Shown: in pieces, positions 1-31,354 of the stretch
How positions within the stretch are numbered: position 1 is the stretch's first letter
How the letters are laid out: every line of letters begins with the position of its first letter
Program-made: the position numbers and the translations under genes
IMG/VR virus record: IMGVR_UViG_2531839531_000012
DNA: 31,354 bases
Reading direction: 5' to 3' (one strand)
DNA from: a virus
Lineage: Duplodnaviria > Heunggongvirae > Uroviricota > Caudoviricetes
Notes under the pieces: generated by a model
What the model was told of the DNA's origin: nothing
The model's database searches: none
What the model saw: the letters and a program-made list of their open reading frames with translations, nothing else

Positions 1-837
1 TTTGACGATGAGGACAAAATCATCGGCATAGCGGCAGTACGCCACCGCGGGTTTCCACTGCCAGTTTTCTCTGACCGCCGTACTTCGGCCCCGTTGGATA
101 CTGTTATTCCAGTACCACCGATCTTTTCTGGCTTTCCCGCTCAGGTAGCGCTCATGCAGGTATTGATCGAACTCATTCAGCATGATGTTCGATAATAGCG
201 GCGATATAACACCGCCCTGTGGCACACCTTCACTGGCCGCCCGAAAGAGACCGACATCGATATGTCCCGCCTTGATGGTTTTCCACAGCAGAGTCATGAA
301 ACGTGCGTCACTGATCCTGCGGCGTACAGCCTTCATCAGCAGTCGATGATGTACGGTGTCGAAGTAACTGGACAGGTCGCCTTCAATCACCCAGCGTCCC
401 CGGGTTTCACCACAGTCTGTGAGCTGTAATTTCACCGTGCGGATAGCGTGGTGGACACTGCGCTCAGGCCGGAAGCCATATGAGAGTGTATGAAAATCAC
501 TCTCCCATTTCGGCTCCATCGCCATCAGCATGGCCCGCTGAACAATACGATCCCGCAACGCGGGGATACCCAGTGGTCGCAGTTTGCCGTTGCTTTTAGG
601 GATGTAAACCCGTCTGGCGGGCAAGGGCTGGTAGTGGCCTGAGAGTAATTCATCCCTGAGGATTTGCAGCTCAACAGCCAGTCTGGCCTGTAGCATTGTT
701 TTGTTCACGCCATCAACGCCGGGGGTATGGGCCCCCTTTGATGAAAGCGTGATCCGCGCCGCTTCAGCCAGCCATTCTGGTTTGTTATCAGACGCAGCAG
801 CCGTTGAATCCGTAGGGACGGATCGGTGACTGCCCAT
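1..837 (-). CDS. Group II intron reverse transcriptase/maturase, N-terminal 279 aa (3'-partial at window edge)
   Basis: My own minus-strand translation gives MGSHRS...KGAHTPGVDGVN...LRPLGIP...YGFRPERS...GDLSSYFDTV...PQGGVISPLLSNI...YADDFVLIVK, containing RT motifs including YADD. The ATG at 837 is the first in frame; an upstream GTG start is possible. Confidence 0.85.
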   Translation of the reverse strand, partial: MGSHRSVPTDSTAAASDNKPEWLAEAARITLSSKGAHTPGVDGVNKTMLQARLAVELQILRDELLSGHYQPLPARRVYIPKSNGKLRPLGIPALRDRIVQRAMLMAMEPKWESDFHTLSYGFRPERSVHHAIRTVKLQLTDCGETRGRWVIEGDLSSYFDTVHHRLLMKAVRRRISDARFMTLLWKTIKAGHIDVGLFRAASEGVPQGGVISPLLSNIMLNEFDQYLHERYLSGKARKDRWYWNNSIQRGRSTAVRENWQWKPAVAYCRYADDFVLIVK

Positions 838-1528
838 GTGGCAAGCTTGCGTTGCATTTCGCTGATTATCAAAGGTCTTCACCTCGTTAGGTCAGTTAAT
901 TCACGTCGCAAACACATTCAAACTGCTTCCCTTCGCCATGTAATGGGCTTTCCCCATCGCGGACTACTACGGAAGCTCCGCCAGCCAGCGCGTCATCGGA
1001 GCCATGCCCCCTTAACATCCGTCGCTGACCTTCCCCGGTTTACCTGCCTGGACTCAGGCATACTGAGGAGGCTGCCCGTCGCACTCTTTATCCTTGCTTG
1101 CCGCAAGTTGGCAGAAGTCAGCAACGCAAGCGTGATAGACGCTGCTGCCCCGGTGTTTCGCATACATGTCAAAACACCTTCGACCGGCAGTGCTTACGTA
1201 TTACTGCCAGTTCCTCCTGCACGGCCTGTCAGATCACGTAGGCCGTGGTGACGTTTTCAACCCACAGAGGCGGATTAACGGGTTCATGTTCTTCAGCCTT
1301 TCAGTACTTAACCTTGAGGATCATCTCGGCTTAGTGATCTCGCCTCAATCCCCGTTGTCAGCGGGTTACATCACCCTGCGGGCATGCCGCAGGTCACTGC
1401 CGCTCAGGTTCTCCACCGTCACACCCGGTGGGATTGTTGGGTTTCTCATCGTGAGTTACCGGTTCAATATTCCAGACAGACTCGCGGTTCATTTAAGCAT
1501 CCATGCCCGCCCTGAACTCCGGGCACAC
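1..1528 (-). mobile_element. Group II intron, 5' portion (RNA domains I-IV with intron-encoded protein ORF); 3' end lies beyond the window start
   Basis: Minus strand reads GTGTGCCC... immediately after IS orfB codons ...GDVTY (junction 1529|1528), a GUGYG-type 5' splice-site start. About 690 nt of structured non-coding RNA precede an RT ORF, the usual domain IV placement. Confidence 0.8.
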
Positions 1529-2218
<690 letters not shown>

Positions 2219-2290
2219 TATGGCACCTGTGTTGTTCTGAGGTGAGCATATCACCTCTGTTCAGGTGGCCAAATTCAGTAAACCACTTCA

Positions 2291-3071
2291 ATTTAAACAT
2301 CCTTCCTTGACGTGTGGATAGTTCGTCATAGAGCCATTTAGGAATCGGAACAGTTCTATTCTTCTTACCTTTGGTTTTGGTGAAGGTCAGCTTGTAGGGT
2401 GAGAGTTGAGCGCGTGTAAGCCTCTCGGCTTCTCCCCATCGTGCACCGGTTGCCAAACATACCTTAACAATCATCGTAAGATTTTCTTTGCCATATTGTT
2501 CACAGGCTCGGAACAGCTCCGGGAGCTGAGACAAAGTTAGCCAGGACATTTCTTTCTCAGCTTCTTTGAATACGCGAATCCCGTCCAGTGGATTGGGTAA
2601 ACTCCACTCCCCTAATCGTCGCAGTTCATTGAACACTGCTTCGAGGTATTGCTGCTCGCGATTGACAGTTATAGGTTTGGCGATCCACTTCGCCGGGTCT
2701 TTGTGATAGCCGTTGTCTATTTCGCCACGTAATCGACGGTCACGGTAATGAGCCCAATCTTTAGCGGTAAGACGAGATGCAATAGGGTCGCCCAACCCGT
2801 TACATACGATTTGAAGCTTTGCCAACCGCGACTTACTGGCTACTAACGCCTGACCGTGCAAATTGTGCCAAAGCTGAATAATCTCACTTAAGCGTCGGCG
2901 GTCTTCTTTCTTGCCGAGCCACGGCTTATCTTCACTCTCGCTTTTGGTAAATGCTTCGAATGCCTCGGCCTCACCTTTGGTATTGAATTGACGACGTATA
3001 CGCCGCCCTTCCCGGCCATTTGGATAAAGCTCACATAACCATTTACCATTTTTTTGCTTACTTACTGTCAT
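2291..3071 (-). pseudogene. int: P2/186-type tyrosine integrase, C-terminally truncated by the IS insertion
   Basis: N-terminal 260 aa (MTVSKQKNGKWLCELYPNGREGRRIRRQF...CLATGARWGEAERL...NRTVPIPKWLYDELSTRQGRMFK) has the P2 Int pattern. The segment normally carrying the catalytic H-x-x-R and Tyr is replaced by IS sequence from 2290 leftward. Confidence 0.8.
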
Positions 3072-3094
3072 AGCTACACCGAGGCCAAAAAATA

Positions 3095-3433
3095 TTATTC
3101 ACACAACGCTATAGCTTCACTGAAAATCGGGCCAATATCAGCGCTTTCTAATGAATCGTTAGGGTCTTTTTTAAGAACTTCTTTTAAATCTCGCCCTTCC
3201 ATTTTTCCTGATTTGACGGCGTTTTTAGCCATACCGCTTAGGGGGTATCGTTCATCCGTATCAATGTCATAAACAAAAACGTAGTGACTATTTACACAAG
3301 ATACCTTTGCATGCTCAAAGGTCAGCGGCCATTTATCACCAAAAGATTTAATATCAATCTCTTTGAACTTTTCAGCGGCAAAGGTTGAGGAAGAGAGTGC
3401 AATACAGATTATTCCAAATAAAAACTTTTTCAT
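3095..3433 (-). CDS. Small secreted protein with N-terminal signal peptide (possibly DUF2511/YebY-like); cargo gene between int and repressor
   Basis: 112 aa beginning MKKFLFGIICIALSSSTFAAE (hydrophobic signal peptide); two Cys in the mature part. AT-rich relative to the phage backbone. Confidence 0.6.
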   Translation of the reverse strand: MKKFLFGIICIALSSSTFAAEKFKEIDIKSFGDKWPLTFEHAKVSCVNSHYVFVYDIDTDERYPLSGMAKNAVKSGKMEGRDLKEVLKKDPNDSLESADIGPIFSEAIALCE

Positions 3434-3442
3434 TACTGCTCC

Positions 3443-4306
3443 TTAAACATGCTTTTCCAAGGTAAAGATAACTGCACCTGATGGTGTGATATCAGAGAGA
3501 TTACATTCAAACTCAGCAGACTTATTTGATAGCCTGACCTTTCCACCTGGCATTCTGATTACGTCAAAAATATCGAGCGCACCATCAATGCCAATAAGCC
3601 AACGACCATTTCCTATCTTTGAGTTAGAACAATCAACAAGCCAAGATGCGCCAACTCCATCAATAAAGACCAACTCATCAATGTTTGCAGGAACCATTGA
3701 AAGGTCTGGAGTCCAACGCCCAATATCTTTTAACTCACCAGCTTCAAGACGACATTTTCTTACTGTTAAGGCGTTAAGTGATTCACCCTCTTTGCTGTCT
3801 CGCATTTGGCCTTTTCCTGTAGATAGCCACTCTAACGATACGCCAGTATCGAGTGCGCAGGTCACAACCACATCGCCAGGGAAGAAGTCACGCCTAACCC
3901 AAGTGCTAATAGTACCGGAAGAAATACCTAATAAATCACCAAGCTCTTTTTGCATCGTAAAACCATAAGCATCCAGAATCCTACGCAAAACGGTTTTACC
4001 GCCGTTCGTCATAATCTCGTCATAAAGCTCTTTGCCTTTTAACTTGCAACCGACTCGCCCATGATTTGCATTTGCAAGCTCACCACTTACAAGCCAATTA
4101 ATATCAGCGCCCGTGTCAAGACAACACCTAACTATGATGTTGCCAGGTATTGCATCGCGTTGAACCCAGCCGCTAACGCTATGTTTCGCGATTCCTAGCA
4201 GGTCAGCCAAATCCTTTTGCATCTTGACGCCATAGGCTGACATTAAGCGCTCTAATACGCCATTTGACGCACCTATGCGCCACTGAACATCAAGCTCAGA
4301 ACTCAT
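3443..4306 (-). CDS. CI-like immunity repressor with two tandem 186-CI-type HTH domains and a C-terminal oligomerisation-like domain
   Basis: Two homologous segments (LERLMSAYGVKMQKDLADLLGIAKHSVSGWVQRDAIPG... and LRRILDAYGFTMQKELGDLLGISSGTISTWVRRDFFPG...). Position and orientation are those of the immunity repressor, divergent from the early operon. Confidence 0.7.
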   Translation of the reverse strand: MSSELDVQWRIGASNGVLERLMSAYGVKMQKDLADLLGIAKHSVSGWVQRDAIPGNIIVRCCLDTGADINWLVSGELANANHGRVGCKLKGKELYDEIMTNGGKTVLRRILDAYGFTMQKELGDLLGISSGTISTWVRRDFFPGDVVVTCALDTGVSLEWLSTGKGQMRDSKEGESLNALTVRKCRLEAGELKDIGRWTPDLSMVPANIDELVFIDGVGASWLVDCSNSKIGNGRWLIGIDGALDIFDVIRMPGGKVRLSNKSAEFECNLSDITPSGAVIFTLEKHV

Positions 4307-4335
4307 AAAAACCCCTACAGATAATTTTATGGGTG

Positions 4336-4364
4336 TTTACAGAAAACTTTTTACGATCTATAGT
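4336..4364 (+). promoter_or_regulatory. Putative early rightward promoter (TTTACA-17 bp-TATAGT)
   Basis: -35 TTTACA at 4336-4341 and -10 TATAGT at 4359-4364, 17-bp spacer, about 60 bp upstream of the first early gene. Direct repeats TACAGAtAAtTTT (4316) and TACAGAaAAcTTTT (4338) flank and overlap the -35. Confidence 0.5.
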
Positions 4365-4427
4365 GGCACTTATCGACCAAGATGCACACCACTGCACTAC
4401 ATTTCAAACAACAGGAGATAATGCGAT

Positions 4428-4781
4428 ATGTCAGATGCAAAATCAATCCCGCTGCATGACGCACAAAACTTACAAAATCAAACTGTATTGCTAGACGCTG
4501 GTCAGTTCAATGCGCTTGTAACCATGATGCAGCTATCCATGCAAAACATGATTCGTACAGCGATGTTAGACACCATGTCAGTAAAAGACTTCGCTGCCGC
4601 CCGTGGCGTTAGCGAGCGTCTGGTCTGGCAATGGATTGATGAGGGCGTCCTTCTCAAAGCTCCCACCAAAGATGTTACCAGCAAAGAAAAAGCCGCTAAG
4701 CGTGGCCGCACCCTTATCAACGTCAAAGCATGGCGTGACAAACTGACCCAGCAAGCTATCGATTGCCGTTATATCAACTAA
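4428..4781 (+). CDS. HTH protein, first gene of the early operon; positional analog of Apl/Cox excisionase-regulator
   Basis: 117 aa. AGGAGA RBS 9 nt upstream. HTH-like segment MSVKDFAAARGVSERLVWQWIDEG. Function assigned by synteny only. Confidence 0.5.
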   Translation: MSDAKSIPLHDAQNLQNQTVLLDAGQFNALVTMMQLSMQNMIRTAMLDTMSVKDFAAARGVSERLVWQWIDEGVLLKAPTKDVTSKEKAAKRGRTLINVKAWRDKLTQQAIDCRYIN

Positions 4782-4831
4782 CAGTCATCGCTTAACTGAA
4801 CTTGATTTTGCAAGTTAAAGGGAGTTACAGC

Positions 4832-5341
4832 ATGTTAGATTTTCGTGTTTCGTCACATGCGCACTTTGACGAGGCCTGCAGAAAATTCGCAGCTACTCAT
4901 AACGTGAAAGAACTAGCGAATAAAGCCGGAATCAAGCCGCATACGCTTTACAACAAACTCAACCCAGAACAGCCGCACCAGTTAACGCCGCGTGAAATCT
5001 GGACGCTGACAGACTTGACCGAAGACTCGACCCTCGTCGATGGTTTTCTGGCGCAGATCCATTGTCTGCCATGCGTACCGGTCAACGAACTGGCAAAAGA
5101 GAAACTGCAATCCTACGTCATGCGCGCAATGAGTGAACTTGGCGAACTGGCAAGCGGTGCAGTTTCCGACGACCGCCTCACGCCAGCCAGAAAACAAAAC
5201 ATGATTGCTAGCGTAAATGCGGGGATTCGCATGTTGTCATTATCGGCAATGGCGCTGCATGCGCGTCTGCAAACTAATCCCGCTATGTCGAGCGTGGTCG
5301 ATACCATGAGCGGTATTGGTGCATCCTTCGGGTTGATTTGA
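4832..5341 (+). CDS. cII: CII-like lysogeny-establishment regulator (phage 186 CII type)
   Basis: 169 aa from the internal Met (MLDFRVSSHAHFDEACRKFAATHN...LNPEQPHQLTPREIWTLTDLTEDSTLVDGFLAQIHCLPCVP...). AAAGGGAG RBS. Resembles recalled 186 CII in sequence and length. Confidence 0.7.
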   Translation: MLDFRVSSHAHFDEACRKFAATHNVKELANKAGIKPHTLYNKLNPEQPHQLTPREIWTLTDLTEDSTLVDGFLAQIHCLPCVPVNELAKEKLQSYVMRAMSELGELASGAVSDDRLTPARKQNMIASVNAGIRMLSLSAMALHARLQTNPAMSSVVDTMSGIGASFGLI

Positions 5342-5348
5342 GGTGCGT

Positions 5349-5576
5349 ATGCTGAAAAATGAACCCTCATTCGCATCTCTGCTCGTTAAGCAAAGTCCAG
5401 GCATGCATTACGGTCACGGCTGGATCGCGGGTAAAGATGGTAAGCGCTGGCACCCGTGCCGCTCTCAGTCCGAATTATTAAAAGGGCTGAAATCTAAGCA
5501 GTCGAAGTCGTCAGGCTTTTTAATTATTCGTATTGTCCACTTTATTGTTAAAGGGATTAAGCATGTCACGCGATGA
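5349..5576 (+). CDS. Hypothetical small early protein (positional analog of 186 fil / P2 orf78)
   Basis: 75 aa. GAGGTG RBS. Follows cII directly. Confidence 0.4.
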   Translation: MLKNEPSFASLLVKQSPGMHYGHGWIAGKDGKRWHPCRSQSELLKGLKSKQSKSSGFLIIRIVHFIVKGIKHVTR

Positions 5577-5763
5577 ATTAAGAATTGTTTTAGGAGCCAT
5601 GATTCCGAATATGGAAGACGGTTTTGAAATTAAAACCCGCGACGGTGCAATACTTCGTGTTGACCCTGAGTGGGAATGCTGCAAAGAGTTTAAGGATGGC
5701 CTGAAAGCTGAAATTATCAGCCAGTTAAAAAGTAAACCTGCCGTTGTATTTGGCTATAGCTAA
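5563..5763 (+). CDS. Hypothetical early protein
   Basis: 66 aa from the internal Met (MSRDELRIVLGAMIPNMEDGFEIKTRDG...). AAGGGA RBS. Followed by an AT-rich inverted repeat and a weak hairpin. Confidence 0.45.
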   Translation: MSRDELRIVLGAMIPNMEDGFEIKTRDGAILRVDPEWECCKEFKDGLKAEIISQLKSKPAVVFGYS

Positions 5764-5787
5764 TTAATCACAATTAATTATCTGGCG

Positions 5788-5810
5788 TAAACCCGCCGGG
5801 CTTTTTATTG
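5788..5810 (+). terminator. Weak candidate intrinsic terminator/attenuator
   Basis: aaaCCCgccGGGcttttt: short GC stem followed by a T-run. Preceded by inverted repeat TAATTAAT-caca-ATTAATTA (5761-5780). Confidence 0.3.
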
Positions 5811-5832
5811 CCCGAAATCAAGAGAGTCAATT

Positions 5833-6060
5833 ATGCGTAATACCGAATCACGTGGTTTTAACACTGATAGCGATGCGCTGGCCGTATTGCTGACCGATGC
5901 AAAAAAAGAAGAGCGTAAAGACCGTGCGCTCGCTGTTTCCATCCGCCTTGAGGCGCTGGCTATCCATATCACCAAAGAGGGTATGAGCGGCACCGAAGCT
6001 GCCGAATTGCTGCGCCGTGAAGCAACCCGCTTTGAGAATGAATCACAGGAGCTGCACTAA
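5833..6060 (+). CDS. Hypothetical early protein
   Basis: 75 aa. RBS AAGAGAG. Charged helical composition. Confidence 0.5.
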   Translation: MRNTESRGFNTDSDALAVLLTDAKKEERKDRALAVSIRLEALAIHITKEGMSGTEAAELLRREATRFENESQELH

Positions 6061-6281
6061 TGACTGACGCAATGGATTTAGCACAACAGCGCGAGCAGGA
6101 AGACCGCGAGCGGCACATCAACACCGCACGCAGTCGCACCGTAGCGCCCTCTCGTTTTCTCTGCGAAGAATGCGACGCACCAATCCCGGAAGCACGCCGC
6201 GCTGCAATTCCGGGTGTGGCGTTTTGCGTGACGTGTCAACAAATCAATGAGCTCAAATCTAAGCATTACAGGGGCGTGTGA
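6060..6281 (+). CDS. TraR/DksA-family C4 zinc-finger protein
   Basis: 73 aa with CEECDAPIPEARRAAIPGVAFCVTCQ (C-x2-C...C-x2-C). Same position as the TraR-like ORF upstream of A in P2-family phages. Confidence 0.8.
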   Translation: MTDAMDLAQQREQEDRERHINTARSRTVAPSRFLCEECDAPIPEARRAAIPGVAFCVTCQQINELKSKHYRGV

Positions 6282-6326
6282 TGGGCGAAAGCGCGTCTGA
6301 GGTTATCAACTGGAGCTGGCCATCGT

Positions 6327-8552
6327 ATGACAAAATATACTTTTGCTTTTCCGTGGAATGCCCCACGGTCGGCAATAGTCAGTCCATATCTTACCTACGA
6401 CCAACAGTATCGCCGCGACCGTATGTTCGCGGCTTTGCTGCATGCGAAAAAGGTGCTTTCTCTCCAGCCCGACTGCGTGCGGTTAGATGTTTATCGCACT
6501 GCTGCGGTGCTGGAGCAAAATCAGGGCAGTCAACGAACCAATGCCTTTTTAATCAGCTTCTGCAAAAAGGAATTGCCGCGTCTTGAACTGGTCGCAAAAA
6601 AATACGAATGCGCGGGTATCAACAGCAATGTATCAACCGCTGTTTTTGGAGGTCATTTTGATACCCAGCTTATGCAATATCTGGCGTCTCGCATGGTTAA
6701 TATGGTCGCCCGATATAACCGCCTCCCGGACATGTCGCGCGCTGATGTTGACCTGTTGGCCGCTGATATTGCTAATTTCATTCGTGGTGAACTTGCCAAC
6801 ATTGATGACAACGGATTCGGCGAGCTTAAAACGCTGTACACCTGGTATATCCGTGCTGGCTTTATTTCCCTCCAATTCAACGTTATCCCACCACATTGGG
6901 ATCGGGTTGCAAAAAAATATGTCGGCGCGGATGAAATCGCACCGGCTATCGCCAAGATGTTTAACGATGGGTGGTGGCGTGGTCGTTTGCGCCGTGTTGC
7001 GGCTACTTGGCGCGAACACCTGCAAATTGCAGTCGGCAACGTCAGCAAGAAAAAAAACACCTACGCGAGTAAAAACTGCGTGACTGACTGGCGTGAACAA
7101 AAGCGCCGCACTCGTGAATTTCTCAAAGGTCTGGATCTCGAAGACGAAGACGGCAACCGTATCAGCCTGATTGAAAAATATGATGGCTCAGTTGCTAACC
7201 CTGCCATTCGCCGCTGTGAGCTCATGACCCGCATTCGTGGGTTTGAAAACATCTGTAATGAGCTCGGTTATGTTGGTGAGTTTTACACTCTAACCGCGCC
7301 GTCAAAATATCACGCCACGACTAAAGCCGGGTACCGTAACAGCAAATGGAGCGGTGCTAGCCCGGCTGACACGCAAAACTATCTAACCGGTATCTGGGCG
7401 CGTATCCGTGCCAAACTGCATCGGGAAGATGTCCGTATTTTCGGTATTCGTGTCGCCGAACCCCATCACGACGGCACTCCACACTGGCACATACTGATGT
7501 TCATGCTGCCGGAAGATGTTGAATATGTTCGATCCATCGTCCGTAAATACGCATGGAAAGAAGACCGCCACGAACTGAAAAGCGATAAAGCCAAAAAAGC
7601 ACGTTTCCACGCCGAGGCCATTGACCCGGAGAAAGGCAGCGCAACCGGCTATGTTGCTAAATACATCTCAAAAAATATCGACGGTTATGCTCTCGATGGT
7701 GAAACCGATGATGAAAGTGGTGAACTGCTGAAAGAGACAGCCCCCGCCGTTTCAGCATGGGCAGCGCGCTGGCACATCCGTCAGTTTCAGTTTATCGGTG
7801 GTGCGCCGGTGACGGTCTACCGTGAGTTGCGTCGCCTCGCTGATACCGAAACCGCGCACGGCCTGAGCGTTGAGTTTGCCGCCGTCCATGATGCCGCCGA
7901 CGCAGGTGACTGGGCTGGTTATGTTAATGCGCAGGGTGGGCCGTTTGTCCGTCGCGATGATTTACAGGTGCGTACACTGTATGAACCCCGTACCGAGCTT
8001 AATCAGTACGGTGAGGAAACGGTATGTATTAAGGGGGTCTACGATTCCTCCATAGGTGCAGGAAGCCCGATTTTAACCAGGCTTACTCAGTGGAAGATTG
8101 TTCCGAAGCGTGCTGTTGATTTGGCCGTTGACCTTCAGGACGGCAAAGCCGTCCCTCGGAGTTCTGTCAATAACTGTACGGGAAGCGAAAGCGATCCACC
8201 GATACTGGATTTAACAAAACCACTGAGTCGGCGTGAAAGACGAGAATTGACCAACCGACTCAGGAAGCAAAAGCCAGCAGCACGGCGAAAATTCATCCAC
8301 GGAACGGATGAGCAAAACGCAGCTATAGCTAAAACTATCGACGAAATACATCTGACAACCGGCATTAATATCAGCCGGGGCGAAGCCCTGCACCTGATGG
8401 CCGGTGGTAAAAGTTGTTTTGATGGTAAATGGCTACGCGGAACGGCCAAAGGAGAAATATTTTCCGCAGCACCATCGCATGAGGCTAAAGCTCGGAAAAT
8501 CCTTAATCGTGTTGCGGCGATGGCTGAAGCATCAAAACCAATACATAAGTAA
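6327..8552 (+). CDS. A: Replication initiation protein gpA (rolling-circle nicking endonuclease)
   Basis: 741 aa. Contains HWHILMF and YVAKYISK (active-site Tyr region). GGAG-type RBS. Confidence 0.9.
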   Translation: MTKYTFAFPWNAPRSAIVSPYLTYDQQYRRDRMFAALLHAKKVLSLQPDCVRLDVYRTAAVLEQNQGSQRTNAFLISFCKKELPRLELVAKKYECAGINSNVSTAVFGGHFDTQLMQYLASRMVNMVARYNRLPDMSRADVDLLAADIANFIRGELANIDDNGFGELKTLYTWYIRAGFISLQFNVIPPHWDRVAKKYVGADEIAPAIAKMFNDGWWRGRLRRVAATWREHLQIAVGNVSKKKNTYASKNCVTDWREQKRRTREFLKGLDLEDEDGNRISLIEKYDGSVANPAIRRCELMTRIRGFENICNELGYVGEFYTLTAPSKYHATTKAGYRNSKWSGASPADTQNYLTGIWARIRAKLHREDVRIFGIRVAEPHHDGTPHWHILMFMLPEDVEYVRSIVRKYAWKEDRHELKSDKAKKARFHAEAIDPEKGSATGYVAKYISKNIDGYALDGETDDESGELLKETAPAVSAWAARWHIRQFQFIGGAPVTVYRELRRLADTETAHGLSVEFAAVHDAADAGDWAGYVNAQGGPFVRRDDLQVRTLYEPRTELNQYGEETVCIKGVYDSSIGAGSPILTRLTQWKIVPKRAVDLAVDLQDGKAVPRSSVNNCTGSESDPPILDLTKPLSRRERRELTNRLRKQKPAARRKFIHGTDEQNAAIAKTIDEIHLTTGINISRGEALHLMAGGKSCFDGKWLRGTAKGEIFSAAPSHEAKARKILNRVAAMAEASKPIHK

Positions 8553-8626
8553 TTCATATCCATATCATGCACATACAGCAATCGCTCTATTCGTTTTTTT
8601 TCTTCCCATCTTTTGCCAATACGTGC

Positions 8627-8646
8627 TACTGTATAAATATACAGTA
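8627..8646 (+). promoter_or_regulatory. LexA (SOS) box overlapping a putative promoter
   Basis: TACTGTATAAATATACAGTA matches the CTGT-N8-ACAG consensus at 19 of 20 positions. TTGCCA lies upstream at 8613-8618 and TATAAA/TATACA overlaps the box. Confidence 0.75.
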
Positions 8647-8665
8647 ACCCTATGGGAGGGATTTC

Positions 8666-8848
8666 ATGGTTGGCGAACATTTCAGCCGAACGCAGCAAAA
8701 GTGGGCTTGTGTGCAATTTATTGCCGAGGTATCTCTGATTGCAAACTGCAAGCCATCAGACTTAAAGCTCGCGCTCACTCTCATTGCAGACCTAGCAAAC
8801 AGCGAAAATAACGAAACCGAAGATGATAATTTTTATAAGGCTGATTAG
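8666..8848 (+). CDS. Small SOS-controlled protein; possible Tum-like antirepressor N-terminal module
   Basis: 60 aa. GGGAGGG RBS 5 nt upstream. 20 bp downstream of the LexA box. Ends at TAG in the same frame as the following DinI-like ORF. Confidence 0.5.
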   Translation: MVGEHFSRTQQKWACVQFIAEVSLIANCKPSDLKLALTLIADLANSENNETEDDNFYKAD

Positions 8849-8851
8849 ATT

Positions 8852-9085
8852 ATGAGAATCAATATCACGTTGGATAAAGAGCAAAAAATTAGTCAGGCAA
8901 CGTTGGATGCACTTGAGGCTGAGCTGTACCGCAATCTTCAACCTATTTACCCAAAGACTGCTATCCGCATTCGTAAGGGCTCAGCTAATGGCGTTGAGTT
9001 AAGCGGTTTGAAACTGGACGAAGATAAAAAACGAGTAATGGAAATCATGCAGCAGGTATGGGAGGACGATAGCTGGCTGCATTAA
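8852..9085 (+). CDS. DinI-family protein
   Basis: 77 aa (MRINITLDKEQKISQATLDALEAELYRNLQ...DEDKKRVMEIMQQVWEDDSWLH), collinear with recalled E. coli DinI (MRIEVT...DALAGEL...EDKQRISEILQETWE...W). Confidence 0.8.
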   Translation: MRINITLDKEQKISQATLDALEAELYRNLQPIYPKTAIRIRKGSANGVELSGLKLDEDKKRVMEIMQQVWEDDSWLH

Positions 9086-9088
9086 CAA

Positions 9089-9165
9089 ACGCCGTCGGTG
9101 CTGAATCTTGCTTTCAGTGCTGGCGGGGTTGAAACTGGCTCCGAGAGGTGTTAGTTCTACCTTTC
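9089..9165. repeat. Copy 1 of a ~75-bp imperfect direct repeat (immediately 3' of the DinI-like gene)
   Basis: AACGCCGTCGGTGCTGAATCTTGCTTTCAGTGCTGGCGGGGTTGAA...GTTAGT aligns with 9492-9568 at roughly 80% identity. Confidence 0.6.
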
Positions 9166-9278
9166 AAACTTTCTCGATGTTTTATTGGTTACACACCGGT
9201 GATTAATGGGACGTTACCTTAGAGGATTTTATAGTGGCGCTTTGACAGCACTGAATAAAATTCATTGAGGGCGATAAT

Positions 9279-9488
9279 ATGCATCGACTACCGGGCGAAA
9301 TTCCGCAGCACAAAACTAAAAGCATAAAACTGATGGCTATCGTTCATCGCTTGCAGACGATAATGGTCAATGAGAACCTGACGCCAGCGGAATTGGTCGG
9401 GTGTGCAGAAATAGTCAGGGATAACTACGATAAGCTGAACGATATCAGCAGGCCGACACAATATGCGCCACCACCATGTCGAAGATAG
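9279..9488 (+). CDS. Hypothetical protein (69 aa) flanked by the direct repeats
   Basis: GAGGG RBS 8 nt upstream. No recognisable motifs. Confidence 0.45.
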   Translation: MHRLPGEIPQHKTKSIKLMAIVHRLQTIMVNENLTPAELVGCAEIVRDNYDKLNDISRPTQYAPPPCRR

Positions 9489-9491
9489 CGA

Positions 9492-9568
9492 ACGCCGTCG
9501 GCGCTGAAACTTGCTTTCGGTACTGGAGGGTTGAACAACGAGTCCCTCTAGGGGTTAGTCTGTTCCGT
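9492..9568. repeat. Copy 2 of the ~75-bp imperfect direct repeat (immediately 3' of the 69-aa ORF)
   Basis: AACGCCGTCGGCGCTGAAACTTGCTTTCGGTACTGGAGGGTTGAA...GTTAGT; see copy 1. Confidence 0.6.
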
Positions 9569-9580
9569 AGAGATTGGCCC

Positions 9581-9606
9581 AAACCGGCACTATTAAAGCC
9601 GGTTTT
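9581..9606 (+). terminator. Rho-independent terminator
   Basis: AAACCGGC-actattaaa-GCCGGTTTT followed by TCG: 8-bp stem and a T-run. Confidence 0.6.
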
Positions 9607-9706
9607 CGTATGTCCAATCTAAAGAATGGGGGCTGACATCCCATCATCAGATTTGTGTTATTTTAGTGCTACTCATTCGTCATTAGACATTGTAAGGGCA
9701 ATGTAT

Positions 9707-10417
9707 ATGAAACCAAGCACACACTGCGTTTATTGCGGTGTTCTCATGAATAAGGTTGAAAATCACCCCCACTGCCGCTCAGTTGAACACATGATTCCGC
9801 AAGTTTCAGTCTCCATTCATAGAACCAACGGCGAAGGTGATTTCTATGTATGCAAAAAGTGCAATGGCGATAAAAGCCGAATTGACGAGGTGTTAGGTGT
9901 CATTTGCCGCATGGTAGGAGAGCACTCAACAGGCAGCTTTGATGCTGTTAATAAATTCCATAATGCGCTTAAAAGAAAAGACTCGAAATTTCGTGAAGCA
10001 TTCCAGAGTGTTAGGCATACAAAAAAAGGTGCGCAGATAACATTACCCCTAAATGGTAGGGAGATTTACCAATACGGCACCTGGTTAGCCAAGGGAGTAT
10101 TTTTCTTAGAGTATGGGCAATTGTTGACTGTAGATAAATTAATTTGGATTAATATCGTTCGCCACGATGAAGTAATGGCTATTAAAGAAATGTATAGAAA
10201 TGAACGTGGCTCTGAGGCATTTGATGATTTATCGAAGAATAGCAACATTCCAAATATTAATGGCGAGTCGTTTCTGATTGTTGGCCAGGATGCCCGAGAA
10301 ATGTTTATTTGCTTCAATAGAGTAATGATGTTTCATATAAAGATACTGGATAGAACGTTTATTAATCAAAAAAAATGCAAAAAAGCCCTACTCAATCTGG
10401 AAAAAAGGGTTCGATAA
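9707..10417 (+). CDS. HNH nuclease-domain protein with an uncharacterised ~160-aa C-terminal domain; cargo gene in the A-to-cos variable region
   Basis: 236 aa from the Met with a TAAGGG RBS. N-terminus has C-x2-C (CVYCG), EHMIPQ and CKKCNGDK, an HNH-type arrangement. Distinctly AT-rich. Terminator-like hairpins on both sides. Confidence 0.7.
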   Translation: MKPSTHCVYCGVLMNKVENHPHCRSVEHMIPQVSVSIHRTNGEGDFYVCKKCNGDKSRIDEVLGVICRMVGEHSTGSFDAVNKFHNALKRKDSKFREAFQSVRHTKKGAQITLPLNGREIYQYGTWLAKGVFFLEYGQLLTVDKLIWINIVRHDEVMAIKEMYRNERGSEAFDDLSKNSNIPNINGESFLIVGQDAREMFICFNRVMMFHIKILDRTFINQKKCKKALLNLEKRVR

Positions 10418-10442
10418 GATAAATAAGATGTAATGAATGTGT

Positions 10443-10463
10443 GCATGCCACTGCATTTTTTTG
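10443..10463 (+). terminator. Weak candidate terminator after the HNH gene
   Basis: ATGC-cact-GCAT followed by T7 (10456-10462), with flanking GCATGC palindromes. Confidence 0.35.
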
Positions 10464-10562
10464 CATGCGTTGATCCAACCGCCAAAACATAAGGAGTACC
10501 GGTAGTAGCTTAGCTAAAGCGAGGTCATGCAACTGCATTAAAACCGACCCATAAAGCGGGCA

Positions 10563-10581
10563 GGCGTGGCGGGGAAAGCAT
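10563..10581. other. Candidate cos cohesive-end sequence
   Basis: GGCGTGGCGGGGAAAGCAT resembles the 19-nt cohesive end recalled for P2 (GGCGAGGCGGGGAAAGCAC) and 186. It lies in the non-coding stretch beyond the portal gene's 3' end, where cos sits in a P2-family prophage. Confidence 0.55.
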
Positions 10582-10807
10582 TGCGCGCCAGCGGTGGTGC
10601 GTATTATTAAAAAATACCGTCTGAGTGCGTTGTGGTGGAGCTAACGAGAGCGTTGCTAGATCGTGGGAGTTCTGATGCGAACGTGGGGCTATGTTTTGTC
10701 TGTGGAGCGATGAGAGAGGGTGAGATCAGTCGCACAATTCTACGGCTGTGCTTCCGTTAATATCTTCATCGGTATGTCATGTTCCCTACCAACAGCTGGA
10801 GGCTTTA

Positions 10808-11032
10808 ATGGATAACTATCACATTACAAAAGATGGCGATAAGTGGAAGCTTCAAAAGGAAGGAAATGAGCGGCCTAGCAAGACTGCAACAACTAAGGCT
10901 GAGATCATCAAAGATACTCAAGATTACATGTCCAATAAGACTGGCTCAGTAAAAATTCACAAAGAGGATGGGAAGTTTCAGGAAGAGCGCACTTACCCTC
11001 GTAAAGCTGATCCTAAAAAGTCCAAAGGTTAA
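10808..11032 (+). CDS. Small DUF2188-like protein; cargo gene between cos and the portal gene
   Basis: 74 aa from the internal Met (MDNYHITKDGDKWKLQKEGNERPSKT...KIHKEDGKFQEERTYPRK). GGAGG RBS. AT-rich. Confidence 0.55.
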   Translation: MDNYHITKDGDKWKLQKEGNERPSKTATTKAEIIKDTQDYMSNKTGSVKIHKEDGKFQEERTYPRKADPKKSKG

Positions 11033-11042
11033 TAAAGTCAAA

Positions 11043-11060
11043 GCCGCCATGATTGGCGGC
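11043..11060. terminator. Bidirectional terminator hairpin between convergent genes
   Basis: GCCGCCA-tgat-TGGCGGC: 7-bp GC stem with A/T-rich flanks, between the + strand ORF stop (11032) and the portal stop (11070). Confidence 0.6.
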
Positions 11061-11069
11061 TTAACTGGA

Positions 11070-12116
11070 TTATTCCGGGTTGTCGAGGGTGTACTCTTTG
11101 AACCTGATGACCTCTATACCGAGCCAGTCGTTTACCTCCCTGAACCTGTCCTGCAGCGGCGACAGCTCGTTACGCACAAATACCTTTGCCACCTTCTCAA
11201 CGTCACCGAGTGAGCCGATATTCTCGGGCTTGCCACCCATTAGCTGGAACGGCACGCGGTGCGCATCCATCAGGTCGGCGGCACTGGCTTTCTTGATATT
11301 GAAAAAGTCATCCTTTGTGGCGACCTCGCTCAGTGGCACGATTTTGATGCCGTCCGGTTTTCCGCCGGGGGCGTAGAAAAACAGGTTCTTAAAGTTGCCG
11401 AGCCCTTTCGAGTTACGCATCGCCTCGCGTAGTGATTCGACGTCGGTCGCGCTCTGCGCCGGGTCGGTCACATACATGATGTAGCCCGCGTGCGCGCCGT
11501 TCTGGTAATACTTGCGACGGAACAGCGTCGCGGATTCATTCAGCCAGGCAGAATTAAGCGCGCTGAGATATTCCGGCAGGCCGTAAATCTCCTGATTAAT
11601 ATCAGGCTCCAGCAGGTGAAACACGGTGTCAGGCGCGAACTCATGCGGCTGAGTGAAGTTTTCCACAAACCAGAAAATTGAATCATCAACCCCACGGCGG
11701 GTGTATTTTGCTGGTGATGCCAGCAACTTGATTAACTGGCCGGTGACGCTGTGGCGCTGCTCAAGAAAAGCGTTGCCGAAGACCAGATAGTCGAGAGCAA
11801 AACGGCTGAAATCCTGACGGGACAGCAGCGGGTGCGGAATGTAGGTGCTCGCGAGTACGTTGCGTTTAACGTAAATCGGTGAGCTGTGATGTACGGCAGA
11901 GCGCAGGCTCTTTGCCAGCCCGGAAAAGCTGACCGGCGGCTCGTACCATTTGCCGTTACTGATGCACTCGACATAATCCAGAATGTCGCGCTTATCGAGC
12001 ACCGGAACTGGCTCACCGAAGGTGAACGCTTCCATTTTTTGCGGTGCGCTGGCTTTCAGTTGCTGTGGTGCGCGTGTTTTCTGCGCGGCGGCTTTGCGGG
12101 ATTTTTGCTTACCCAT
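11070..12116 (-). CDS. Q: Portal protein gpQ
   Basis: 348 aa. P2 Q-like length and sequence. Adjacent to cos and divergent from the O operon. Confidence 0.85.
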   Translation of the reverse strand: MGKQKSRKAAAQKTRAPQQLKASAPQKMEAFTFGEPVPVLDKRDILDYVECISNGKWYEPPVSFSGLAKSLRSAVHHSSPIYVKRNVLASTYIPHPLLSRQDFSRFALDYLVFGNAFLEQRHSVTGQLIKLLASPAKYTRRGVDDSIFWFVENFTQPHEFAPDTVFHLLEPDINQEIYGLPEYLSALNSAWLNESATLFRRKYYQNGAHAGYIMYVTDPAQSATDVESLREAMRNSKGLGNFKNLFFYAPGGKPDGIKIVPLSEVATKDDFFNIKKASAADLMDAHRVPFQLMGGKPENIGSLGDVEKVAKVFVRNELSPLQDRFREVNDWLGIEVIRFKEYTLDNPE

Positions 12117-13885
12117 TAGTTGAACTCCAGAATAGATTTAGGCTGCATGCCGCTACCGGCAGAAAGCGGTTCGTTTAACAGGGCGTGCATGGTCGCCCAT
12201 GCGATATCGGCGTGACTGGCTTCCTCGGTGCGGCTGGCCTCGTAGGTGGCGCTGCGCCCGCTGCTGGTCATGGTTTTGCGAATCGACATAAACGACTGCG
12301 TGACGTCGGTTGCCCCTGCGTCGTACTCCAGACAGCCACGGCGAATGGTGTCTTTTGCCTTGAGCACCATTGCGGTTTTCATTTCAGGTGTGTAACGGAT
12401 GCCGCGTGCTGCCGGGTAGAATGAGCGCACCAACTGGAACACGCCGAGGCCGAGGCCGGTTGCGTCAATGCCGATGTATTCGACGTTGTATTTCTCGGTC
12501 AGCTTGCGGATGCCCTCTGCCTGCGCGGCAAAGTCCATGCTTTTCCATTGGTGGCGCTCCAGCATGCGGAACTTGCTACCCGAGACCACCGGCGGTGCGA
12601 GCACGACGCACCCGGCACTGTCGCCAGTGTGCGACGGGTCGTAGCCAATCCAGACCGGGCGAGAACCGAAAGGATGGTCGGCGAACGGGGCAAAGTCCTC
12701 CCATTCTTCCATCACATCGACCATGCAGCGCTGCAGCTCCTCGAACGGGAATACCGATGCTTTATCGTCGACAAACTCGCACATAAACAGGTTTTTAAAA
12801 TCATCATCACTGTTTTCTCGTTTGAGCTGGTCGAGGTCGAACAGGGTGCAGCCCCCGGCAAGGGCATCCTCAATGGTGACAATCTGCCGCCACTGGCCAT
12901 CGTCGCAGAGCTGACCACCGGCGAGCGCGCGGTGACTGATGTCGATTTCGATGCGGTCAGCGGCACTGGCGCGCCCCTTGTTGAACAGCTCACCAGACCA
13001 GAAGGGGTAAGCCCCGTGCGCCAGTGTTGAGGGTGTCGAAAAGTAGGTCGAGCGCAGGTGCTTCTGCGAAGCCATGCCCGAGGCGACTTTGCGCAGTTTC
13101 TGAAAGTTCGGGATCCAGAATATTTCATCGACATACAGGTCGCCGTTATGGCTCTGCGCGGTGTTGGAATTGGTACCGAGAAAAATCAGTTTTGCGCCGT
13201 TGTTACCGATGGCAATCGGGTCGCCGGTCAAGTCAACGTCGACCAGTCGTGCAAACTGGATGATGTATTCGCGAAACACGTAAGCCTGCGTTTTACTGGC
13301 TGATAAAAATATCTGGTTATGGCCTGTTTTGAGCGCGCGCAGCAGCGCCTCGCGGGAGAAATAGAACGTCGCACCAATCTGGCGGGATTTGAGAATGTCA
13401 CGAATACGGTGCTCCAGTCCTGCGCGGTACCACTGCAACTGGTACTCGAAAGACTGGTCGAAAAATAATTCCTCCAGTTTCTCGATAGCCTCGTCGCTGA
13501 AAAAATTCTTTTTCGGCTTTTTGCGCTCCCCTTTGTTGCGGTTGGCGACGTTGGGGTTAAGGTCGGCTTCGTTGCCGGTCTGGCTGTAGCGGTTGACGCG
13601 CGCCAGCCGCTCAATCTGCCGCCCGAGCAGGTCAATCTCTTTGAAATCACAGCCCGTCTTCTGTGGTTTCGCGATGAGCTGAATCAGGCGCGCCTCAAGG
13701 CTGCTTTCAACGCGGGAAATCGGTGCGATGCCGTCCCAGCCGTCGCGCTGCTTCCAGCTCTGCACGGTCGGGCGCTTGACCTGCAGCATTTCGGCAATCT
13801 GTGGCACGGAAAAGCCCTGCCAGTAAAGCAGCGATGCCTGTCGTCGCGGGTCATGCAACAAGGTTGTATCGGTGGAAATGGTCAT
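12116..13885 (-). CDS. P: Terminase large (ATPase) subunit gpP
   Basis: 589 aa. P2 P-like. Overlaps the Q start by 1 nt. Confidence 0.85.
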   Translation of the reverse strand: MTISTDTTLLHDPRRQASLLYWQGFSVPQIAEMLQVKRPTVQSWKQRDGWDGIAPISRVESSLEARLIQLIAKPQKTGCDFKEIDLLGRQIERLARVNRYSQTGNEADLNPNVANRNKGERKKPKKNFFSDEAIEKLEELFFDQSFEYQLQWYRAGLEHRIRDILKSRQIGATFYFSREALLRALKTGHNQIFLSASKTQAYVFREYIIQFARLVDVDLTGDPIAIGNNGAKLIFLGTNSNTAQSHNGDLYVDEIFWIPNFQKLRKVASGMASQKHLRSTYFSTPSTLAHGAYPFWSGELFNKGRASAADRIEIDISHRALAGGQLCDDGQWRQIVTIEDALAGGCTLFDLDQLKRENSDDDFKNLFMCEFVDDKASVFPFEELQRCMVDVMEEWEDFAPFADHPFGSRPVWIGYDPSHTGDSAGCVVLAPPVVSGSKFRMLERHQWKSMDFAAQAEGIRKLTEKYNVEYIGIDATGLGLGVFQLVRSFYPAARGIRYTPEMKTAMVLKAKDTIRRGCLEYDAGATDVTQSFMSIRKTMTSSGRSATYEASRTEEASHADIAWATMHALLNEPLSAGSGMQPKSILEFN

Positions 13886-14050
13886 TGATGCCTCGCCGTA
13901 GTGGATTCAGGGCAAGGCTACTTAATGGCCGTCAGTGATTCGCTAAGGTGCTGTTGTGTGGGCGATTGTCCAGCCGTCGTTAGTGGTCTGGCGTGCCCTG
14001 AGTCTGGAAACTGGCGTTGACCAGTAACCCTAACCTCAGGACTCCTGACA

Positions 14051-14905
14051 ATGGCAAAAAAAGTCTCAAAATTCTTTCGTATCGGCGTCGAGGGTGATAC
14101 CTGCGACGGGCGCATTATCAGCGCCAGTGATATTCAGGAAATGGCCGACACGTTTGACCCGCGCGTCTACGGTTGCCGCATCAATCTTGAGCATATTCGC
14201 GGTCTTTTCCCTGACGGCGACTTTAAGCGCCTGGGTGATGTGGTTGAGCTGAAAGCCGAGAAGATTGATGACGACTCTGCGCTTAACGGCAAATGGGCGT
14301 TGTTCGCTAAAATCACCCCGACCGATGACCTGATTGCAATGAATAAAAAATTGCAGAAGGTCTACACCTCAATGGAAATTCAGCCGAATTTTGCCAATAC
14401 CGGCAAATGCTATCTCGTTGGTCTGGCTGTGACCGATGACCCGGCAAGCCTCGGCACCGAATACCTCGAATTCTGTCGCAATGCAAAAAACAACCCGCTT
14501 AACCGCTTTAAGGCTAACCCTGAAAACCTGATTTCAGCGGCAACGCTTGCGGAGCTTGAGTTTGAAGACCAGCCGGAAACGGTATTTACCGCCCTGGCCG
14601 ATAAGGTGAAAGCCATTTTCAGCCGTAAGCAGGTCAGCGACGATGCGCGCCTGAATGATGTGCATGAAGCGGTGACCACCGTCAGCGAACATGTGCAAAC
14701 CAACCTGACAAAACAGGACGAGCGCCTTTCCGCTATGGAAACCGCGTTTGCCACTTTCAAACAGGAACTGACCGGCAAGGTTGAAGAAACCAGCCAGGCA
14801 TTTTCCGACCTGAAAACCACCCTCGATAAAACCGAAAGTTTCAGCCAGCCGCGACGCACGAAAGCCAGCGGCGGTGGTGGCGATGAGCTGCTGACCGACT
14901 GCTGA
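14051..14905 (+). CDS. O: Capsid scaffolding protein gpO
   Basis: 284 aa (the P2 O length). N-terminus MAKKVSKFFRIGVEGDTCDGR. Confidence 0.85.
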   Translation: MAKKVSKFFRIGVEGDTCDGRIISASDIQEMADTFDPRVYGCRINLEHIRGLFPDGDFKRLGDVVELKAEKIDDDSALNGKWALFAKITPTDDLIAMNKKLQKVYTSMEIQPNFANTGKCYLVGLAVTDDPASLGTEYLEFCRNAKNNPLNRFKANPENLISAATLAELEFEDQPETVFTALADKVKAIFSRKQVSDDARLNDVHEAVTTVSEHVQTNLTKQDERLSAMETAFATFKQELTGKVEETSQAFSDLKTTLDKTESFSQPRRTKASGGGGDELLTDC

Positions 14906-14981
14906 TAAACCGCAGACCAGAAACCGGGCGGCATCCCCGCCCGATGCAGTGACTAACCGATAAATTCAAACAGGAAATACT

Positions 14982-16049
14982 ATGCGCCCGGATACCCGTT
15001 TTAAGTTCAATGCCTATCTGACCCGCGTCGCTGAGCTGAACGGCATCAGTACTGATGATGTCAGTAAAAAATTCACCGTCGAGCCGTCCGTCACGCAAAC
15101 ACTGATGAACAAAGTGCAGGAGTCATCCGCGTTTCTGCAGACGATTAATATTCTGCCGGTCGCAGAAATGAAGGGTGAGAAAATCGGCGTCGGTGTGACC
15201 GGTACTATCGCCAGCACGACCGACACCTCGGGCGATGATGAGCGTAAGACCGCCGACTTCACCGCGCTTGAGTCCAACAAGTACGAGTGCGACCAAATTA
15301 ATTTTGACTTCCATCTGAAATATAAAACCCTCGACCTGTGGGCGCGTTTTCAGGACTTCCAGCGCCGCATCCGCGACGCCATTGTCAAACGTCAGGCACT
15401 GGATTTCATCATGGCCGGTTTTAACGGTACCACCCGCGCCGCCACCTCTGACCGCACCAAAAATCCGATGCTGCAGGATGTGGCCGTCGGCTGGCTGCAG
15501 AAATACCGCAATGAAGCCCCGACGCGCGTGATGAGCAACATCACCGACGCTGACGGTAAGGTCGTTTCAGCAGTGATTCGTGTAGGTCGAAACGGCGACT
15601 ATGAGAACCTCGACGCGCTGGTGATGGACGCCACCAACAACCTGATTGACGAGGTTTATCAGGATGACCCGAAACTCGTTGCCATCGTTGGCCGTAAGCT
15701 GCTGGCCGACAAATATTTCCCGCTGGTGAACAAGCCGCAGGAAAACAGCGAGGCGCTTGCGGCAGATATCATCATCAGCCAGAAGCGAATCGGCAACCTG
15801 CCTGCTGTGCGTGTGCCGTACTTCCCGGCGAATGCCGTGTTAGTGACCACGCTGGAAAACCTCTCTATCTATTTCATGGATGAGAGTCACCGCCGCAGCA
15901 TTGATGAAAACCCGAAAAAAGACCGCGTTGAAAACTACGAGTCGATGAATATCGACTATGTGGTCGAGGCGTATGCCGCCGGGTGCCTGCTGGAAAACAT
16001 CACCCTGGGCGATTTCACCGCACCTGCAGCACCGGAAAGCGGAGCCTAA
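14982..16049 (+). CDS. N: Major capsid protein gpN
   Basis: 355 aa. P2 N-like. Confidence 0.85.
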   Translation: MRPDTRFKFNAYLTRVAELNGISTDDVSKKFTVEPSVTQTLMNKVQESSAFLQTINILPVAEMKGEKIGVGVTGTIASTTDTSGDDERKTADFTALESNKYECDQINFDFHLKYKTLDLWARFQDFQRRIRDAIVKRQALDFIMAGFNGTTRAATSDRTKNPMLQDVAVGWLQKYRNEAPTRVMSNITDADGKVVSAVIRVGRNGDYENLDALVMDATNNLIDEVYQDDPKLVAIVGRKLLADKYFPLVNKPQENSEALAADIIISQKRIGNLPAVRVPYFPANAVLVTTLENLSIYFMDESHRRSIDENPKKDRVENYESMNIDYVVEAYAAGCLLENITLGDFTAPAAPESGA

Positions 16050-16052
16050 ACC

Positions 16053-16802
16053 ATGACGAGCCCCGCACAGCGTCACATGATGCGGGTCTCGGCCTCTCAA
16101 GCCGCGCAGCGGGAGCAAGCCCCGCTGCGCCATGCAACCGCCTATGAGCAGATGCTGGTTAAGCTGGCCGATGACCGCCGCACGTTAAAAAACATCCGTT
16201 CAAACGAACGTAAAGCCGAGAAAAAGCGCGAGCTGCTGCCGTTCTATGCGCCGTGGGTCGCCGGTGTGCTGGCTGATGGCCGTGGTGCGCAGGATGACAT
16301 TGTCATGACCGTCATGCTGTGGCGTCTCGATGCCGGTGATATCGCTGGCGCGCTGGAAATTGCCCCGTACGCGCTGAAATACGGCCTCACCTCTGACCAC
16401 CGCCGCACAACACCTTACATGCTGGTTGAGGAAGTGGCGCTTGCTGCGCAGCGCCTGCGCGATGCCGGTGAGTCTGTCGACCTTTCCTGGCTGCAGACCA
16501 CTATCGACCTGACCGACGGCGCTGACGTTCCCGATATGGTGCGCGCCCGTCTGCATAAGGTGACAGGCCTGACCCTTCGTGATGCCGGTATGAATGCAGA
16601 GGCGCTGGCGCAGTTTCAGCGCGCGATGCAGCTCGACCGCAATGCCGGTGTGCGCAAGGAGATTGAGCGACTGGAACGGGCATTGAAGCCAAAGCCAGAG
16701 GCCGCGCCCCGTAAAACGACTAAACCGCGCACGCGCAAACCTGCCAACAAACCGGCGGCAAAGCGCGGGCGTCCACCAAAGGCGGTAAAAACCGCCGGTT
16801 AA
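16053..16802 (+). CDS. M: Terminase small (endonuclease) subunit gpM
   Basis: 249 aa with a basic Lys/Arg/Pro-rich C-terminus. P2 M-like. Confidence 0.8.
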   Translation: MTSPAQRHMMRVSASQAAQREQAPLRHATAYEQMLVKLADDRRTLKNIRSNERKAEKKRELLPFYAPWVAGVLADGRGAQDDIVMTVMLWRLDAGDIAGALEIAPYALKYGLTSDHRRTTPYMLVEEVALAAQRLRDAGESVDLSWLQTTIDLTDGADVPDMVRARLHKVTGLTLRDAGMNAEALAQFQRAMQLDRNAGVRKEIERLERALKPKPEAAPRKTTKPRTRKPANKPAAKRGRPPKAVKTAG

Positions 16803-16895
16803 CTGAACGCTCCCCGAGCCGGGCGGCACGCCGGTCAAAGCGGGTTTTGACCCTGACGGCGACCGGCGTCCACCGCCCAACCTAATGAGGTTGTC

Positions 16896-17405
16896 ATGAC
16901 GACAGTAATACTGAATCAGCCCGACGAACCGCAGGACGTACCGGGCGTGGTGATTCCCGCACCGGAGACGGGCGACGCAGTGATTAAAAACACGTTCTTT
17001 TTCCCTGATGTGGATCCGAAGCGGGTGCGCGAACTGATGCGCCTTGAGCAGACGGTTTCCGATGCGCGCCTGCGCAACGCCATCAAGACCGGCATGGCGG
17101 AAACCAATGCGGAGCTTTACGACTACCGGCTGCGCCAGATTGCCGCAGGGTTTAAGACACTGGCCGACGTGCCTGACGCCGAGGAAATCGACGGCGAGAA
17201 TGTGCGCGTTTTCCACTACCTCAGCGCCGTGACGGCGATGGCGACCGCCACCCTGTATGAGCGTTATCGCGGGGTTGAGGCCACGGGCAAGGGTGACAAA
17301 AAAGCCGACAGCGTCGAAACCACCATTGATGACCTGTGGCGGGATATGCGCTGGTCGGTCTCGCGTCTGCAGGACAAGCCGCGCTGCATCGTGGGTCAGC
17401 TCTGA
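16896..17405 (+). CDS. L: Head completion/stabilisation protein gpL
   Basis: 169 aa (the P2 L length). Confidence 0.8.
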   Translation: MTTVILNQPDEPQDVPGVVIPAPETGDAVIKNTFFFPDVDPKRVRELMRLEQTVSDARLRNAIKTGMAETNAELYDYRLRQIAAGFKTLADVPDAEEIDGENVRVFHYLSAVTAMATATLYERYRGVEATGKGDKKADSVETTIDDLWRDMRWSVSRLQDKPRCIVGQL

Positions 17406-17608
17406 TGAAAGTCTACGCGATTCAGGGCGACACCCTCGACGCGCTTTGCGCCCGGTATTACGGGCGCACTGAGGGCGTGGTCGAGACGGTGCTGCAGGCT
17501 AATCCCGGTCTGTCTGAGCTGGGCGTCATTCTGCCGCATGGCACGGCGATTGACCTGCCCGACGTGGCATCGTCACCCGTAACAGAAACTATCAACCTTT
17601 GGGAGTAA
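17405..17608 (+). CDS. X: Tail protein gpX
   Basis: 67 aa (MKVYAIQGDTLDALCARYYG...). Start overlaps the L stop (TGATG). Confidence 0.8.
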   Translation: MKVYAIQGDTLDALCARYYGRTEGVVETVLQANPGLSELGVILPHGTAIDLPDVASSPVTETINLWE

Positions 17609-17611
17609 ACC

Positions 17612-17908
17612 ATGACAGAAGGGGAAAAAGGCGTCCTGTCACTGTTTGTGATTGGCGTGATGATTGTTGTCGGAAAAGTGCTGGCGGGTGGTGAGCCCAT
17701 TACCCCGCGCCTGTTTATCGGCCGCATGCTGCTCGGCGGTTTTGTTTCAATGGTCGCCGGTGTTGTTCTGGTGCAGTTTCCAGATATGTCACTGCCTGCC
17801 GTTTGCGGGATTGGATCCATGCTCGGCATTGCAGGTTATCAGGTGGTGGAAATCGCCATTCAGCGCCGCTTTAAGTCACAACAGGGGGATAGCGATGCCG
17901 GTCATTAA
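17612..17908 (+). CDS. Y: Holin gpY
   Basis: 98 aa with hydrophobic transmembrane segments and a charged C-terminus. First gene of the lysis cassette. Confidence 0.8.
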   Translation: MTEGEKGVLSLFVIGVMIVVGKVLAGGEPITPRLFIGRMLLGGFVSMVAGVVLVQFPDMSLPAVCGIGSMLGIAGYQVVEIAIQRRFKSQQGDSDAGH

Positions 17909-18392
17909 TACTCACCAGAATATCGCCGCATTTCTGGACATGCTGGCCTATTCCGAAGGGACGGCGACGCATCCGCTGACGAAAAATCGTGGTTACGACG
18001 TCATTGTCACTGGCCTTGATGGCAAGCCGGAAATTTTCACCGACTACACCGACCACCCTTTCGCACATGGCAGACCAGCGAAAGTGTTTAATCGACGCGG
18101 CGAAAAATCCACGGCATCAGGGCGTTACCAGCAGCTTTATCTCTACTGGCCGCATTATCAGAAACAACTCGCATTGCCTGATTTCAGCCCGTTGTCGCAG
18201 GACAAACTTGCGATTCAGTTAATCCGCGAACGCGGTGCCATTGAGGATATTAAGGCGGGGCGTATTGAGCGGGCAATTTCACGGTGCCGCAATATCTGGG
18301 CGTCGTTACCGGGTGCCGGTTACGGCCAACGTGAGCACAGCCTCGACAAACTGGTCACCGTATGGCGCACCGCTGGCGGGGTAATGGAATGA
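17895..18392 (+). CDS. K: Endolysin gpK (lysozyme-like)
   Basis: 165 aa from the internal Met (MPVINTHQNIAAFLDMLAYSEGT...). RBS AGGGGGA. Confidence 0.85.
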   Translation: MPVINTHQNIAAFLDMLAYSEGTATHPLTKNRGYDVIVTGLDGKPEIFTDYTDHPFAHGRPAKVFNRRGEKSTASGRYQQLYLYWPHYQKQLALPDFSPLSQDKLAIQLIRERGAIEDIKAGRIERAISRCRNIWASLPGAGYGQREHSLDKLVTVWRTAGGVME

Positions 18393-18802
18393 AAATCCTG
18401 ATTACACTTCTGGTGCTGACTGTGCTCGGGATGTTGTGGTTGCGCCATGAGAACGGCAATTTATCCCGCTCCTTTGAGACAGCAAACCGCGTCGCGAGCG
18501 AACAAAAGACGACGATTGGCATGCTGAAAAATCAGCTCAGTGTTGCCGGTCAGCTTGCCAGACGTAATGAATCTGCGCAGGTGGCACTGCGTGAACAGCT
18601 CGCAAAGGCCAGCGAGGAAGCCAGCCGCCGCGAGCAATCAATAACGAGGTTACTTAATGAAAATGAAGCCTTTCGCCGCTGGTATAACGCTGCTTTACCT
18701 GATGTTGTGCGTCGGTTGCACATCCGCACCGCCTGCGCCAGCGCCGGTGATTGTGGTCAACGGATGCCCGAGAGTGAGCCTTTGCCCGATGCCGGGAAGT
18801 GA
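18389..18802 (+). CDS. lysB: LysB, Rz-like inner-membrane spanin
   Basis: MKILITLLVLTVLGMLWL N-terminal transmembrane segment. Start overlaps the K stop (ATGA). Confidence 0.75.
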   Translation: MKILITLLVLTVLGMLWLRHENGNLSRSFETANRVASEQKTTIGMLKNQLSVAGQLARRNESAQVALREQLAKASEEASRREQSITRLLNENEAFRRWYNAALPDVVRRLHIRTACASAGDCGQRMPESEPLPDAGK

Positions 18803-18947
18803 CCCGAAAACCAATGGTGACCTGAGCGCAGATATCCGCCGCCTTGAGGGTGCGCTGATCGCCTGCGCGCTACAGGTCAAAACCGTCAAACACTGTCAGG
18901 ATGAACTCGATGCAGAAGCACAAAAGCCTGCGCAAAGCGCTGATTAA
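18657..18947 (+). CDS. lysC: LysC, Rz1-like outer-membrane lipoprotein spanin, embedded in and extending beyond lysB
   Basis: +1 frame inside lysB. Lipobox LCVGC. Proline-rich mature region. Confidence 0.7.
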   Translation: MKMKPFAAGITLLYLMLCVGCTSAPPAPAPVIVVNGCPRVSLCPMPGSDPKTNGDLSADIRRLEGALIACALQVKTVKHCQDELDAEAQKPAQSAD

Positions 18948-19377
18948 CGCCGTGCCGCAGCTCCGAAACAACCCCGATATACTGCGCCTTTTTGCCGACA
19001 ACGGCCATACCGATTCCAGACTGGCGAGCTCGCTGTCGTTTGAAAAGGTGTACGTGCTTAACGTGGTGGTGACCGACTTCACCGGTGACCTTGATTTGAT
19101 ATTCGTGCCGGTGCAGGCGTGGCTGCGTGAACATCAGCCGGACATTATGACCACCGACGACGGGCGGGAAAAAGGATTCACCTGGATTATTGATATCAAT
19201 AACGACGATTCGCTCGATATCAGTATCAGCCTGAGGCTCACCGAGCGCACGCTCGTCAAAGAGGTCGACGGCGCGCTGCATGTCAGCTATGCCCCTGAGC
19301 CGCCGCTGCCTGAGCCGGTGACGCGCCCGGTCGAGCTGTACGTTAACGGCGAACTGGTGAGTAAGTGGGATGAGTGA
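18910..19377 (+). CDS. R: Tail completion protein gpR
   Basis: About 155 aa. P2 R-like (…DFTGDLDLIFVPVQAWLREHQPDIM…ELYVNGELVSKWDE). Start chosen at the Met with an AGGA RBS; 18901 is also possible. Confidence 0.8.
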   Translation: MQKHKSLRKALINAVPQLRNNPDILRLFADNGHTDSRLASSLSFEKVYVLNVVVTDFTGDLDLIFVPVQAWLREHQPDIMTTDDGREKGFTWIIDINNDDSLDISISLRLTERTLVKEVDGALHVSYAPEPPLPEPVTRPVELYVNGELVSKWDE

Positions 19378-19819
19378 GTTAACCGCACTGCAGGAACGCC
19401 TTGCCGGTCTGATTGCCAGCCTGTCACCGGCGGCGCGTCGGCAAATGGCGGCTGAGATTGCGAAAAAGCTGCGTACCAGTCAGCAACAGCGTATCAAGCG
19501 CCAGCAGGCACCAGACGGCACCCCGTATGCGGCACGAAAGCGCCAGCCGGTGAGGAGCAAGAAAGGTCGGATTAAACGTGAAATGTTCGCCAAACTGCGC
19601 ACCAGTCGCTTTATGAAAGCCAAAGGCAGCGACAGTGCGGCGGTGGTGGAGTTTACCGGAAAGGTGCAGCGCATGGCGCGGGTGCATCAGTACGGCCTAA
19701 AAGATCGGCCAAACCGAAACCGCCGGGATGTGCAGTACGAGGCGCGCCCGTTGCTCGGTTTCACTTGGAATGATGAGCAGGCAATTGAAGATATTATTAT
19801 CAGCCATTTAAATAAATAA
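19370..19819 (+). CDS. S: Tail completion protein gpS
   Basis: 149 aa. P2 S-like. Confidence 0.8.
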   Translation: MSELTALQERLAGLIASLSPAARRQMAAEIAKKLRTSQQQRIKRQQAPDGTPYAARKRQPVRSKKGRIKREMFAKLRTSRFMKAKGSDSAAVVEFTGKVQRMARVHQYGLKDRPNRNRRDVQYEARPLLGFTWNDEQAIEDIIISHLNK

Positions 19820-19838
19820 TTACTATGTGAGTCATTAC

Positions 19839-19866
19839 AGGAACTGTCAGAGTTGGTGCAGTTCCT
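19839..19866. other. Inverted-repeat hairpin at the boundary of the S-V insertion
   Basis: AGGAACTG-12 nt-CAGTTCCT: 8-bp stem. Lies between the S stop and the stop of the minus-strand cargo gene. Confidence 0.35.
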
Positions 19867-19893
19867 ATATTTAGGTATTAAGTTTGTTTTAGA

Positions 19894-20679
19894 TTATAAA
19901 GTTAAGTTTATCCCCAGCTCTTTTTTTGCAATATCTAATACATATTCGGAATTACTCCAAGAACCATTGGTGTCTCCACAACACTCAGGGCTCAGGCATA
20001 TGGTCAAGCAGGCTATTTTATTCTTATCAATGCCCGCCCTTACTGTTTTAAATAACTCCTTAATGAACGCGTCATCAATAAATTTAAGATAATGTTCACC
20101 TGTGAAGAAGTAGTCAAGATCAATATTGATGATGATTTTTTCATGGTTATCAATGGCGCTATCTAAATTCTCAAGAAGCTCATAAGGCTCAATGTCTCTG
20201 AAGCAATGATTAAAAGGATTCTGCGGGTATGTGCCATCATTGTGTGTTGCTAGATAAATACACTCAATATGGTTTTGAAGTGCATCATCTGAAATAAAAA
20301 AGGATAGATAATTATCCCACCGTATCAGTGGTGTTTTATTACCACCGACTGTTACCTCTAGACTTAAGTAGTCTAGATAGGATTTTAAATTGAACACCCC
20401 CGGAAATTTACTTATATAGGGTTCGTATAGGTTGAGAGTATCATAATGCCTATCAATATGAAATAATGCGATATTTTTATCAGGCTGTAAGTGTTGCATC
20501 CAGCACCATAGTGCGATTCTATGATTGTCACTAATGTATATATTACCATCCTGAGCAAGGAAGTTTAAATTATATGCCAATGATGGGCCTTTTTGGGTTG
20601 GCGGAATTAACAACTTCATAAGAACTCCATATAAAATATGTTTTCCCAGCAATGCTAACGCAAGAGCAATGCTTTTCAT
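19894..20679 (-). CDS. AT-rich cargo gene of unknown function between S and V, on the opposite strand to the late operon; possible metal-dependent hydrolase
   Basis: 261 aa (alternative start at 20619 with GGAG RBS). Motifs FHIDRHYD and INIDLDYFF. Strong compositional contrast with the flanking late genes. Confidence 0.65.
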   Translation of the reverse strand: MKSIALALALLGKHILYGVLMKLLIPPTQKGPSLAYNLNFLAQDGNIYISDNHRIALWCWMQHLQPDKNIALFHIDRHYDTLNLYEPYISKFPGVFNLKSYLDYLSLEVTVGGNKTPLIRWDNYLSFFISDDALQNHIECIYLATHNDGTYPQNPFNHCFRDIEPYELLENLDSAIDNHEKIIINIDLDYFFTGEHYLKFIDDAFIKELFKTVRAGIDKNKIACLTICLSPECCGDTNGSWSNSEYVLDIAKKELGINLTL

Positions 20680-20749
20680 AGCGTTGTGCCATCCCTGAAA
20701 GAAAATATCTGATTAGCAAATATTCCACCCAAAATTCAAAATAGTCCCT

Positions 20750-21391
20750 ATGAACACTCTGAACAGCATACAAGAATTAGCGCGCGCGATTCGCAACCTC
20801 ATCCGCTCAGGTGTGGTGACTGAGGTCGATATCGTGCAGGGGCTGTGCCGCGTACAAAGCGGTGGGATCCAGACTACATGGCTGAACTGGCTGACTACCC
20901 GAGCTGGACGCTCGCGCACATGGTGGGCTCCCTCGGTCGGTGAGCAGGTGCTGCTGCTGGCAATTGGTGGCGAGCTTGATACTGCTTTCGTGCTGCCGGG
21001 GATTTTCTCCGACGATAACCCCGCCCCATCTGCCTCGGCGGATGCATGGCATGTGGTTTTCCCTGATGGTGCGGTCATTGAGTACGAGCCCAAGACCAGC
21101 GCGCTGACGGTCAGCGGCATCAAGACTGCTGATGTGACGGCATCGCGATCCATCACGGCTACCGTGCCGTTGGTACTTGTGAAAGCAGAAACCCGCATAA
21201 CCCTCGATACCCCGGAGGTGGTTTGTACCAACAAGCTGACGACAGCAACGCTTGAGGTACAAAAGGGCGGCAAGATGAAAGGCAACATCGAACATTCCGG
21301 CGGGAAATTAACCTCTAACGGTGTGCAGGTTGATGACCATGACCACGGCAATGTGCAGAGCGGTGGAAGTTGGACTAAGGGGGTTAAATGA
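20750..21391 (+). CDS. V: Baseplate spike/assembly protein gpV
   Basis: 213 aa. P2 V-like. Confidence 0.85.
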   Translation: MNTLNSIQELARAIRNLIRSGVVTEVDIVQGLCRVQSGGIQTTWLNWLTTRAGRSRTWWAPSVGEQVLLLAIGGELDTAFVLPGIFSDDNPAPSASADAWHVVFPDGAVIEYEPKTSALTVSGIKTADVTASRSITATVPLVLVKAETRITLDTPEVVCTNKLTTATLEVQKGGKMKGNIEHSGGKLTSNGVQVDDHDHGNVQSGGSWTKGVK

Positions 21392-21735
21392 CAGCCCGTT
21401 ATCTGGGGATGAACCGCAATACCGGCCTCGGCATCAGTGACACTGAGCATATCAGCCAGAGCATGCGCGACATTCTGCTGACGCCGGTCGGCTCGCGGGT
21501 AATGCGCCGTGAATATGGCTCGCTCCTGTCTGCGCTGATTGATATGCCACAAACCCCGGCGCTCAGGCTGCAAATCATGGTGGCGTGCTATTCCGCGATC
21601 CAGAACTGGGAACCACGTATCAGGCTTACATCCATCAGCTTTGAGCACGGCGACACTGGCGAAATGTATGTCGATATTACCGGGGTGCGTACCGATACCG
21701 GTGCGTCAGTTTCAACCACTGTTTCACTGAGTTAA
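21388..21735 (+). CDS. W: Baseplate wedge protein gpW (gp25-like)
   Basis: 115 aa (the P2 W length). Confidence 0.85.
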   Translation: MTARYLGMNRNTGLGISDTEHISQSMRDILLTPVGSRVMRREYGSLLSALIDMPQTPALRLQIMVACYSAIQNWEPRIRLTSISFEHGDTGEMYVDITGVRTDTGASVSTTVSLS

Positions 21736-21741
21736 ATCACT

Positions 21742-22650
21742 ATGGCAACTGTTGACCTGAGCCTGCTACCTGTTCCCGATGTGGTCGAGGAACTGGACTA
21801 TGAAACTATCCTTGCGGAACGCATTGCGACGCTGATTTCGCTCTATCCAGAAGACCAGCAGGAAGCCGTCGCCCGGACGCTCGCGCTTGAGTCTGAGCCG
21901 GTTGTTAAGCTGCTGCAGGAAAACGCCTACCGTGAGGTTATCTGGCGTCAGCGAGTGAACGAAGCCGCGCAGGCGGTGACGCTGGCCTATTCCGCCGGTA
22001 ACGACCTCGACGTCGTGGCAGGGAATAACAATACCGAACGCCTGACCATCACCCCGGCGGATGACACCACCATTCCGCCGACACCTGCCGTTATGGAATC
22101 CGATACCGACCTGCGTCTGCGCACGCAACAGGCGTTTGAGGGCTTGAGCGTGGCGGGTCCGGTCGGAGCATACGAGTATCACGGTCGCAGTGCCGACGGG
22201 CGTGTCGCTGACGTGTCGGTCGCAAGCCCGTCGCCAGCCTGCGTGACGATTACCGTGCTATCGCGCGAGGGTGACGGCACTGCCAGCCCTGAACTACTGG
22301 CGATTGTTGATAAAGCGCTGAACGCCGAAGATGTGCGCCCGGTGGCTGACCGGGTTACCGTCCAGTCAGCCGAGATTGTGCCGTACCAGATTGACGCGAC
22401 GCTCTACGTTTACCCCGGTCCCGAATCTGAACCCATCAGGCAGGCATCAGAGCAGAAGCTGCAGAGCTACATCAGCGCGCAGCACCGCCTCGGGCGTGAT
22501 ATCCGTCTGTCAGCCATTTATGCGGCGCTGCATGTTGAAGGGGTGCAGCGTGTCGAGCTGGCATCACCGCAGACCGACATAGTGCTGAGTAAGTCGCAGG
22601 CGTCGAACTGCACAGAGTACCAGATAACTATCGGGGGCTCGGATGAGTGA
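21742..22650 (+). CDS. J: Baseplate protein gpJ
   Basis: 302 aa (the P2 J length). Confidence 0.85.
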   Translation: MATVDLSLLPVPDVVEELDYETILAERIATLISLYPEDQQEAVARTLALESEPVVKLLQENAYREVIWRQRVNEAAQAVTLAYSAGNDLDVVAGNNNTERLTITPADDTTIPPTPAVMESDTDLRLRTQQAFEGLSVAGPVGAYEYHGRSADGRVADVSVASPSPACVTITVLSREGDGTASPELLAIVDKALNAEDVRPVADRVTVQSAEIVPYQIDATLYVYPGPESEPIRQASEQKLQSYISAQHRLGRDIRLSAIYAALHVEGVQRVELASPQTDIVLSKSQASNCTEYQITIGGSDE

Positions 22651-23251
22651 CAGATTGTTACCCGTTGGCTCGTCGCCGCTGGAAGTTGCCGCCGCTGCTG
22701 CACTCTCTGAGATTCAGCGCGTGCCGGTACCGTTGCGCACCCTGTGGAACTGGCGTACCTGCCCGGTAAACCTGCTGCCGTATCTGGCGTGGGCGCTGTC
22801 GGTCGACCGGTGGGATGAGAAGTGGCCGGAGGCGACAAAGCGCAGCGTCTGCGCGTCTTCGTTTTTCGTCCATCAGCACAAAGGCACCATCAGCGCATTG
22901 CGTCGGGTGGTTGAGCCGCTCGGCTTCCTGATTGAGGTGCGCGAGTGGTGGCAGCTCGACGAGGAGCCAGGCACATTCCGCCTCGTTGTCGGCGTGCTCG
23001 ACAGCGGCATCACTGACGAAATGTATCATGAGCTTGAGCGCCTGATTGAAGACGCCAAACCGGCAAGCCGCCACCTGACCGGGCTGGCTATCAGCCTGAG
23101 TGCAACCGGCGAGCTGTATGTCGGCGCTGGATGTTACGACGGCGACGCGCTGACCGTTTACCCCTACACCCCCGAGGAAATTGTCGTCGGCGGTGAATAT
23201 TACCCGGCCTCGGCCATCCATTTGATTGATAACCTGAGAGTGAACGCATGA
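22643..23251 (+). CDS. I: Baseplate/tail formation protein gpI
   Basis: 202 aa. Synteny between J and H. Confidence 0.75.
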   Translation: MSDRLLPVGSSPLEVAAAAALSEIQRVPVPLRTLWNWRTCPVNLLPYLAWALSVDRWDEKWPEATKRSVCASSFFVHQHKGTISALRRVVEPLGFLIEVREWWQLDEEPGTFRLVVGVLDSGITDEMYHELERLIEDAKPASRHLTGLAISLSATGELYVGAGCYDGDALTVYPYTPEEIVVGGEYYPASAIHLIDNLRVNA

Positions 23252-24261
23252 CCGCAAAATATTTTGCCATTCTGACCAATCAGGGCGCGGCGCGGCTGGC
23301 GAACGCGGCGGCACTCGGCACCAAACTCAACCTGACGCAGATGGCCGTCGGTGATGCGAATGGTACGTTGCCGACCCCTGACCCGGCGCAGACGAAGCTC
23401 ATTAACCAGAAGCGCATCGCGTCGCTGAACCTGCTGACCGTTGACCCGACCAATACCAGCCAGATTATCGCGGAACAGATTATTCCCGAGAATGAAGGTG
23501 GTTTCTGGATCCGCGAGATTGGTCTCTATGACGACGACGGCATCCTGATTGCCGTGGCGAACTGCCCGGAGACCTACAAGCCGCAACTGCAGGAGGGAAG
23601 CGGTCGCACGCAGACCATTCGCATGATTCTGATTGTGTCGAGCACGTCGGCCATCACCCTGAAAATCGACCCGTCGGTCGTGCTGGCAACGCGCCAGTAT
23701 GTCGACGATAAGGTTATTGAGGTGAAAGCCTATGCCGATAGTCTGCTGGCCGCACACCTCGCCGCCGCTGACCCGCACGCGCAGTACCTCAAAACGGCGG
23801 ATATTGATAAATACATTCCGGTCGGTTTCCCGCTGCCGTGGCCGCAGGCAACACCGCCGAGCGGCTGGCTGAAATGCAATGGCGCGGCTTTTGACAAGGC
23901 GAAATATCCAAAGCTGGCCATCGCTTATCCGTCCGGTAGTCTGCCTGATTTGCGTGGTGAGTTTCTGCGCGGGTGGGACGACGGGCGCGGTGTGGATTCA
24001 GGGCGTAGCCTGTTGTCTGCTCAGTCAGACTCTATCCAGAATATCGTCGGTTCATTTGGCCGTACTCAGCTTTTCAAAGATACCGTCTATACGGGGCCAT
24101 TCCGTCAGGATGGAATGATTTTATCCTTAGGCTTAACACCATCCACTGAGGGTGGTTATGGTGCTGCAAACTGGACGTTTGATGCTTCACGCGCGGTGCG
24201 AACAGCGACCGAAACCCGTGCGAGGAACATTGCATTTAACTACATCGTGAGGGCGGCATAA
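23248..24261 (+). CDS. H: Tail fiber protein (gpH-like N-terminus, collar-type C-terminal domain)
   Basis: 337 aa. N-terminus MTAKYFAILTNQGAARLANA is P2 H-like. Shorter than P2 H (669 aa). Confidence 0.8.
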   Translation: MTAKYFAILTNQGAARLANAAALGTKLNLTQMAVGDANGTLPTPDPAQTKLINQKRIASLNLLTVDPTNTSQIIAEQIIPENEGGFWIREIGLYDDDGILIAVANCPETYKPQLQEGSGRTQTIRMILIVSSTSAITLKIDPSVVLATRQYVDDKVIEVKAYADSLLAAHLAAADPHAQYLKTADIDKYIPVGFPLPWPQATPPSGWLKCNGAAFDKAKYPKLAIAYPSGSLPDLRGEFLRGWDDGRGVDSGRSLLSAQSDSIQNIVGSFGRTQLFKDTVYTGPFRQDGMILSLGLTPSTEGGYGAANWTFDASRAVRTATETRARNIAFNYIVRAA

Positions 24262-24857
24262 TGGCGAAAGCGACACTGAACAAAAACGGCATTGCCACAA
24301 AGGCCGGTGAGATTACCGTTTATAATTTTGACCTCATCACTCGTGAATATCTGGCGGAATCGGTCGAGTTTCTGGCTGTTGGGGTGGGGATTCCTGCTAA
24401 TTCCTGCACTGATGCGCCGGTCGAAGGAAAAGACGGCTTTGCCGTGTGCCGTAAGGCCAGCCTTGATGGTTGGGAGTATGTCGCAGACCACCGGGGCGAT
24501 ACGGTTTATGACACGCAAACTGGTCAGACTGTCGAAATTACCTCGCCGGGAGAGTATGCCGATAACGTGACCACGATTGCACCATCAACCCCATATGACC
24601 GCTGGAACGGTAGCGCATGGGTGACGGATGAGGATGCACAGAAAAGCGGTCAGGTTATGGAGGCGCAACAGAAAAAAGCCGTATTGCTGGCGGAAGCCCA
24701 AAGCACAATCAGCCTGTGGCAGACTGAGCTGCAGCTCGGCATCATCAGCGACGATGACAAGGCCAGCCTGATTACGTGGATGAAATACATTCAGGCGCTG
24801 AACGCGGTCGACACTTCCACGGCACCGGATACCGAGTGGCCGGTTAAACCGGAGTAA
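24261..24857 (+). CDS. G: Tail fiber assembly chaperone gpG
   Basis: 198 aa, directly downstream of the fiber gene. Confidence 0.8.
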   Translation: MAKATLNKNGIATKAGEITVYNFDLITREYLAESVEFLAVGVGIPANSCTDAPVEGKDGFAVCRKASLDGWEYVADHRGDTVYDTQTGQTVEITSPGEYADNVTTIAPSTPYDRWNGSAWVTDEDAQKSGQVMEAQQKKAVLLAEAQSTISLWQTELQLGIISDDDKASLITWMKYIQALNAVDTSTAPDTEWPVKPE

Positions 24858-24864
24858 CGCAGGG

Positions 24865-24886
24865 CGGGCTGATGCCCGTCTTTTTT
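24865..24886 (+). terminator. Rho-independent terminator after the tail fiber operon
   Basis: CGGGC-tgat-GCCCG followed by TCTTTTTT. Confidence 0.65.
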
Positions 24887-24988
24887 ATGATTTGTTTATG
24901 TGCCATCAGCCACCCATCGCCGACAAATAGCCCATCACCAGACCAGCCAGGACAATAACACTCGCCCACTAACCACGGAGTTAACCGG

Positions 24989-26167
24989 ATGAGTGATTTT
25001 CACCACGGCACGCAGGTCATCGAAATCAATGACGGTACGCGTGTTATTTCTACGGTCGCGACTGCAATTGTCGGCATGGTCTGCACGGCCAGCGATGCGG
25101 ATGCCGCGACATTCCCTCTCAACGAGCCGGTACTGATTACCAATGTGCAGAGCGCCATTGCGAAAGCCGGTAAAAAAGGCACGCTGTCTGCCTCCCTGCA
25201 GGCCATCGCCGACCAGTCAAAGCCCGTCACCGTTGTCGTGCGTGTTGCCGAAGGTACCGGAGAAGACGCGGAAGCGCAGACCATTTCAAATATCATCGGC
25301 GGCACGGATGAGAACGGTAAATACACCGGTATCAAGGCGCTGTTGACTGCCGAAGCGGTCACCGGCGTTAAGCCGCGCATTCTCGGCGTGCCGGGGCTCG
25401 ATACCAAAGAGGTCGCAGTCGCACTTGCGTCGGTCTGTATCAGCCTGCGCGCCTTTGGTTATGTCAGCGCATGGGGTTGTAAAACCATTTCCGAGGCGAT
25501 GGCCTATCGCGAGAATTTCAGCCAGCGCGAGCTGATGGTCATCTGGCCTGATTTCCTTGCATGGGATACCACCACAAACGCCACCGCACCGGCATACGCA
25601 ACTGCGCGCGCACTCGGCCTGCGTGCCTATATCGACCAGACCGTCGGCTGGCACAAAACCCTGTCTAACGTCGGCGTGCAGGGTGTTACCGGCATCAGTG
25701 CGTCAGTGTTTTGGGATTTGCAGGCATCCGGCACCGATGCTGATCTGCTCAACGAGGCCGGGGTCACGACACTGGTGCGTAAGGATGGCTTCCGCTTTTG
25801 GGGTAACCGCACCTGCTCTGATGACCCGCTTTTCCTGTTTGAGAACTACACCCGCACCGCGCAGGTGCTGGCCGACACGATGGCCGAGGCGCACATGTGG
25901 GCGGTCGATAAGCCCATCACCGCATCACTTATCCGTGACATTGTCGACGGCATTAACGCCAAATTCCGCGAGCTGAAATCAAACGGCTACATCGTGGACG
26001 GTGAATGCTGGTTCGACGAGGAATCGAACGATAAGGAAACCCTCAAGGCCGGGAAACTGTATATCGACTACGACTATACACCGGTTCCACCACTGGAAAG
26101 CCTAACCCTGCGCCAGCGTATCACCGATAAATATCTGGTGGATCTGGCCGAATCGGTCAACAGCTAA
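24989..26167 (+). CDS. FI: Tail sheath protein gpFI
   Basis: 392 aa. P2 FI-like. Confidence 0.85.
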   Translation: MSDFHHGTQVIEINDGTRVISTVATAIVGMVCTASDADAATFPLNEPVLITNVQSAIAKAGKKGTLSASLQAIADQSKPVTVVVRVAEGTGEDAEAQTISNIIGGTDENGKYTGIKALLTAEAVTGVKPRILGVPGLDTKEVAVALASVCISLRAFGYVSAWGCKTISEAMAYRENFSQRELMVIWPDFLAWDTTTNATAPAYATARALGLRAYIDQTVGWHKTLSNVGVQGVTGISASVFWDLQASGTDADLLNEAGVTTLVRKDGFRFWGNRTCSDDPLFLFENYTRTAQVLADTMAEAHMWAVDKPITASLIRDIVDGINAKFRELKSNGYIVDGECWFDEESNDKETLKAGKLYIDYDYTPVPPLESLTLRQRITDKYLVDLAESVNS

Positions 26168-26182
26168 GGAGCCTGAAACAAC

Positions 26183-26701
26183 ATGGCACTACCCCGCAAA
26201 CTTAAATATCTGAACATGTTCAATGATGGCCTTAGCTACATGGGCGTTGTGGAATCCGTGACGCTGCCGAAGCTGACCCGCAAGCTCGAAAACTATCGCG
26301 GCGGCGGCATGAATGGCGCGGCGGCGATTGACCTTGGTCTCGACGATGATGCGCTCACCGTCGAATGGTCTGTCGGTGGCCTGCCTGATGTGGCGCTGTG
26401 GGCGCAGTACGCCGCGCCGGGTGCTGACGCTGTGCCGTTGCGTTTTGCTGGCTCTTACCAACGTGACGACACTGGCGAAATCGTGGCGGTCGAGGTGGTC
26501 ATGCGTGGCCGTCATAAAGAAATCGACGGCGGCGAGAATAAGCAGGGTGAAAACACCTCGACCAAACTGTCGACCGTATGCACCTATTACCGCCTCACGA
26601 TTGATGGTAGCGACGTCATCGAAATCGACACCGTCAACATGGTTGAGAAGGTGAACGGCGTCGACCGTCTGGAACAGCACCGCCGCGCAATCGGGCTGTA
26701 A
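26183..26701 (+). CDS. FII: Tail tube protein gpFII
   Basis: 172 aa. P2 FII-like. Confidence 0.85.
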   Translation: MALPRKLKYLNMFNDGLSYMGVVESVTLPKLTRKLENYRGGGMNGAAAIDLGLDDDALTVEWSVGGLPDVALWAQYAAPGADAVPLRFAGSYQRDDTGEIVAVEVVMRGRHKEIDGGENKQGENTSTKLSTVCTYYRLTIDGSDVIEIDTVNMVEKVNGVDRLEQHRRAIGL

Positions 26702-26708
26702 TTCCCTG

Positions 26709-26731
26709 ACCGGTCAGCACTGCTGGCCGGT
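26709..26731 (+). terminator. Candidate attenuator/terminator hairpin between FII and E
   Basis: ACCGGTCAGCA-c-TGCTGGCCGGT: about 10 bp stem with one G-U pair, followed by TATT. Confidence 0.4.
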
Positions 26732-26764
26732 TATTAATCCCCATTCAGAACAGAGAAAAACATC

Positions 26765-27100
26765 ATGGCAAAAGCACCACGTAAAACCGCTGAATTTGTT
26801 GATATGGCTGGCAATGAAATTGACACCGTAAACCCGAACGTCGTGACCCTCGACAAGCCGATTAAGCGCGCCGGTCAGGCGATTGATAAAGTCACACTGA
26901 TTGAGCCGAACGCCGGTACCCTGCGCGGTGTCAGTCTGGCAGCGGTGGCGCAGTCCGAAGTCGATGCGCTGATTAAGGTATTGCCACGCATGACCTACCC
27001 CGCGCTTACGGCGCAGGAGCTTACCGCAATGAACCTGCCCGATATGCTGTCGCTGGCCGCTAAGGTGATTGGTTTTTTGTCACCGGCTTCGGCGGAGTAG
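26765..27100 (+). CDS. E: Tail assembly chaperone gpE
   Basis: 111 aa, immediately upstream of the tape measure gene. Confidence 0.8.
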   Translation: MAKAPRKTAEFVDMAGNEIDTVNPNVVTLDKPIKRAGQAIDKVTLIEPNAGTLRGVSLAAVAQSEVDALIKVLPRMTYPALTAQELTAMNLPDMLSLAAKVIGFLSPASAE

Positions 27101-27252
27101 ATTTCCCGCCCGACCTGTCGACCGATGACCTGATGGCGGATATCGCGGTGATATTCCACTGGCCGCTATCAGATCTCTATTCCCTGAGCCTGACCGAGCT
27201 CATCACATGGCGCGAAAAGGCGCTGCAGCGTAGCGGACACCACAATGAGTAA
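26765..27252 (+). CDS. Tail assembly chaperone E+E' (-1 frameshift fusion product)
   Basis: E frame to the slippery site, then -1 frame (VTGFGGVDFPPDLSTDDLMADIAVIFHWPLSDLYSLSLTELITWREKALQRSGHHNE). Same arrangement as lambda G/GT and P2 E/E'. Confidence 0.65.
27073..27079 (+). promoter_or_regulatory. T TTT TTG slippery heptamer for the programmed -1 frameshift producing E+E'
   Basis: The heptamer is in the 0 frame of E, 7 codons before its stop. The -1 frame stays open to 27252 and overlaps the T start. Confidence 0.7.
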
Positions 27253-29689
27253 TAACCTGAGACTTGAGGTTTTGCTGAAAGCGGTCGACCAGGCGACCCG
27301 ACCGCTTAAATCCATCCAGACCGCGAGTAAAACCCTGTCGGGTGATATTCGCGACACACAAAATGGGCTGCGTGACCTGAACGGGCAGGCCGCGAAAATC
27401 GACGGCTTTCGCAAAACCAGCGCTCAACTGGCCGTAACCGGCCAGTCGCTGGAGAAGGCAAAGCGCGAGGCTGAAGCGCTTGCCACGCAATTCAAAAATA
27501 CTGAGCGCCCGACGCGAGCGCAGGCACAGGTGCTCGAATCCGCAAAACGTGCCGCCGAGGGACTGCAGGTTAAATACAACAGCCTCACCGAGTCGGTTAA
27601 ACGCCAGCAACGCGAGCTGGGTGCCGCCGGTATCAATACCCGCAATCTGGCAAACGATGAGCGGGGGCTTAAAACACGCATCAGCGAGACGACGGCGCAG
27701 CTCAACCGGCAGCGTGAAGCATTGGCGAAGGTCAGCGCACAGCAGGCACACCTAAACCGAGTGAAAGAGCGATATAAATCGGGTAAGGAGCTTGCCGGTA
27801 ACATGGCTGCTGCAGGTGCTGCCGGGGTCGGTATTGCGACAGCGGGAACGATGGCCGGGGTTAAATTGCTGATGCCCGGTTATGACTTTGCGCAAAAAAA
27901 CTCCGAGCTGCAGGCTGTGCTCGGGGTCGATAAGCAGTCACCAGAAATGGAGGCGCTACGCAAACAGGCACGCCAGCTCGGCGATAACTCAGCGGCCTCA
28001 GCAGATGATGCCGCCGCCGCGCAGATTATCGTAGCCAAATCTGGCGCAGATAAAGACGGCATAGTGGCGCAAACACCGGCCATTCTGAATATGTCGCTGG
28101 CAAATAAAAAAACTATGGAGGAAAACGCCGCTTTGCTTATTGGCACCAAATCGGCATTCGGGCTCGCAGATGACAAGGCATCGCATATAGCAGATGTCAT
28201 ATCGATGGCGATAAATAAAACACAGGCATCATTTGAGGGATTAAACGACTCACTTACATATGTTGGTCCAGTTGCCAAAGATGCCGGTGTCAGCCTAGAA
28301 GAAACCGCCGCGATGCTGGGTGCGTTACACGATGCAAAAATCATAGGTTCGATGGCAGGAACCGGTAGCCGAGCTGTTTTAAGTCGACTGCAGGCTCCAA
28401 CTGGCAAAGCCTATGATGCCATTAAAGAGCTTGGCGTTAAGACGATGGATAAAAAAGGCAATACACGGCCAATCTTTACCATCCTGAAAGAAATACAAGC
28501 CAGCTTTAAGCGCAACAACCTCGGTACAGGTCAAAAAGCCGAGTATATGAAAACGATATTCGGCGAGGAAGCCAGTTCCGCTGCAAGTGTGTTAATGGCC
28601 GCAGCGGCCAGTGGAAAACTGGATGAACTGACCAAGATAATTAAGGATTCTGACGGTAAAACCGAGGAATTGGTTAAGGTCATGCAGGATAACTTAGGTG
28701 GCGACTTCAAAGAGTTTCAATCCGCTTATGAGGCCGTCGGTACCGACCTCTACGACCAGCAAGATAGCTCATTGCGTCAGCTAACTCAGACAGCAACACG
28801 GTATGTGCTAAAGCTTGATGACTGGATCAAAGACAACAAGGAGTTAGCGGAAAATATCGGCATCATCGCCGGTGGTGCGCTGGCGCTGATTGGTATCATC
28901 GGCGGCATTGGTCTCGTTGCGTGGCCGGTTGTCATGGGGATTAATGCCATTATCGCCGCTGCTGGCGTGCTGGGTACGGTCTTTACTGTCGTCGGTAGTG
29001 CCATTGCGACAGCGCTCGGTGCGATTACCTGGCCGATAGTGGCCGTCGGTGCGGCGATTGTGGCGGGGGCGCTACTCATCCGTAAATATTGGGAGCCCAT
29101 CAGCGCATTTTTCTCGGGAGTGATTGAGGGCATCATGAGTGCCTTTGCCCCAGTCGGGGAAATGTTCGCTCCACTGGCTCCCATTTTTGATGGTCTCGGC
29201 GAGAAACTGCGCGGCGTCTGGCAGTGGTTTAAAGACCTGATAGCACCGGTTAAGGCCACGCAGGAAACGCTTGATAGCTGCAAAAATGTCGGCGTCATAT
29301 TTGGTCAGGCACTGGCCTCTGCCTTGATGGCTCCGCTCAATGTTTTTAACAAGCTGCGCAGCGGTGTCGACTGGCTTCTCGAAAAGCTCGGCATCATCAA
29401 CAAAGAGTCGGACAGCCTCGACCAGACCGCCGCCAAAACCAATGCCGCCACACAGGGTAATTCCTACATCCCGGCAACCAGCACATATGGCGGCTATCAG
29501 GCTTATCAGCCAGTTACCGCACCGGCGGGGCGCTCTTACATTGACCAGAGCAAAAGCGAATACAACATCAATCTGCCGGGAGGTGTTGCGCCGGGGCATC
29601 AGCTTGACAGACAACTACGCGACACGCTCGAACAGATTGAGCGCGATAAACGCGCCCGCCAGCGTGCCAACATGACCCACGACTATTGA
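27245..29689 (+). CDS. T: Tail tape measure protein gpT
   Basis: 814 aa. Coiled-coil N-terminal region and a hydrophobic Gly/Ala-rich segment. Confidence 0.85.
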   Translation: MSNNLRLEVLLKAVDQATRPLKSIQTASKTLSGDIRDTQNGLRDLNGQAAKIDGFRKTSAQLAVTGQSLEKAKREAEALATQFKNTERPTRAQAQVLESAKRAAEGLQVKYNSLTESVKRQQRELGAAGINTRNLANDERGLKTRISETTAQLNRQREALAKVSAQQAHLNRVKERYKSGKELAGNMAAAGAAGVGIATAGTMAGVKLLMPGYDFAQKNSELQAVLGVDKQSPEMEALRKQARQLGDNSAASADDAAAAQIIVAKSGADKDGIVAQTPAILNMSLANKKTMEENAALLIGTKSAFGLADDKASHIADVISMAINKTQASFEGLNDSLTYVGPVAKDAGVSLEETAAMLGALHDAKIIGSMAGTGSRAVLSRLQAPTGKAYDAIKELGVKTMDKKGNTRPIFTILKEIQASFKRNNLGTGQKAEYMKTIFGEEASSAASVLMAAAASGKLDELTKIIKDSDGKTEELVKVMQDNLGGDFKEFQSAYEAVGTDLYDQQDSSLRQLTQTATRYVLKLDDWIKDNKELAENIGIIAGGALALIGIIGGIGLVAWPVVMGINAIIAAAGVLGTVFTVVGSAIATALGAITWPIVAVGAAIVAGALLIRKYWEPISAFFSGVIEGIMSAFAPVGEMFAPLAPIFDGLGEKLRGVWQWFKDLIAPVKATQETLDSCKNVGVIFGQALASALMAPLNVFNKLRSGVDWLLEKLGIINKESDSLDQTAAKTNAATQGNSYIPATSTYGGYQAYQPVTAPAGRSYIDQSKSEYNINLPGGVAPGHQLDRQLRDTLEQIERDKRARQRANMTHDY

Positions 29690-29702
29690 GGGGGATTAAA
29701 CG

Positions 29703-30188
29703 ATGATGCTTGCTCTCGGAATGTTTGTGTTTGAACTTCGCACCCTGCCTTACCAGTCGATGCAGCATTCGAAAGATTATCGCTGGGTGTCCAATGACCG
29801 GGTGGGTAAACCACCTGCCTATCAGTTTCTTGGCGAGGGGGAAACCTCTATACAGCTTGCTGGTACGCTATACCCCGCTATCACTGGCGGTTGGATCTCA
29901 CTTAAGGCTGTAGAGGTGATGGCCAATGAAGGCAGAGCGTGGCCGTTGATAGAGGGAACCGGAAATATCCTCGGGATGTATATCGTCGATAAAGTATCGA
30001 CTACACGCACCGAGTTTTTCAGTGATGGTGCGGCCAGAAAGATTGATTTCACGCTTTCGCTAAAACGGGTTGATGAATCGCTGACAGAGATGTTTGGTGA
30101 CCTGAATAAACAGGCCAGTGAGCTTCTCGGCTCTGCCGGTAATTTGACAGATAAACTGCAGGGTATGCCCGGAGGTTTCACTGCATGA
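29703..30188 (+). CDS. U: Tail protein gpU
   Basis: 161 aa. P2 U-like. Confidence 0.85.
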   Translation: MMLALGMFVFELRTLPYQSMQHSKDYRWVSNDRVGKPPAYQFLGEGETSIQLAGTLYPAITGGWISLKAVEVMANEGRAWPLIEGTGNILGMYIVDKVSTTRTEFFSDGAARKIDFTLSLKRVDESLTEMFGDLNKQASELLGSAGNLTDKLQGMPGGFTA

Positions 30189-31354
30189 TAACGGGGATGG
30201 CAATTGACGCCGGTGCCAGCCTTGCACCGGCTTTTATGCTGACGCTGAACAGTCAGGACATTACCAGCAATTTTAGTGACCGATTGATTTCTCTCACCAT
30301 GACGGACAATAGGGGCTTTGAAGCTGACCAGCTCGACATTGAGCTCGATGACACCGATGGGAAAGTCGAGTTACCCCTGCGCGGGGCAGTGCTGACGTTG
30401 TGGCTTGGCTGGCAGGGTTCGGCGCTGCTGAATAAGGGGGATTTTACGGTCGATGAGATTGAGCACCGGGGGGCTCCTGATACCCTGACCATCCGGGCGC
30501 GCAGCGCGGACTTTCGCGGCACGCTAAATTCCAGGCGTGAAGAGTCATGGCACGACACCACCATCGGCGAACTGGTCAGTACCATCGCAAAGCGCAACAA
30601 ACTGACGGCCAACATTGCGGAATCGCTGAAAAAAATCCCGGTACCGCATATCGACCAGTCGCAGGAATCCGACGCGGTATTTTTGAGTCGACTGGCTGAC
30701 CGCAACGGGGCAACGGTATCGGTGAAGGCAGGGAAACTGTTGTTTCTGAAAGCCGGTAGTGCGATGACGGCCAGCGGCAAACCCGTCCCGCAAATGACGC
30801 TGACCCGCAGTGATGGTGACCGTCATCAGTTTGCCATTGCCGACCGTGGGGCTTATACCGGCGTCACTGCTAAATGGTTGCACACCAAAGACCCGAAGCC
30901 ACAAAAGCAGAAAGTAACGCTGAAACGCAAGCCAAAAGAGAAGCACCTGCGCGCACTGGAACACCCAAAAGCAAAGCCGGTCAGCAAAAAGACAAAGGTC
31001 AAAAAAGAACAGGAAGCACGTGAGGGTGAGTACATGGCCGGTGAAGCCGATAACGTGCTGGCGCTGACGACGGTCTATGCCTCAAAGGCACAGGCGATGC
31101 GCGCCGCTCAGGCTAAGTGGGATAAACTGCAGCGAGGCGTTGCGGAGTTTTCAATCACACTGGCGCTAGGGCGAGCGGATTTATTTCCTGAGACGCCTGT
31201 ACGCGTGTCAGGCTTTAAGCGCGTCATAGACGAGCAGGCATGGTTAATCAGCAAGGTGACCCACAACCTCAATAATAACGGCTTCACGACGGGCTTAGAG
31301 CTTGAGGTTAAACTCTCCGATGTGGAATACAGCTCAGAAGAAAATGAGGAGTGA
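30185..31354 (+). CDS. D: Tail protein gpD
   Basis: 389 aa. P2 D-like, including the Lys-rich internal segment. Stop codon is at the window end. Confidence 0.85.
   Translation: MITGMAIDAGASLAPAFMLTLNSQDITSNFSDRLISLTMTDNRGFEADQLDIELDDTDGKVELPLRGAVLTLWLGWQGSALLNKGDFTVDEIEHRGAPDTLTIRARSADFRGTLNSRREESWHDTTIGELVSTIAKRNKLTANIAESLKKIPVPHIDQSQESDAVFLSRLADRNGATVSVKAGKLLFLKAGSAMTASGKPVPQMTLTRSDGDRHQFAIADRGAYTGVTAKWLHTKDPKPQKQKVTLKRKPKEKHLRALEHPKAKPVSKKTKVKKEQEAREGEYMAGEADNVLALTTVYASKAQAMRAAQAKWDKLQRGVAEFSITLALGRADLFPETPVRVSGFKRVIDEQAWLISKVTHNLNNNGFTTGLELEVKLSDVEYSSEENEE

Follow-up and report, generated by a model that had tools for sequence, protein, structure and literature searches.

A DUF2511/YebY-fold gene with a predicted export signal in the cI-int lysogeny unit of a PSP3-like prophage

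The DUF2511 family (Pfam PF10709) has two studied members, including (i) YebY from E. coli, encoded by the third gene of the yobA-yebZ-yebY (AZY) copper-uptake operon, and (ii) MlbQ from Microbispora, which was studied before YebY. YebY was shown experimentally to be periplasmic, to contain a Cys48-Cys113 disulfide, and to resemble MlbQ (Hadley et al. 2021, PMC8689200). It binds copper weakly, and only once reduced (PMC8689200), and its co-expression with YebZ leads to lower copper accumulation (PMC11923076). MlbQ (PDB codes 2MVO and 6QFP) is an actinobacterial, extracytoplasmic lipoprotein with a long unstructured linker, encoded together with ABC transporters; it is proposed to act as a ligand binder that provides self-resistance by capturing the lantibiotic NAI-107 (PMC8689200). 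In addition, among Enterobacteriaceae, homologues of yebY have already been reported 'between XerD and the phage CI repressor' (Hadley et al. 2021, PMC8689200).

The region between the repressor and the integrase differs among phages of the P2 family. In phage 186, cI abuts int, both genes being annotated as one lysogenic operon transcribed from pL and pE and ending at a terminator after orf69. PSP3 and SW9, on the other hand, display the order cI, DUF2511, int. The middle gene, gp28/orf28 in PSP3, has homologues in the Eganvirus phages SW9, SI22, SEN1, and Midge, in Klebsiella phage RCIP0057, and in Escherichia phage vB_EcoM-613R3; all of them encode 112-residue proteins, named 'DUF2511 domain-containing protein' in RefSeq and grouped in PHROG 2950. 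A third arrangement is that of the Vibrio phage K139 (P2 family, Longwoodvirus), in which cI is followed by orf2, encoding a BRCT protein, then by glo and int, and a lysogenic promoter, PL, is annotated. The small Glo protein has two cysteines as well as a signal peptide and is annotated in GenBank as 'periplasmic protein; involved in phage exclusion' and cited in a review-style introduction as a soluble periplasmic superinfection-exclusion protein (PMC3952083); what is said of Glo below relies on this annotation and this secondary citation.

The DNA analyzed here, referred to as the window, is a stretch of 31,354 nucleotides from a Caudoviricetes virus (IMG/VR record IMGVR_UViG_2531839531_000012). 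It corresponds to a nearly complete 186/PSP3-type P2-family prophage (genus Eganvirus), 88-93% identical over ~80% of its length to phages 613R3, SW9, SEN1, PSP3, and Midge. The upstream gene of the unit, on the minus strand (3443-4306), encodes a PSP3-type CI immunity repressor of 287 residues, comprising tandem 186-CI HTH domains (two stretches matching PF07022, E = 2e-52) followed by the CI C-terminal domain (PF16452, E = 4e-18); the gene is 84% identical to PSP3 cI. The downstream gene, also on the minus strand (2300-3071), is the 5′ part of a P2-type integrase gene, preserving ~260 of 349 codons, with an Int_N domain (Pfam, E = 4e-31) and a partial catalytic domain. It is interrupted by an IS3-family ISEc52 element carrying a group II intron (ltrA), 99.5-99.8% identical to annotated E. 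coli copies and placed at 1-2299, with the ISEc52 sequence running from position 1 to ~2291-2303. The element lies outside the gene unit but disrupts it through int. An identical IMG/VR copy (L005) matches PSP3 Int over residues 1-260 only.

The surroundings of the unit comprise a gene in the Apl/Cro position, a CII (CP76) gene, and the gpA replicase gene. A consensus scan located a pR-like early lytic promoter on the plus strand (4336-4364, TTTACA-17-TATAGT, 10 of 12 matches), which points away from cI, marks the switch region, and, with respect to cI and apl, is located where pR lies in phage 186. The assignment of the DUF2511 gene as the middle gene of a cI-X-int lysogeny unit in a PSP3-like (186-type, P2-family) prophage is strongly supported.

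The middle gene spans 3095-3433 on the minus strand, stop codon included, with the ATG at 3433-3431 and the TAA at 3097-3095, and encodes 112 residues. Its GC content, 37.5%, is below that of cI (44%), int (47%), and the window (52.7%). The original prediction, made from the sequence alone, had described an AT-rich, 112-residue, minus-strand reading frame co-oriented with the repressor; the ORF list and the sequence agree with this description at every point, and int lies on the same strand as well.

The sequence upstream of the gene, gtTTAAGGAGcagtaATG, discloses a compact junction in which the cI stop codon TAA (3445-3443) overlaps an AAGGAG ribosome-binding site, with 5 nt left ahead of the ATG. 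The combined TAAGGAG motif (3439-3445, minus strand) is a common property of the alleles, nearly all of which display TAAGGAG or TAAGGGA 4-5 nt before the ATG. The overlap of the ribosome-binding site with the cI stop codon suggests that the DUF2511 gene is translationally coupled to cI. On the other side, int starts 23 nt past the DUF2511 stop codon, and no conserved terminator flanks the DUF2511 gene on either side. Two candidate signals were discarded. A hairpin resembling a terminator, located within the gene (3303-3322), lacks conservation across the alleles, and matches of this kind are no commoner than in shuffled sequence; a promoter-like site within cI (3594-3567) shows a 9 of 12 consensus match with nothing further behind it. 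The consensus scan of the window located no lysogenic promoter for the cI-X-int unit with confidence. Co-transcription of the DUF2511 gene with cI from a lysogenic promoter, and hence synthesis of its product in the lysogen, is likely: the gene shares the strand of cI and int, the narrow gaps of 9 and 23 nt to these neighbors leave no room for signals, and analogous lysogenic operons are annotated in phage 186 (cI-int, from pL/pE) and in K139 (from PL).

The encoded protein comprises (i) a predicted Sec (SPase I) signal peptide (codons 1-19, 3377-3433, minus strand), MKKFLFGIICIALSSSTFA, with the predicted cut before AEK, and (ii) a mature domain of 93 residues (codons 20-112, 3098-3376, minus strand), with a mass of ~10.5 kDa and a pI of ~5, carrying W35, C46, Y63, and C111. 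The signal peptide was called by a hand-written check of the n-, h-, and c-regions and the −3/−1 rule, rather than by a dedicated predictor. This check identified a basic n-region (MKK), a 12-residue hydrophobic core, FLFGIICIALSS, with a Kyte-Doolittle 9-mer maximum of 3.1, and a c-region S-T-F-A whose −3/−1 site precedes A20-E-K. The same layout, a basic N-terminus, a hydrophobic core, and ...A-x-A|(A)EK, is common to nearly all 34 alleles. The hand-written check found no lipobox in the window protein; a GIIC stretch at residues 7-10 does not fit one, and its cysteine is unconserved. The mature part contains exactly two cysteines, C46 and C111, the third one, C10, being located within the signal peptide. 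A signal peptide and two mature cysteines had been proposed in the original prediction, and both were recovered here. Since the Sec signal peptide is accompanied by two cysteines that match those of the stabilizing disulfide of YebY, the window protein is predicted to be soluble and periplasmic; judging from these features, it should be exported and disulfide-bonded.

Assignment to the family holds at the profile level: an HMM search, which the original prediction had named as a check, placed the window protein well above the PF10709 gathering score (53.4 versus 21 bits, E = 3.6e-14, profile positions 6-87 of 87). The protein is also matched end to end by PHROG 2950, a group of unknown function (E = 3e-47), and NCBIfam holds no model that matches it. 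A phmmer search of PDB sequences returned E. coli YebY (PDB code 7N0J) as the sole real match (E = 1e-6, residues 32-111), covering the tryptophan and both cysteines. When 1.84 billion cluster representatives were searched with a profile, 559 family clusters were retrieved at E ≤ 0.001, with the clade of the window protein represented by one cluster (2e-41) and the next best cluster at 5.5e-19. In the 82-sequence family alignment, W35, C46, Y63, and C111 constitute the only invariant columns; W35, C46, and C111 align with Trp37, Cys48, and Cys113 of YebY.

The AlphaFold model calculated from this 82-sequence alignment (pLDDT 87.9) is confident at ~95 over residues 21-90 and of low confidence only at residues 1-20 (~60). 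It displays β-strands at residues 22-27, 41-47, 51-56, and 61-64, plus α-helices, so that the predicted structure contains the family fold, a four-stranded antiparallel β-sheet packed by helices. Foldseek comparison with the PDB gave YebY (7N0J) with a TM score of 0.90-0.94 and an rmsd of 1.1 Å over 92 residues, followed by MlbQ (6QFP) with a TM score of 0.73 and an rmsd of 1.8-2.3 Å; beyond these two, nothing in the PDB fell under E = 1, and the BFVD viral structure library yielded nothing significant for the model (best E = 0.1). An earlier model, built on a shallow alignment of 16 sequences, was poorer (pLDDT 71.5, TM 0.6) while pointing in the same direction, and was replaced by the 82-sequence run. 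That the reading frame encodes a small protein with the DUF2511/YebY fold is strongly supported; the original prediction had named the family, and the profile, sequence, and predicted-structure matches confirm it. Identity, fold, export signal, and operon position of the window protein, taken jointly, can be stated with high confidence.

The structural match to MlbQ brings in one functional reading, that the protein sequesters an envelope-targeting peptide (a bacteriocin, a microcin, or a host antimicrobial peptide), in a form of lysogenic conversion unrelated to phages. The window protein shares with MlbQ the family, the predicted fold, and the place of the disulfide cysteines, and the binding of NAI-107 proposed for MlbQ (PMC8689200) gives the reading a precedent, whereas the two proteins are only ~21% identical. 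A deep allelic diversity beside a conserved backbone, described below, would also fit variable ligands. MlbQ is, however, a lipoprotein encoded with ABC transporters as part of a lantibiotic cluster, whereas the window protein has no lipobox and the neighborhood of its gene is a phage lysogeny module, the flanks examined containing no transporter or bacteriocin gene. The Gram-negative periplasm is normally not reached by lantibiotics, and no candidate ligand is known. Peptide immunity of this kind is therefore considered improbable.

The organization of the locus was compared across 55 loci, comprising 51 from IMG/VR, one from an Enterobacter genome, PSP3, SW9, and the window; a scan of contig genomes with narrow peptide patterns gave one locus. 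Fifty of the 55 present cI, 8-9 nt, the 339-nt gene, 22-24 nt, and int on one strand, and the other five preserve the order with one extra gene inserted. The DUF2511 gene comprises 112 codons (339 nt) in all 55, with no indels. The original prediction had regarded the slot between int and the repressor as usually near-empty, which is true of phage 186 but not of the PSP3-like lineage; since DUF2511 fills the slot in every PSP3-like locus examined, the gene is typical of the lineage and not an oddity of the window. At the DNA level, ~68 of 5,426 complete E. coli genomes contain a match with annotated CI, DUF2511, and integrase.

The 55 loci encode 34 distinct proteins, 46-100% identical overall and falling into approximately five allele types, with 46-64% identity between types. 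Compared to this, the N-terminal 255 codons of the adjoining int are 90-99% identical, and cI varies independently. The dN/dS ratios (Nei-Gojobori) are 0.10-0.30 for the DUF2511 gene versus 0.02-0.08 for int, which indicates purifying selection on the DUF2511 product. The reading frame is a real gene under selection: a family HMM score over the curated cutoff, a constant length without indels in all 55 loci, and this dN/dS range set it apart from a chance frame. Several ancient alleles are being shuffled by recombination beside a conserved backbone, with a nearly invariant integrase next to them. The allele type of the window, at 84-94% identity, occurs mainly in prophages of Klebsiella, E. 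coli, and Enterobacter, with Salmonella-named proteins as well; it differs from that of the PSP3 group, whose proteins are 47-63% identical to the window protein. One IMG/VR contig encodes a 100% identical protein together with the same truncated int. The C-terminal third of the window protein departs from the family consensus.

The conservation data also bear on whether the gene has any function of its own, the opposite view being that it is a decaying captured host yebY, or a spacer whose translation couples int to cI. The tight coupling geometry on both sides of the gene would suit a spacer, phage 186 manages without the gene, and the allele of loci L053 and L054 lacks the invariant C-terminal cysteine (C111W). 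Against decay or a spacer role, length is exactly kept without frameshifts in 34 alleles, the dN/dS ratio stays at 0.10-0.30 even among alleles that are 46-64% identical, the signal peptide persists along with the fold invariants, the gene recurs across several diverged P2-family lineages, and it remains intact in the window even though int is destroyed. A gene without function of its own is thus highly improbable. The status of the DUF2511 gene as accessory cargo, absent from 186, kept under purifying selection in the PSP3 lineage, and present in related P2-family lineages, is strongly supported.

The wider family follows the same association, seven of the eight nearest DUF2511 clusters examined being located in P2-family lysogeny regions. 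Clusters P0017, P0019, and P0020 lie between a 186-type CI (194-291 residues) and int in 186-like prophages; P0018 lies behind CI in a prophage remnant; P0021, P0024, and P0025 occur in P2-like phage control regions, adjoining gpD; and P0023, on a short contig, lies behind a WYL+BRCT protein. Among the additional IMG/VR loci, nine of the P0018-P0020 type comprise seven with a PSP3-type CI ending just upstream and two that adjoin gpD. The YebY-like cluster P0033 is placed behind CopC and CopD, and this true AZY context is otherwise represented by the chromosomal copy in locus L056.

This genomic context is central to the comparison with YebY, which shares with the window protein the Pfam family, the predicted fold, a signal peptide, the conserved tryptophan, the disulfide cysteines, and a length of ~113 residues. 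A phage-encoded paralogue could imitate YebY or act as its competitor, reducing the uptake of copper via YebZ (CopD) and YobA (CopC); the copper load of the lysogen would change and, downstream, so would copper-dependent MarR/mar activation. The lowering of copper accumulation by YebY with YebZ is the only function demonstrated for a γ-proteobacterial member of the family, and the hosts E. coli, Klebsiella, Salmonella, and Enterobacter possess the AZY operon (PMC11923076). The closeness of the fold (TM 0.90-0.94) agrees with a copper-related role, as does one prophage remnant whose DUF2511 gene lies 3.5 kb from a chromosomal CopD-YebY pair, both paralogues being present in one genome. Nevertheless, the window protein is only ~27% identical to YebY, and in a neighbor-joining tree (calculated with no bootstrap support) its phage clade is monophyletic and placed outside the AZY-linked clade rather than nested in it. 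The neighbors of the window-type gene are cI and int in 55 of 55 loci, and no CopC or CopD gene stands beside DUF2511 in any phage locus examined. The slot also holds unrelated cargo, in K139 an exclusion protein, and YebY itself binds copper weakly and only after reduction (PMC8689200). The window gene is a paralogue of yebY, not an orthologue, and interference with copper uptake is judged unlikely, less so than peptide immunity.

Compared to these relatives by fold, the closest parallel by position is Glo from K139. Like Glo, the window protein is small, carries a predicted signal peptide for periplasmic export and two cysteines, and is encoded between the repressor and the integrase, with expression in the lysogen inferred; in K139, orf2 additionally separates cI from glo. 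The link lies solely in position, since the two proteins are not homologous. Homology of Glo and DUF2511 was considered and rejected: they share no Pfam family, and hhalign gives a probability of 1%, with an alignment confined to the signal peptides. Two high-GC P2-family contigs (L081 and L082) bring the two arrangements together, displaying an HTH repressor-like gene, a clear K139 orf2 homologue (30% identity, E = 2e-20), and, immediately after it, DUF2511 (Pfam, E = 3e-13). By gene order, DUF2511 fills the glo position in this relative of K139. The likeness of K139 orf2 to the WYL+BRCT protein encoded before cluster P0023 was set aside, being at the domain level only (BLASTP, E = 0.13).

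Envelope proteins of temperate phages that are expressed in the lysogen are commonly exclusion factors. Examples of such factors are included in the review-style introduction cited for Glo (PMC3952083). Together with the replacement of glo in its slot, this favors protection against superinfecting phages. In the proposed mechanism, the DUF2511 gene would be transcribed with cI from a lysogenic promoter, the protein would be made in the lysogen, and, once in the periplasm, it would bind a partner rather than perform catalysis. Partner binding is suggested by the two studied relatives: YebY damps the copper uptake that depends on YebZ, and a lantibiotic is the proposed ligand of MlbQ. The most likely benefit would be that the lysogen, and so the prophage, is shielded from superinfecting phages after adsorption, with the DUF2511 protein acting as a functional analogue of Glo, a soluble periplasmic exclusion protein in the same slot. 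A role of the window protein in superinfection exclusion is put forward tentatively, by analogy and with less than even confidence. Several observations count against it: (i) the copper-linked activities reported for a γ-proteobacterial DUF2511 protein, which favor the copper-related role instead; (ii) the lack of a match to the window protein among the PADLOC defense models; (iii) dN/dS ratios of the DUF2511 gene below 1 throughout; and (iv) an allele type that follows neither the cI allele nor the host genus, the latter judged by source names. The remaining likelihood falls to functions other than exclusion, copper uptake, peptide immunity, or the lack of a function. The broader role offered in the original prediction, lysogenic conversion or modification of the envelope, is plausible.

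A more general form of the exclusion proposal, which is doubtful, would regard the DUF2511 proteins of P2-family lysogeny operons as an unrecognized family of soluble periplasmic superinfection-exclusion factors, non-homologous replacements of Glo, each diverged allele recognizing its own periplasm-exposed component of an incoming phage. In that case, the YebY/MlbQ fold would represent a general periplasmic 'decoy/binder' module, hinting at the ligand of chromosomal YebY. Should the gene encode an exclusion or conversion factor, it would constitute a defined and easily tested cargo gene for 186-type phages and provide a functional handle on the DUF2511 fold, host YebY included. Irrespective of its role, a small predicted periplasmic protein is kept under purifying selection in an operon, probably expressed in the lysogen, of enterobacterial prophages that form a widespread group.

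The gene as such is already known, being present in RefSeq phages, having its own PHROG, and its cI/recombinase context being described in the structural report on YebY (PMC8689200); the window contributes a further allele, carried by a prophage with a disrupted int. The proteomics papers that name DUF2511 contain nothing for the phage type, one giving a peptide of the chromosomal YebY type and the other an accession alone. Additional cargo accompanies DUF2511 within the same interval in some loci, including a bPH_3+SHOCT protein encoded after it in L029-L032 and L056-L059, and a second signal-peptide protein encoded before it in L033.

The slot between the repressor and integrase genes carries further cargo in some relatives. 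In loci L029-L032 and L056-L059, a gene inserted immediately 3' of the DUF2511 gene encodes a 166-168-residue protein that combines a bPH_3 (bacterial PH) domain with a SHOCT domain. It is found at positions 5355..5861 (plus strand), ahead of int, in L029-L032 and, as an example of the second set, at 4475..4975 in L056. This gene is a second cargo gene of the DUF2511 lysogeny slot; its product displays no match to the PADLOC models. A different insertion, seen in one IMG/VR prophage (L033, positions 4570..4974, plus strand), separates the DUF2511 gene from cI and encodes a 134-residue protein with an apparent signal peptide, for which no Pfam family was matched.

A short motif, GCCTCGGT, is placed ~7-10 nt 5' of the int ATG in nearly all standard-layout loci of the 55-locus set, at equivalent positions including ~3075..3090 (minus strand) in the window. 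In L033, with its extra gene, the motif is also found ahead of the DUF2511 start. The motif resembles a ribosome-binding sequence or one that marks a module boundary.

High-GC P2-family phage L081/L082 displays an arrangement resembling that of the Vibrio phage K139, comprising, in order, an HTH repressor-like gene, a homologue of K139 orf2 (BRCT), DUF2511 and a small HTH_31 gene (positions 2881..4575, plus strand), with DUF2511 taking the position that glo occupies in K139. No integrase is encoded within the L081/L082 stretch examined.

The CI repressor also differs in size and domain content, being a 287-residue protein with two tandem 186-CI HTH domains in the window lineage (window positions 3443..4306, minus strand), whereas the CI of 186 comprises 192 residues; a short single-HTH CI of 194 residues is paired with the DUF2511 gene in one relative, the P0019 cluster locus L060. 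In the window prophage both cI and the DUF2511 gene are intact despite the interruption of int (2187..3071, minus strand), which is cut after ~260 codons by ISEc52, an IS3-family element with an internal group II intron (ltrA) that spans positions 1..~2300 and shares 99.5-99.8% identity with E. coli copies. The window prophage is probably locked in. Across cI and the DUF2511 gene, the IMG/VR contig L005 is 100% identical to the window; its match to int also stops at ~residue 260.

The DUF2511 allele of L053/L054 carries Trp in place of the invariant C-terminal cysteine (C111W), and replacement of the C-terminal cysteine in YebY abolished expression (PMC8689200); the L053/L054 allele may be a decaying copy. 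L056/L057 (GCA_032164335.1, CP134152.1) contain a degraded prophage segment (1..4339) with CI, DUF2511 and bPH_3+SHOCT. The chromosomal CopD-YebY genes lie only ~3.5 kb away, so that the host-type and phage-type DUF2511 paralogues, separated by an integrase fragment, are close to each other in one genome.

In the window, the variable region that separates replication gene A from the portal gene contains a 263-residue ORF (9626..10417, plus strand) with no Pfam match. Its residues ~20-95 give weak PADLOC matches (best E 7.6e-5) to the Septu HNH nuclease PtuB, and the ORF may represent a stand-alone gene of the HNH type with an accessory or defence role. A DinI-like protein (PF06183, E 7e-24) is encoded at 8852..9085 (plus strand), downstream of replication gene A and in approximately the region that holds the SOS-inducible tum gene in 186, and a DUF2188 protein (E 3e-16) is encoded at 10748..11032 (plus strand), immediately ahead of the portal gene.

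Follow-up and report, generated by a model that had tools for sequence, protein, structure and literature searches.

Two tandem helix-turn-helix domains in the CI repressor of a PSP3/186-like prophage and their possible division of labor

The immunity repressor of the prophage analyzed here carries two helix-turn-helix (HTH) domains in tandem, D1 and D2, and lies next to an early promoter with two direct repeats, which raises the question of which DNA each domain reads. A first-pass annotation of the same DNA had proposed that the two heads of a single chain take one repeat each. The CI repressor of phage 186 is the textbook alternative to the lambda switch, and how its one HTH reads two operator classes is an open question; Shearwin et al. 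(2002), as cited in PMC3675496, are credited with the report that this single HTH binds two distinct recognition sequences. Here, judging from the motifs and their positions, the two operator classes appear to be split between two HTH domains. We lean, by a small degree, toward a division of labor in which D1 would set immunity specificity at pR and D2 would read conserved distal operators, named FL, FR, and pB after their counterparts in 186.

The repressor and its locus

The window, that is, the whole stretch of 31,354 nucleotides that was analyzed, is a PSP3/186-like (Eganvirus-type) prophage and follows Salmonella phage PSP3 collinearly, with nucleotide identity of about 81 to 93% across most of its length. 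Its CI is the orthologue of PSP3 CI (83.6% identity to NP_958086), and nothing fundamental separates the two proteins. The gene order, with int and cI facing an apl-cII early operon and pR immediately upstream of cI, is that of the 186 annotation, and both phages have a tum-type antirepressor gene (Table 1). Tum of 186 is a LexA-controlled antirepressor that brings about induction without self-cleavage, and the tumA and dinI-like genes of the window are recognized by similarity to PSP3 only. TumA has no solved structure among its relatives, and the Apl/Cox analogue has no Pfam match.

The first-pass claim of two homologous tandem segments, about half identical, was borne out. Residues 17 to 76 align without gaps to residues 106 to 165, with 31/60 positions identical, and the BLOSUM62 score of this self-alignment (183) is far above the 25 ± 4.5 (maximum, 48) obtained in 500 shuffles. 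Both segments are real HTH domains, as Pfam finds two PF07022 (Phage_CI_repr) stretches in the window CI (175.8 bits in total; E = 2e-52), followed by PF16452 (Phage_CI_C; E = 4e-18). A comparison with the single-domain 186 CI had also been suggested by the annotation. Both proteins belong to the same Pfam families, but 186 CI has one HTH in about 190 aa, whereas the window CI has two in 287 aa; the 186 CI structure 2fjr aligns to residues 105 to 280 only (phmmer E = 1e-20), so D2 and the C-terminal domain together represent the whole of 186 CI, and D1 is the addition. The C-terminal domain superposes on 2fkd_A with a TM score of 0.85 and an rmsd of 1.9 Å (Foldseek). The 14-mer wheel, a heptamer of dimers that wraps and loops DNA, is a trait of 186 CI (PDB 2FJR and 2FKD), and the likeness seen here is one of C-terminal domain fold; the window CI may likewise form oligomers and loop DNA.

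The recognition helices of D1 and D2 differ at 7 of 12 positions (AKHSVSGWVQRD versus SSGTISTWVRRD), and the two domains are therefore not expected to read near-identical sequences. An AlphaFold2 model built on a 30-sequence alignment contains three confident folded modules separated by low-confidence linkers at residues 78 to 87 (pLDDT < 50) and 170 to 178. Since the mutual arrangement of D1 and D2 is undefined in this model (pTM, 0.44), it does not choose between binding models. With such flexible linkers, either binding orientation is probably open to D1. PDB 7JVT, considered as a possible DNA or Tum complex, was rejected, as it is a lambda-186 hybrid repressor.

Table 1. Features of the window discussed in the text (positions are those of the window; residue numbers of helices, domains, and the linker refer to the cI product)
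Feature	Position	Strand	Basis or remark
DUF2511 gene and truncated int	left of cI		
cI immunity repressor gene	3443..4306 (stop included)	-	287 aa; ORF list and Pfam; PSP3 CI orthologue
C-terminal domain, residues 182-287	3446..3763	-	186 CI oligomerization fold; PF16452
D2, second HTH, residues 105-165	3812..3994	-	conserved head; counterpart of the single HTH of 186 CI
D2 recognition helix SSGTISTWVRRD, residues 129-140	3887-3922	-	
D1-D2 linker, residues 77-104	3995..4078	-	disorder predicted at 78-87; short helix at 92-101
Exchangeable immunity cassette (linker, D1 codons, pR operators)	about 4000..4372	.	identity in 50-nt blocks
FL-like D2-type operator (putative), GCTTGCAAATGCAAAT on the cI strand	4064..4079	-	275 bp from pR
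D1, extra N-terminal HTH, residues 17-76	4079..4258	-	self-alignment; variable head
D1 recognition helix AKHSVSGWVQRD, residues 40-51	4154-4189	-	
Direct repeat copy 1, TACAGATAATTTT	4316..4328	+	upstream of the pR -35; overlaps the cI ribosome-binding region
Candidate D1 half-site ATAATTT	4321-4327	+	in copy 1
pR-like early lytic promoter (TTTACA, 17 bp, TATAGT)	4336..4364	+	best sigma-70 match; -35 at 4336-4341, -10 at 4359-4364
Direct repeat copy 2, TACAGAAAACTTT	4338..4350	+	overlaps the -35; candidate half-site in the -35/-10 spacer
Candidate D1 half-site AAAACTT	4343-4349	+	in copy 2
Apl/Cox analogue, first early-operon gene	4428..4781	+	PSP3 gp30 homologue; phrog_3554; weak match to Cox-like phrog_575
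FR-like D2-type operator (putative), AACTTGATTTTGCAAGTT	4799..4816	.	perfect 6-N6-6 palindrome; between the apl-like stop (4781) and the cII start (4832)
cII-like activator gene	4832..5341	+	phrog_101; start set by alignment to the PSP3 annotation
tumA homologue	8666-8848		similarity to PSP3
dinI-like gene	8852-9085		similarity to PSP3

Repressors of this build are not rare. CIs of about 280 aa with matching length and Pfam families number hundreds of database entries and are abundant in Enterobacterales genomes; the long type was counted in 18 species-level genomes and 347 IMG/VR stretches, and the two-HTH form is common in prophages of Klebsiella, Enterobacter, Salmonella, Escherichia, Pantoea, and Pectobacterium. 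Clustering of the library at 50% identity gave about ten long-type clusters, and most relatives have about 190 aa and align to query residues 100 to 285 only. The Elveevirus phages of Klebsiella have a separate HTH duplication. The extra length of PSP3 CI has been put down to "a longer C-terminal domain" and not to a second HTH (PMC3448106), and no description of a duplicated HTH in the PSP3-type CI family was found in the literature that could be searched. The architecture is already in the databases, and its functional reading appears to be undescribed.

Unequal evolution of the two heads

The comparison set covered about 125 related loci, and 24, later 74, distinct two-HTH CIs were aligned; since many of these loci are closely related, the counts of relatives given below overstate the number of independent observations. 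Among the 74 unique proteins, mean pairwise identity was 0.89 in D2, 0.66 in D1 (0.57 in its recognition helix), and 0.66 in the C-terminal domain. The recognition helix of D2 occurs in two forms among the aligned two-HTH CIs, SSGTISTWVRRD and STATISTW. The same inequality separates the immunity types that we distinguished, A (the window and PSP3), B (SW9), and C (Midge), between which D2 is 95 to 97% identical and D1 57%. In a neighbor-joining tree, all D1 domains formed one clade and the D2 domains clustered with the HTH of single-HTH CIs; the D2 of the window is 82% identical to the HTH of one of these (L113). The tree is consistent with a D1 that originated once and then diverged quickly, and D1 would accordingly be an extra HTH copy of single origin in this lineage.

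Nucleotide identity in 50-nt blocks located the change more precisely. Between the window and PSP3, identity is 86 to 100% across the linker, the D1 codons, and the pR operators and 50 to 74% in the C-terminal domain codons. Between the window and SW9, the pattern is reversed, with 32 to 66% in the same segment and 78 to 90% in the D2 and C-terminal domain codons, and identity rises to 100% to the right of the pR -10. Given this mosaic pattern, D1 and the pR operators behave as one exchangeable cassette. Because the D1 codons adjoin the pR operators, joint exchange by recombination is possible. Such a swap of D1 together with its operators would change immunity and would leave D2, the distal sites, and the oligomerization domain undisturbed. 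The C-terminal domain of the window is itself mosaic relative to that of PSP3.

Candidate operators at distal sites and at pR

What D2 reads can be approached through single-HTH CIs that have the D2-type helix SSGTISTW and lack D1 (for example, a Chimaeribacter prophage, L023, and the IMG/VR loci L110 to L132). These phages share with the window both the helix and the palindrome ACTTG-N6-CAAGT but, unlike the window, they carry the palindrome in pR itself: in 23/23 IMG/VR loci it lies inside pR, in the -35/-10 spacer and at position -55 relative to the cI start, and its arms are perfect in 12 of the 23 (for example, AACTTGCAAATGCAAGTT). The pR of one such phage (L127) contains a 16-bp core identical to the FR-like site of the window. 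Within 125 bp upstream of cI, the palindrome was found in none of 100 double-HTH loci.

In the two-HTH phages, the palindrome is found elsewhere. The FL-like site of the window falls in the L77-N81 codons of the D1-D2 linker (peptide ELANAN) and matches the pB site of PSP3 at 15/17 positions, and the FR-like site has no mismatches, whereas chance alone would give about 0.03 perfect matches in the window. Across loci with the D2 helix SSGT, the palindrome is present at the FR position in 84/90 and at the FL position in 66/90, against a background of 3e-4 per position. A third site, AACTTGCAAATGCAA, lies over the -35 of the ogr/B-type late-activator promoter pB in PSP3, SW9, and Midge, which represent types A, B, and C; its position would be about 13 bp past the right end of the window, and pB was seen only in these related phages. 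In the 186 annotation (U32222), the CI sites FL, FR, and pB are ATTCAC-N5-GTGAAT palindromes. Although their sequence differs from ACTTG-N6-CAAGT, the FL and FR palindromes of the window and the pB palindromes of its relatives match the 186 sites in position, as far as comparison of the sequences goes.

The half-site also varies with the helix. Loci whose D2 has the STAT helix carry ATTCG-N6-CGAAT instead, with the half-site CGAAT, at FL in 8/8 and at FR in 8/8, and their linker peptide EFENSH is encoded by GAATTCGAAAATTCGCAT. This covariation of D2 helix and half-site rests on about two clades, which amounts to one or two independent events, and CII and the Apl analogue also differ between the SSGT and STAT clades. 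Furthermore, some of the conservation may have another origin, given that FL is within a coding region, that the pB site shares bases with a -35 hexamer (TTGCAA), and that FR possibly coincides with part of a pE-like promoter. As a bare hexamer, TTGCAA is no more frequent in the window than expected (7 copies versus about 7.6); only the longer palindrome and its placement are informative. Taken with the helix association, the palindrome ACTTG-N6-CAAGT is likely the target of D2, which a symmetric pair of D2 domains in a CI dimer would read at FL, FR, and pB. The sequence TTGCAAACTGCAAG inside tumA (8739) was considered as a D2 site and treated as chance, as it does not fit the 5-N6-5 palindrome.

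The early promoter presents a different picture. Relative to cI, the pR-like promoter of the window sits where pR is annotated in 186. The direct repeats described by the first-pass annotation are there, at 4316 and 4338, with the second over the pR -35: the two copies of the consensus TACAGAWAAYTTT are 11/13 identical and start 22 bp apart. They qualify as operator candidates by their place as well, since they occupy the operator position used by 186, between the cI start and the pR -10. By itself, the direct repeat is modestly improbable, at about 2% of shuffles (it was equaled in 16 to 24 of 1,000 dinucleotide shuffles of the intergenic region, for a 13-mer at offsets of 10 to 40). It is kept in 31 type-A loci, which have the same D1 sequence, and its changes there are confined to the W and Y positions and to TAYAKA. 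The PSP3 repeats are nearly the same as those of the window (TACATATAATTTT and TACAGAAAACTTT), and the D1 recognition helix is identical in the two phages. The TACAG of the repeats is part of a -35 context conserved in all immunity types. No more copies of TACAGAWAAYTTT were found in the window at two or fewer mismatches, and therefore the D1-type motif gives no support for distal sites.

The layout of pR also departs from that of 186, where three inverted-repeat CI sites lie two helical turns apart between the cI start codon and the pR -10; the window has two direct repeats, with neither a convincing third operator nor a convincing palindrome at pR. Two candidates for the third position were rejected: TATAGT at 4359 is the -10 itself, and ACTTA-N5-CAAGA at 4368-4382 lacks conservation even in PSP3. 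A weak inverted repeat around copy 1 (ACCCCTA-N10-TATGGGT) overlaps the cI Shine-Dalgarno sequence and was set aside for that reason.

Among the two-HTH relatives, the sequence around the pR -35 is specific to the D1 helix type and is in most cases an inverted repeat centered on the -35. The helix HANNVSSW occurs with TTTTGT-N5-ACAAAA, YANNISSW with two CAAAA-N5-TTTTG palindromes 21 bp apart, AKSNVAGW with TTCATAT-N6-ATATGAA or TGTAT-N6-ATACA, and AKSNVASW with TTTATT-N8-AATAAA, so that a Gly-to-Ser difference in the helix (AGW versus ASW) accompanies different palindrome arms. A second group with the helix of the window, AKHSVSGW (for example, L097), has AAATTA-N8-TAATTT, and the right arm of this palindrome, in the context TACAGGTAATTT, matches copy 1 of the window at 11/12 positions. 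Several sister immunity types thus have pR palindromes, unlike the window type, in which the left arm is missing and the half-site (A/T)TAAYTT is present twice in the same orientation. Seen in this comparison, the direct repeats resemble a D1 half-site present twice. Because two-HTH relatives mostly have inverted repeats at pR, direct repeats are a trait of the immunity type of the window and not of the tandem architecture, which speaks against the earlier suggestion that a second head is what enables direct-repeat reading.

Which head reads which site

The division of labor that we favor would operate as follows. D1 would read the two directly repeated half-sites at pR, (A/T)TAAYTT preceded by TAYAGA, 22 bp apart, and CI on copy 2, in the -35/-10 spacer, would block RNA polymerase. 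D2 would hold the CI oligomer on FL and FR and would repress pB. Two elements of this scheme admit other explanations: copy 1 could be a nonfunctional remnant of a local duplication, and the conservation of D2 could reflect docking of the TumA antirepressor.

Among the alternatives, the one that survives best, unlikely as we judge it to be, treats a single chain as a pseudo-dimer, in which D2 reads TAYAG at 4316, 4338, and 4359 and D1 reads the variable flank, giving composite asymmetric operators every 21 to 22 bp, head to tail like the three of 186. The elements TACAG, TACAG, and TATAG at these positions follow one another at 22 and 21 bp, a two-turn separation is likewise found between the operators of 186, and, like D2, the sequences TTTACAG and GATCTAWAGTG are kept in almost every immunity type. 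However, the conservation of these elements is explained by their coincidence with the -35 and -10 hexamers, and they are unlike the D2 half-site CAAGT, whose palindrome is absent from all 100 pR regions of double-HTH loci. Moreover, the repeat spacing in type B is 18 bp and not 21 to 22, and several types have clean two-fold palindromes at pR, a better fit to two identical heads.

Slightly less probable still is that the sole operator is copy 2, in the promoter spacer, and that copy 1 is a chance match or a functionless remnant of a 22-bp local duplication. The modest significance of the repeat would agree with this, as would the closest group with the same D1 helix, which lacks a good copy 1 and has an inverted partner instead, and the TACAGA part of copy 1 tolerates changes in PSP3 and other phages. 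Against it, the ATAAYTT core of copy 1 is kept in all 31 type-A loci sampled, and copy 1 occupies the place that the cI-proximal operator has in 186.

We consider it improbable that D2 no longer binds DNA and is kept as a docking surface for TumA or as a structural part, with the palindromes being bound by another factor or being promoter elements or relics. The window does have a tumA homologue, Tum of 186 binds CI (PMC3121763), and the pB copy of the motif overlaps the -35-like TTGCAA. Yet D2 keeps all the conserved HTH features together with the helix that single-HTH CIs must use at pR, the half-site changes together with the D2 helix, and promoter function leaves the perfect 18-bp FR palindrome unexplained.

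The weakest reading, which we regard as very improbable, is that of the first-pass annotation, in which D1 and D2 of one chain each bind one TACAGAWAAYTTT copy and the tandem architecture enables direct-repeat recognition: the two HTH domains per chain, the pair of direct repeats at pR, two helical turns apart and in the operator position, and a flexible linker of about 28 residues that could span 22 bp are as it would have them, but its assignment of one head to each copy is hard to reconcile with recognition helices that differ, a D2 that is nearly invariant across immunity types while the pR repeats change completely with D1, a D2 helix that goes with another motif, and same-architecture relatives most of which have inverted repeats at pR.

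Returning to D1 at pR and D2 at the distal operators, we tentatively propose a broader evolutionary reading, about which we are more doubtful than about the division of labor itself. The duplicated D1 would be a spare head that took over pR and, together with its operators, forms an exchangeable cassette of about 370 bp, and the ancestral D2 would anchor the oligomer at FL, FR, and pB. If so, heteroimmune phages would share D2 sites, and a resident CI should bind a superinfecting relative at pB, FL, and FR; the result would be partial cross-repression of late gene activation, invisible to classical immunity tests. This reading also suggests a simple route to new immunity specificities without rebuilding the rest of the switch. 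Separable D1 and D2 would, in addition, offer an experimental handle on the part that each operator class plays in repression, looping, and late-gene control.

The C repressor of P2 belongs to a phage of the same wider group, and the direct repeats at its early promoter, which we take to have a 22-bp periodicity, resemble those of the window in layout only. P2 C recognizes nonpalindromic direct repeats (PMC2995052 and PMC1904268), is about half the size of CI, and belongs to a family reported to be impossible to align with the CI family (PMC3448106). It is a small single-domain protein, unrelated to the window CI, and acts as a symmetric dimer without a second HTH. Pfam gave no P2-C-type family for the window CI, and its Pfam, PHROG, and PDB matches are all of the 186 CI type. 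In engineered single-chain 434 repressors, two DNA-binding domains are fused head to tail and occupy the two halves of one operator. These proteins resemble the window CI in having two Cro/CI-type HTH domains per polypeptide, but the evidence from the window points to separate operator classes at separate loci.

Repeated HTH domains and mosaicism in the CI family

Two Phage_CI_repr HTH domains were also found in the Elveevirus CI of Klebsiella phage Kp4872-2 (L185, OK490434.1), a protein of about 296 aa whose gene lies at about 2477-3360, and the identity between the two is 62%. Since both of these domains group together, separate from the N-terminal (D1) and second (D2) HTH domains of the PSP3-type repressor, the tandem arrangement in Elveevirus CI indicates a second, independent duplication within the CI family. 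The cI gene of the window (3443-4306), when compared with those of PSP3 and SW9, is itself a mosaic, in which the block of D1 and operator is PSP3-like and the codons of the C-terminal domain are SW9-like. Between three and seven matched Phage_CI_repr stretches were observed in some relatives from the clustered library of CI-related proteins (P0178, P0190, P0195, P0213, P0249 and P0253), including seven in the 525 aa of P0213 and five in the 1170 aa of P0253.

Operator placement and the pR-to-apl spacer

The CI operator FL of phage 186 (locus L024, 727-743), a distal one, falls within the linker codons (FTLSE) just after the HTH domain of 186 CI. Therefore, the 186 and PSP3 types are alike in placing a distal operator inside linker-coding DNA. 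Downstream of the early lytic promoter, the spacer from pR to apl (window 4373-4427) is unchanged among the three immunity types, namely A (the window and PSP3), B (SW9) and C (Midge). This spacer holds TGCAC-N5-TGCAC at 4384-4398, with a phasing of 10 bp, and Pectobacterium relatives carry TGCAA-N5-TGCAA in its place. These repeats may be bound by the Apl analogue, or they may serve CI as weak sites over pL.

Genes flanking the immunity region

The truncated integrase gene is directly adjoined by an IS3-family element (together at window 1467-3071), and excision of the prophage is probably no longer possible. The DUF2511 gene is kept in PSP3, SW9, SEN1 and Midge and looks like a moron, that is, a prophage-borne accessory gene. 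A Pfam search with the product of the first early gene returned no match; its PSP3 counterpart was described in an earlier paper as a singleton without detectable domains. Further along, tum is present in two parts (window 8666-9085), a split that has also been reported for PSP3 and Fels-2.

Features annotated around the immunity region of the window
Feature	Position	Strand	Remarks
IS3-family element orfB	1467-1889		Fragment
IS3-family element orfA	1919-2218		HTH_Tnp_1
Integrase gene	2187-3071	-	Truncated; Pfam catalytic domain match limited to profile positions 2-75 of 172
DUF2511 gene	3095-3433		Between int and cI; N-terminus signal-peptide-like
First early gene	4428-4781		Homologue of PSP3 gp30; weak Cox-like PHROG match only
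tumA	8666-8848		60 aa
dinI-like gene	8852-9085

Follow-up and report, generated by a model that had tools for sequence, protein, structure and literature searches.

The analysed window, a stretch of 31,354 nucleotides, represents as a whole a P2-like prophage. It harbors an integrase gene, cI, a cII-like gene, fil, a DksA-like gene and gene A, followed by the tum locus described here. Downstream of this locus come the portal and terminase genes, encoded on the other strand, and then genes for head and tail. The best match among complete genomes is the chromosome of Escherichia coli strain Ecol_545 with an identity of 99.9%. The tum locus is carried by 81 of 5426 complete E. coli genomes. In the RefSeq annotation of Ecol_545 (PGAP), the same open reading frames (ORF) appear as two genes, namely a "hypothetical protein" and a "DinI family protein". 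The integrase of this prophage copy is truncated by mobile DNA, and hence derepression of this copy may give no phage. The following genes and features are relevant for the locus.

3443 to 4306, minus strand: cI, immunity repressor of 286 aa and presumed target of TumA (PF07022 twice and PF16452)
6327 to 8552, plus strand: gene A, P2/186 gpA family, replication (Pfam Phage_GPA, E-value 1e-130; gene order as in PSP3 and 186)
8603 to 8632, plus strand: predicted promoter, homologous by position to 186 p95 (-35 TTCCCA at 8603-8608, spacer of 18 nt, -10 TACTGT at 8627-8632)
8627 to 8646, plus strand: predicted LexA operator (SOS box) TACTGTATAAATATACAGTA, agreeing with the consensus at 19 of 20 positions and overlapping the -10 hexamer
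8654 to 8660, plus strand: GGGAGGG as Shine-Dalgarno sequence for tumA, at a distance of 5 nt from the ATG, as read from the sequence
8666 to 8848, plus strand: tumA, 60 aa, presumed CI antirepressor, TAG stop at 8846-8848 (homology to PSP3 TumA and to the N-terminus of 186 Tum)
8852 to 9085, plus strand: tumB, 77 aa, DinI family (Pfam DinI, structure 1GHH, 98.7% identity to PSP3 TumB)
9088 to 9130, plus strand: hairpin after tumB without a U tract, core stem of 14 bp at 9092-9126 (RNA fold)

An earlier sequence-only reading had described a 60-aa ORF, its TAG stop, one ATT codon and the ATG of a 77-aa ORF in the same frame, and all of these coordinates hold. The ATT at 8849-8851 is the single codon between the TAG and the ATG at 8852. 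A placement of two ORFs in the same frame is expected in one of three cases by chance alone. Due to the TAG, the single fused Tum frame of phage 186 sensu stricto is absent here. The start of tumA at 8666 comes directly after the end of gpA at 8552, and the order is alike in PSP3 and 186. Because gene A is located directly 5′ of tumA, the map position equals that of 186 tum and PSP3 tumAB.

Relatives of the locus were taken from 120 listed of 208 protein clusters, from 25 bacterial loci with one genome per species, and from 80 viral contigs. About 107 related loci, made up of 27 genome and phage loci and the 80 viral contigs, were available for comparison at the DNA level.

Predicted LexA operator and promoter

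The sequence-only reading had proposed a near-consensus LexA box upstream of tumA that overlaps a promoter. The box is well supported, as TACTGTATAAATATACAGTA shows one mismatch in 20 positions to the palindromic LexA consensus, is unique in the window with up to three mismatches allowed, and found no match of any kind in 100 shuffled sequences. The core motif CTGT-N8-ACAG likewise occurs once in the window, at this box, whose counterpart in the alignment with 186 is the annotated LexA site. In all 27 genome and phage loci, including 186, the motif is present 37-43 nt 5′ of the tumA start with diverged flanks, and it is found at most 70 nt 5′ of tumA in 78 of 79 viral contigs. Overall, the box is kept in 105 of 106 related loci. 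Its conservation amid diverging flanks is strong comparative evidence for a function as operator.

A scan with the strict sigma-70 consensus made no promoter call in front of tumA. We positioned the promoter through its homology to 186 p95, for which the record NC_001317 gives the -35 hexamer TTCACA, a spacer of 18 nt and the -10 hexamer TACTGT, the latter coinciding with the 5′ half of the LexA box. The alignment points to TTCCCA (8603-8608) as the -35 hexamer instead of TTGCCA (8613-8618), which had been chosen from the sequence alone. The proposed overlap of operator and promoter core persists with either choice.

The CI repressor as presumed target

The CI protein of the prophage contains Phage_CI_repr (PF07022, a 186-type helix-turn-helix domain, in two stretches) and Phage_CI_C (PF16452), and the Pfam search detected no S24 peptidase domain in it. 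A lambda-like self-cleaving CI, which was considered due to a broad match to PHROG 4, was rejected on the basis of the 186-type domains and the lack of the peptidase domain. Since this CI has no self-cleavage domain, an antirepressor would be needed for SOS induction, and induction by an antirepressor fits the resident 186-type repressor. Passages in Lemire et al. 2011 (PMC3121763), citing Shearwin 1998, describe 186 Tum as a protein that binds to CI, its cognate repressor, and prevents the latter from binding its operators.

Properties of TumA

TumA is identical to TumA of PSP3 in 59 of 60 residues (98.3%) and is a member of PHROG 1993, a family of unknown function. Pfam provides no family for it, and a search of solved structures by sequence gave no match, the best E-value of 1.6 representing noise. 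The protein is homologous to residues 14-52 of 186 Tum, where VQFIAEVSLIANCKPSDLKLALTLIADLA aligns to VEMIARLTAEGTCQERDREIALNLIAEIA. In a Smith-Waterman comparison with the N-terminus of the 186 protein, TumA scores 60, compared to 21.8 +/- 4.0 for shuffled sequences (z about 9.5), and none of 5000 shuffles reached this score. Alignment of a 31-member TumA profile with 186 Tum by hhalign yielded an E-value of 3.7e-5 and a probability of 71%. Furthermore, the concatenation of the 60 aa and 77 aa is colinear with the 146-aa Tum of 186 and shows 37% identity over 134 aa (E-value 3e-32), which confirms the earlier assignment as a tum-like SOS locus. Plain BLASTP with the 60 aa alone produced no alignment to 186 Tum. 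We attribute this to the sensitivity limit of the method, since the concatenated alignment, hhalign and the Smith-Waterman shuffles all find the similarity.

An AlphaFold model, used for secondary structure only, suggests a two-helix hairpin with helices at residues 3-25 and 30-53 at moderate confidence (pLDDT 68, pTM 0.41). The C-terminal tail is acidic and variable. The Shine-Dalgarno sequence of tumA is kept in related loci as GGGAGGG, GGAGGG or GAGAGG. For codons 1-47, a median dN/dS of 0.04 was obtained at a dS of about 1.1, which points to strong purifying selection on tumA.

The role of TumA deserves consideration with respect to its target. It is unlikely that the SOS-controlled TumA is not an antirepressor of its own CI and acts instead on the repressor of another prophage in trans or has an unrelated role in the SOS response. 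Such a role would be in line with the conservation of TumA at 98-100% identity in phages that share only 70-84% CI identity with this prophage; a near-constant TumA alongside divergent CI proteins means that the pairing of the two is not one-to-one. Trans-acting antirepressors are also documented in Salmonella, according to passages in Lemire et al. 2011 (PMC3121763), and for the prophage studied here we infer the binding of TumA to CI. What speaks against a role apart from CI is the homology to the N-terminus of 186 Tum, a protein with the CI-binding activity mentioned above, together with the conserved place of tumA next to gene A in phages with a 186-type CI without cleavage domain and the annotation "UV induction of prophage" in PSP3.

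Properties of TumB

The 77-aa ORF had been called DinI-like from the sequence alone, and this is fully supported. TumB matches the Pfam family DinI (PF06183) with 84.3 bits at a cut-off of 24.2 (E-value 7e-24), residues 15-76 covering positions 2-63 of the 63 in the profile, and the structure of E. coli DinI (1GHH) with an E-value of 2.6e-9. The acidic C-terminal helix of DinI appears to be present in TumB, as judged from the alignment of EIMQQVWEDDSW to EILQETWESADDW of 1GHH. In E. coli DinI, this helix is the part which interacts with RecA and mimics DNA.

An internal GTG in 186 tum, at record position 29292, is the exact counterpart of the tumB ATG in the alignment. In 186, this GTG is preceded by the strong Shine-Dalgarno sequence AAGGAGGG. 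The Shine-Dalgarno sequence of tumB is weak and consists of AAGG at 8837-8840, 11 nt upstream of the start.

Comparison with known systems

Over 738 nt around the locus, the DNA is 93.7-94.1% identical to the Salmonella phages PSP3, SEN1, SW9 and SI22. The closest described system is tumA-tumB of PSP3 (AAN08399 and AAN08400). It shares the location after gene A, an identical LexA box, the identical TAG-ATT-ATG junction TAGATTATG and the same type of CI, with a DNA identity of 93.7% over the 738 nt and the protein identities already given. The differences comprise residue 55 of TumA, which is I in PSP3 and N here, a CI with only 83.6% identity, and other cargo genes downstream of gp37; in addition, the prophage studied here resides in E. 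coli and has a disrupted integrase. In the PSP3 record AY135486, tumA is annotated as "similar to 5' end 186 tum; UV induction of prophage" and tumB as "similar to dinI and 3' end of 186 tum". Passages in Lemire et al. 2011 (PMC3121763), citing Bunny, Liu and Roth 2002, state that tum is split by a stop codon in PSP3 and Fels-2 and that the upstream gene is the antirepressor; for PSP3, the activity is given there as a personal communication of G. E. Christie. The antirepressor activity of TumA is thus presumed from the literature, that is, from the PSP3 note and the communication relayed by Lemire et al. 2011. Searching the literature for the whole words TumA, TumB or PSP3 returned unrelated papers only. 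The split arrangement is already known: it is recorded in the PSP3 GenBank submission and discussed by Bunny et al. 2002 and, later, by Lemire et al. 2011 (PMC3121763).

Phage 186 itself has a LexA-repressed promoter with a nearly identical core, a tum gene at the position after gene A, an N-terminal antirepressor module and a C-terminal DinI-like module. Its DinI-like part is also made separately from the internal GTG, as a 76-aa product annotated in the record as "truncated Tum - modulates SOS induction". According to reports by Brumby et al. 1996 and Shearwin et al. 1998, its SOS operon has the order p95-tum-orf97. In contrast to the locus found here, with a stop between the modules, 186 Tum is one polypeptide of 146 aa with a linker longer by about 12 residues and a strong internal AAGGAGG, and it is followed by orf97, where this prophage has other genes. 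Because 186 makes the DinI-like module separately too, the main difference is whether the upstream frame runs on into the DinI part.

Fused Tum proteins were found in 28 phage records only, all at least 92% identical to 186 Tum, and in Erwinia phage ENT90 the 186-type N-terminal module exists on its own. As fusion is restricted to the tight 186 clade and stand-alone tumA is the commonest state (see below), the fusion rather than the split seems to be derived. It is therefore more likely, judging from this distribution, that the fused 186 Tum with its retained internal start is a rare, derived state, which agrees with a suggestion in the consulted passages of Lemire et al. 2011 (PMC3121763).

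In Fels-2 of Salmonella LT2 (STM2728 and STM2726.1), a protein of about 60 aa and then a DinI-family gene are likewise encoded downstream of gpA, with one or more CTGT-N8-ACAG boxes upstream in the sequence. When the translations are compared by eye, the DinI protein closely resembles TumB. The protein encoded upstream shows only weak similarity to TumA (Smith-Waterman p about 0.02) and is clearly related to the 186 N-terminus (score 57, reached by none of 5000 shuffles). Unlike the locus found here, it has a TGA stop and a spacer of 10 nt with its own GAGGTG, and the DinI gene is out of frame.

More distant parallels are the operons of Gifsy-1, -2 and -3 (gfoA, gftA and gfhA), for which passages in Lemire et al. 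2011 (PMC3121763) describe a LexA-controlled small antirepressor, a DinI paralogue and a repressor that is not cleaved in induction. They differ in the reversed order with dinI first and in belonging to lambdoid phages with another repressor family, and by our own assessment their antirepressors are apparently unrelated in sequence to TumA. The same source, as far as these passages go, reports that non-polar dinI deletions in Gifsy prophages are without measurable effect on induction; the contribution of TumB may accordingly be subtle.

Conservation of the stop codon and nature of the gene boundary

In all 27 genome and phage loci the tumA stop is located at the same position after an ORF of 59-62 codons, represented by 17 TAG, 7 TAA and 3 TGA codons, and a stop after tumA is also present in all 80 viral contigs, with a sense codon in none. 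Across the about 107 loci and the 120 listed clusters, the frame is closed by TAG, TAA or TGA after 59-66 codons. The stop is common to relatives across at least 15 enterobacterial genera. A sense codon at 8846-8848, for which the sequence-only reading had proposed a comparison with related prophages, was absent from the 107 loci, including close relatives with more than 90% DNA identity.

The same picture emerges at the protein level. The 120 listed TumA cluster representatives (of 208) have lengths of 51-93 aa, and none of them is fused to DinI. Among them, nine of 74-93 aa are spurious extensions from upstream starts which translate the promoter and LexA box, and four of 62-66 aa have longer C-terminal tails. 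A profile search in 1.84 billion representatives yielded 37 matches, mostly stand-alone proteins of 46-87 aa. Of the four longer matches, the two inspected, of 109 and 137 aa, have C-terminal tails devoid of DinI-like sequence; the other two are multi-stretch proteins of 773 and 931 aa.

An inactivating amber mutation had been proposed as one explanation of the split. That such a lesion has recently disrupted a once fused, 186-like tum gene and left the prophage decaying or unable to be induced is hardly credible. Admittedly, an in-frame stop resembles a nonsense change of a single base, and this prophage copy is decaying elsewhere, as seen from its truncated integrase. The stop is ancient, however, being common to all relatives, it is realized by three different codons, and tumA shows a dN/dS of 0.04 at a dS of about 1.1. 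Moreover, tumB has its own ATG at the site of the 186 internal start, PSP3 carries the same TAG and its tumA is annotated with a role in induction, and the fused form, limited to the 186 clade, is itself suggested to be the derived state.

The DinI partner of tumA is frequently missing. Of the 80 viral contigs, 33 contain tumA and no tumB within 120 nt, and tblastn detected no DinI homologue in the fetched flanks (usually 2.5 kb on each side) in 17 of the 25 species genomes. With near-identical loci excluded, tumA is found without an adjoining DinI gene in over half of the related loci. Where a tumB follows, the junction varies between lineages, as seen in the following examples.

Phytobacter (L023): TAG stop, gap of 2 nt to the tumB ATG, out of frame
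Winslowiella (L027): TAA stop, gap of 17 nt, spacer with GAGG, out of frame
Fels-2: TGA stop, gap of 10 nt, spacer with GAGGTG, out of frame
Viral contig (L088): TAG stop, gap of 94 nt, out of frame
Atlantibacter (L015): TAA stop, gap of 3 nt (GCG), in frame

In the PSP3 clade, the placement of tumB in the frame of tumA is inherited and the junction fixed. The pattern TAG-NNN-ATG occurs in 46 of the 47 viral contigs with an adjoining tumB, even where identity to the TumB found here is as low as 40-47%, and in many E. coli genomes the similarity to the window ends about 40 nt into tumB. The fixed junction together with a similarity ending inside tumB indicates that tumB alleles have been swapped as cassettes at this conserved junction.

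Readthrough of the stop was the other explanation given for the split. A 139-aa TumA-TumB fusion like 186 Tum, made by programmed or leaky UAG readthrough in addition to the two single proteins and serving as the active antirepressor or as a functionally distinct minor product, is very unlikely. This idea draws on the two ORFs being in frame with one sense codon from stop to ATG, on the existence of such a fusion in 186, with which the concatenation aligns across the stop, and on the TAG-NNN-ATG pattern of the PSP3 clade, retained there even with diverged tumB alleles. Furthermore, UAG is the stop codon most easily suppressed in E. coli. Arrangements that block a fusion are common, however, as in Fels-2, Phytobacter, Winslowiella and the viral contig listed above, and the in-frame arrangement of Atlantibacter has a TAA. 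TAG is just as frequent in tumA loci without tumB, ending the gene in 17 of the 33 viral contigs concerned, which shows the choice of stop codon to be independent of a downstream DinI gene. Since tumA alone is the commonest state, the 60-aa protein would be sufficient as a unit. The presence of coding sequence directly 3′ of the junction also counts against readthrough. Among TumA-type relatives, an in-frame downstream ORF and the identity of the stop are not conserved across diverged members, as would be expected of recoding. Altogether, the comparative data argue strongly against conserved readthrough. A trace of UAG readthrough may nevertheless occur in the PSP3 clade with its in-frame junction.

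A narrower variant would be that the PSP3 clade keeps its in-frame TAG-NNN-ATG for a minor level of UAG readthrough, giving a 139-aa fusion with properties that neither part has. We consider this very improbable. If true, the fusion could tether the antirepressor to RecA filaments or alter its stability, and the stop would act as a rheostat between two induction behaviours.

By the evidence of the relatives, the TAG is a true terminator and represents an old, selected gene boundary. Thus, of the possibilities raised by the sequence-only reading, the two-gene antirepressor/DinI module is favoured by the conserved stop, the purifying selection on tumA and the frequent occurrence of tumA without DinI. 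Among the observations which that reading had named as speaking against its own interpretation were separate ORFs and the same stop being conserved among relatives, which was indeed found, and a lack of similarity between the 60-aa ORF and the Tum N-terminus, where similarity was detected instead.

Proposed function of the operon

Taken together, the locus is very probably a two-gene SOS operon of a PSP3-like prophage (genus Eganvirus, 186 group) in E. coli. In the uninduced lysogen, LexA would be bound at 8627-8646 and cover the -10 region of the p95-like promoter, and because the operator covers this region, the operon would be off. Upon DNA damage, active RecA would cause self-cleavage of LexA and the promoter would fire. 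TumA, probably a two-helix hairpin, may then bind the 186-type CI and prevent it from binding its operators, and with CI off the operators lytic transcription would start. TumB would be translated from its own ATG, 3 nt past the tumA stop, probably by termination-reinitiation coupling aided by the weak AAGG upstream. As a DinI paralogue, it may modulate the activity of RecA filaments and in this way how strong the SOS signal is or how long it lasts.

The two-gene operon accounts for the sensing of DNA damage by this E. coli prophage, which would proceed through a LexA-controlled antirepressor trigger as in 186. The mechanistic understanding of such triggers is left unchanged by our survey, which adds the modest points that tumA, with about 60 aa, is widespread in the Enterobacteriaceae as a stand-alone gene and that its DinI partner is optional and apparently exchanged as a cassette at a fixed junction. 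As tumA is a "hypothetical protein" in PGAP and has no Pfam family, the survey may help its annotation.

Region downstream of tumB

A terminator scan made no call after tumB. The RNA fold of positions 9078-9200 has a free energy of -40.3 kcal/mol (z -2.86), and none of 200 shuffled sequences folded equally well. The hairpin at 9088-9130 may be an RNA-stabilising or partial termination element, and it occupies the position of the partial terminator t95a in phage 186.

Stop codon usage and the region 3′ of tumB

TAG terminates tumA at 17 of the 27 genome loci and in 64 of the 80 viral contigs, loci which are not necessarily independent of each other. Among these contigs are 17 of the 33 that lack a downstream tumB. 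Enterobacteria normally use TAG least of the three stop codons, and its frequency at the end of tumA is probably explained by shared descent.

A very stable hairpin was found directly 3′ of the tumB stop codon:

9088-9130, plus strand, hairpin with a 14-bp core stem

The RNA from 9078 to 9200 folds with -40.3 kcal/mol, and an equally good fold was obtained in none of 200 shuffles. The hairpin is not followed by a U tract, and a simple terminator scan made no call at this position.

Probable exchange of tumB alleles

In five E. coli genome hits (H90-H94) and three related tumA loci (L004, L033 and L034), the similarity to the window stops about 40 nt inside tumB. All of them share an identical TAGATTATG junction, followed by a TumB allele with just 40-47% identity. 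This suggests that DinI paralogues are exchanged as cassettes, with recombination taking place in the conserved initial codons (MRINITLDKEQK).

Open reading frames downstream of tumB with matches to defence models

Two open reading frames in this region match PADLOC models:

9626-10417, plus strand, 263-aa ORF of unassigned function (PHROG 31193, E 9e-172)
10748-11032, plus strand, 94-aa ORF (match to PDC-S16, a candidate defence family of PADLOC, E 1.4e-13; PHROG 3220)

The 263-aa ORF is placed between tumB and the portal gene, the position occupied in P2 by old and tin, and is therefore a candidate anti-phage cargo gene. Its N-terminal region is weakly HNH-nuclease-like, with residues 18-95 matching the PADLOC models of PtuB (Septu) at E values of 8e-5 to 8e-3; a partner ATPase was not found nearby. 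The homologue of the 94-aa ORF in E. coli Ecol_545 is a DUF2188 protein according to RefSeq.

Immunity region and integrase

The left part of the window harbors the following elements:

3443-4306, minus strand, CI repressor (286 aa)
3095-3433, minus strand, DUF2511 gene between int and cI
1-2303 and 2187-3071, minus strand, truncated integrase and adjoining mobile DNA

CI carries the 186-type CI helix-turn-helix domain twice in tandem (two stretches matching Pfam PF07022), followed by the CI C-terminal domain. In contrast to 186 CI, which has 192 aa and a single such domain, this longer, duplicated form is common to PSP3 and the window. The DUF2511 gene, kept in PSP3 as gp28 and frameshifted in Ecol_545 according to annotation, is probably a lysogenic-conversion (moron) gene.

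The integrase is truncated, as judged from the alignment of its ORF with PSP3 Int (349 aa): an identity of 90% extends no further than residue 260, and the sequences diverge beyond it. From position 1 to about 2300, the window has 99.5-99.8% DNA identity to a widespread mobile segment annotated with an IS3-like ISEc52 transposase and the group II intron gene ltrA. The present prophage copy is probably unable to excise, so that SOS derepression may here kill the cell without phage release.

Follow-up and report, generated by a model that had tools for sequence, protein, structure and literature searches.

Our sequence comparisons suggest, with moderate confidence, that two imperfect direct repeats of about 75 nt in this phage DNA (9083-9158 and 9486-9562, + strand) are two copies of a conserved structured element that would act as RNA, in cis, on the LexA-controlled tum/dinI transcript. 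The stretch analysed, which we call the window, is 31,354 nt long. Each repeat opens on a stop codon, that of the DinI/tumB gene in copy 1 and that of a 69-aa ORF (orf69) in copy 2, and both lie where the original prediction had placed them. The element is some 75-80 nt long and consists of a long hairpin, P1, followed by a near-invariant stretch of about 30 nt, module 2. The locus contains the following features:

8629-8644, + strand: LexA box CTGTATAAATATACAG, the sole CTGT-N8-ACAG match in the window, at the SOS-operon promoter.
8666-8848, + strand: tumA-like ORF of 60 aa (phrog_1993, E 1e-31), first gene of the operon.
8852-9085, + strand: DinI-family/tumB ORF of 77 aa (Pfam DinI, E 7.4e-24).
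9083-9154, + strand: element copy 1 (covariance-model match 9081-9158, 62.1 bits, E 6e-19).
9083-9085, 9088-9130 and 9131-9154, + strand: TAA stop, P1 and module 2 of copy 1, the last with GTTAG as its 3' end.
9088-9090 and 9128-9130, + strand: AAC and GTT, paired at the base of P1 in copy 1.
9279-9488, + strand: orf69, 69 aa (phrog_11386, E 2e-46).
9486-9558, + strand: element copy 2 (covariance-model match 9484-9562, 62.8 bits, E 3e-19).
9486-9488, 9491-9532 and 9533-9558, + strand: TAG stop, P1 and module 2 of copy 2.
9584-9609, + strand: intrinsic terminator CCGGC-ACTATTAAA-GCCGG-TTTT, a t95b homologue at the end of the SOS operon.

The degenerate 36-nt core read earlier from the two repeats has exactly two matches in the window and none in 100 dinucleotide shuffles, and a covariance model built from relatives' copies finds copies 1 and 2 only in the same 31 kb, the next-best match scoring 10.3 bits. 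The copies are spaced 403 nt start to start and agree in 56/74 aligned columns (76%), while their 60-nt flanks on either side show 45-52% identity. Upstream, the LexA box stands 22 nt before the tumA-like ORF and is the positional homologue of 186 p95, the 186 annotation giving p95 and a LexA site at the same place; PSP3 tumA and SEN1 gp40 share the position of the tumA-like ORF. The TAA stop of the DinI ORF supplies the first three bases of copy 1, and the terminator was matched to 186 locus 2596-2623, annotated 't95b; p95 transcript terminator' (a simple terminator scanner is silent at this site because the loop is 9 nt). From this order of motifs and genes, the LexA box, tumA, dinI, copy 1, orf69, copy 2 and the t95b homologue form a single predicted transcription unit.

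P1 is an 18-bp, G·U-rich hairpin that begins 1-5 nt after the stop of the preceding ORF with an AAC/GUU base kept in 68/69 copies. Its arms are equal in length and lack a conserved bulge, though at one opposed position 40 copies have G·G and 15 have C-G. The loop is semi-conserved (ACUYGCU). In the window, two pairs of the copy 2 stem are mismatched and its 3' arm has a 1-nt deletion. This long hairpin, present in each copy, had been missed by the earlier reader, who correctly took the repeats for neither tRNAs nor clean terminators: ARAGORN finds no tRNA/tmRNA gene in 8800-9800, and the copies are not clean terminators because no U-tract follows the stem (GAAACUGG or GAACAACG follows in the window); the scanner flags nothing there. 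Module 2 reads GUUGAACAAC-GAGC-NNN-GCGAGGCGUUAG, that is GAACAAC, then a 5-bp mini-hairpin with a variable triloop (C-G, G·A, A·G, G-C, C-G), then GGCGUUAG, and it holds a Shine-Dalgarno-like (SD-like) GAGG. The pairs G79·A92 and A80·G91 of module 2 are jointly swapped to U-A and C-G in 8 copies. Two further pairings were considered and rejected. A switch in which the hairpin-2 loop pairs with the P1 3' arm once a terminating ribosome opens P1 is not supported (own-partner duplex -7.86 vs swapped -7.13 kcal/mol; median rank 32/69), and in a closing helix between stop codon and GUUA, pairing of URR with UUA is bound to arise with any stop codon, and covariation is absent at the flanking positions.

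The structure and covariance analysis proposed with the original prediction found compensatory double changes at 14/18 P1 pairs in 69 diverse copies. In this set 86% of P1 cells are paired, as against 29-42% with partners slid by 1-3 columns, the column pairs of highest mutual information are P1 stem pairs, and none of 500 shuffles reaches the covariation score of 0.427 (0.228 in shuffles). Additional support comes from 87 unique P1 sequences of an independent metagenome collection, which have a mean identity of 52% and fold at -24.0 kcal/mol compared with -10.2 for shuffles. Pairing of P1 is kept at 86-95% despite divergence to about 50% identity, with a diversity (0.33) near that of third codon positions (0.37). 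The pi of module 2 is 0.09, like codon positions 1-2, and the module is near-invariant across six genera, although part of this conservation reflects biased sampling, module 2 having served among the search anchors. Within the window, the 83-nt segment with the copy 1 hairpin folds at -36 kcal/mol (z = -5.2 vs shuffles, + strand only), and the copy 2 fold shows no gain over its own shuffles (z = 0.09). That the repeats are neutral leftovers, either functionless recombination scars or a recent duplication, would agree with their being the lowest-scoring full-length members among those seen (62 bits vs 73-93) and with the frequent decay of copy 1 in two-copy phages; the hairpin is deleted in L025, and module 2 of copy 1 is altered in L016, L020 and the window, where it carries a 2-nt deletion and substitutions. 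The window copies may indeed be partly degenerate. We nevertheless find this explanation hardly credible, since scars would not keep pairing through about 50% divergence, the covariation contradicts it, and the near-invariance of module 2 also speaks against it.

The excess of G·U over A·C on the top (sense) strand (145:23 in the 69 copies) indicates that it is the sense strand that folds. Consistent with this, the sense fold is the more stable in 61/69 diverse and 79/87 metagenome copies, and the covariance model gives the sense strand 50-93 bits and the antisense strand at most 27. An antisense terminator serving leftward cargo genes was rejected, as the antisense fold (-13.4 kcal/mol) is no better than shuffles, and so was a readthrough coding extension, for the sequences show that the frame differs between copies and that both arms covary. 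Taken alone, the sequence fits either RNA or same-strand single-stranded DNA as the folding form. A hairpin of the latter kind could prime lagging-strand synthesis on the displaced + strand during the rolling-circle replication initiated by protein A. In favour of this, the element is specific to one strand, its distance downstream from the ori within gene A is 0.5-2 kb, and only phages that have an A replicase carry it; such a replication signal is highly improbable all the same, as canonical P2 replicates without the element, 12% G·U pairs suit a DNA stem less, the stop-codon register and the SD-AUG link play no part in priming, and some phages carry two copies.

The element family occurs only in P2/186-like phages, in one or two copies each and always between replication gene A and the portal gene, with at least several hundred copies in the three collections scanned. 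It is not the generic host intergenic repeat that had been named as a possible alternative: 327/5426 complete E. coli genomes carry it, in 1-2 places each, and at all loci long enough to judge it lies within a P2-like phage. Canonical P2 lacks it in a model scan where chance matches reach 11.1 bits, and since this phage is fully viable the function of the element must be accessory. In P2-type phages without tum it would sit on the early-operon transcript. At all nine DinI-anchored loci, from six genera, the model match starts at the DinI stop; 8 of these score 49-88 bits, and the Scandinavium copy, which has lost module 2, scores 16.9 bits (E 0.0016). In fact the register with the stop codon is fixed more widely, in that the stop ends 70-72 nt before the element end in most of 163 contexts, and these stops, which may be TAA, TAG or TGA, belong to unrelated ORFs (DinI, orf69, 186 orf97-like and others); one plasmid-borne prophage has no sense-strand ORF upstream.

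Considering the sense hairpin, its compensatory changes, its presence in hundreds of phages and its place in a LexA-to-t95b unit, we favour the option of a conserved 3' UTR or small-RNA element over the others offered in the original prediction, in the form of a cis-acting RNA. P1 would then sit at the 3' end of the upstream cistron as a barrier or as a determinant of processing, shielding the tum/dinI message from 3'-to-5' decay and insulating it from downstream sequence. Translation of the next gene would be initiated at module 2, whose SD the G·A hairpin would partly sequester. In some relatives GAGG is placed 8-10 nt before the AUG of the next gene (orf85 or a UmuD-like ORF) and would be its sole SD; no alternative SD is present in the sequences examined where an ORF starts shortly after GUUAG. 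An ORF of at least 45 aa begins no more than 13 nt after GUUAG in 33/163 contexts, usually 2-3 nt after. Where a terminator or cargo has taken the place of the next gene, the operon would keep the element as its 3' UTR. Several points count against this reading: neither the window nor 186 has an ORF starting after module 2, so that an RBS role cannot explain why the module is conserved there; a simple exonuclease barrier needs neither an invariant AAC/GUU base nor a semi-conserved loop; and the plasmid-borne prophage mentioned above has the element without an upstream sense-strand ORF.

Hairpins that stabilise or process transcripts at cistron 3' ends are familiar from the REP sequence in malE-malF, the early RNase III sites of T7 and lambda sib. 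From general knowledge, these resemble our element in being stable sense hairpins without a U-tract, right after a stop in a polycistronic transcript and with the RBS of the next gene just downstream, but they lack the AAC/GUU base and the attached 30-nt module, and REP is present in hundreds of copies per genome whereas the element is present in one or two. Compared with an intrinsic terminator, the element has the G+C-rich hairpin of 18 bp but not the U-tract directly after the stem. The 186 terminators t95a and t95b occupy the same operon and the same positions, t95a following tum, at the place taken by P1 in other phages, and the element lying between orf97 and t95b; however, both are of the hairpin-plus-U-tract type, unlike the element, which is unannotated in the 186 record. 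That t95b, the annotated p95 terminator, comes 24 nt after the element in 186 is indirect evidence against an antiterminator of the put/nut type. HK022 put and lambda nut are processive antiterminator RNAs, with which RNA polymerase reads through downstream terminators. RfaH ops was rejected (GGCGGTAGnnTG, non-template strand; the window copies have GGTGTTAG and GGGGTTAG). The family consensus GGCGTTAG is one base off the ops core GGCGGTAG, which relatives L215 and L217 do read, and like ops/JUMPStart it precedes horizontally acquired genes. According to published work, base 5 of ops is an essential G, whereas almost every copy of the element has T at this position and lacks the TG that trails in ops.

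The same parts could instead work in trans, with the 3' end of the SOS operon (P1, module 2 and terminator) released as a 3'-UTR-derived sRNA or protein sponge of about 130 nt in 186 and from window copy 2, and with module 2 as seed or protein-binding site. A hairpin-plus-T-run within 110 nt after the element gives 44/163 contexts the appropriate layout of 5' hairpin, single-stranded conserved stretch and terminator, the t95b-type terminator of 186-like contexts being about 25-45 nt downstream, and where no ORF follows module 2 is conserved far beyond the needs of an RBS. Its AACAAC is a candidate Hfq-binding motif of the (AAN)n type, which would favour a trans-acting product. We think such a product unlikely, as many copies, window copy 1 included, have no terminator nearby, module 2 resembles an SD and not an anti-SD, and the phage window offers no complementary target of at least 9 nt beyond chance (the 43 k-mer matches in all, with about 6 expected for 9-mers, are mostly overlapping self-antisense). 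Of the binding sites suggested in the original prediction, module 2 is a possible candidate, and by eye it holds no sigma-70 promoter, LexA, IHF or Ogr site, nor does a scanner find a promoter. A type III antitoxin RNA, which would consist of head-to-tail tandem repeats immediately before its toxin gene, was also rejected, considering that an ORF lies within the 403-nt spacing of the copies, that most phages have a single copy, and that in 186 a terminator and cos follow the element without an ORF.

Recombination was a further option of the original prediction, and part of it holds. The element borders the variable cos-proximal region on the left, with no further conserved sequence preceding that region in 186-like and many P2-like phages, and for this reason it could passively serve as a homology arm for accessory-gene exchange. 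The proposed search of P2/186-like prophages for what lies between paired copies returned orf69 in every case (17/17: 16 related loci and the window), with a spacing of 403-406 nt, or 432 nt in one. With no other ORF bracketed by a pair of copies, a single duplication or mosaic event is indicated and not a general cassette system. The 'orf69 + element' unit also occurs alone in P2-type phages, and its joining behind a 'dinI + element' unit in the lineage of the window would account for the two copies.

A more specific version takes the element for a structure-specific recombination site like integron attC, whose recombinase would recognise a folded single DNA strand with AAC...GTT and thereby capture or swap 'ORF + element' cassettes at the border of the phage defence hotspot. 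The element opens at an ORF stop codon, which is frequent in attC; its structure is kept while its sequence varies freely except at AAC/GUU; GTTGAAC fits the attC core GTTRRRY, and the 3' end AGGCGTTAG, GCGTTAG-like, resembles attC_aadA1 (...CAAGCGTTAGAT) and attC_dfrA1 (...CCAGGCGTTAAAC); variable accessory genes adjoin, the next ORF in some phages beginning 2-3 nt after the element; and homology breaks exactly at GTTAG, beside many different downstream sequences. Moreover, in two class 1 integron loci the element model ranks attC sites first, but at 10.2 bits (attC_dfrA1) and 7.7 bits (attC_aadA1) these are no better than chance matches in P2. The P1 stem is symmetric and without the extrahelical bases of attC, its 5' side is of the (A/G/U)(A/C)AAAAC type and not RYYYAAC, with only AAC paired, and it folds as the coding (top) strand, whereas attC acts through the bottom strand. 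For attC the invariant 30-nt module would be unexpected, and there is no cassette array: cargo genes have no copies of their own, the HNH-like and DUF2188 ORFs downstream in the window among them. We know of no integron-type integrase in P2/186-like phages, which also counts against it. An attC-like site is therefore distinctly unlikely and less likely than a cis-acting RNA element, and that P2/186-like phages use the element as integrons use attC, with 'ORF + hairpin' units such as orf69 captured, excised and shuffled, seems to us quite improbable. If it were true, it would provide a mechanism for very fast turnover of anti-phage genes at the cos-proximal hotspot.

With Rfam 15, cmscan (E up to 10) gives no match on the element in window 8000-11200 or in the 186 and Pantoea copies. 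Nor did we find it described in the literature on 186 tum/orf97, P2-like hotspots, attC in P2-like phages, Fels-2 sRNAs or P2-like small RNAs; Nilsson et al. 2004 (Mol Biol Evol 21:1), whose title points to site-specific recombination in this region, may contain prior observations. We regard the element as a clean candidate, backed by covariation, for a new RNA family absent from Rfam. It lies in an operon whose first product, Tum, triggers prophage induction, and a selected RNA structure at this place could set Tum/DinI output after DNA damage. It also borders the variable part of the gpA-to-portal interval, a well-studied anti-phage defence hotspot of P2-like phages; recombination near cos as a route of cargo exchange there is speculation only in published work (PMC9122126; PMC13586616). 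The element might control expression of the next gene or fix the hotspot's boundary for recombination, and it provides a practical marker of the hotspot's left edge.

The window is a P2/186-like prophage, and both copies of the repeated element lie between its replication protein A gene and its portal gene, among the following features.

6327-8552, replication protein A gene
8629-8644, plus strand, perfect LexA box (CTGTATAAATATACAG), unique in the window
8666-8848, tumA-like ORF
8852-9085, DinI-family/tumB ORF (Pfam DinI, E 7e-24)
9279-9488, orf69, a 69-aa ORF
9584-9609, homologue of t95b, a terminator of the coliphage 186 SOS operon
11070-12116, minus strand, portal gene

The tumA-like ORF begins 22 nt downstream of the LexA box, so the tumA-dinI-orf69 unit should be SOS-induced. 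The order in the window is LexA box, tumA, dinI, copy 1, orf69, copy 2, t95b homologue, cargo, cos region and portal, and in 186 it is p95 (the SOS operon promoter) with its LexA site, tum, the terminator t95a, orf97, the element (30341-30412, unannotated in the 186 record), t95b and cos. Right after the t95b-like terminator the window carries a 263-aa cargo ORF (9626-10417, plus strand) with an HNH-like N-terminus (CxxC...H...CxxC), a match to phrog_31193 (E 9e-172), weak PADLOC similarity to the Septu nuclease PtuB (E 8e-5) and no match in Pfam or NCBIfam; it may represent single-gene defence cargo in the hotspot. A DUF2188 ORF (10748-11032, plus strand; Pfam E 3e-16), also counted as cargo, lies between this ORF and the portal gene, near the expected cos position; in PADLOC its match is the candidate family PDC-S16 (E 1e-13). 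A sub-threshold Rfam match to the enterobacterial sRNA STnc430 (11030-11100, minus strand; 30.2 bits, gathering score 47, E 0.046) covers a terminator-like hairpin alone, just downstream of the portal gene, and is probably the tQ terminator and not an sRNA.

Copy 1 opens with the stop codon TAA of the DinI ORF (9083-9085), copy 2 with the TAG of orf69 (9486-9488), and both end in a common GTTAG (9150-9154 and 9554-9558). The pair is real: the copies agree in 56 of 74 aligned columns, as against only 45-52% in the 60-nt flanks on either side, the 36-nt core noted in the original prediction matches twice in the window and not once in 100 shuffles, and a covariance model built from relatives recovered from the 31 kb exactly these two sites (62.1 and 62.8 bits; next best 10.3 bits). 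What had been overlooked in these repeats is their hairpin. The plus strand of copy 1 folds into a long G·U-rich hairpin and a second small one (-36 kcal/mol, z = -5.2; no shuffle was as stable), with the minus strand at shuffle level, and copy 2 is built alike but has two mismatched pairs, folding on its own at the level of its shuffles (z = 0.09). Elsewhere in the window, a perfect G+C-rich hairpin (16104-16130, minus strand; GCGCAGCGGGG-CUUGC-UCCCGCUGCGC) has a loop identical to that of the element; it scores 10.3 bits with the element model, by the hairpin part only, and probably represents a late-gene terminator with no relation to the element.

The structure and covariance analysis that had been proposed was carried out. 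In an alignment of 69 copies less than 93% alike (the window copies being rows 1-2), RNAalifold found an 18-pair hairpin, P1, with compensatory double substitutions in 14 pairs. Standard pairs fill 86% of its cells compared with 29-42% after shifting the 3' partners by 1-3 columns, its covariation score (0.427 vs 0.228 in shuffles) was reached by 0 of 500 shuffles, its two helices are paired at 95% and 92%, and the top mutual-information column pairs are its stem pairs. The three foot pairs, AAC/GUU, are invariant in 68/69 copies, and the loop, ACUYGCU or a variant of it, is semi-conserved. G·U pairs are commoner than A·C oppositions (145 vs 23), and in 61/69 copies the sense fold is more stable than the antisense one, indicating that the folding strand is the coding strand of the operon. 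Moreover, 87 unique hairpins from an independent metagenome set (mean pairwise identity 52%, minimum 15%) fold at -24.0 kcal/mol, where their shuffles reach -10.2 and the antisense strand -17.4. The sense-strand structure is under strong selection, and among DinI-linked copies the P1 sequence itself varies roughly as fast as synonymous sites (pi 0.33 vs 0.37 at third codon positions).

Directly 3' of P1 lies the nearly invariant module 2, GAACAAC-GAGC-NNN-GCGAGGCGUUAG, whose hairpin consists of C-G, G·A, A·G, G-C and C-G pairs around a variable triloop and forms a symmetric 5'-CGAG/3'-GAGC tandem G·A motif. Eight copies have U and C in place of G79 and A80, a joint change by which the two non-canonical pairs become U-A and C-G, and in 3 copies the closing C-G is replaced by U-A. 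Among DinI-linked copies module 2 has a pi of 0.09, like codon positions 1 and 2, a value biased downward since the module was one of the search anchors; the same conservation is seen free of this bias in 9 loci fetched through the DinI protein alone, independently of the element (from Enterobacter, Citrobacter, Serratia, Pantoea, Buttiauxella and Scandinavium). All 9 match the model from the DinI stop codon onward, 8 of them strongly (49-88 bits), the Scandinavium copy being weak (16.9 bits) because its module 2 has decayed.

We rejected a generic host intergenic repeat, which the original prediction had named as its refutation, as only 327 of 5426 complete E. coli genomes carry the element, at 1-2 places each. 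Among phage records, 52 contain it (186, PSP3, SEN1, SW9, Wphi and Yersinia P2-like phages are examples), two IMG/VR pattern scans gave at least ~205 loci and one metagenome scan at least 120. A homologue of A, the portal protein or DinI is encoded in 200/205 and 116/120 of these loci listed, the others being fragments below 5.2 kb, and over 1.05 Mb of P2-like DNA the covariance model found 1-2 copies per locus and none elsewhere. Canonical P2 lacks the element (best score ~11 bits, 11.1, which is noise), and since P2 manages without it, a single-stranded DNA priming signal is unlikely. The plasmid matches examined (n=18) are P2-like prophages inside plasmids. A complete-looking one, from cox to terminase, is integrated in a Klebsiella IncC plasmid and ~14 related plasmids of 120-216 kb (L223 and relatives); these IncC-type conjugative plasmids come from Klebsiella, E. 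coli, Citrobacter, Enterobacter and Providencia, and their prophages hold an Abi-P2-type reverse transcriptase in the hotspot. On the Salmonella plasmid p20723-1 (L224, 4001-4070) the element sits between two minus-strand cargo genes, one Fic-family and one hypothetical, with no sense ORF upstream; its 5' junction falls exactly at TAAC, so that cargo may also be inserted immediately left of the element.

The suggested search of P2/186-like relatives showed that what lies between two copies is always the same orf69, in 17/17 sources (16 related loci and the window), at a spacing of 403-406 nt with a single exception of 432 nt. In these phages copy 1 is prone to decay, with changes in its module 2 (the window, L016, L020) or loss of its hairpin (L025), which suggests that one copy is enough. 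The 'orf69 + element' unit is present alone in P2-type phages; in Wphi and YpM_50, which are without tum/dinI, an orf69 homologue and then the element come just after orf91. Given the constant orf69 and the decay of copy 1, the pair is best explained by one mosaic or duplication event that joined 'dinI + element' to 'orf69 + element', not by a general cassette system. Of the recombination scar or cassette exchange first envisaged, this single joining event is what survives; neutral scars are contradicted by the covariation, and we are confident that the element is a selected sense-strand structure.

Its position is fixed just after a stop codon, within an SOS or early operon. Most of the 163 non-redundant contexts have an ORF of at least 45 aa whose stop (TAA, TAG or TGA) lies 70-72 nt before the element's end and 1-5 nt before the AAC of P1, and these upstream ORFs are mutually unrelated (DinI, orf69, orf97-like as in 186, and several more). 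On the 3' side the sequence is unrelated in 86/163 contexts, a hairpin and T-run follow within 110 nt in 44/163 (in 186-like contexts a t95b-type terminator, 25-45 nt on), and an ORF starts at most 13 nt after GUUAG, usually 2-3 nt, in 33/163. The ORF directly 3' encodes the conserved 85-aa phage protein phrog_2100 or is UmuD-like. Its AUG is 8-10 nt 3' of the GAGG of module 2, which in this subset of phages provides the sole visible, putative Shine-Dalgarno sequence for the next gene, no other being found among the sequences examined. The phrog_2100 protein (85-88 aa, MGxKDxNYQVVYRGE...GGWVFFQRPKECGGGYWLG...) starts 2-3 nt after the element in L118, L206, L173, L159, L215 and L216 and adjoins it in many non-E. 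coli P2-like phages; it has no match in Pfam or NCBIfam and is a candidate partner or regulator. In two other loci (L146, oriented 1253-1651; L111, oriented 9126-9485), with a tumA-like ORF and not dinI upstream, the 3' ORF starts MGFPSPAQDYVE... and by eye resembles the UmuD N-terminal region, with no Pfam match, a resemblance that, if true, would link a second SOS-type gene to the element.

A covarying sense-strand hairpin right after a stop codon within an SOS or early operon favours the conserved 3' UTR or RNA element among the options first listed, with a function that we can only infer. On the mRNA, P1, which takes the position of t95a in 186, would be a 3'-end or intercistronic hairpin, serving as a barrier to 3'-to-5' decay or as a processing determinant, and module 2 would be a translation-initiation region with its Shine-Dalgarno sequence half-sequestered in the G·A hairpin. 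The element may then act like post-cistronic stabiliser or processing hairpins, with a ribosome-binding site attached. We regard this cis-acting reading as a whole as evenly poised; it gives no good account of the invariant AAC/GUU foot, or of why module 2 stays conserved in contexts without a 3' ORF. The layout of hairpin, conserved single strand and terminator in 186 and window copy 2 would also suit a released 3'-UTR small RNA or a protein-binding RNA, but no target was identified in the phage window and we consider this improbable. Less probable still is an attC-like recombination site, as in integrons: the element does start at a stop codon, keep its structure and not its sequence, hold an invariant AAC...GTT (with GTTGAAC conforming to GTTRRRY), end 3' in AGGCGTTAG and sometimes have the next ORF at once after it, but it has no extrahelical bases, a 5' side unlike RYYYAAC, a top-strand fold, an internal conserved module and no cassette array. 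When real integron attC sequences were retrieved for comparison, two attC sites ranked first in the integron loci with the element model, but at 10.2 and 7.7 bits they did not rise above the chance matches in P2 (11.1 bits).

No Rfam 15 family matches the element, nothing is annotated at it in the 186, PSP3 and SEN1 records or the E. coli Ecol_545 RefSeq annotation, and no description was found in the literature searched, to which Nilsson et al. 2004 (on site-specific recombination there in P2-like coliphages) did not belong. This covarying two-part motif tied to P2/186-like phages thus appears to be undescribed, and is a clean new structured-RNA candidate at the edge of a much-studied hotspot, within the operon of prophage induction.

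Follow-up and report, generated by a model that had tools for sequence, protein, structure and literature searches.

Organization of the cos-proximal locus

The window, by which we mean the entire 31,354-nucleotide stretch analysed here, is a 186/PSP3-type (Eganvirus-like) prophage of the P2 family. In its right-hand region the replication gene A (6327-8552) is followed by a LexA box at 8629, tumA (8666-8848), dinI/tumB (8852-9085), a gp37-like ORF (9279-9488) and a plus-strand ORF of 236 amino acids (9707-10417), referred to below as the HNH gene. Across the cos core GGCGTGGCGGGGAAAGCAT (10563-10581, plus strand, read directly from the window sequence) lie a DUF2188 gene (10748-11032, plus strand), which occupies the interval between cos and portal, and the minus-strand genes for the portal (11070-12116) and large terminase (12116-13885) proteins. 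The linear PSP3 record ends at the equivalent of window position 10562 and the phage 186 record starts at 10563, marking the edge of cos. The HNH stop codon is located 145 bp upstream of the cos core, and the HNH gene is thus the last gene on the right arm of the packaged genome. A LexA-box-like palindrome, CTGTATAAATATACAG (8629-8644), lies just 5' of tumA, so that the variable region begins directly after an SOS-controlled operon; the tum function of 186 is here split into tumA and a DinI-like tumB, as in PSP3.

The original prediction assigned this slot to a locus that in P2 holds old and tin and serves as a hotspot for defence genes, which the literature confirms: the gpA-gpQ (A-to-cos) locus is a documented defence hotspot, contains old and tin in P2, and occurs in 1,650 arrangements in E. 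coli (PMC9122126). P2-type hotspots also hold cargo unrelated to defence, partition systems and toxins among them. Of the eight P2-hotspot systems newly cloned in the Rousset study, only about three conferred a phenotype, most candidates having none (PMC9122126). The locus table of that study has an entry reading 'hypothetical + DinI + hypothetical + hypothetical + DUF2188', the first accessions of which are tumA and DinI of strain Ecol_545 (PMC9122126). This entry is probably the present arrangement, left unannotated; if WP_001544861 is the HNH protein, the arrangement appears in the table solely as 'hypothetical' genes.

Start codon and composition of the HNH gene

The 236-amino-acid plus-strand ORF at 9707-10417 is present as first described, and all of its reported motifs, C7-V-Y-C10-G, E27-H28-M-I-P-Q32 and C49-K-K-C52-N53-G-D-K56, were recovered. 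Public annotation places the start of the gene at three different positions, giving products of 263, 236 and 223 amino acids. The 223-residue RefSeq (PGAP) call, with its start at 9746, removes the first CxxC and thereby two zinc ligands, and the 263-residue call, with its start at 9626, adds sequence that is not conserved across clades. In an alignment of eight loci from different clades, nucleotide conservation starts exactly at the ATG at 9707. Just 5' of this ATG a purine-rich Shine-Dalgarno sequence is found at the same position in every clade (AAGGG at 9694-9698 in the window, plus strand, 8 nt before the ATG), and the first CxxC is retained by all full-length homologues. On these three grounds we place the start at 9707.

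The AT-richness noted previously is real: the GC content of the ORF is 0.390 against 0.527 for the window, within the lowest 2% of 711-bp windows, and is distributed unevenly between the HNH part (0.454) and the remainder (0.362). The adjoining small hotspot genes are GC-poor as well (0.41-0.48), so the HNH gene stands out against the structural genes (0.55-0.57) and not against its immediate neighbours.

The N-terminal domain is an HNH nuclease module

Residues 1-72 (9707-9922, plus strand) can soundly be assigned to the HNH superfamily as a putative HNH_5-like, zinc-finger nuclease domain in which the full catalytic set is conserved. Four cysteines (C7, C10, C49 and C52) make up the CCCC zinc site of this HNH subclass. 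Of the catalytic residues, E27-H28 lie where strand 1 ends and N53 and K56 where the helix begins, in a beta-beta-alpha fold as in other members of the superfamily. In an alignment of 38 sequences sharing 17-62% identity, the catalytic H28 is invariant and the acidic metal ligand that precedes it, E27 (or D), is at least 90% conserved, as are N53 and C49; C52 and K56 are invariant, and D45-F46 is also conserved. The complete set of invariant or near-invariant positions comprises E27, H28, P31, F46, C49, C52, N53, K56 and D60, together with G130 of the C-terminal domain.

The window protein gave no match to Pfam or NCBIfam even at E <= 1. When its relatives were scanned singly, 12 of the 38 matched HNH_5 (best E = 1e-6) and 3 of the 38 matched HNH. 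A profile of the close family retrieved chance kinase matches only from the PDB sequences; the profile of the whole family matched the HNH endonuclease 4h9d (E = 1e-5) and the HNH domain of Cas9 (E = 0.008) in the register CxxC...(D/E)H..P...CxxCN..K, E27-H28 falling on the DH/EH pair in 4h9d and in the Cas9 structure 4ogc. It is the Pfam matches of the relatives and these PDB matches in catalytic register that make the HNH assignment sound. The predicted architecture of an N-terminal HNH domain joined to an unrecognised C-terminal domain is therefore upheld, the direct Pfam match being confined to relatives.

The C-terminal domain has no recognisable relative

The remainder of the protein, residues 73-236 (9923-10417 with the stop codon, plus strand), was originally described as a stretch without recognisable motif. 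These approximately 165 residues indeed match nothing in Pfam or NCBIfam, and fold searches of PDB and BFVD, conducted with the whole protein and with the C-terminal domain separately, found no relative. Conservation within the family nevertheless defines several motifs of its own: P114-L115, Y123-G-x-W-L-A-K129-G130-x-[YF]-F, F172-x-D-L-x-x-N178 and N183/N185/E187/F189. The domain ends in a basic helix at 218-235. An AlphaFold2 model built on the family alignment (pLDDT 84, pTM 0.85) consists of a beta-beta-alpha unit followed by an alpha/beta domain, and its pTM indicates that the two would pack as a single globule. The calculated pI of the C-terminal domain is 9.75 and that of its tail is 11, a basic character consistent with nucleic-acid binding; Pfam detects no NUMOD, IENR1 or HTH-type DNA-binding module in this part of the protein. 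Comparison of the window copy with the 85%-identical copy of P13-6 yields a dN/dS of 0.09 overall, 0.11 for the HNH domain and 0.07 for the C-terminal domain. Thus, both halves of the protein are under strong purifying selection (dN/dS about 0.1).

Hairpin, leader and cos flank

The left edge of the mobile module is a hairpin (9581-9605, plus strand) composed of AAACCGGC, a 9-nt loop and GCCGGTTT, followed by TCGT. Its 8-bp stem and a folding energy of -13.5 kcal/mol give it a moderately significant z-score of -2.5. The hairpin fails a strict terminator scan because its loop exceeds 8 nt, and it is also found in the P13-6 copy. It is probably a weak terminator or insulator separating the SOS-controlled tum operon from the HNH gene. 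The leader that follows (9606-9706, approximately 100 bp, plus strand) is conserved between the window and a related locus, L002, and may contain a promoter. By eye, we could discern a candidate extended -10 promoter, TGTTATTTT (9656-9664, plus strand), and an alternative consisting of CTGACA (9633-9638), a 17-nt spacer and TGTTAT (9656-9661) on the same strand; in a consensus promoter scan of the leader no plus-strand promoter passed.

The gene had been described as bracketed by terminator-like hairpins. The upstream element stands, with the z-score given above, but its proposed downstream counterpart at 10443-10463 has a z-score of -1.0 and folds like shuffled sequence. This 'hairpin' is in fact three TGCAT repeats phased at 10 bp (10442, 10452 and 10462). 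They belong to the right-hand flank of cos (10437-10562, plus strand), which lies outside the cassette, contains a fourth TGCAT at 10534, and is conserved in all P2-like loci examined, whether or not they contain an HNH gene, including PSP3. Because the repeat region is retained in phages lacking the gene, it is part of the backbone and does not bracket the cassette on its downstream side. The TGCAT array at 10442-10466, together with an ATGCA/TGCAT pair nearer to cos (10527-10538), is conserved among P2-like phages of several genera and is a candidate binding array for terminase or an accessory protein.

The HNH gene is carried in an exchangeable module

The segment common to the window and the differently placed copy in P13-6 is exactly 9580-10417. 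The exchangeable module is, therefore, the hairpin, the leader and the ORF. Sequence identity of the gene is decoupled from that of the portal: at one locus (L010) the gene is 100% identical to that of the window and at another (L002) 86%, and the portal is 97.4% identical in both. Between the window gene and its L002 counterpart (6001-6711), dS rises from 0.21 over codons 1-72 to 1.37 over the remainder. This step in dS, coupled with closely similar leaders, indicates a recombination breakpoint that would lie inside the HNH gene, near the domain boundary.

Comparison of the same slot across related prophages revealed the cassette swapping that had been anticipated. PSP3 contains gp38 here, P13-6 a diverged copy accompanied by a PD-T4-6 kinase gene, and a Kosakonia locus has a PDC-S25 SIR2 gene upstream. 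Between genera, on the other hand, divergence of the HNH protein broadly follows that of the portal, so the gene appears to be a long-standing resident of a P2-like sub-lineage as well as a locally exchanged cassette. The earlier view of an independently acquired cassette thus holds for local exchange, as seen in the decoupled identities and mosaic dS, but not for the deeper history, in which divergence tracks the portal and residence in the sub-lineage has been long.

Distribution of the family

The family is small. Among 5.8 billion proteins it forms 28 clusters at 90% identity, all from Enterobacteriaceae, and an exhaustive profile search of 1.84 billion proteins returned 84 representatives at E <= 1e-3, most of which share the architecture of approximately 235 amino acids. 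In PHROGs the protein matches phrog_31193, of unknown function, end to end. The gene is present in 7 of 5,426 complete E. coli genomes, 616 of which have a related portal, and homologues were found in 1 of 50,697 phage records, in 2 of about 100,000 species-representative genomes (close-alignment search) and on 12 IMG/VR contigs. It is absent from PSP3, 186, SEN1 and SW9. Carriers of the family include P2-like phages, plasmids and integrative elements. A literature search with the protein accessions and the PHROG gave no match, and the preprint of a J Virol 2023 survey of nuclease-containing systems does not cover the HNH protein.

Gene neighbourhoods

The HNH gene is oriented alike at every enterobacterial locus, where it comes last, or nearly last, ahead of the cos site and portal gene of a P2-like phage. 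Its upstream neighbour varies: a gp37-like ORF in the window, tumA in P13-6, a 243-amino-acid protein with an N-terminal hydrophobic stretch at four loci, a DUF6680 protein at two, a SIR2 protein matching PDC-S25 (E = 2.5e-145) in Kosakonia, and different genes again elsewhere. Downstream of the P13-6 copy, a PD-T4-6-type kinase gene (E = 9e-36) precedes cos and two unknown genes follow it, and a REase-like gene is among the neighbours at homologous loci. All-against-all clustering of neighbours at approximately 20 loci revealed no consistent partner gene, and no PtuA-type ATPase (AAA_15/AAA_21) adjoins the gene in the window or at about 20 related loci. The window DUF2188 gene beyond cos (Pfam E = 2.7e-16) matches the PADLOC candidate PDC-S16 (E = 1.4e-13), and DUF2188 is not a conserved neighbour of the family. 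The trio 'AAA_21 + DUF2188 + HNH' is listed for the P4 hotspot in the Rousset tables (PMC9122126), and a functional link between DUF2188 and HNH proteins would be worth testing. The cos-to-portal interval is a second variable slot in its own right, holding two unknown genes in P13-6 and standing empty in most relatives.

More distant members are found on elements with integrase, ParA or excisionase genes and on Shewanella plasmids; one adjoins a PDC-S15 candidate, and one distant homologue, in the accessory region of a plasmid, has a HigB toxin-antitoxin pair nearby. A copy on a metagenomic element overlaps the 3' end of the HTH gene that precedes it, and a chromosomal copy in Shewanella (L008) is situated among metabolic genes. 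On the NDM-carrying Shewanella xiamenensis plasmid pHD6416-NDM (L036, 7001-14678), a 28%-identical member lies directly upstream of genes for an 858-amino-acid AAA ATPase and Dsr1, an annotated anti-phage sirtuin. The locus resembles a defence island and is the only one with a large ATPase nearby. A fringe member, P0097 (profile E about 1e-4; L032 5460-6438 and L034 1609-2587), is flanked on one side by a class II ribonucleotide reductase gene and on the other by a small GIY-YIG gene, surroundings in which homing endonucleases are typically found.

Comparison with known systems

A defence-system scan with PADLOC, one of the checks attached to the original prediction, made no known-system call; it returned weak matches to the core of PtuB, and no PtuA. 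The window protein matches the PtuB profiles at E = 2e-4 and its relatives at values down to 1e-8, with 22 of the 38 members matching. The match is limited to an HNH core of about 60 residues (residues 5-65, aligned with positions 50-108 or so of profiles about 220 long, at approximately 20 bits), and similarity over the full length of PtuB was not found, with one weak exception (P0105, residues 7-150). PtuB, of Septu and retron-Septu, is the protein whose profiles come closest to the HNH core; it is similar in size (about 220-240 amino acids), and like the HNH protein occurs in phage and satellite hotspots. Its HNH motif, however, lies at about residue 50, whereas that of the HNH protein is at the extreme N-terminus. 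PtuB alone is not toxic and acts cooperatively with PtuA (PMC12640716), whereas the HNH protein is always without a partner. Membership in Septu is ruled out by the missing PtuA and by the restriction of similarity to the core.

The HNH modules of Cas9 and Gmet_0936-type proteins (HNH_5/HNH; 4h9d, 4ogc) share with the HNH protein the register CxxC ... (D/E)-H-x-[IV]-P ... C-x-x-C-N-x-x-K, and its 'EHMIPQ' and 'CNGDKS' run parallel to 'DHIVPQ' and 'NRGKSD' in SpCas9. The likeness is confined to the catalytic module; the context, the partners and the rest of the protein are unrelated. The McrA-type HNH enzymes of type IV restriction are prophage-borne single polypeptides with neither a methyltransferase nor an NTPase partner. 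We take the HNH protein to resemble them as a single prophage-borne polypeptide with an extra domain that possibly reads the substrate, and a type IV-like mode of action is conceivable by this analogy; the fold search detected no known modified-base reader fold. The old and tin genes of P2 are found at this locus in a phage of the same type, and a logic of prophage exclusion would match theirs, but the HNH protein has no homology to Old (an ATPase-TOPRIM protein) or to Tin, and PADLOC gave no such matches. The HNH protein thus lies outside Septu, Old, Tin, the packaging-HNH group and the known homing-endonuclease families.

A proposed single-gene defence or exclusion nuclease

We propose, with a probability of roughly 0.5, that the HNH gene is a self-contained accessory ('moron') gene of the gpA-gpQ hotspot encoding a single-gene defence or exclusion nuclease, the specificity or control of which would be provided by its C-terminal domain. 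This proposal draws on the intact and conserved nuclease domain, the equally conserved novel domain, the lack of a partner, the occurrence of the family on several kinds of mobile element and the presence of known or candidate defence genes among its neighbours. Weighing against it are the failure of PADLOC, Pfam and NCBIfam to classify the protein, the non-defence cargo and frequent lack of phenotype among hotspot genes, a leader in which no promoter passed the consensus scan, the L008 copy among metabolic genes and the homing-like surroundings of P0097. In such a scheme, the gene would be transcribed in the lysogen from its own leader and be insulated from the tum operon with its LexA control. 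Specificity or control would be built into the protein in the form of the C-terminal domain, which would prevent the nuclease from attacking host and prophage nucleic acid and direct it to an infecting element, with the result that competing phages would be excluded.

How an invader would be told from self is pure inference. Direct recognition of a feature of invader nucleic acid, following the logic of type IV restriction, is possible and is slightly preferred by us; release of an abortive-infection nuclease by a trigger is the more doubtful of the two. The target of the HNH domain could be DNA or, by analogy to some PtuB relatives, tRNA. A bolder version, which we advance tentatively, holds that the protein may be a new one-polypeptide immune system in which the novel C-terminal domain senses a nucleic-acid feature or a protein of the invading phage and licenses the HNH domain, with no ATPase, methyltransferase or antitoxin. 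The module would then be a minimal sensor-effector beside cos, exchanged among phages, plasmids and integrative elements.

'Hypothetical' hotspot genes with nuclease domains are common, and an HNH cassette as such will not surprise specialists. What is new is the fusion of an HNH effector to an undescribed domain, in a cassette that stands alone within an established defence hotspot. If protective, it would rank among the smallest nuclease-based defence systems, at 236 amino acids and without a partner, would bring to light a new sensor or specificity fold, and would be a further example of P2-type prophages arming their hosts. Because the PGAP start drops the first CxxC and the window copy falls below Pfam thresholds, the family, to whose label that start call probably contributes, is 'hypothetical' everywhere and invisible to defence-finding pipelines.

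Alternative explanations

The HNH gene might instead encode a selfish, free-standing homing-type endonuclease that cuts P2-like genomes lacking the gene near the cos-proximal junction and spreads by recombinational repair, to the benefit of neither host nor phage. Several observations fit such an element: the distribution is sporadic (7 of 616 related prophages, 1 of 50,697 phage records), the gene is AT-rich and has its own leader, its right junction consistently abuts the conserved cos flank, the mosaic dS within it suggests recombination tracts, and P0097 sits between ribonucleotide reductase and GIY-YIG genes. We nevertheless regard homing as unlikely. Beyond the lack of a Pfam-detectable NUMOD, IENR or HTH-type module, no 'empty site' allele was seen, and alternative alleles hold other cargo, such as gp38 in PSP3, which argues for cassette replacement. 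Long-term maintenance, as opposed to cycles of invasion and decay, is indicated by the strong purifying selection acting on each domain and by a divergence that follows the portal across genera, and other members reside on plasmids and integrative elements beside defence genes. Were the protein nonetheless a homing-type nuclease, or one directed against satellites, it would be relevant to the reshuffling of the cos-proximal hotspot.

A second possibility is that the nuclease serves the lytic programme of the phage itself or its rivalry with other mobile elements, for example by degrading host DNA once the prophage is induced or by attacking rival plasmids or P4-like satellites that share cos. 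The gene is just downstream of the LexA-boxed tumA/dinI operon, from which SOS-induced read-through could occur, and 145 bp from cos, the only region common to P4 satellites (PMC9122126); the occurrence of the family on several kinds of mobile element also agrees with such rivalry. This role likewise seems unlikely, since the hairpin at 9581-9605 stands between the tum operon and the gene, and about 99% of related prophages do without the gene, which is evidently not needed for the lytic cycle.

An addiction module, in which some unrecognised small protein or RNA serves as antitoxin to an HNH toxin and the prophage is thereby stabilised, is distinctly improbable. HNH nucleases are potentially toxic, and both the plasmid homologue near the HigB pair and the metagenomic copy that overlaps an HTH gene would suit such a module, but no small ORF or other partner is conserved beside the gene at approximately 20 loci, Rfam finds no RNA in the region, and the exchanged module contains nothing besides the hairpin, leader and ORF. 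The Rfam scan, which covered 8400-11200, produced nothing credible; a weak match to the enterobacterial sRNA STnc430 (11030-11100, minus strand; 30 bits against a gathering score of 47, E = 0.04) overlaps a terminator-like hairpin (11062-11041) just 3' of the portal stop codon, and is probably merely the portal terminator.

Terminase-associated HNH genes of HK97-like phages occupy the same relative position, and the HNH protein has in common with HK97 gp74 the HNH fold and a place beside cos and the packaging genes: its gene is the final one on the near side of cos, and those for portal and terminase lie just beyond. Yet a role in assisting terminase cleavage at cos, already judged unlikely in the original prediction, is effectively refuted by distribution, as the gene is found in only 7 E. 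coli genomes against 616 with a related portal and is missing from relatives that share the cos core and the type of terminase, PSP3 and 186 among them. In addition, the terminase has a nuclease domain of its own (Terminase_6C), the HNH protein is twice as large as packaging HNH proteins and has an extra domain of 165 amino acids, and homologues are borne on plasmids.

Other features of the prophage

The integrase ORF (2187-3071, minus strand) is unusual in its C-terminal sequence and is overlapped by an ORF resembling orfA of an IS3-family transposase (1916-2254), and in strain Ecol_545, which carries the same prophage, the major capsid gene is interrupted by ISEc12. Given both features, the prophage may be defective. 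Between the integrase and CI repressor genes lies a DUF2511 gene with a signal-peptide-like start (3095-3433, minus strand). Finally, a second AT-rich island (19894-20679, minus strand, GC about 0.35) is found between tail and baseplate genes. It contains an opposite-strand ORF of 261 amino acids with a weak Pfam match to UPF0489 (E = 5.5e-8) and none in PADLOC, which is probably cargo of the other P2-type moron slot.

Follow-up and report, generated by a model that had tools for sequence, protein, structure and literature searches.

A 186-type cos site and an adjacent DUF2188 cargo cassette in a P2-family prophage of Escherichia coli

The window, by which the whole analyzed stretch of 31,354 nucleotides is meant, carries a prophage of E. 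coli whose genes stand in the order of the P2 family. The replication gene A (6327-8552) and a DinI-like gene (8852-9085) are followed by the cos site, the portal gene Q and gene P of the terminase ATPase (12116-13885), the last two on the - strand, and downstream of P lie O, N and M, which encode the scaffold, the capsid protein and the small terminase subunit. The portal protein is 94% identical in amino acid sequence to W of phage 186, and its gene forms the right-hand boundary of a cargo slot to the right of cos. Here, this slot is occupied by a small gene of the DUF2188 family (Table 1).

Table 1. Features of the region from the left flank of cos to the portal gene, in window coordinates.
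Feature	Position	Strand	Basis
TGCAT-repeat element GTGCATGC..TGCAT..TTTGCATGCG	10441-10470		Conserved in 186, the E. coli EC12 and E21 prophages and P4; partly in P2
cos core TGCATTAAAACCG...GGCGNGGCGGGGAAAGCA..GCGCGC	10533-10589		Four-way alignment of P2, P4, 186 and the window prophage
19-nt cohesive end GGCGTGGCGGGGAAAGCAT, predicted staggered terminase cleavage site	10563-10581	+	Identical to the 186 cos
Right-hand cos flank, kept in 186-type and P2-type phages, not in P4	10582-10643		Alignments
Variable G/T-rich spacer	10644-10716		Homologous to 186 nt 82-163, poorly conserved
Cassette 5' region: GATGAGATC..GCACAAT block, TAATAT (10758-10763), GGAGG (10798-10802)	10717-10807	+	
74-aa DUF2188 gene	10808-11032	+	Pfam PF09954, phrog_3220, PADLOC PDC-S16
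GC-rich hairpin, homologous to 186 tW / P2 tQ	11041-11062	-	Alignment, folding
Portal gene, homologue of P2 Q / 186 W	11070-12116	-	Pfam Phage_portal

The 19-mer GGCGTGGCGGGGAAAGCAT occurs a single time in the window, where about 0.01 matches would be expected by chance with up to three mismatches allowed, and it is 100% identical to nucleotides 1-19 of coliphage 186 (Eganvirus; NC_001317), which are annotated as 'cos; cohesive end; top strand cut at 5' end and bottom strand cut at 3' end'. An earlier reading of the DNA made from its sequence only, the sequence-only reading, had taken the 19-mer for a close relative of the P2-family cohesive end. This resemblance is borne out by alignment with the reference sites, from which the 19-mer differs at no position in 186 and at two positions in P2 and P4, and the 19-mer fits the pattern of the 19-nt cohesive-end family, GGCG(A/T)GGCGGGGAAAGCA(C/T). 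In a distant BLAST comparison of 10440-11120 with 50,697 phage records, 146 P2/186-like phages were matched. In 186, PSP3, SEN1 and EtG, which are linear records deposited from their cohesive ends, the match begins at record position 1, corresponding to 10563 of the window. The last 39 nt of the 186 genome recur with one mismatch as the 39 nt left of the 19-mer, and the roughly 60 nt to its right are about 90% identical to 186; farther left, outside the core, the segment 10471-10523 differs between 186 and the window.

The circular junctions of 186, P2 and P4 were built and aligned with the window. All four share a core of about 57 bp (~10533-10589) that is conserved almost completely, encloses the 19-mer and is the '55-bp core sequence' described by Ziermann and Calendar (1990, cited in PMC5694545). 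The TGCAT-repeat element, which stands some 100 nt to the left of the nick, may belong to the region recognized by terminase; a related motif, CATGCAACTGCAT, is found again at 10527-10540. The cos of the window has the same position as in the reference phages, with accessory genes towards A and the portal gene opposite, and the terminator of the portal operon is homologous. Taken together, the identity with 186, the common core and the P2-family gene order support the assignment of 10563-10581 as a genuine 186-type cos of a P2-family prophage of E. coli as firmly as a sequence can, and terminase would be expected to cleave there. The cos of this particular prophage is probably not in use at present and may never be used, because the integrase gene, which neighbours an IS3-type transposase gene, is cut short within the part for the catalytic domain.

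Although the interval to the right of cos had been described as a tight spot, in which an insertion must not disturb cos function, the comparisons speak against this description. Between the end of the core and the start of the cassette that carries the DUF2188 gene lie about 135 nt. P4, which uses the P2 terminase for packaging (PMC9122126), diverges completely in sequence directly after the shared core, from about 27 nt right of the nick, and its first gene, gop, begins at nt 247. Relatives in which cos and the ATG of the DUF2188 gene are 135-142 nt apart have no G/T-rich spacer. In Lelliottia-type elements the left boundary of the cassette is only about 50 nt from the nick, and in Halomonadaceae-type prophages the ATG itself is just 95-97 nt from it. 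The divergence of P4 after the core and the cassettes placed nearer to cos in relatives thus suggest that the right flank tolerates cargo well. The sequences that terminase needs would lie in or left of the 19-mer, together with a few tens of bases to its right, which would leave the remainder of the interval permissive.

The DUF2188 gene runs from an ATG at 10808 to a stop codon at 11030-11032 and has a Shine-Dalgarno sequence, GGAGG, 5 nt before the start. The profile PF09954 is matched with an E value of 1.3e-16 and a score of 60.9 bits (cut-off 22), residues 4-63 of the ORF covering positions 1-62 of the 62 in the profile, and phrog_3220 is matched with an E value of 2.9e-29. The GC content of the ORF is 41%, against 55-58% in the portal and terminase genes, so that its description as an AT-rich, DUF2188-like ORF of 74 residues with a good ribosome-binding site stands. 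A longer reading of 94 aa from a GTG at 10748 was rejected, as all homologues start with MDNYH. In RefSeq, the product is entered as WP_024169089.1. The ORF also matches, over their full length, the PADLOC HMMs for PDC-S16 (E values of 1.3e-13 and 1.5e-12). PDC-S16 is a candidate only, a single-gene system proposed by 'guilt by embedding' from genes lying inside BREX, DISARM or type I RM loci (source preprint).

Compared with two natural alleles, those of the E. coli EC12 prophage and of a Superficieibacter prophage, the gene has a dN/dS of about 0.04, and synonymous differences from the EC12 allele reach 0.70 per site, near saturation. Because of this low dN/dS against both alleles, the ORF is regarded as a real, functional gene under strong purifying selection. 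Homologues of 74 aa with 70-85% identity are found in Enterobacterales, Pseudomonas, Vibrio, Achromobacter, Chlorobi and candidate-phyla bacteria. The protein is basic, with a pI of 9.5. AlphaFold2 predicts three strands, a helix and two further strands, with a disordered basic tail after them (pLDDT 84.7); the predicted fold is similar to that of YegP/DUF1508-like proteins.

Upstream of the gene, a -10-like TAATAT lies 44 nt before the ATG. Its TAnnnT pattern is kept across variants of the cassette and a conserved CACAAT block precedes it, and a promoter may be placed at this position. A scan of 10300-11200 for sigma-70 promoters called none, and neither an Ogr/Delta-type TGT-N12-ACA element nor a LexA box was found by eye upstream of the gene. 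Downstream, the stop codon is 8 nt from the GC-rich hairpin, which folds with -23.4 kcal/mol on the + strand and -20.4 kcal/mol on the - strand (z about -5). The hairpin had been proposed to be a bidirectional terminator. Its stem is indeed stable on both strands, but a T-run follows it only on the - strand, that of the portal operon. From its alignment with the terminators of 186 and P2 and its folding, it is best described as the terminator of the portal/terminase operon, which would also close the DUF2188 gene. Searches of Rfam gave only sub-threshold matches over the hairpin (STnc430, with 30 bits against a threshold of 47, and RNAI), which are treated as the terminator hairpin itself. A hairpin with a GCCGCC stem stands 3' of the DUF2188 gene in 27 of 37 P2/P4 contexts as against 1 of 84 other contexts, and the idea that it is a general part of the DUF2188 gene unit was rejected on the latter count.

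The boundaries of the cassette are defined by phages and prophages that lack it. In 186 and in the E. coli E21 prophage, the G/T-rich spacer is joined directly to the hairpin; the window and EC12 (NZ_CP060933), which represents a second E. coli lineage, have about 315 additional bp. The cassette starts at about 10717, with its left junction around GATGAGATC (~10717-10727), and this junction is common to the window, EC12 and prophages of Superficieibacter and Lelliottia. Because of the cassette, cos and the portal stop codon are 507 nt apart in the window; in 186 the distance is 195 nt, and in P2 it is 186 nt. The cos type of the window is found in 164 of 5,426 complete E. coli genomes. The DUF2188 gene is present in 11 of these, four of them identical to the window and seven with an allele about 80% identical, and is missing from the other 153. 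The cassette is also missing from 186, P2 and all 146 related phage records, and tblastn and blastn searches of the 50,697 phage records returned no close homologue of the gene or the cassette; the best matches to the ORF, in Streptococcus and Latilactobacillus phages, have about 31% identity and E values of 0.3 or worse. With so few carriers among the E. coli genomes and none among the related phage records, the gene is accessory and not core. Its presence/absence polymorphism with a precise junction and its composition distinct from the backbone are those of a moron, as which the insertion had been interpreted.

Within carriers, the cassette has a history of its own. The backbones of the window and EC12 prophages are 93-99% identical, whereas their cassettes are only 72-88% identical and synonymous sites are near saturation. 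This difference shows that the exchange of alleles at the cassette is independent of the backbone. Discordance in both directions indicates recombination: one locus (L094) has a cassette protein of 97% identity beside a portal of 80% identity, and another (L095) a cassette protein of 86% identity beside a portal of 98% identity. Such exchange could proceed through homology arms, both of them conserved in the family: the cos core would serve as the left arm, and the GCCGCC hairpin together with the portal gene's 3' end as the right arm. P2-like phages and P4-like satellites would by this means trade alleles, with the gene itself kept in the slot over the long term.

Placement of foreign genes in this interval is not unusual, and both the cos site and the hotspot around it are already known. 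In the P2-like Pseudomonas phage phiCTX, the ctx cytotoxin gene lies between cosL and Q. Phage phiRSY1 has ORF1-4 in the interval from cos to the portal gene, a position termed a hotspot by the authors (PMC5694545), and the whole cos-proximal locus from gpA to gpQ has been described as a defence hotspot (Rousset et al., 2022; PMC9122126). Like ctx, the DUF2188 gene is of foreign origin, is read from the + strand and faces a convergent portal gene from the cosL side, and both have their start within a few hundred nucleotides of the genome end (362 nt for ctx, 246 nt for the DUF2188 gene). They differ in their equipment: ctx is a toxin gene of 861 bp with an annotated promoter and terminators of its own, whereas the DUF2188 gene has 225 bp, no clear promoter and a terminator shared with the portal operon. 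The locus of the P2 and P4 hotspots is the same gpA-to-gpQ interval containing cos, although the named examples in P2, old and tin, are on the gpA side of cos and the DUF2188 gene is on the portal side. The term DUF2188 is found not in the main text of PMC9122126 but only in its supplementary tables for the P2 and P4 hotspots. These list arrangements that end in DUF2188, such as 'hypothetical + DinI + hypothetical + hypothetical + DUF2188', and, for the P4 hotspot, 'AAA_21 + DUF2188 + HNH' (PMC9122126). The interval from cos to the portal gene is thus a known permissive site for cargo.

The one finding that goes beyond the sequence-only reading is the recurrence of DUF2188 directly beside cos, which speaks against an insertion that happened only once. 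Fifty viral contigs in IMG/VR that encode a DUF2188 relative were examined. A P2-type cos motif stands 95-299 nt upstream of the DUF2188 ATG in 33 of these, P4-like satellites included, and a P2-like portal gene follows in 31, with portal identities from 100% down to 52%. The carriers of the gene in this slot thus extend to P4-like satellites and to P2-like phages with portals just 52-57% identical. The same arrangement, with a recognizable cos core in each case, is present in species-representative genomes of Lelliottia, Yersinia alsatica and Chimaeribacter, and it is also found in Modicisalibacter and Chromohalobacter of the Halomonadaceae, where a Dam-like methyltransferase gene is located in the same slot. 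Two P4-like satellites carry, in order, delta, psu, cos, DUF2188, a convergent Septu pair (PtuB, PtuA) and an integrase gene. Across 35 loci, which are not mutually independent, the identity of the DUF2188 protein follows that of the portal protein (rho 0.88). We read these patterns as those of an old accessory gene that has long been resident in the slot and has often been lost and reshuffled through the conserved flanks.

A gene for a 263-aa HNH-like protein (9626-10417) lies on the other side of cos in the window, and a two-gene, Septu-like system of HNH and DUF2188 straddling cos was considered. It was rejected, as the genes occur independently: in seven E. coli genomes DUF2188 is present and the HNH-like gene is missing, and in three an 85%-identical HNH-like gene is present and DUF2188 is missing. 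The hotspot of the window contains no gene for a PtuA ATPase.

The persistent proximity to cos raises the question of whether the protein has to do with DNA ends. It might serve as an accessory of packaging or circularization, or protect or modulate the cohesive ends against host end-processing, and such a role would explain the retention of the gene immediately beside cos. The gene stands next to cos in P2-like phages and in P4-like satellites alike, two groups with essentially nothing but cos in common (PMC9122126), and in 14 Pseudomonas species a homologue is located directly downstream of ligD, the gene of the NHEJ ligase, in most of them at a distance of about 20-25 nt. A small, basic protein would also fit, and its conservation at 70-85% identity across phyla would point to some universal target, for example nucleic acid. 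However, P2, 186 and all 146 related phage isolates package normally without the gene, and so many as 153 of the 164 E. coli prophages with the same cos do without it. For most homologues there is no connection with phages or with DNA repair, the synteny with ligD is limited to one genus and may go back to a single ancestral event, and a permissive slot by itself also explains the adjacency to cos. A tie to DNA ends or to cos is for these reasons improbable. Still less probable is the wider proposal that the positions beside cos in P2-like and P4-like elements and beside ligD in Pseudomonas have one common cause, namely that the protein is a DNA-end-associated factor acting on double-strand or cohesive ends; such a factor might protect or mark the ends, or modulate their ligation or their attack by nucleases.

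Beyond the slot, the contexts of DUF2188 are heterogeneous. Among 80 species loci only three recur, namely the ligD position, the P2-like slot and the neighbourhood of an XRE-M78 regulator. In three loci of the last type, DUF2188 is the first gene of an operon and the gene for the XRE-M78 (CapH/CapP-like) regulator lies upstream on the opposite strand, which matches the description by Lau et al. of DUF2188 genes in operons under CapH/CapP-like regulators. A census of 138 flanking proteins found no dominant partner other than ligD and the XRE-M78 regulator.

In P4-like satellites the gene has Septu as its neighbour, and PDC-S16 owes its origin to genes embedded in defence loci. Positions beside or inside such loci hold regulators and anti-defence genes as well as defence genes, and the product could accordingly be a counter-defence or entry-phase factor that serves the phage or satellite and not the lysogen, and that might inhibit an immune or nuclease system of the host. 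That the protein is small, highly conserved and very widely transferred between lineages speaks in the same direction. Many homologues are, on the other hand, chromosomal and unrelated to phages, whether in the ligD operon or as stand-alone genes, and the structural match is not significant, which makes this explanation quite unlikely.

Most homologues of DUF2188 lie outside phages and in varied contexts, and because of this a role specific to conflict is not required. The gene could instead encode a general stress or housekeeping protein that hitch-hikes in a permissive slot and has no part in phage biology. Its diverse surroundings, without a dominant neighbour except ligD in Pseudomonas, agree with this, as does a fold like that of YegP/DUF1508-like proteins. 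The literature, in which DUF2188 mostly turns up in passing in proteomics or expression studies, points the same way. Such a passenger is nonetheless unlikely to be retained for long in the size-limited genomes of P2-like and P4-like elements; this long retention, the purifying selection (dN/dS 0.04) and a divergence that tracks that of the portal argue for a selected benefit within the mobile element.

The explanation that we prefer, with a probability of about 0.65, is that a functional-type cos of a 186-like E. coli prophage is followed by a self-contained cargo cassette with a conflict-related accessory gene. The cassette consists of a 5' region of 85-90 nt and the 74-aa DUF2188 gene, ending with the stop codon 8 nt before the hairpin, and fills the interval between the cos flank and the terminator of the portal operon. 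The gene would probably be expressed from the prophage through a weak or regulated promoter of its own. Its product most likely acts in conflict between phage and host or between phages, as a defence, exclusion or regulatory accessory, a role suggested by its likeness to most of the cargo of the cos-proximal hotspot. Certain observations run against this explanation: no sigma-70 promoter is called, the + strand has no U-tract after the hairpin, and the cassette is present in no sequenced phage isolate, so that genomes bearing it are only presumed to package normally.

Current views of the P2 family are not overturned by these results, and the part that deserves to be followed up is confined to the pairing of cos with DUF2188 and the synteny with ligD. 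In practical terms, the 186-type cos at 10563-10581 fixes the genome ends of this prophage family, which is of use for annotating genome ends, for the design of cos vectors and for judging which part of the right-hand flank is dispensable. The DUF2188 candidate is, in addition, a cheap and well-defined target for functional testing. If the DNA-end reading were true, phages, satellites and bacterial repair loci would have in common a small end-binding protein that was previously unrecognized. What makes the locus biologically interesting is that a single small, very conserved protein is encoded again and again in the slot next to cos, in helper phages and satellites alike.

The DUF2188 cassette that lies between cos and the portal gene of the window is found in several other genetic contexts, among them bacterial chromosomes and satellites. 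At the locus from Superficieibacter electus (L006), exactly the interval corresponding to window 10717-11188 is retained at 92% identity, and it comprises the cassette, the hairpin and a 38-aa portal remnant. The copy from Kosakonia sacchari (L007) is chromosomal by context and likewise retains the GCCGCCA hairpin. Neither copy lies within an intact prophage, and both are probably prophage relics. Two further loci, L096 and L109, are P4-like satellites with delta, psu and cos. Each has the same cassette, starting about 231 nt to the right of cos and facing a convergently transcribed Septu PtuB/PtuA pair; the integrase comes next. This arrangement agrees with the 'AAA_21 + DUF2188 + HNH' entries that an earlier study lists in its supplement (PMC9122126; Rousset et al., 2022).

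In the window itself, the gpA-cos hotspot, immediately left of cos, is occupied by an AT-rich (35-43% GC) HNH-like orphan ORF of 263 aa, which matches phrog_31193 with an E value of 9e-172 and gives only weak PADLOC matches to the Septu nuclease PtuB (E ~1e-4); no PtuA ATPase is present near it in the window. Three E. coli genomes have the HNH-like gene but no DUF2188 gene. Between this ORF and the nick are repeated CATGC(A/C)AC..TGCAT motifs, which are kept in 186 and P4, and in part in P2. As candidate recognition repeats for terminase, they can be compared with R4-R6, which the phiCTX annotation places around its cos.

Beyond the enterobacterial phages, the slot between cos and the portal gene holds both a Dam-like methyltransferase and a DUF2188 gene in P2-like prophages of Chromohalobacter (L049, L064). 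In 14 Pseudomonas species (within loci L025-L071), a homologue of the 74-aa protein begins, at most loci, ~20-25 nt past the end of ligD, whose product at these 14 loci, a multidomain ligase of the NHEJ pathway, is ~850-1150 aa long; the pair resembles an operon.

Coordinates of features in the window and in the compared loci
Feature	Location	Strand	Remarks
IS3-type transposase orfA	window 1919-2254	-	HTH_Tnp_1; adjoins integrase
Truncated prophage integrase	window 2190-3071	-	2-75/172 catalytic-domain positions left
HNH-like orphan ORF, 263 aa	window 9626-10417	+	Cys/His motif; phrog_31193 match
CATGC(A/C)AC..TGCAT motifs	window 10441-10470 and 10527-10540		left of nick
IS-split major capsid region	L003 17223-19525		E. 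coli Ecol_545, NZ_CP018976
Isolated cassette copy	L006 4828-5299		Superficieibacter electus
Isolated cassette copy	L007 5990-6254		Kosakonia sacchari
DUF2188/Septu region	L096 7426-10890		P4-like satellite
DUF2188/Septu region	L109 7769-11234		P4-like satellite
Dam-like type II/orphan DNA methyltransferase	L049 6280-7098; L064 6274-7092	-	PADLOC MTase_II, E 2e-148
ligD, then DUF2188 homologue	L029 2550-5978 and 6001-6222		Pseudomonas example

The catalytic domain of the window integrase is lost beyond the retained positions and, since the truncated gene is also abutted by the IS3-type orfA, the prophage has probably lost the ability to excise. The related prophage of E. coli Ecol_545 is identical to the window in the cos/DUF2188 region, whereas its immunity and integrase module differs (81-83% identical); its major capsid gene is interrupted by ISEc12, an IS21-family element.

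Among E. coli prophages of this cos type, 11 of 164 carry the cassette, whereas none of the 146 related phages that have been isolated does (p ~0.001 by Fisher's test, on records that are not independent). Because of this non-independence, the absence of the cassette from isolates may be a sampling effect; alternatively, prophages that carry it may seldom be recovered as plaque-forming phages.

Follow-up and report, generated by a model that had tools for sequence, protein, structure and literature searches.

P2 and 186 are classic models of late-gene control, and the usual account of this control is purely transcriptional, with promoters activated by Ogr or B. To our knowledge, this account does not explain the protein ratios within the P2/186 late operons; phages need capsid protein in larger amounts than scaffold. 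Intercistronic hairpins without a U-tract are known to stabilise neighbouring mRNA, as in the case of the REP elements in malE-malF, the puf operon and the 3' hairpins of T7 RNase III sites. PNPase and RNase II are stopped by GC stems once these reach about 7 bp, and hairpins can also obstruct the scanning of RNase E. A typical RNase III site is a duplex of roughly 20 bp, or about two turns of the RNA helix, and is often interrupted by an internal loop. In the literature we found no description of a hairpin between the phage genes O and N or of the structured M-L element presented below, and no transcript-end or half-life data for these phages. A report (PMC11707656) on how the Lamassu defence system senses palindromic phage DNA was set aside as irrelevant, since it concerns T7-like RNase III sites.

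The stretch of DNA analysed here (the window; 31,354 nucleotides of the IMG/VR virus record IMGVR_UViG_2531839531_000012) is, by its sequence similarities, a 186/PSP3-type (Eganvirus-like) prophage of the P2 family. Its O and N genes share 97% nucleotide identity with Salmonella phage vB_Sal_PHB48 and 78% with P2, and its N protein is 100% identical to that of prophages in Citrobacter amalonaticus and Enterobacter chuandaensis. The O-N spacer region is 92-97% identical to that of 186, PSP3, SEN1, EtG and others. The closest counterparts, the V-T spacer of 186 and the gp4-gp5 spacer of PSP3 (spacer region 92-93% identical), carry the same hairpin at the same position and with the same stem, unannotated in the records of both phages; the loops differ and read AACCC in 186, TAACG in PSP3 and CATCC here.

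The hairpin between O and N

The gene for the gpO/V-type capsid scaffold and maturation protease (14051-14905, +; ORF list; Pfam Phage_GPO, E 1.4e-104) is separated by a spacer of 76 nt from the gpN/T-type major capsid gene (14982-16049, +, with its ATG at 14982; Pfam Phage_cap_P2, E 2.9e-149). The sequence-only reading was right on both assignments and on the spacer length. The small terminase (gpM-like) ORF follows at 16053-16802 (+; ORF list and Pfam) and a gpL-like ORF at 16896-17405 (+), while the large terminase and portal genes of the window lie on the - strand, i.e. opposite to O-N-M. The O stop codon TGA (14903-14905, +), after which an in-frame TAA follows, leads into an A/C-rich, variable stretch that is predicted to be unpaired (14906-14924, +). 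Next come the 5' arm CGGGCGG (14925-14931, +), the loop CATCC (14932-14936, +) and the 3' arm CCGCCCG (14937-14943, +) of the hairpin, and then the 38-nt N leader (14944-14981, +) with the Shine-Dalgarno motif AGGA of N (14972-14975, +).

The sequence confirms the 7-bp GC stem that had been noted here, both in its letters and in its position: the hairpin (14925-14943, +) comprises seven G-C or C-G pairs and a loop of 5 nt. RNA folding gives -13.1 kcal/mol for the isolated hairpin, and when it is folded within a 260-nt segment its arms pair with a probability of about 0.99. The best hairpins of dinucleotide-shuffled spacers reach -5.5 kcal/mol on average (p about 0.01 for the real one). Such hairpins are enriched across the whole window, in which nine distinct perfect GC-rich hairpins of at least 7 bp, the O-N hairpin being one of them, stand against 1.75 expected from dinucleotide shuffles. 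Taken from the sequence of the window alone, the case against chance is therefore moderate; it is the conservation pattern among relatives, with low diversity in the arms and high diversity in the loop, that settles that the hairpin did not arise by chance. Within coding sequence, perfect GC-rich hairpins of 7-8 bp were observed at 16107-16127 (+), in the 5' part of the small terminase gene, and at 17447-17468 (+), in the ORF after L (start 17405).

With its GC-rich 7-bp stem and 5-nt loop, the O-N hairpin resembles an intrinsic terminator, but it lacks the U-tract (at least about 5 U in 8 nt) and lies within an operon, right before the most highly needed gene. Its 3' flank (ATGCAGTGACTAACC / AUGCAGUGACUA) holds no T-run, as the sequence-only reading had correctly stated, the site is absent from the terminator scan, and no T-run adjoins the stem in any of the relatives examined. 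A terminator on the minus strand was also rejected, as the 3' flank on this strand, GTTTCTGG, has only 4 T in 8 nt and is not conserved. For an RNase III site the helix is too short, with 7 bp, or 9 at most if an A-U pair flanked by a mismatch is counted. A dispersed repeat of the REP/BIME type was dismissed because our covariance model R1, built from 186-like and Klebsiella sequences and too sequence-specific to align other lineages, gives one significant match per locus, always in the O-N spacer. Weak, chance-level matches of R1 in related loci fell at positions comparable to those of the two coding-sequence hairpins noted above, about 60-170 and 1375-1410 nt past the end of N. Rfam 15 returned no match at gathering score in the whole window and, in E-value mode over 14800-15100, only chance-level matches (E at least 0.49) far below the gathering scores.

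Thermodynamic modelling likewise argues against an insulator of the N ribosome binding site, with an accessibility of the initiation region of 0.59 with and 0.62 without the hairpin. The earlier suggestion that the hairpin modulates translational coupling gained no support from the 76-nt spacer and this modelled lack of effect. An antisense ORF (14410-14934, -; 174 aa) owes its ATG to the loop (CATCC, read as GGATG on the - strand), which differs in relatives; this start codon is therefore not conserved, and the ORF is almost certainly spurious.

Conservation of the stem and its counterparts in other lineages

We gathered 65 loci from genome contigs and 80 from viral contigs, plus several phage records, and measured diversity in 79 distinct 186-like segments of 950 nt each. 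The sequence-only reading had pointed to P2 and 186 as the place to look for conservation, and this held for one of the two: the hairpin is kept, with differing loops, in 186, PSP3 and about 87 more 186-like phages and prophages, but P2 has a different, weaker one. Nucleotide diversity in the 79 segments is 0.035 in the 5' arm, 0.022 in the 3' arm and 0.017 in the core 6 bp of the stem, compared with 0.22 in the loop and 0.143 in the upstream flank. Four-fold degenerate sites reach 0.186 in O and 0.18 in N, codon positions 1+2 0.037-0.046, the Shine-Dalgarno region 0.042 and the N leader 0.04-0.08. The arms are thus 5-8 times less diverse than neutral-like sites, and since they vary about as much as codon positions 1+2 while the loop varies about as much as four-fold sites, the arms are strongly constrained and the loop drifts neutrally.

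The same pattern emerges from 50 distinct 186-like spacers, in which the non-consensus cells per column number 0.57 in the arms, 7.0 in the loop, 4.8 in the upstream flank, 2.6 in the downstream flank and 1.2 in the Shine-Dalgarno region. Loops in relatives read CAACC, TAACC, AAACC, AACCC, CGACC, TAACG and others. The rare stem variants of 186-like loci are of three types: G·U wobbles (L084, L123), an altered terminal pair (A·G in the L110 type, C·A in L130 and L139) and a lengthened helix, in which a C-to-T change makes a U-A pair (L013, L123). One locus (L012) has lost 13 nt just 3' of the hairpin and retains the stem. As judged from these comparisons, it is on the arms only that purifying selection acts, by which the structure is maintained in the 186-like clade.

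Different GC hairpins, with folding energies of about -10 to -17.5 kcal/mol, are found right after the O stop in several other lineages. Their arms are GCCGGGCGA...UUGCCCGGU in Klebsiella/Raoultella (-15 kcal/mol), GCCGGGC...GCCCGGC in Enterobacter-like loci (-13 to -16 kcal/mol) and CGGGGC...GCCCCG in Pectobacterium/Symbiopectobacterium (-10.3 kcal/mol). Serratia has CCGGGGUGC...GCGCCCCGG (-17.5 kcal/mol) or GGGGCGU...ACGCCCC (about -13.7 kcal/mol, with flanks), and Brenneria has ACAGGGGA...UCCUCUGU and ACGGAGGG...CCCUCUGU (-9.9 and -11.2 kcal/mol). In every hairpin-bearing lineage the distance from the hairpin to the N start is 27-39 nt, whereas the hairpin begins anywhere between -1 and 19 nt after the O stop. 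In the Enterobacter-like, Brenneria and Pectobacterium loci (L015-L023, L042-L050), a run of 4-5 T was observed 8-14 nt 3' of the hairpin. This run, which has no equivalent in the window, is too distant for a canonical terminator, and together with the next A-run it could form a weak A/U hairpin just 5' of the N Shine-Dalgarno motif.

Homology of pairs across lineages was anchored by eye on the shared CCGGG core and on the folding of each lineage; MAFFT alignments of spacers or trimmed hairpins misregistered the 5' arms of Enterobacter and Serratia and were not used for this purpose. Read in this manner, the pair adjoining the loop-closing pair changes from G-C (186) via G·U (Klebsiella) to A-U (Raoultella), the loop-closing pair is G-C, A-U or C-G, and a third pair is C-G, U·G or G-C. 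In an alignment of 16 sequences from the 186-like and Klebsiella/Raoultella loci (A5), 87.5% of cells are paired, compared with 34-53% in slid controls, and three pairs are changed on both sides. The covariation score of A5, matched by 12 of 500 shuffles, is modest, with a stem that barely varies in this clade.

In true P2-type loci (L005, L028, L030, L034), the only hairpins are moderately stable ones around the O stop (-9 to -13 kcal/mol, p 0.07-0.16). The corresponding helix in the window (14899-14915, +), formed by the final O codons, ACUGCUGA, and a GCAG(U) downstream of them, is weak and has 4 bp, and SEN5 (L162) has a CUGAC/GUCAG hairpin at its stop codon (about -10 kcal/mol). No hairpin was found in the 10-46-nt spacers of Yersinia, Kluyvera, Kosakonia, Buttiauxella and Arsenophonus, nor in most of the distant Peduoviridae (Fels-2, Mannheimia, Shewanella, Aeromonas, Pseudomonas and some Burkholderia phages), whose spacers range from gene overlap to 53 nt. 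In hairpin-less lineages, a homologous N leader of 31-38 nt makes up nearly the entire spacer. By this comparison, the spacer is composed of an optional hairpin module and a conserved N leader of about 30-38 nt. As the hairpin is missing in short-spacer relatives and weak in P2, it is dispensable for head assembly and modulatory rather than essential.

G·U pairs occur in the sense-strand stem of 17 of the 41 distinct hairpin variants, and the variants that bear them fold with a mean of -13.6 kcal/mol on the sense and -11.2 kcal/mol on the antisense strand. C·A pairs, which correspond to wobbles on the antisense strand, are present in two of the 41, both at the terminal pair. Because C-to-T and G-to-A changes should strike a G-C stem equally, the large excess of G·U over C·A points to selection on the sense mRNA. 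Together, the low arm diversity, the G·U variants and the compensatory changes support selection on a sense-strand RNA structure, as opposed to a DNA palindrome or an antisense RNA. Such selection would plausibly fit a stability or processing element.

The structured RNA between M and L

A second intercistronic structure lies in the 93-nt M-L spacer (16803-16895, +), which is predicted to fold at -44.5 kcal/mol (z -2.15). It consists of a small hairpin (GCUC-CCC-GAGC), a basal helix of GGGCGG (16821-16826) with CCGCCC (16873-16878), one unpaired C, a 9-bp inner helix of ACGCCGGUC with GACCGGCGU, a variable tip, an unpaired CCA and a small hairpin that contains the L Shine-Dalgarno motif. We found this element in every enterobacterial P2-family lineage examined, including the P2 type and those that have no O-N hairpin. 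In a MAFFT alignment of 31 sequences, 96.4% of cells are paired, compared with 32-46% in slid controls, and nine pairs are changed on both sides (39 cells); none of 500 shuffles reached the observed values. The covariance model R2 scores 105.6 bits at 16800-16898 (+) and 14.8 bits on the - strand, in keeping with a single-copy, strand-specific element. No Rfam family matches the M-L element, which has the look of a phage RNA motif not described before. Its two helices are stacked and its internal loop is asymmetric, a shape reminiscent of T7 RNase III sites.

The two spacer structures share an identical basal helix and 5' flank (CCGGGCGGCA), the strand, the operon and their intercistronic position. 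This 10-mer occurs exactly twice in the window, at 14924-14933 and 16819-16828 (both +), and GGGCGG...CCGCCC helices are found only at these two sites (chance expectation 0.16 and 0.12 for the two spacing classes). The M-L element, however, spans about 90 nt with at least three helices and is common to all enterobacterial lineages, whereas the O-N hairpin is a single 7-bp stem in some lineages only. No part of the M-L architecture other than the basal helix and its 5' flank recurs between O and N, and R2 gives no match at 14925-14943. In sequence, the 186-like O-N hairpin looks like a minimal copy of the M-L basal helix, and this likeness may stem from a partial duplication or from a constraint or recognition feature common to both. 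That both are sites of a single post-transcriptional control system of the head operon is a speculation to which we give hardly any weight. If it were true, one factor, whether a nuclease, a phage head protein or an RNA-binding protein of the host, would read both helices, and the output of scaffold, capsid, terminase and head-completion protein would be coordinated from one late transcript.

Possible roles of the hairpin in the late message

As a tentative reading, which we hold with less than even confidence, we propose that the O-N hairpin is a ribonuclease barrier through which the O and N segments of the late mRNA become independent in their stability. The hairpin would act as a cis-acting structure of the sense late mRNA, at the boundary between the O/V cistron and the N/T leader. 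If the late message were cut or ended in the A/U-rich leader downstream of the stem, degradation by PNPase and RNase II, which proceed from 3' to 5', could be held up by the 7-bp all-G/C stem where the O segment ends. The stem could also impede the 5'-end-dependent RNase E from entering the N-M-L segment. With either effect, one half of the transcript would outlast the other, and the output of scaffold relative to capsid would be adjusted. We infer both this mechanism and the direction of protection, for which we lean slightly towards the upstream O segment because of the documented behaviour of hairpins of this type.

The hairpin shares with the REP/BIME elements of malE-malF, the Rhodobacter puf hairpins and the T7 RNase III 3' hairpins the form of a U-less, intercistronic GC stem-loop on the sense strand, and like these stabilising hairpins it is within the size range reported to stall 3' exonucleases. 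As in barrier hairpins generally, a stable stem-loop of the sense transcript lies between cistrons, and its pairing is maintained by selection. Unlike REP/BIME elements, it is single-copy and has no REP consensus, and it is much shorter than RNase III substrates. Several points speak against a nuclease barrier. Stabilisation of O would raise scaffold relative to capsid, which is not obviously the direction needed, and the hairpin is absent in short-spacer relatives and weak in true P2. Its stem sequence, near-invariant within the 186-like clade, and the identity to the M-L basal helix could furthermore mean sequence-specific recognition.

The larger demand for capsid than for scaffold makes it intuitive that N, rather than O, is protected. 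The hairpin would then form the 5' edge of the N initiation region and guard the N-M-L RNA against decay that begins further upstream, either by obstructing RNase E or, if the message is cut close to the O stop, by stabilising the new 5' end; in another version, it would free the N ribosome binding site from long-range pairing. The near-constant distance to the N ATG, compared with the variable distance to the O stop, agrees with such a shield, but it is equally explained by the homologous N leader, which is kept without a hairpin, and in silico deletion or mutation of the hairpin, at odds with the insulating version, leaves N accessibility unlowered. We consider this role unlikely. A stem and loop of the size of an intrinsic terminator hairpin could instead act as a leaky attenuator or pause site, which halts or slows some polymerases after O, perhaps with Rho, NusA or NusG, and the T-runs downstream of the hairpin in several other lineages would be in line with this. 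Yet the stem is not followed directly by a U-tract in any of the lineages, this one included, the site was passed over by the terminator scan, and the flanks are not markedly C-rich or G-poor, unlike a Rho loading site. A stop before the most abundant structural gene, M, L and the later operon genes would moreover be counter-productive, which makes an attenuator quite improbable.

Recognition in trans would give a direct meaning to the second occurrence of CCGGGCGGCA in the 31 kb: both copies are on the + strand, in spacers of the head operon and in a GGGCGG...CCGCCC helix, whose sequence is nearly invariant in the O-N and M-L elements. One phage or host protein might bind the GGGCGG/CCGCCC helix with its CC 5' flank at both sites and co-regulate them, for example in a feedback from unassembled head proteins. 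However, other lineages keep an O-N hairpin with different stems and a free loop, as is typical of a constraint on structure only, the M-L model misses the O-N hairpin, and we know of no candidate protein for the shared helix; we regard such a factor as very unlikely. An equally doubtful alternative is that the hairpin has no function at the RNA level, being a relic (left over from a partial duplication of the M-L helix or from a terminator that eroded, for instance), a palindrome that arose by chance or an inverted repeat to which a protein binds at the DNA level. Its absence in many relatives, among them the majority of the distant Peduoviridae, and the abundance of GC-rich palindromes in the window would agree with this. 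Neither drift nor a DNA palindrome, though, leads one to expect that G·U is tolerated far above A·C, and the contrast between the constrained arms and the neutral loop, as well as the recurrence of hairpins of unlike sequence at the same site in several lineages, also argue for a function.

The nuclease barrier that we tentatively favour would be a previously unannotated element, though one of an ordinary kind. A selected RNA structure at the scaffold/capsid boundary nevertheless suggests a post-transcriptional layer in P2/186 late control. The practical gain is modest: Peduoviridae prophages could be annotated better, and constructs that co-express O and N would gain a design rule. The strongly covarying M-L element is the more valuable by-product of this analysis. 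Elsewhere in the window, we observed a terminator-like 9-bp hairpin, AAGCCGCC...GGCGGCTT, with a T-rich tail on the - strand (11041-11062), directly downstream of the portal gene (11070-12116, -), where the end of the divergent portal-terminase operon is expected.

Follow-up and report, generated by a model that had tools for sequence, protein, structure and literature searches.

A low-GC antisense moron between tail genes S and V of a 186-like Escherichia coli prophage encodes a predicted arginase-fold hydrolase of the UPF0489 family

Moron genes of P2-family phages are known from three loci, namely the TO region (old, tin), the Z region (fun) and the orf30 locus between tail genes S and V, the last being one of the three known P2 moron sites (PMC3091744, PMC6823313). 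The characterised cargos of the TO and Z loci (old, tin and fun) are defence genes, and the P2-moron papers that we consulted do not describe the S–V slot as a defence hotspot. With respect to transcription, S closes the P_O late operon and V opens the P_V late operon, with TGT-N12-ACA as the consensus for the late-promoter activator (PMC3931495). The second set of systems relevant here belongs to the UPF0489 superfamily, the only characterised members of which turn peptidyl-arginine into ornithine and urea. The glutamate in the EEHxE motif of these peptide arginases has been proposed to stabilise the guanidinium. In OspR, a dimerisation domain (S170–S234) builds the peptide-binding cleft (PMC10028609), and for a human UPF0489 protein, C5orf22, a peptide-arginase function has been hypothesised (PMC10028609; bioRxiv 10.64898/2026.05.28.728550).

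Here we analysed a minus-strand ORF (19894..20679; 261 aa, ATG to TAA) in a complete 186-like E. coli prophage (IMG/VR record IMGVR_UViG_2531839531_000012), the window being the whole 31,354-nt stretch of this record. The ORF is the single gene in a 930-bp slot flanked on the left by S (19370..19819, plus strand; gpS, tail completion and virion morphogenesis, PF05069 at E = 7e-39) and on the right by V (20750..21391, plus strand; gpV baseplate spike, PF04717 and PF18715). A preliminary description of this locus had pointed to sharply lower GC, and this is borne out by a GC content of 0.358 (GC3 0.355) for the cargo gene compared to 0.56–0.57 (GC3 0.61–0.74) for the tail genes R, S, V and W; along the sequence, GC is 0.34–0.37 across 19850–20750 and 0.55–0.64 on either side. 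The cargo gene is thus compositionally foreign, and it runs antisense to the late genes. Judging from composition and from comparison of the junction with those of 186 and 613R3, the inserted unit is a low-GC cassette of ~865 bp (19820..20684). This cassette is absent from phage 186, in which S and V are only 69 bp apart, and the S–V junction is likewise empty in PSP3, SEN1 and ~30 E. coli prophages, whereas other S–V junctions hold different cargos, one of them PD-T4-7-like (E = 4.8e-9). Empty junctions of this kind were what the preliminary description had proposed to look for; they support its view of the gene as a moron, and the gene is not core to all relatives. We are therefore all but certain that it is a moron at a known hotspot, the classical P2 orf30 slot. 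What does not hold is the idea that the gene sits within an otherwise contiguous late operon: because S ends the P_O operon and V begins the P_V operon, it interrupts no contiguous operon, and the slot is the boundary between the two as well as the known orf30 moron site.

The 261-aa ORF exists as first described, but its length as a gene does not stand. Conservation places the start at the ATG at 20619 (M21 of the longer reading), and the protein is therefore 241 aa, so that the cargo gene proper, predicted to encode a stand-alone UPF0489/arginase-fold hydrolase, spans 19894..20619 on the minus strand. Coding is not conserved in the extra 60 nt (20620..20679, minus strand): among relatives, the corresponding stretch carries an in-frame stop in locus L012 and lacks the start codon in locus L004, and homologues are mostly 239–245 aa long. 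These observations, together with the overlap with a putative −35 element, led us to reject the hydrophobic N-terminus of the 261-aa reading as a signal peptide or anchor.

The extra 60 nt contain a Shine-Dalgarno sequence and a putative promoter. The former (GGAG, 20625..20628, minus strand) lies 5 nt ahead of the ATG, and GGAGT is invariant in all nine aligned loci. The latter, a putative weak sigma-70 promoter (20652..20679, minus strand), combines a −35 ATGAAA (20679–20674) and a −10 TAGCAT (20657–20652) across a 16-nt spacer and matches 8 of 12 consensus positions; these positions are kept in the alignment, where the elements read TTGAAA/TAGCAT in L016 and ATGAAA/TAGAAT in L007. A promoter scan placed this candidate under its threshold and predicted no strong promoter. 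At the other end of the gene, where it converges with S, a stem-loop (19836..19869) is formed by arms at 19836–19846 and 19859–19869 with a 12-nt loop. It had been reported as an 8-bp stem at 19839–19866; the hairpin is real and its stem somewhat longer than that, with 11-nt arms of which 10/11 positions (91%) are complementary. Its folding energy on the cargo-sense strand is −15.0 kcal/mol versus −4.1 ± 2.0 for shuffled sequences, and a hairpin occupies the equivalent position in L004, L012 and L016 although the stem sequences differ. This conserved element is probably a bidirectional terminator; a terminator scan did not call it, and a strong T-run is missing.

On the V side, a TGT-N12-AGA dyad (20685..20702, plus strand) 65 nt upstream of the V start codon is a putative B/Ogr activator site of P_V kept beside the cassette, judging from its sequence. 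The string TTGTGC...GAAAGAG is conserved across all P2-borne copies, and the first TGT of the 186 S–V spacer lies equally far from the V ATG as the dyad does here. Exact TGT-N12-ACA matches were rejected as late promoters (5 in the window versus 7.1 expected), including the one inside the cargo gene at 20245–20262, which we judged to be due to chance. An inverted repeat within the coding sequence (TCTAGACT-5 nt-AGTCTAGA, 20357..20377) had been put forward as a possible regulatory or recombination relic; the repeat is present, but it is missing from all four homologous genes compared and, being unconserved, is no such relic. By a rough estimate, ~1 perfect 8-nt inverted repeat per kb is expected at such composition, and we consider the repeat a chance feature outside the system. 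Searched against Rfam for structured RNA, the region matched nothing up to E = 1.

Given that the existing annotation reads 'hypothetical protein' only and that the promoter scan gave no strong promoter, one might suspect a spurious ORF or a decaying remnant. Measured against homologues with 65–74% identity in the same slot of Citrobacter, Enterobacter, Klebsiella and a second E. coli allele, however, the gene has a dN/dS of 0.07–0.12. It belongs to a family of ~865 clusters with invariant catalytic residues, its structural model is very confident, and its Shine-Dalgarno sequence and hairpin are conserved. Selection and conservation together effectively refute the suspicion. The gene itself is rare, turning up once among 5,426 complete E. 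coli genomes, and a tblastn search of 50,697 phage records returned no match to it.

The protein matches Pfam PF12640 (UPF0489/FlmR_OhkR_N) at 33.8 bits versus a gathering cutoff of 27, the alignment covering positions 1–39 of the 167 in the profile, and homologues have precomputed matches to the same family. Its predicted structure is a three-layer alpha-beta-alpha arginase fold. All six ligands of a binuclear metal site (H; D-x-H-x-D; D-x-D) are there, namely H53, D76, H78, D80, D187 and D189 (numbered according to the 261-aa ORF), and they are invariant both in 41 sequences and in 12 diverse ones. The motifs FHIDRHYD and INIDLDYFF, which the preliminary description had singled out, are present and contain invariant residues of this large family; its suggestion of a metal-binding hydrolase-like fold was right, and the fold can now be specified as that of arginases and ureohydrolases, with six binuclear-metal ligands and Pfam UPF0489. 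We hold with high confidence that the product is an arginase-fold binuclear-metal hydrolase of UPF0489, and the metal ions are probably two Mn2+. Two features that would place it in the HDAC/acetylpolyamine amidohydrolase branch of the arginase-deacetylase clan, a lone Zn2+ site (D, H, D) and deacetylases as the nearest structural relatives, were not found. Domain fusions were considered as a functional clue and set aside, the few longer family members having no recognisable extra domain.

Pfam membership raises the question of whether the product is a RiPP maturase, that is, a genuine peptide arginase paired with a precursor peptide of its own. The DxHxD and DIDLD motifs of peptide arginases occur here as HIDRHYD and NIDLDYF, so that DxHxD and DLD are held in common, and one homologue carries the NCBI name 'peptide arginase family protein'. 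However, the NCBIfam peptide-arginase model NF052474 (FlmR/OhkR family) scores 13.8 bits versus a cutoff of 350, and the first metal motif is D51-N52-H53-R54 in place of the EEHxE of verified peptide arginases, OspR Glu11 being replaced by an asparagine (N52) that is invariant. The 930-bp slot holds neither a precursor ORF nor another maturase, its neighbours are tail genes, and the sole small upstream reading (20 aa) is arginine-free and unconserved. We thus regard a RiPP maturase as highly improbable. Replacement of EEHxE by DNHR also means that the substrate may be other than a guanidinium group.

A different possibility is that the gene converts the host metabolically or physiologically: the enzyme would hydrolyse a small guanidino or amidino molecule (agmatinase-, guanidinase- or formiminoglutamase-like), alter the metabolism or fitness of the host and take no part in phage conflict. 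Agmatinase, guanidine hydrolase, metformin hydrolase and formiminoglutamase are among the closest folds, and most of the dimerisation domain with which OspR builds its peptide cleft appears to be missing from the family (241 aa here versus 309 aa in OspR). Genomic context likewise offers this reading some support: ~10 Bacteriovorax homologue loci adjoin metH/MTHFR, the gene keeping this chromosomal position, and the 150 nearest neighbours of family members match 113 different Pfam families, mostly housekeeping. Against it, linked transporters, regulators and pathway genes are all missing, prophages, integrative elements and defence islands repeatedly carry the gene, and the closest functionally known sequence relatives act on peptides, OspR having no activity on free arginine. 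On balance, we consider a purely metabolic role unlikely.

Defence genes are found beside several homologues, and these defence-adjacent homologues have the same invariant residues as the cargo protein. Gabija neighbours homologues in four independent cases. In two of these, Chryseobacterium and the L069/L071 group, the homologue is the third, co-directional gene of a GajA-GajB-X array with gaps of 82–89 bp; in the two other contexts Gabija lies <5 kb away. A Morganella homologue sits between BREX and Gabija, a Bradyrhizobium homologue lies beside SIR2-HerA on an integrase/ParB element, and on Rhodobacteraceae RepC/integrase elements a HEPN/RES-NTD1+RES protein is encoded 117–163 bp downstream, along with a PIN protein; ParDE and FRG are also among the neighbours. 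A defence or host-modifying role, as had been proposed, is a plausible fit to these contexts, the co-locations with defence genes being individual cases among many housekeeping ones. The earlier proposal had further included a toxin, but nothing points to one, because there is neither a partner or antitoxin gene nor a match to a toxin family. Across 69 loci we found no universal or recurrent partner gene, only lineage-specific synteny blocks. None of the PADLOC-DB v2 models gave a match up to E = 1, and in the literature library searched we found no paper linking arginase, ureohydrolase, UPF0489 or PF12640 to phage defence.

The recurrence of the GajA-GajB-UPF0489 order in two unrelated lineages, always with gaps of <90 bp, would also be expected if the protein were an accessory to a multi-gene system, Gabija for example, and an inactive orphan wherever a prophage carries it by itself. 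Yet most members, including all those in P2-like prophages, have no Gabija nearby, a universal partner gene is lacking, and the solitary prophage copies are under strong purifying selection, all of which makes this explanation improbable. 'GajC' of type II Gabija was considered as the family of the cargo and rejected, since it is MazF-like and unrelated. Alternatively, the gene may serve anti-defence or competition between elements, with an immune protein of the host or of a rival element being inactivated, for instance by deguanidination of a key arginine, to the benefit of the prophage. Carriage on mobile elements is compatible with this, as are the small size of an enzyme acting alone, a trait of many anti-defence proteins, and the presence of the anti-restriction protein ArdA, together with GajAB, on the integrase element of one homologue. 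In contrast to early lytic counter-defence genes, though, the cargo has a layout suited to expression in the lysogen, being antisense with its own putative promoter; a co-directional place right after GajA-GajB in two lineages fits a Gabija inhibitor poorly; and the known P2 moron cargos old, tin and fun are defence genes, with a PD-T4-7-like cargo found in the S–V slot itself. We therefore judge anti-defence to be quite unlikely.

The explanation that we favour is that the S–V slot carries a self-contained and horizontally acquired cassette, which comprises a putative weak promoter of its own, a Shine-Dalgarno sequence, the antisense 241-aa gene and a conserved terminator-like hairpin. With signals of its own, the cassette could allow the prophage to express the gene without relying on late transcription. 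Its product is predicted to be a single-domain enzyme of the cytoplasm that has the arginase/ureohydrolase fold and binds two metal ions, and its chemistry may be hydrolysis at a guanidino or amidino group, with the side chain of a protein arginine as the likeliest site; peptidyl-arginine as the substrate is a doubtful assignment taken by itself. Functionally, the gene may be an accessory conflict gene of the lysogen, most likely anti-phage, and could act by irreversibly modifying a component of the infecting phage or a host factor that the phage requires. We put a conflict or defence role at slightly under an even chance, and the explanation as a whole, which includes that role, is tentative to the same degree. 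Bolder still, and in our view unlikely, is the suggestion that ~240-aa stand-alone UPF0489 enzymes form an unrecognised single-gene immune family that irreversibly converts arginine to ornithine on a phage or host protein, is spread by P2-like prophages and is sometimes appended to Gabija.

Since the characterised cargos of P2-type morons are defence genes, the S–V slot draws attention to a family of ~865 clusters, the only characterised relatives of which make ornithine in natural-product peptides. Should the gene prove protective, protein or metabolite deguanidination would be a new effector chemistry for bacterial immunity, the S–V junction would become the third defence hotspot of P2-like prophages, and the recurrent third gene behind some Gabija operons would be explained; the arginine-to-ornithine immune reading, if true, would add a chemistry new to known defence systems. 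As PF12640 is common to this family and C5orf22, such a result would also suggest a testable function for an orphan human enzyme. If the gene is not protective, it still offers a cleanly bounded and easily cloned test case for an uncharacterised ureohydrolase subfamily.

Compared to known systems, the cargo occupies a position identical to that of P2 orf30 and of the 741-bp ORF of phage R18C, the latter being unrelated to it. Like P2-family morons, it is AT-rich, non-essential and missing in close relatives, whereas its protein is unrelated to orf30, old, tin and fun. Conventional ureohydrolases (arginase, agmatinase, guanidine hydrolase and formiminoglutamase) are larger and share 8–15% identity with the cargo protein, which lacks their GGDHS and SxDxDxxDP contexts and in which sequence does not reveal their residues for binding the amino-acid backbone. 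The resemblance to the RiPP peptide arginases OspR (landornamide), FlmR/OhkR and BipC is closer: these have the same Pfam family (PF12640) and alpha-beta-alpha ureohydrolase fold, and share DxHxD, D(I/L)D and a YxMxxH-type first motif with the cargo, the metal ligands H12, D39, H41, D43, D165 and D167 of OspR aligning in that order with the six of the cargo protein. Finally, human C5orf22, although a eukaryotic protein, has this Pfam family in common with the prophage gene.

The cassette in the junction between tail genes S and V was found to be a horizontally acquired single gene under purifying selection, sitting in a known moron site, the orf30 locus. The window, from its integrase gene to late-control gene D, is a complete 186-like prophage of E. 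coli A38, and the gene's neighbours encode gpR (18901-19377), gpS (19370-19819; PF05069, E = 7e-39) and gpV (20750-21391; PF04717 and PF18715). The minus-strand ORF of the preliminary description, 261 codons from ATG to TAA, is present exactly at 19894-20679, and its low GC content was likewise borne out, with 0.34-0.37 over ~19850-20750 versus 0.55-0.64 on either side (gene GC 0.358 and GC3 0.355; flanking R, S, V and W, GC 0.56-0.57 and GC3 0.61-0.74). The ORF exists, then, but the 261-aa gene does not. Among 497 homologues, most are 239-245 aa long and cover 92% of the window ORF, and we compared start codons with the copies in Citrobacter (L004), Enterobacter (L012), Klebsiella (L016) and Morganella (L007). 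Within the 60 nt upstream of the ATG equivalent to M21, L012 has an in-frame stop and L004 no start codon, and a GGAG lies 5-6 nt before this ATG in every compared locus; the coding region is therefore 19894-20619, for a 241-aa protein whose N-terminus, having no hydrophobic leader, suggests that it is probably cytoplasmic. Public annotations of the identical protein are split in the same way (261 aa, 'hypothetical protein'; 241 aa, 'UPF0489 family protein').

The S-V gap measures 930 bp in the window versus 69 bp in phage 186. As expected for the insertion described earlier, the junction is empty in relatives, including 186, PSP3, SEN1, FSLSP004, BIS20 and a series of Yersinia phages. It is also empty in about 30 of 70 complete E. 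coli genomes with a 186-type S/V pair; in about 39, S and V lie >1 kb apart and were counted as occupied, and a single genome (A38) has the cargo studied here. At least five other cargos occupy the slot in E. coli 186-like prophages. Four came from sampling four of these ~39: a 287-aa PD-T4-7-like protein (L019 3449-4312; PADLOC E = 4.8e-9), a 347-aa hypothetical protein encoded on the sense strand (L020 3362-4405), a pair of 140 and 170 aa (L021 3417-4351), and a HIT-family protein that has a partner of 160 aa (L022 3146-4265). The fifth is a pentapeptide-repeat protein whose N-terminus is weakly SLATT-like (L002 2115-2951). One phage, vB_EcoM-613R3, carries a different antisense gene in the junction, with a pentapeptide-repeat product. 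The orf30 locus of P2 is one of three P2-like moron sites, the others being the TO region and Z/fun (PMC3091744, PMC6823313), and the late genes of P2 form four operons, with P_O serving O N M L K R S and P_V serving V W J I H G (PMC3931495). Since S ends the former and V opens the latter, the cargo lies at an operon boundary and not, as previously proposed, inside a contiguous late operon (PMC3931495). The slot, the P2-moron concept and the database protein under its two names were already known; the demonstration that the slot is a multi-cargo hotspot, with a PD-T4-7-like gene among the cargos, is new.

Other parts of the prophage also hold candidate accessory genes. P2 defence hotspot #1, between the portal and replication endonuclease genes (9453-11032, plus strand), contains adjacent hypothetical genes for WP_001407037 (275 aa) and WP_001407036 (249 aa), with a GC of 0.40-0.44, which may be a second defence cargo. 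A DUF2511-domain gene (1901-2239, minus strand), flanked by the genes for the CI repressor and the integrase in a region of lowered GC (0.47), may be another accessory gene.

In 186-like prophages the same slot holds antisense homologues in Citrobacter (73% identity), Enterobacter (67%), Klebsiella (70%) and, as a second allele, E. coli (76%); the cargo (19894-20619) shares 68-74% amino-acid identity with L004, L012 and L016. Against these same-slot homologues it has a dN of 0.16-0.25 and a dS at or past saturation, with a dN/dS of 0.07-0.12 for the pairs where this is computable. That the ORF is dead, the last of five rival explanations in decreasing order of standing, is effectively excluded. 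Among the window, L004 and L016, the flanking R, S and V are far less diverged (dS 0.18-0.72), so the cargo alleles are older than the phage backbones that bear them. Old alleles thus seem to be shuffled among younger backbones, presumably by recombination in the conserved flanks.

The cassette carries several signals of its own. A stem-loop at 19836-19869, where the S and cargo genes converge, has a folding energy of -15.0 kcal/mol on the cargo-sense strand versus -4.1 +/- 2.0 for shuffles. This 3'-boundary hairpin, reported before, is real, and the same position holds a hairpin in L004, L012 and L016, with stems that are partly or wholly different (for example CAGGAACTG/CAGTTCCTG versus ATAGGAGCC/GGCTCCTAT). 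Position being kept while stem sequences differ argues for a conserved structural element, the simplest reading of which would be a bidirectional terminator; it has no clear T-run and was not called by a terminator scan. No Rfam family matches the cassette region. An alignment of nine loci revealed an invariant Shine-Dalgarno sequence, GGAGT, and a hexamer pair of conserved position, (A/T)TGAAA-16 nt-TAGCAT/TAGAAT, which in the window gives a putative -35 at 20679-20674 and a putative -10 at 20657-20652. The match to sigma-70 is weak (8/12 positions in the window, 9/12 in L016 and L007), and the ATG of the 261-aa reading falls inside the putative -35. From this promoter the cargo would be expressed in the lysogen. 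Directly beyond it, on the plus strand at 20685-20702, is a TGT-N12-AGA whose TTGTGC...GAAAGAG form is conserved in all P2-borne copies; it begins 65 nt ahead of the V ATG, a distance shared by the first TGT of the 186 spacer, and is a putative P_V activator site kept beside the cassette.

Two motifs inside the coding sequence are discounted. The inverted repeat at 20357-20377 exists as described, but is not the relic it was taken for: none of the four homologous genes examined has it, and it is thus regarded as chance. An exact TGT-N12-ACA, the P2 late-promoter consensus, at 20245-20262 is probably chance as well, because the window has 5 such sites versus 7.1 expected. On the far side of the cassette, the stretch leading into V (20703-20752, plus strand) is without the AGAGG Shine-Dalgarno of 186 V, as in all cargo-bearing prophages, and these prophages conserve TCA(A/C)AATAGT 6-8 nt before its ATG. 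This includes a -10-like CAAAAT, from which, speculatively, a transcript could begin at or beside the ATG as a leaderless V mRNA.

Beyond the slot, the family is recurrently carried by prophages, integrative elements and defence islands. Eight of ten IMG/VR matches (61-100% identity) are on contigs of P2-like-prophage size, judged by size alone. The Morganella copy (63%) lies in an island with BrxC/helicase, IS elements, DUF4145, PAAR/Tae4 remnants, a resolvase and GajA-GajB; ~95 nt of its 5' sequence (L007 5905-6000) resemble the P2-borne cassette, with a degenerate putative P_V dyad, which suggests derivation from a P2-like prophage. A Bradyrhizobium copy (40%) adjoins SIR2 and HerA on an element with integrase, resolvase and ParB, and a metagenomic element comprises an integrase, the family member, two unknown genes, GajB-GajA and ArdA. 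The Salinispirillum copy neighbours FRG-domain and ParDE genes, and that of Maridesulfovibrio a CI-like repressor gene. In Erwinia billingiae a truncated copy (171 aa) directly follows an integrase gene (L108 8001-8516; L109 6990-7505), in surroundings that look like a decayed P2-like remnant with Ogr/Delta, terminase and portal fragments.

Neighbour clustering of 69 family loci from a scan of species-representative genomes gave no universal partner gene and two lineage-specific blocks. In about nine Rhodobacteraceae loci, on RepC/integrase/ImmA-type elements, a HEPN/RES-NTD1+RES gene follows the family member by 117-163 bp on the same strand, and then a PIN protein gene; one such RepC/integrase/DUF1403 element is L075 10001-13769, others being L077, L078, L079, L093, L094 and L102. 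An ImmA/IrrE-HTH regulator gene comes next, and the RES protein also has homologues no more than 8 kb from the family member in L085 (Chryseobacterium) and L083 (Draconibacterium). In about ten Bacteriovorax loci (for example L050 4357-10663) the family member adjoins metH and MTHFR at a conserved chromosomal position, a housekeeping-like setting at odds with a purely mobile defence role. In some loci of the predatory Bacteriovoracaceae a Wzy_C-type protein is encoded downstream. The foremost rival explanation is a small-molecule guanidino hydrolase of metabolic benefit.

The 150 nearest non-redundant neighbours, otherwise heterogeneous (113 Pfam families overall), include two complete Gabija systems (GajA E = 3.7e-251, GajB E = 1.2e-220), Schlafen/AlbA_2, HNH, DUF4143 and integrases. 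Co-directional GajA-GajB-UPF0489 arrays with gaps of 82-89 bp occur in three Chryseobacterium species (L082 5982-10741; L085 6053-10744; L087 6056-10741) and a proteobacterial group (L069 3539-7907; L071 6364-10732), and could represent either an extended form of Gabija or a densely packed defence island. The Chryseobacterium arrays continue with genes for a 333-aa unknown protein and an 850-aa Upf1/Sen1-like SF1 helicase. 'GajC' of type II Gabija, considered as a family member, is MazF-like and unrelated. That the enzyme is an accessory subunit of Gabija-like systems, orphaned in the prophage, ranks third among the rivals. The recurrent linkage with Gabija, RES and other defence loci is new.

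Gabija occurs in about one genome in seven, with one locus per genome. Four independent contexts of roughly fifty have it within 5 kb of the family member, versus ~0.03 expected by chance, a rough estimate from this approximate frequency; the link to defence or mobile islands is therefore probably genuine. This falls short of proving defence, because such islands also carry toxin-antitoxin, anti-defence and other accessory genes, and because a considerable share of the family lies among ordinary genes. An enzyme of anti-defence or inter-element competition is the second-ranked rival. Our literature search found no paper that ties phage defence to arginase, ureohydrolase, UPF0489 or PF12640. 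We infer that the cargo would serve a conflict role, most likely an anti-phage one, by analogy with the defence cargos old, tin and fun of other P2 moron sites, and from the PD-T4-7-like cargo in the S-V slot and the family's contexts.

The product itself is a ureohydrolase-fold enzyme with a complete binuclear-metal site. Pfam UPF0489 (PF12640; FlmR_OhkR_N in newer releases) scored 33.8 bits (cutoff 27), with its first 39 profile positions alone aligned, and PHROG 32422, of unknown function, aligned end to end; PADLOC returned nothing for the protein. In a 41-sequence alignment (261-aa numbering) D51-N52-H53, H74, D76, H78, D80, N123, D187, D189 and F191 are invariant, as are W58-C59-W60, T226, P231, W241 and E245, and the invariant residues are identical in members from all contexts listed here. 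A profile search of PDB sequences matched the peptide arginase OspR (8brp, E = 1.9e-6) over the same motifs. The manganese ligands of OspR are H12, D39, H41, D43, D165 and D167 (PMC10028609); their counterparts are H53, D76, H78, D80, D187 and D189, and the fold and metal site are assigned from this match and correspondence. When 1.84 billion representatives were searched in full with the profile, 865 clusters matched at an E-value of 1e-3 or below, and 349 at 1e-30 or below. The proteins are nearly all single-domain, of ~240 aa; the few longer members have no recognisable extra domain.

The nearest characterised relatives convert peptidyl-arginine to ornithine, and the enzyme would hydrolyse a guanidino or amidino group, most likely that of a protein arginine side chain. 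It nonetheless departs from the peptide arginases of RiPP pathways. Their first metal motif is EEHxE, whereas here it is DNHR: an invariant Asn takes the place of Glu11 of OspR, the proposed guanidinium holder, and the histidine is directly followed by an Arg that is nearly invariant. The protein is also ~65 residues shorter than OspR, roughly the size of the OspR dimerisation domain (S170-S234), which builds the peptide cleft (PMC10028609). The NCBIfam peptide-arginase model scored 13.8 bits (cutoff 350), the 930-bp slot holds no precursor peptide or biosynthetic neighbour, and the motifs WCW, RWDNY and LSPE-CC-GGW are invariant and peculiar to the family. Owing to the DNHR motif, the missing length, the absent precursor and these motifs, membership in the RiPP peptide arginases fails, and a RiPP maturase, fourth of the rivals, is effectively excluded. 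Membership in the wider UPF0489/ureohydrolase superfamily holds, and the cargo is newly placed in a distinct, stand-alone peptide-arginase/ureohydrolase subfamily with DNHR as its first motif.

Follow-up and report, generated by a model that had tools for sequence, protein, structure and literature searches.

Activation of the late operons by regulators of the Ogr/B type is a textbook feature of phages P2 and 186 and is among the phage regulatory circuits that have been characterised best. Cross-activating relatives within the same activator family, with the same kind of upstream element, are P4 delta (Psid, PLL) and PSP3 Pag. In P2 the late promoters PP, PO, PV and PF are activated by Ogr, and in 186 the promoters p12/pV, p32 and pJ are activated by B. 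Activation in this family depends on the alpha subunit of RNA polymerase, and late transcription of P2 is blocked in hosts with certain rpoA mutations in the alpha-CTD. The complete GenBank annotations of both phages (P2, AF063097; 186, U32222) mark the late-activator sites together with several transcription starts and were used as our references. Activator sites are annotated in P2 at 3057-3087, 10239-10266 and 17555-17583 with transcription starts at 3016, 3127, 10308 and 17626-17628, and in 186 the B sites are found at 3798-3817 and 14091-14110 and the pJ start at 14159. The consensus given for PP, PO, PV and PF in the published literature is TGT-N12-ACA (as cited in PMC3931495).

The DNA analysed here, a whole stretch of 31,354 nt referred to as the window, was found by its ORF map and by megablast against phage genomes to be the late region of a 186-like (Eganvirus) prophage of the P2 family. 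Its closest relatives are coliphage 186, PSP3 and other Eganvirus phages, with 88-92% identity in S and V (megablast). The gene order runs from replication gene A through an accessory region to Q-P, which is transcribed leftward, and continues with O...S, V...G and FI...D, where D is cut by the window end. Rfam and tRNA scans of the whole window gave no matches.

Three sites in the window, starting at 13955, 20685 and 24899, are very probably the upstream sites through which the four late promoters are activated, one of them common to P and O and the other two belonging to V and to FI, respectively (Table 1). The original prediction had read these elements as late-activator sites, and our analysis supports this reading because the sites align with the annotated sites of P2 and 186 and because conserved footprints and a cross-validated weight matrix are in agreement. 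The alignment with the characterised P2 and 186 late promoters was run as a refutation test; a conserved element was present and the reading was not refuted. The expectation of four late promoter regions held in that all four are covered, but this is achieved with only three sites, the one at 13955 serving P as well as O. According to the ORF map and the homology to P2 and 186, sites are located upstream of all four late operons (P-Q, O..S, V..G and FI..D).

Table 1. Predicted late-promoter elements and neighbouring features of the window
Feature	Position	Strand	Details
Candidate fifth late-type promoter (weak evidence)	9178..9243	+	TGTTTTATTGGTTACACA, a perfect TGT-N12-ACA
PP-type promoter, using the shared site	13908..13952	-	TTAGC 13946-13942; predicted start ~13908, 23 nt before P ATG (13885)
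Activator site shared by P (leftward) and O (rightward)	13953..13972		GTTGTGTGGGCGATTGTCCA; TGT 13955, CCA 13970
Rest of PO-type promoter	13973..14019	+	GTGGT 13983-13987 (TGT+28); GAAACT 14007-14012 (TGT+52); predicted start ~14019
Putative decayed 186-type p32 promoter	19820..19885	+	Directly after S stop codon
S-V cargo gene, 241 aa, UPF0489 (FlmR_OhkR_N), predicted arginase fold	19894..20619	-	Divergent from V
V-proximal activator site	20684..20702	+	GTTGTGCCATCCCTGAAAGA; TGT 65 nt before V ATG
Rest of PV-type promoter	20703..20751	+	TTAGC 20713-20717 (TGT+28); AAAATA 20738-20743 (TGT+53); predicted start 20749-20751
FI-proximal activator site	24897..24916	+	TATGTGCCATCAGCCACCCA; orthologue by position of the 186 pJ B site (14091-14110) and P2 pF site (17555-17583)
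Rest of PF/pJ-type promoter	24917..24965	+	ATAGC 24927-24931 (TGT+28); ACAATA 24952-24957; predicted start 24965, 24 nt before FI ATG

The spacing between the TGT and the downstream start codon was observed to be closely preserved. The TGT precedes the V ATG by 65 nt in the window, in P2 (10243 to 10308) and in 186 (9664 to 9729). The corresponding distance to the FI ATG is 90 nt in the window, 91 nt in P2 and 90 nt in 186, and that to the O ATG (14051 in the window) is 96, 104 and 96 nt respectively, so that the window shares with 186 both the gene order and all three distances (96, 65 and 90 nt). On the other strand, the P ATG lies 87 nt from the shared P/O site. When the promoters are anchored on the TGT, a second, (A/T)TAGC-like element is always found at TGT+28. 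It reads ATAGC in P2 PV, P2 PF, 186 pJ and the PF of the window, TTAGC in the PV of the window, ATGGC in P2 PO, and GTGGT in 186 pV and the PO of the window. A -10-like hexamer, which is GAAACT, AAAATA or ACAATA, follows at TGT+52 to TGT+54. The annotated starts are located 55.5 nt from the site centre for P2 pO and pP, 56.5 nt for P2 pV, and 57.5 nt for P2 pF and 186 pJ, and the four starts of the window are predicted near the positions listed in Table 1.

As in P2, the divergent P and O promoters of the window are served by a single site, the ATAGC/ATGGC element stands at TGT+28, and a cargo gene (orf30 in P2) lies between S and V and diverges from V. PV is AT-rich in both, with its start annotated at the V ATG in P2, and the site centres of the window are predicted to fall at about -55 to -58 as they do in P2. 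The variable-core sequences of the sites differ, and P2 PV has ACA at N11 whereas the V site of the window has no ACA. The 3' halves of the window sites are CCA, CCA and AGA, which match the ACA of the literature poorly, and the 3' half of the V site is weak. The annotated sites of 186 (CCA, CCA) and P2 (CCA, CCA) were found to be equally degenerate. The PV, PF and PO promoters have no sigma-70 -35 hexamer and only a weak -10 (AAAATA, ACAATA or GAAACT). No sigma-70-type promoter was found by a consensus scan of the + strand at 20680-20750, nor in the PO and PF regions, which were inspected by eye only. A CRP-type site (TGTGA-N6-TCACA) was also considered and rejected as its second half is missing, which was likewise judged by eye only.

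By position and sequence, two of the three sites are orthologous to experimentally annotated sites of 186. The P/O site matches 19 of the 20 nucleotides of the 186 feature labelled 'B protein; activation of pV and p12 promoters' (U32222 3798-3817) and is identical in seven IMG/VR relatives; the P/O intergenic region as a whole is almost invariant among the 186-like relatives. The elements of the PO-type promoter stand at the offsets of P2 pO, whose annotated start is 3127. The geometry of the PP-type promoter mirrors that of P2 pP, which has its annotated start at 3016 and a 23-nt leader, and the start in the window was placed by this homology. The FI region of the window is near-identical to 186 pJ down to the ATG, and the pJ start (14159) lies 24 nt before the J ATG.

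The V-proximal site appears to be a new sequence variant of the known PV/p32 site which is carried on a cargo module. Its promoter elements have the offsets of P2 pV and pF, although the downstream part bears only a loose resemblance to P2 pV. Over its first 14 nt, V is identical to its P2 counterpart and not to that of 186. In the P2 annotation the V operon starts at the first base of the V coding sequence (10308), and we found no Shine-Dalgarno sequence before V in the window, in P2 (10308) or in 186 (9729). The start predicted for the window likewise falls on the first base of the V ATG, so the V mRNA is probably leaderless. A leaderless V mRNA would account for the constant spacing of 64-65 nt between TGT and ATG in the relatives. 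The AGA that was taken as the 3' half of the V site seems to be an arbitrary register because V-type sites conserve an A at +7, +14, +16 and +18/+19 rather than a triplet after N12.

Conservation was examined in 80 IMG/VR loci each for V, FI and O, with about 130 distinct relatives compared overall; these relatives share descent, so ancestry accounts for part of the footprint conservation reported here. Of 67 distinct V-upstream sequences, 65 have a TTGT that precedes the V ATG by 64-65 nt, and it carries 1.2-1.9 bits per column compared with less than 0.9 bits in the flanks (next 25 columns). The TGT lies inside the expected span of 4-5 nt in all 55 distinct V sites and in every F locus except one. 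The consensus of 50 distinct F sites is TGTgCCATCC-N5-CCAnC. The gap between S and V was observed to be bimodal, with 66-69 bp in 32 loci and 812-2324 bp in 34 loci, and this interval is a cargo hotspot. The distance from the TGT to V remains constant with or without cargo between S and V while the flanks vary, and sequence divergence begins immediately upstream of GTTGT, which makes the activator site the fixed right-hand boundary of the hotspot. In the cargo-free relatives (IMG/VR V loci L006-L027; 9676-9700 in 186, locus L004) we noticed a strong GC-rich hairpin, GGAGCCGCGC-GAATTG-GCGCGGCTCC, in the p32-type promoter between the activator site and the -10 region, which looks like a terminator of the upstream operon placed inside the next promoter.

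We trained a weight matrix on F and V sites of the relatives only, excluding the window, P2 and 186, and searched both strands of whole genomes with it. In P2 the best three matches are exactly the three annotated activator sites (17561, 3063 and 10243), and in 186 they are pJ, p32 and pV/p12 (14093, 9664 and 3800). In the window the 66-nt matrix ranks the sites at 24899 (51.5 bits), 13955 (21.8 bits) and 20685 (20.0 bits) first to third, followed by a next match of 12.1 bits; shuffled sequences reached maxima of 0.1 bits on average and 14.6 bits at the highest. No O/P site is part of the training set and the recovery of these sites in three genomes is therefore an independent check. Matrices trained on a single promoter class also place the other classes near the top, and the V-trained matrix ranks the V-proximal site first. 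This simple F and V matrix finds all the late promoters of P2, of 186 and of this phage and is thus useful for the annotation of prophages.

The gene between S and V encodes a UPF0489 protein which has, according to its AlphaFold2 model (pLDDT 93), an arginase (ureohydrolase) fold. It matches PF12640 above the cut-off (E = 5.6e-8) and has 497 homologues, mostly of 239-245 aa, with invariant residues that include H33, H54, D56, H58, D60, D167 and D169 in His/Asp clusters of the metal-ligand type. Among solved structures the closest folds are those of agmatinase, arginase and the peptide arginase OspR, matched with a probability of 1.0 but a TM-score of only 0.43-0.51. No match was obtained with the PADLOC defence models or NCBIfam. 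The cargo was rejected as a homologue of P2 orf30 (BLASTP E = 0.29, no meaningful alignment), and the two proteins are unrelated even though the longest cargo ORF (ATG 20679) also has 261 aa. A start at 20679, only 5 nt from the site, was rejected as well, given the length of the homologues and the lack of conservation of this ATG, whereas the ATG at 20619 and its GGAG are conserved in the spacer alignment of Citrobacter and Enterobacter. The cargo had been described as directly beside the V-proximal site; it is indeed the adjoining gene but, as the conserved ATG and GGAG place its start at 20619, it begins 66 nt away and not 5 nt.

The same cargo occurs in the same place and orientation in P2-like prophages of Citrobacter and Enterobacter, and in Morganella a homologue is located in an IS/T6SS-effector island. 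The GC content of the cargo and of the 130-bp spacer between cargo and V is 36% compared with 56% in S and V. Footprints that survive in the diverged Citrobacter and Enterobacter spacers are GTTGTGC, which is invariant, TGA, TTAG, TTCAnAATAGT and the V ATG. In this lineage the V promoter appears to move together with the cargo.

The position of the V-proximal site raises the question of whether it acts in both directions, as the P/O site does, and also turns on the divergent cargo gene late in infection. The V ATG is 65 nt and the cargo ATG 66 nt away, so that the site is nearly midway between the two genes, and the cargo side carries GAAAACAT in the window and GAAAATAT in Enterobacter. This conserved GAAAA(C/T)AT on the cargo strand resembles a late -10 element, in particular the GAAAATA of PF, and neither a consensus scan nor manual inspection revealed a convincing sigma-70 promoter for the cargo. 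The geometry argues against such a use, since the -10-like element is about 4 nt too distant from the site; the predicted start would lie 60-62 nt from the site centre compared with 55.5-58.5 nt in all the annotated cases, and the TTAGC-like element of the cargo strand is found 44 nt from the site edge and not 28 nt. Furthermore, such an arrangement is not a general one, since only 19 nt separate the orf30 start of P2 from the TGT, and cargo of this type is usually expressed by the prophage. Bidirectional use is therefore unlikely.

A second stretch that could be assigned to the V operon was observed directly after S. Residues 19820-19885 align along their whole length with the S-V intergenic region of 186, in which p32 abuts the stop codon of the S homologue and contains a GC-rich hairpin, and they form the second-best match of the V-trained matrix. 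This stretch might then be the functional V promoter, leaving the element at 20685 as a chance match or as a regulatory site of the cargo, and its TATGTG form is also present at the FI site. However, the TTGTGTG of 186 is TATGTG here (19824-19829), with the key TGT, invariant in the relatives, changed to TAT. In addition, the hairpin at 19839-19866 and the T-rich ATATTT that follows resemble a terminator, and a transcript from this position would have to cross the cargo in antisense for about 900 nt. The element at 20685 scores higher, stands at the conserved distance from V and is kept across diverged modules, which leaves a promoter function next to S very improbable. The stretch instead reads as a decayed ancestral promoter which is now at most a terminator of the O operon. 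Its presence after S suggests that the cargo arrived together with a P2-type PV promoter, by insertion or recombination, on the downstream side of the old one. In this respect the window would differ from 186, as its predicted V promoter is AT-rich and located on the far side of the 726-bp cargo gene.

The element was originally recognised as a 9-mer, TGTGCCATC, repeated at 20685-20693 and 24899-24907, that is 65 nt before the V ATG (20750) and 90 nt before the FI ATG (24989); these coordinates are exact. The two places listed are both correct, but another + strand copy at 20230-20238 was overlooked. The three copies in the window compare with 0.37 expected, and three were reached in only 1 of 100 shuffles. 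The additional copy is part of the cargo ORF; read as its complement, it codes for the D-G-T of a conserved H-N-D-G-T-Y-P motif, and the Enterobacter homologue reads TGTGCCGTC at the same position through synonymous variation. For these reasons the copy seems to be a by-product of coding, and it was rejected as a further activator site, its matrix score also being low. As judged from the relatives, TGTGCCATC is the consensus 5' half-site of the family (TGT g CCATCC), since 11 of the 50 distinct F sites read exactly TGTGCCATC and 19 of the 50 read TGTGCCA.

The looser pattern TGT-N12-(CCA/AGA) is also correct for the three sites to which it was applied: TGT-GCCATCCCTGAA-AGA (20685-20702), TGT-GCCATCAGCCAC-CCA (24899-24916) and TGT-GTGGGCGATTGT-CCA (13955-13972). 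No enrichment was found in the window, where 18 matches on both strands compare with 25.4 +/- 4.9 expected, and TGT-N12-ACA likewise occurs at the chance level. Enrichment was rejected as evidence because TGT-N12-CCA, -AGA and -ACA are all at or below chance, and counts of such a loose pattern prove nothing alone. The three sites owe their significance to homologous positions and to their conservation in the comparisons rather than to how often the pattern occurs. That the repeated 9-mer is a coincidence with no common function, as the coding origin of the 20230 copy and the chance-level pattern counts might suggest, is effectively refuted by the comparative data, as the other two copies stand where P2 and 186 have annotated activator sites, fit the family consensus and take top ranks with an independently trained matrix.

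The activator itself was expected to be encoded downstream of D, outside the window, and this fits a sibling prophage in E. coli A38, the only one of 5,426 complete E. coli genomes with this S-cargo-V module. The PV, PF and S-proximal regions of the A38 prophage are identical to those of the window. The gene that immediately follows D there codes for a C4 zinc-finger protein of 72 aa (WP_000972010.1), a member of the Ogr/B family with 71% identity to 186 B and 64% identity to P2 Ogr. Its cysteines C4, C7, C30 and C35 are conserved.

The sequences show the sites with their positions and conservation, and an activator gene in a sibling prophage; binding, activation and transcription start points are our inference by homology, and the proposed switch would work as follows. 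Late in lytic growth a small C4 zinc-finger activator of the Ogr/B/Pag family, with its gene just downstream of D and beyond the window, would bind a partly symmetric element, beginning with TTGT, whose centre is about 55-58 bp upstream of the point where transcription starts. Once bound, it would bring the RNA polymerase of the host to promoters whose -10 is weak and which lack a sigma-70 -35 hexamer, where the conserved (A/T)TAGC-like element at TGT+28 may take the place of the latter. The V-proximal site would be part of an AT-rich, P2-pV-like promoter that moves with the S-V cargo as one module, and transcription of V would begin at or beside its ATG, with the older 186-type promoter copy presumably left to decay next to S. 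Activator sites being a textbook feature of P2/186-family phages, the finding is real but of an already known kind, correct and ordinary; it provides a correct regulatory annotation of a P2/186-family prophage and no new biology.

The matrix also raises a testable candidate for a fifth activator-type promoter beside the defence hotspot between A and Q. The element at 9178-9195 is followed by ATGGG at TGT+28 and TATAGT at 9230-9235 (TGT+52), and it is located upstream of a 69-aa ORF similar to PSP3 gp37 (9279-9488) in the tumA-tumB (SOS) accessory region. This tumA-tumB-orf37 region, including the 9178 element, is common to PSP3 and the window. The candidate was ranked second by the F-trained matrix (13.4 bits) and third by a 40-nt F and V matrix (12.3 bits), scores which lie within the shuffle maxima (14.4 and 17.5 bits, respectively), and it drops out with the 66-nt matrix. 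The element is kept in PSP3 and in some 25 relatives, and GGT replaces TGT in one divergent relative; as the former are all 85-95% identical overall, they are too similar for the comparison to be informative. A functional promoter at this position is possible but doubtful. An extension of the late regulon to accessory genes, through this fifth promoter together with a V-proximal site acting both ways, is likewise possible but doubtful. If true, transcription of the PSP3-orf37-like gene would start from the 9178 promoter, which might also serve the PtuB-like HNH gene of the A-Q defence hotspot, and accessory or defence genes would be induced by the lytic programme of the phage itself or by an incoming P2/P4-type element with a cross-reacting activator.

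Several other features were observed in the accessory region. A LexA box, TACTGTATAAATATACAGTA, is found at 8627-8646 before a tumA-like ORF (60 aa) and a tumB-like ORF of the DinI family (77 aa) at 8666-9085 (+). These correspond to the SOS-inducible antirepressor operon of the 186/PSP3 type, and the region is 92% identical to PSP3. A 45-nt direct repeat (9083-9127 and 9486-9530, +, 84% identity) starts at the stop codons of two successive small genes and has no match in Rfam. The copy at 9083-9127 folds into a long hairpin (-36 kcal/mol, z = -5.2), and the copy at 9486-9530 folds no better than shuffled sequences (z about 0); the repeat may be a partial terminator or attenuator like t95a of 186. 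Further along the A-Q hotspot, 9626-10417 (+) encodes a 263-aa accessory protein with weak matches to PtuB, the HNH component of Septu (best E = 7.6e-5), and a full-length match to phrog_31193 from residue 28, and with no match in Pfam or NCBIfam. A DUF2188 protein encoded in the same hotspot at 10748-11032 (+) was found to match the PADLOC candidate PDC-S16 (E = 1.4e-13).
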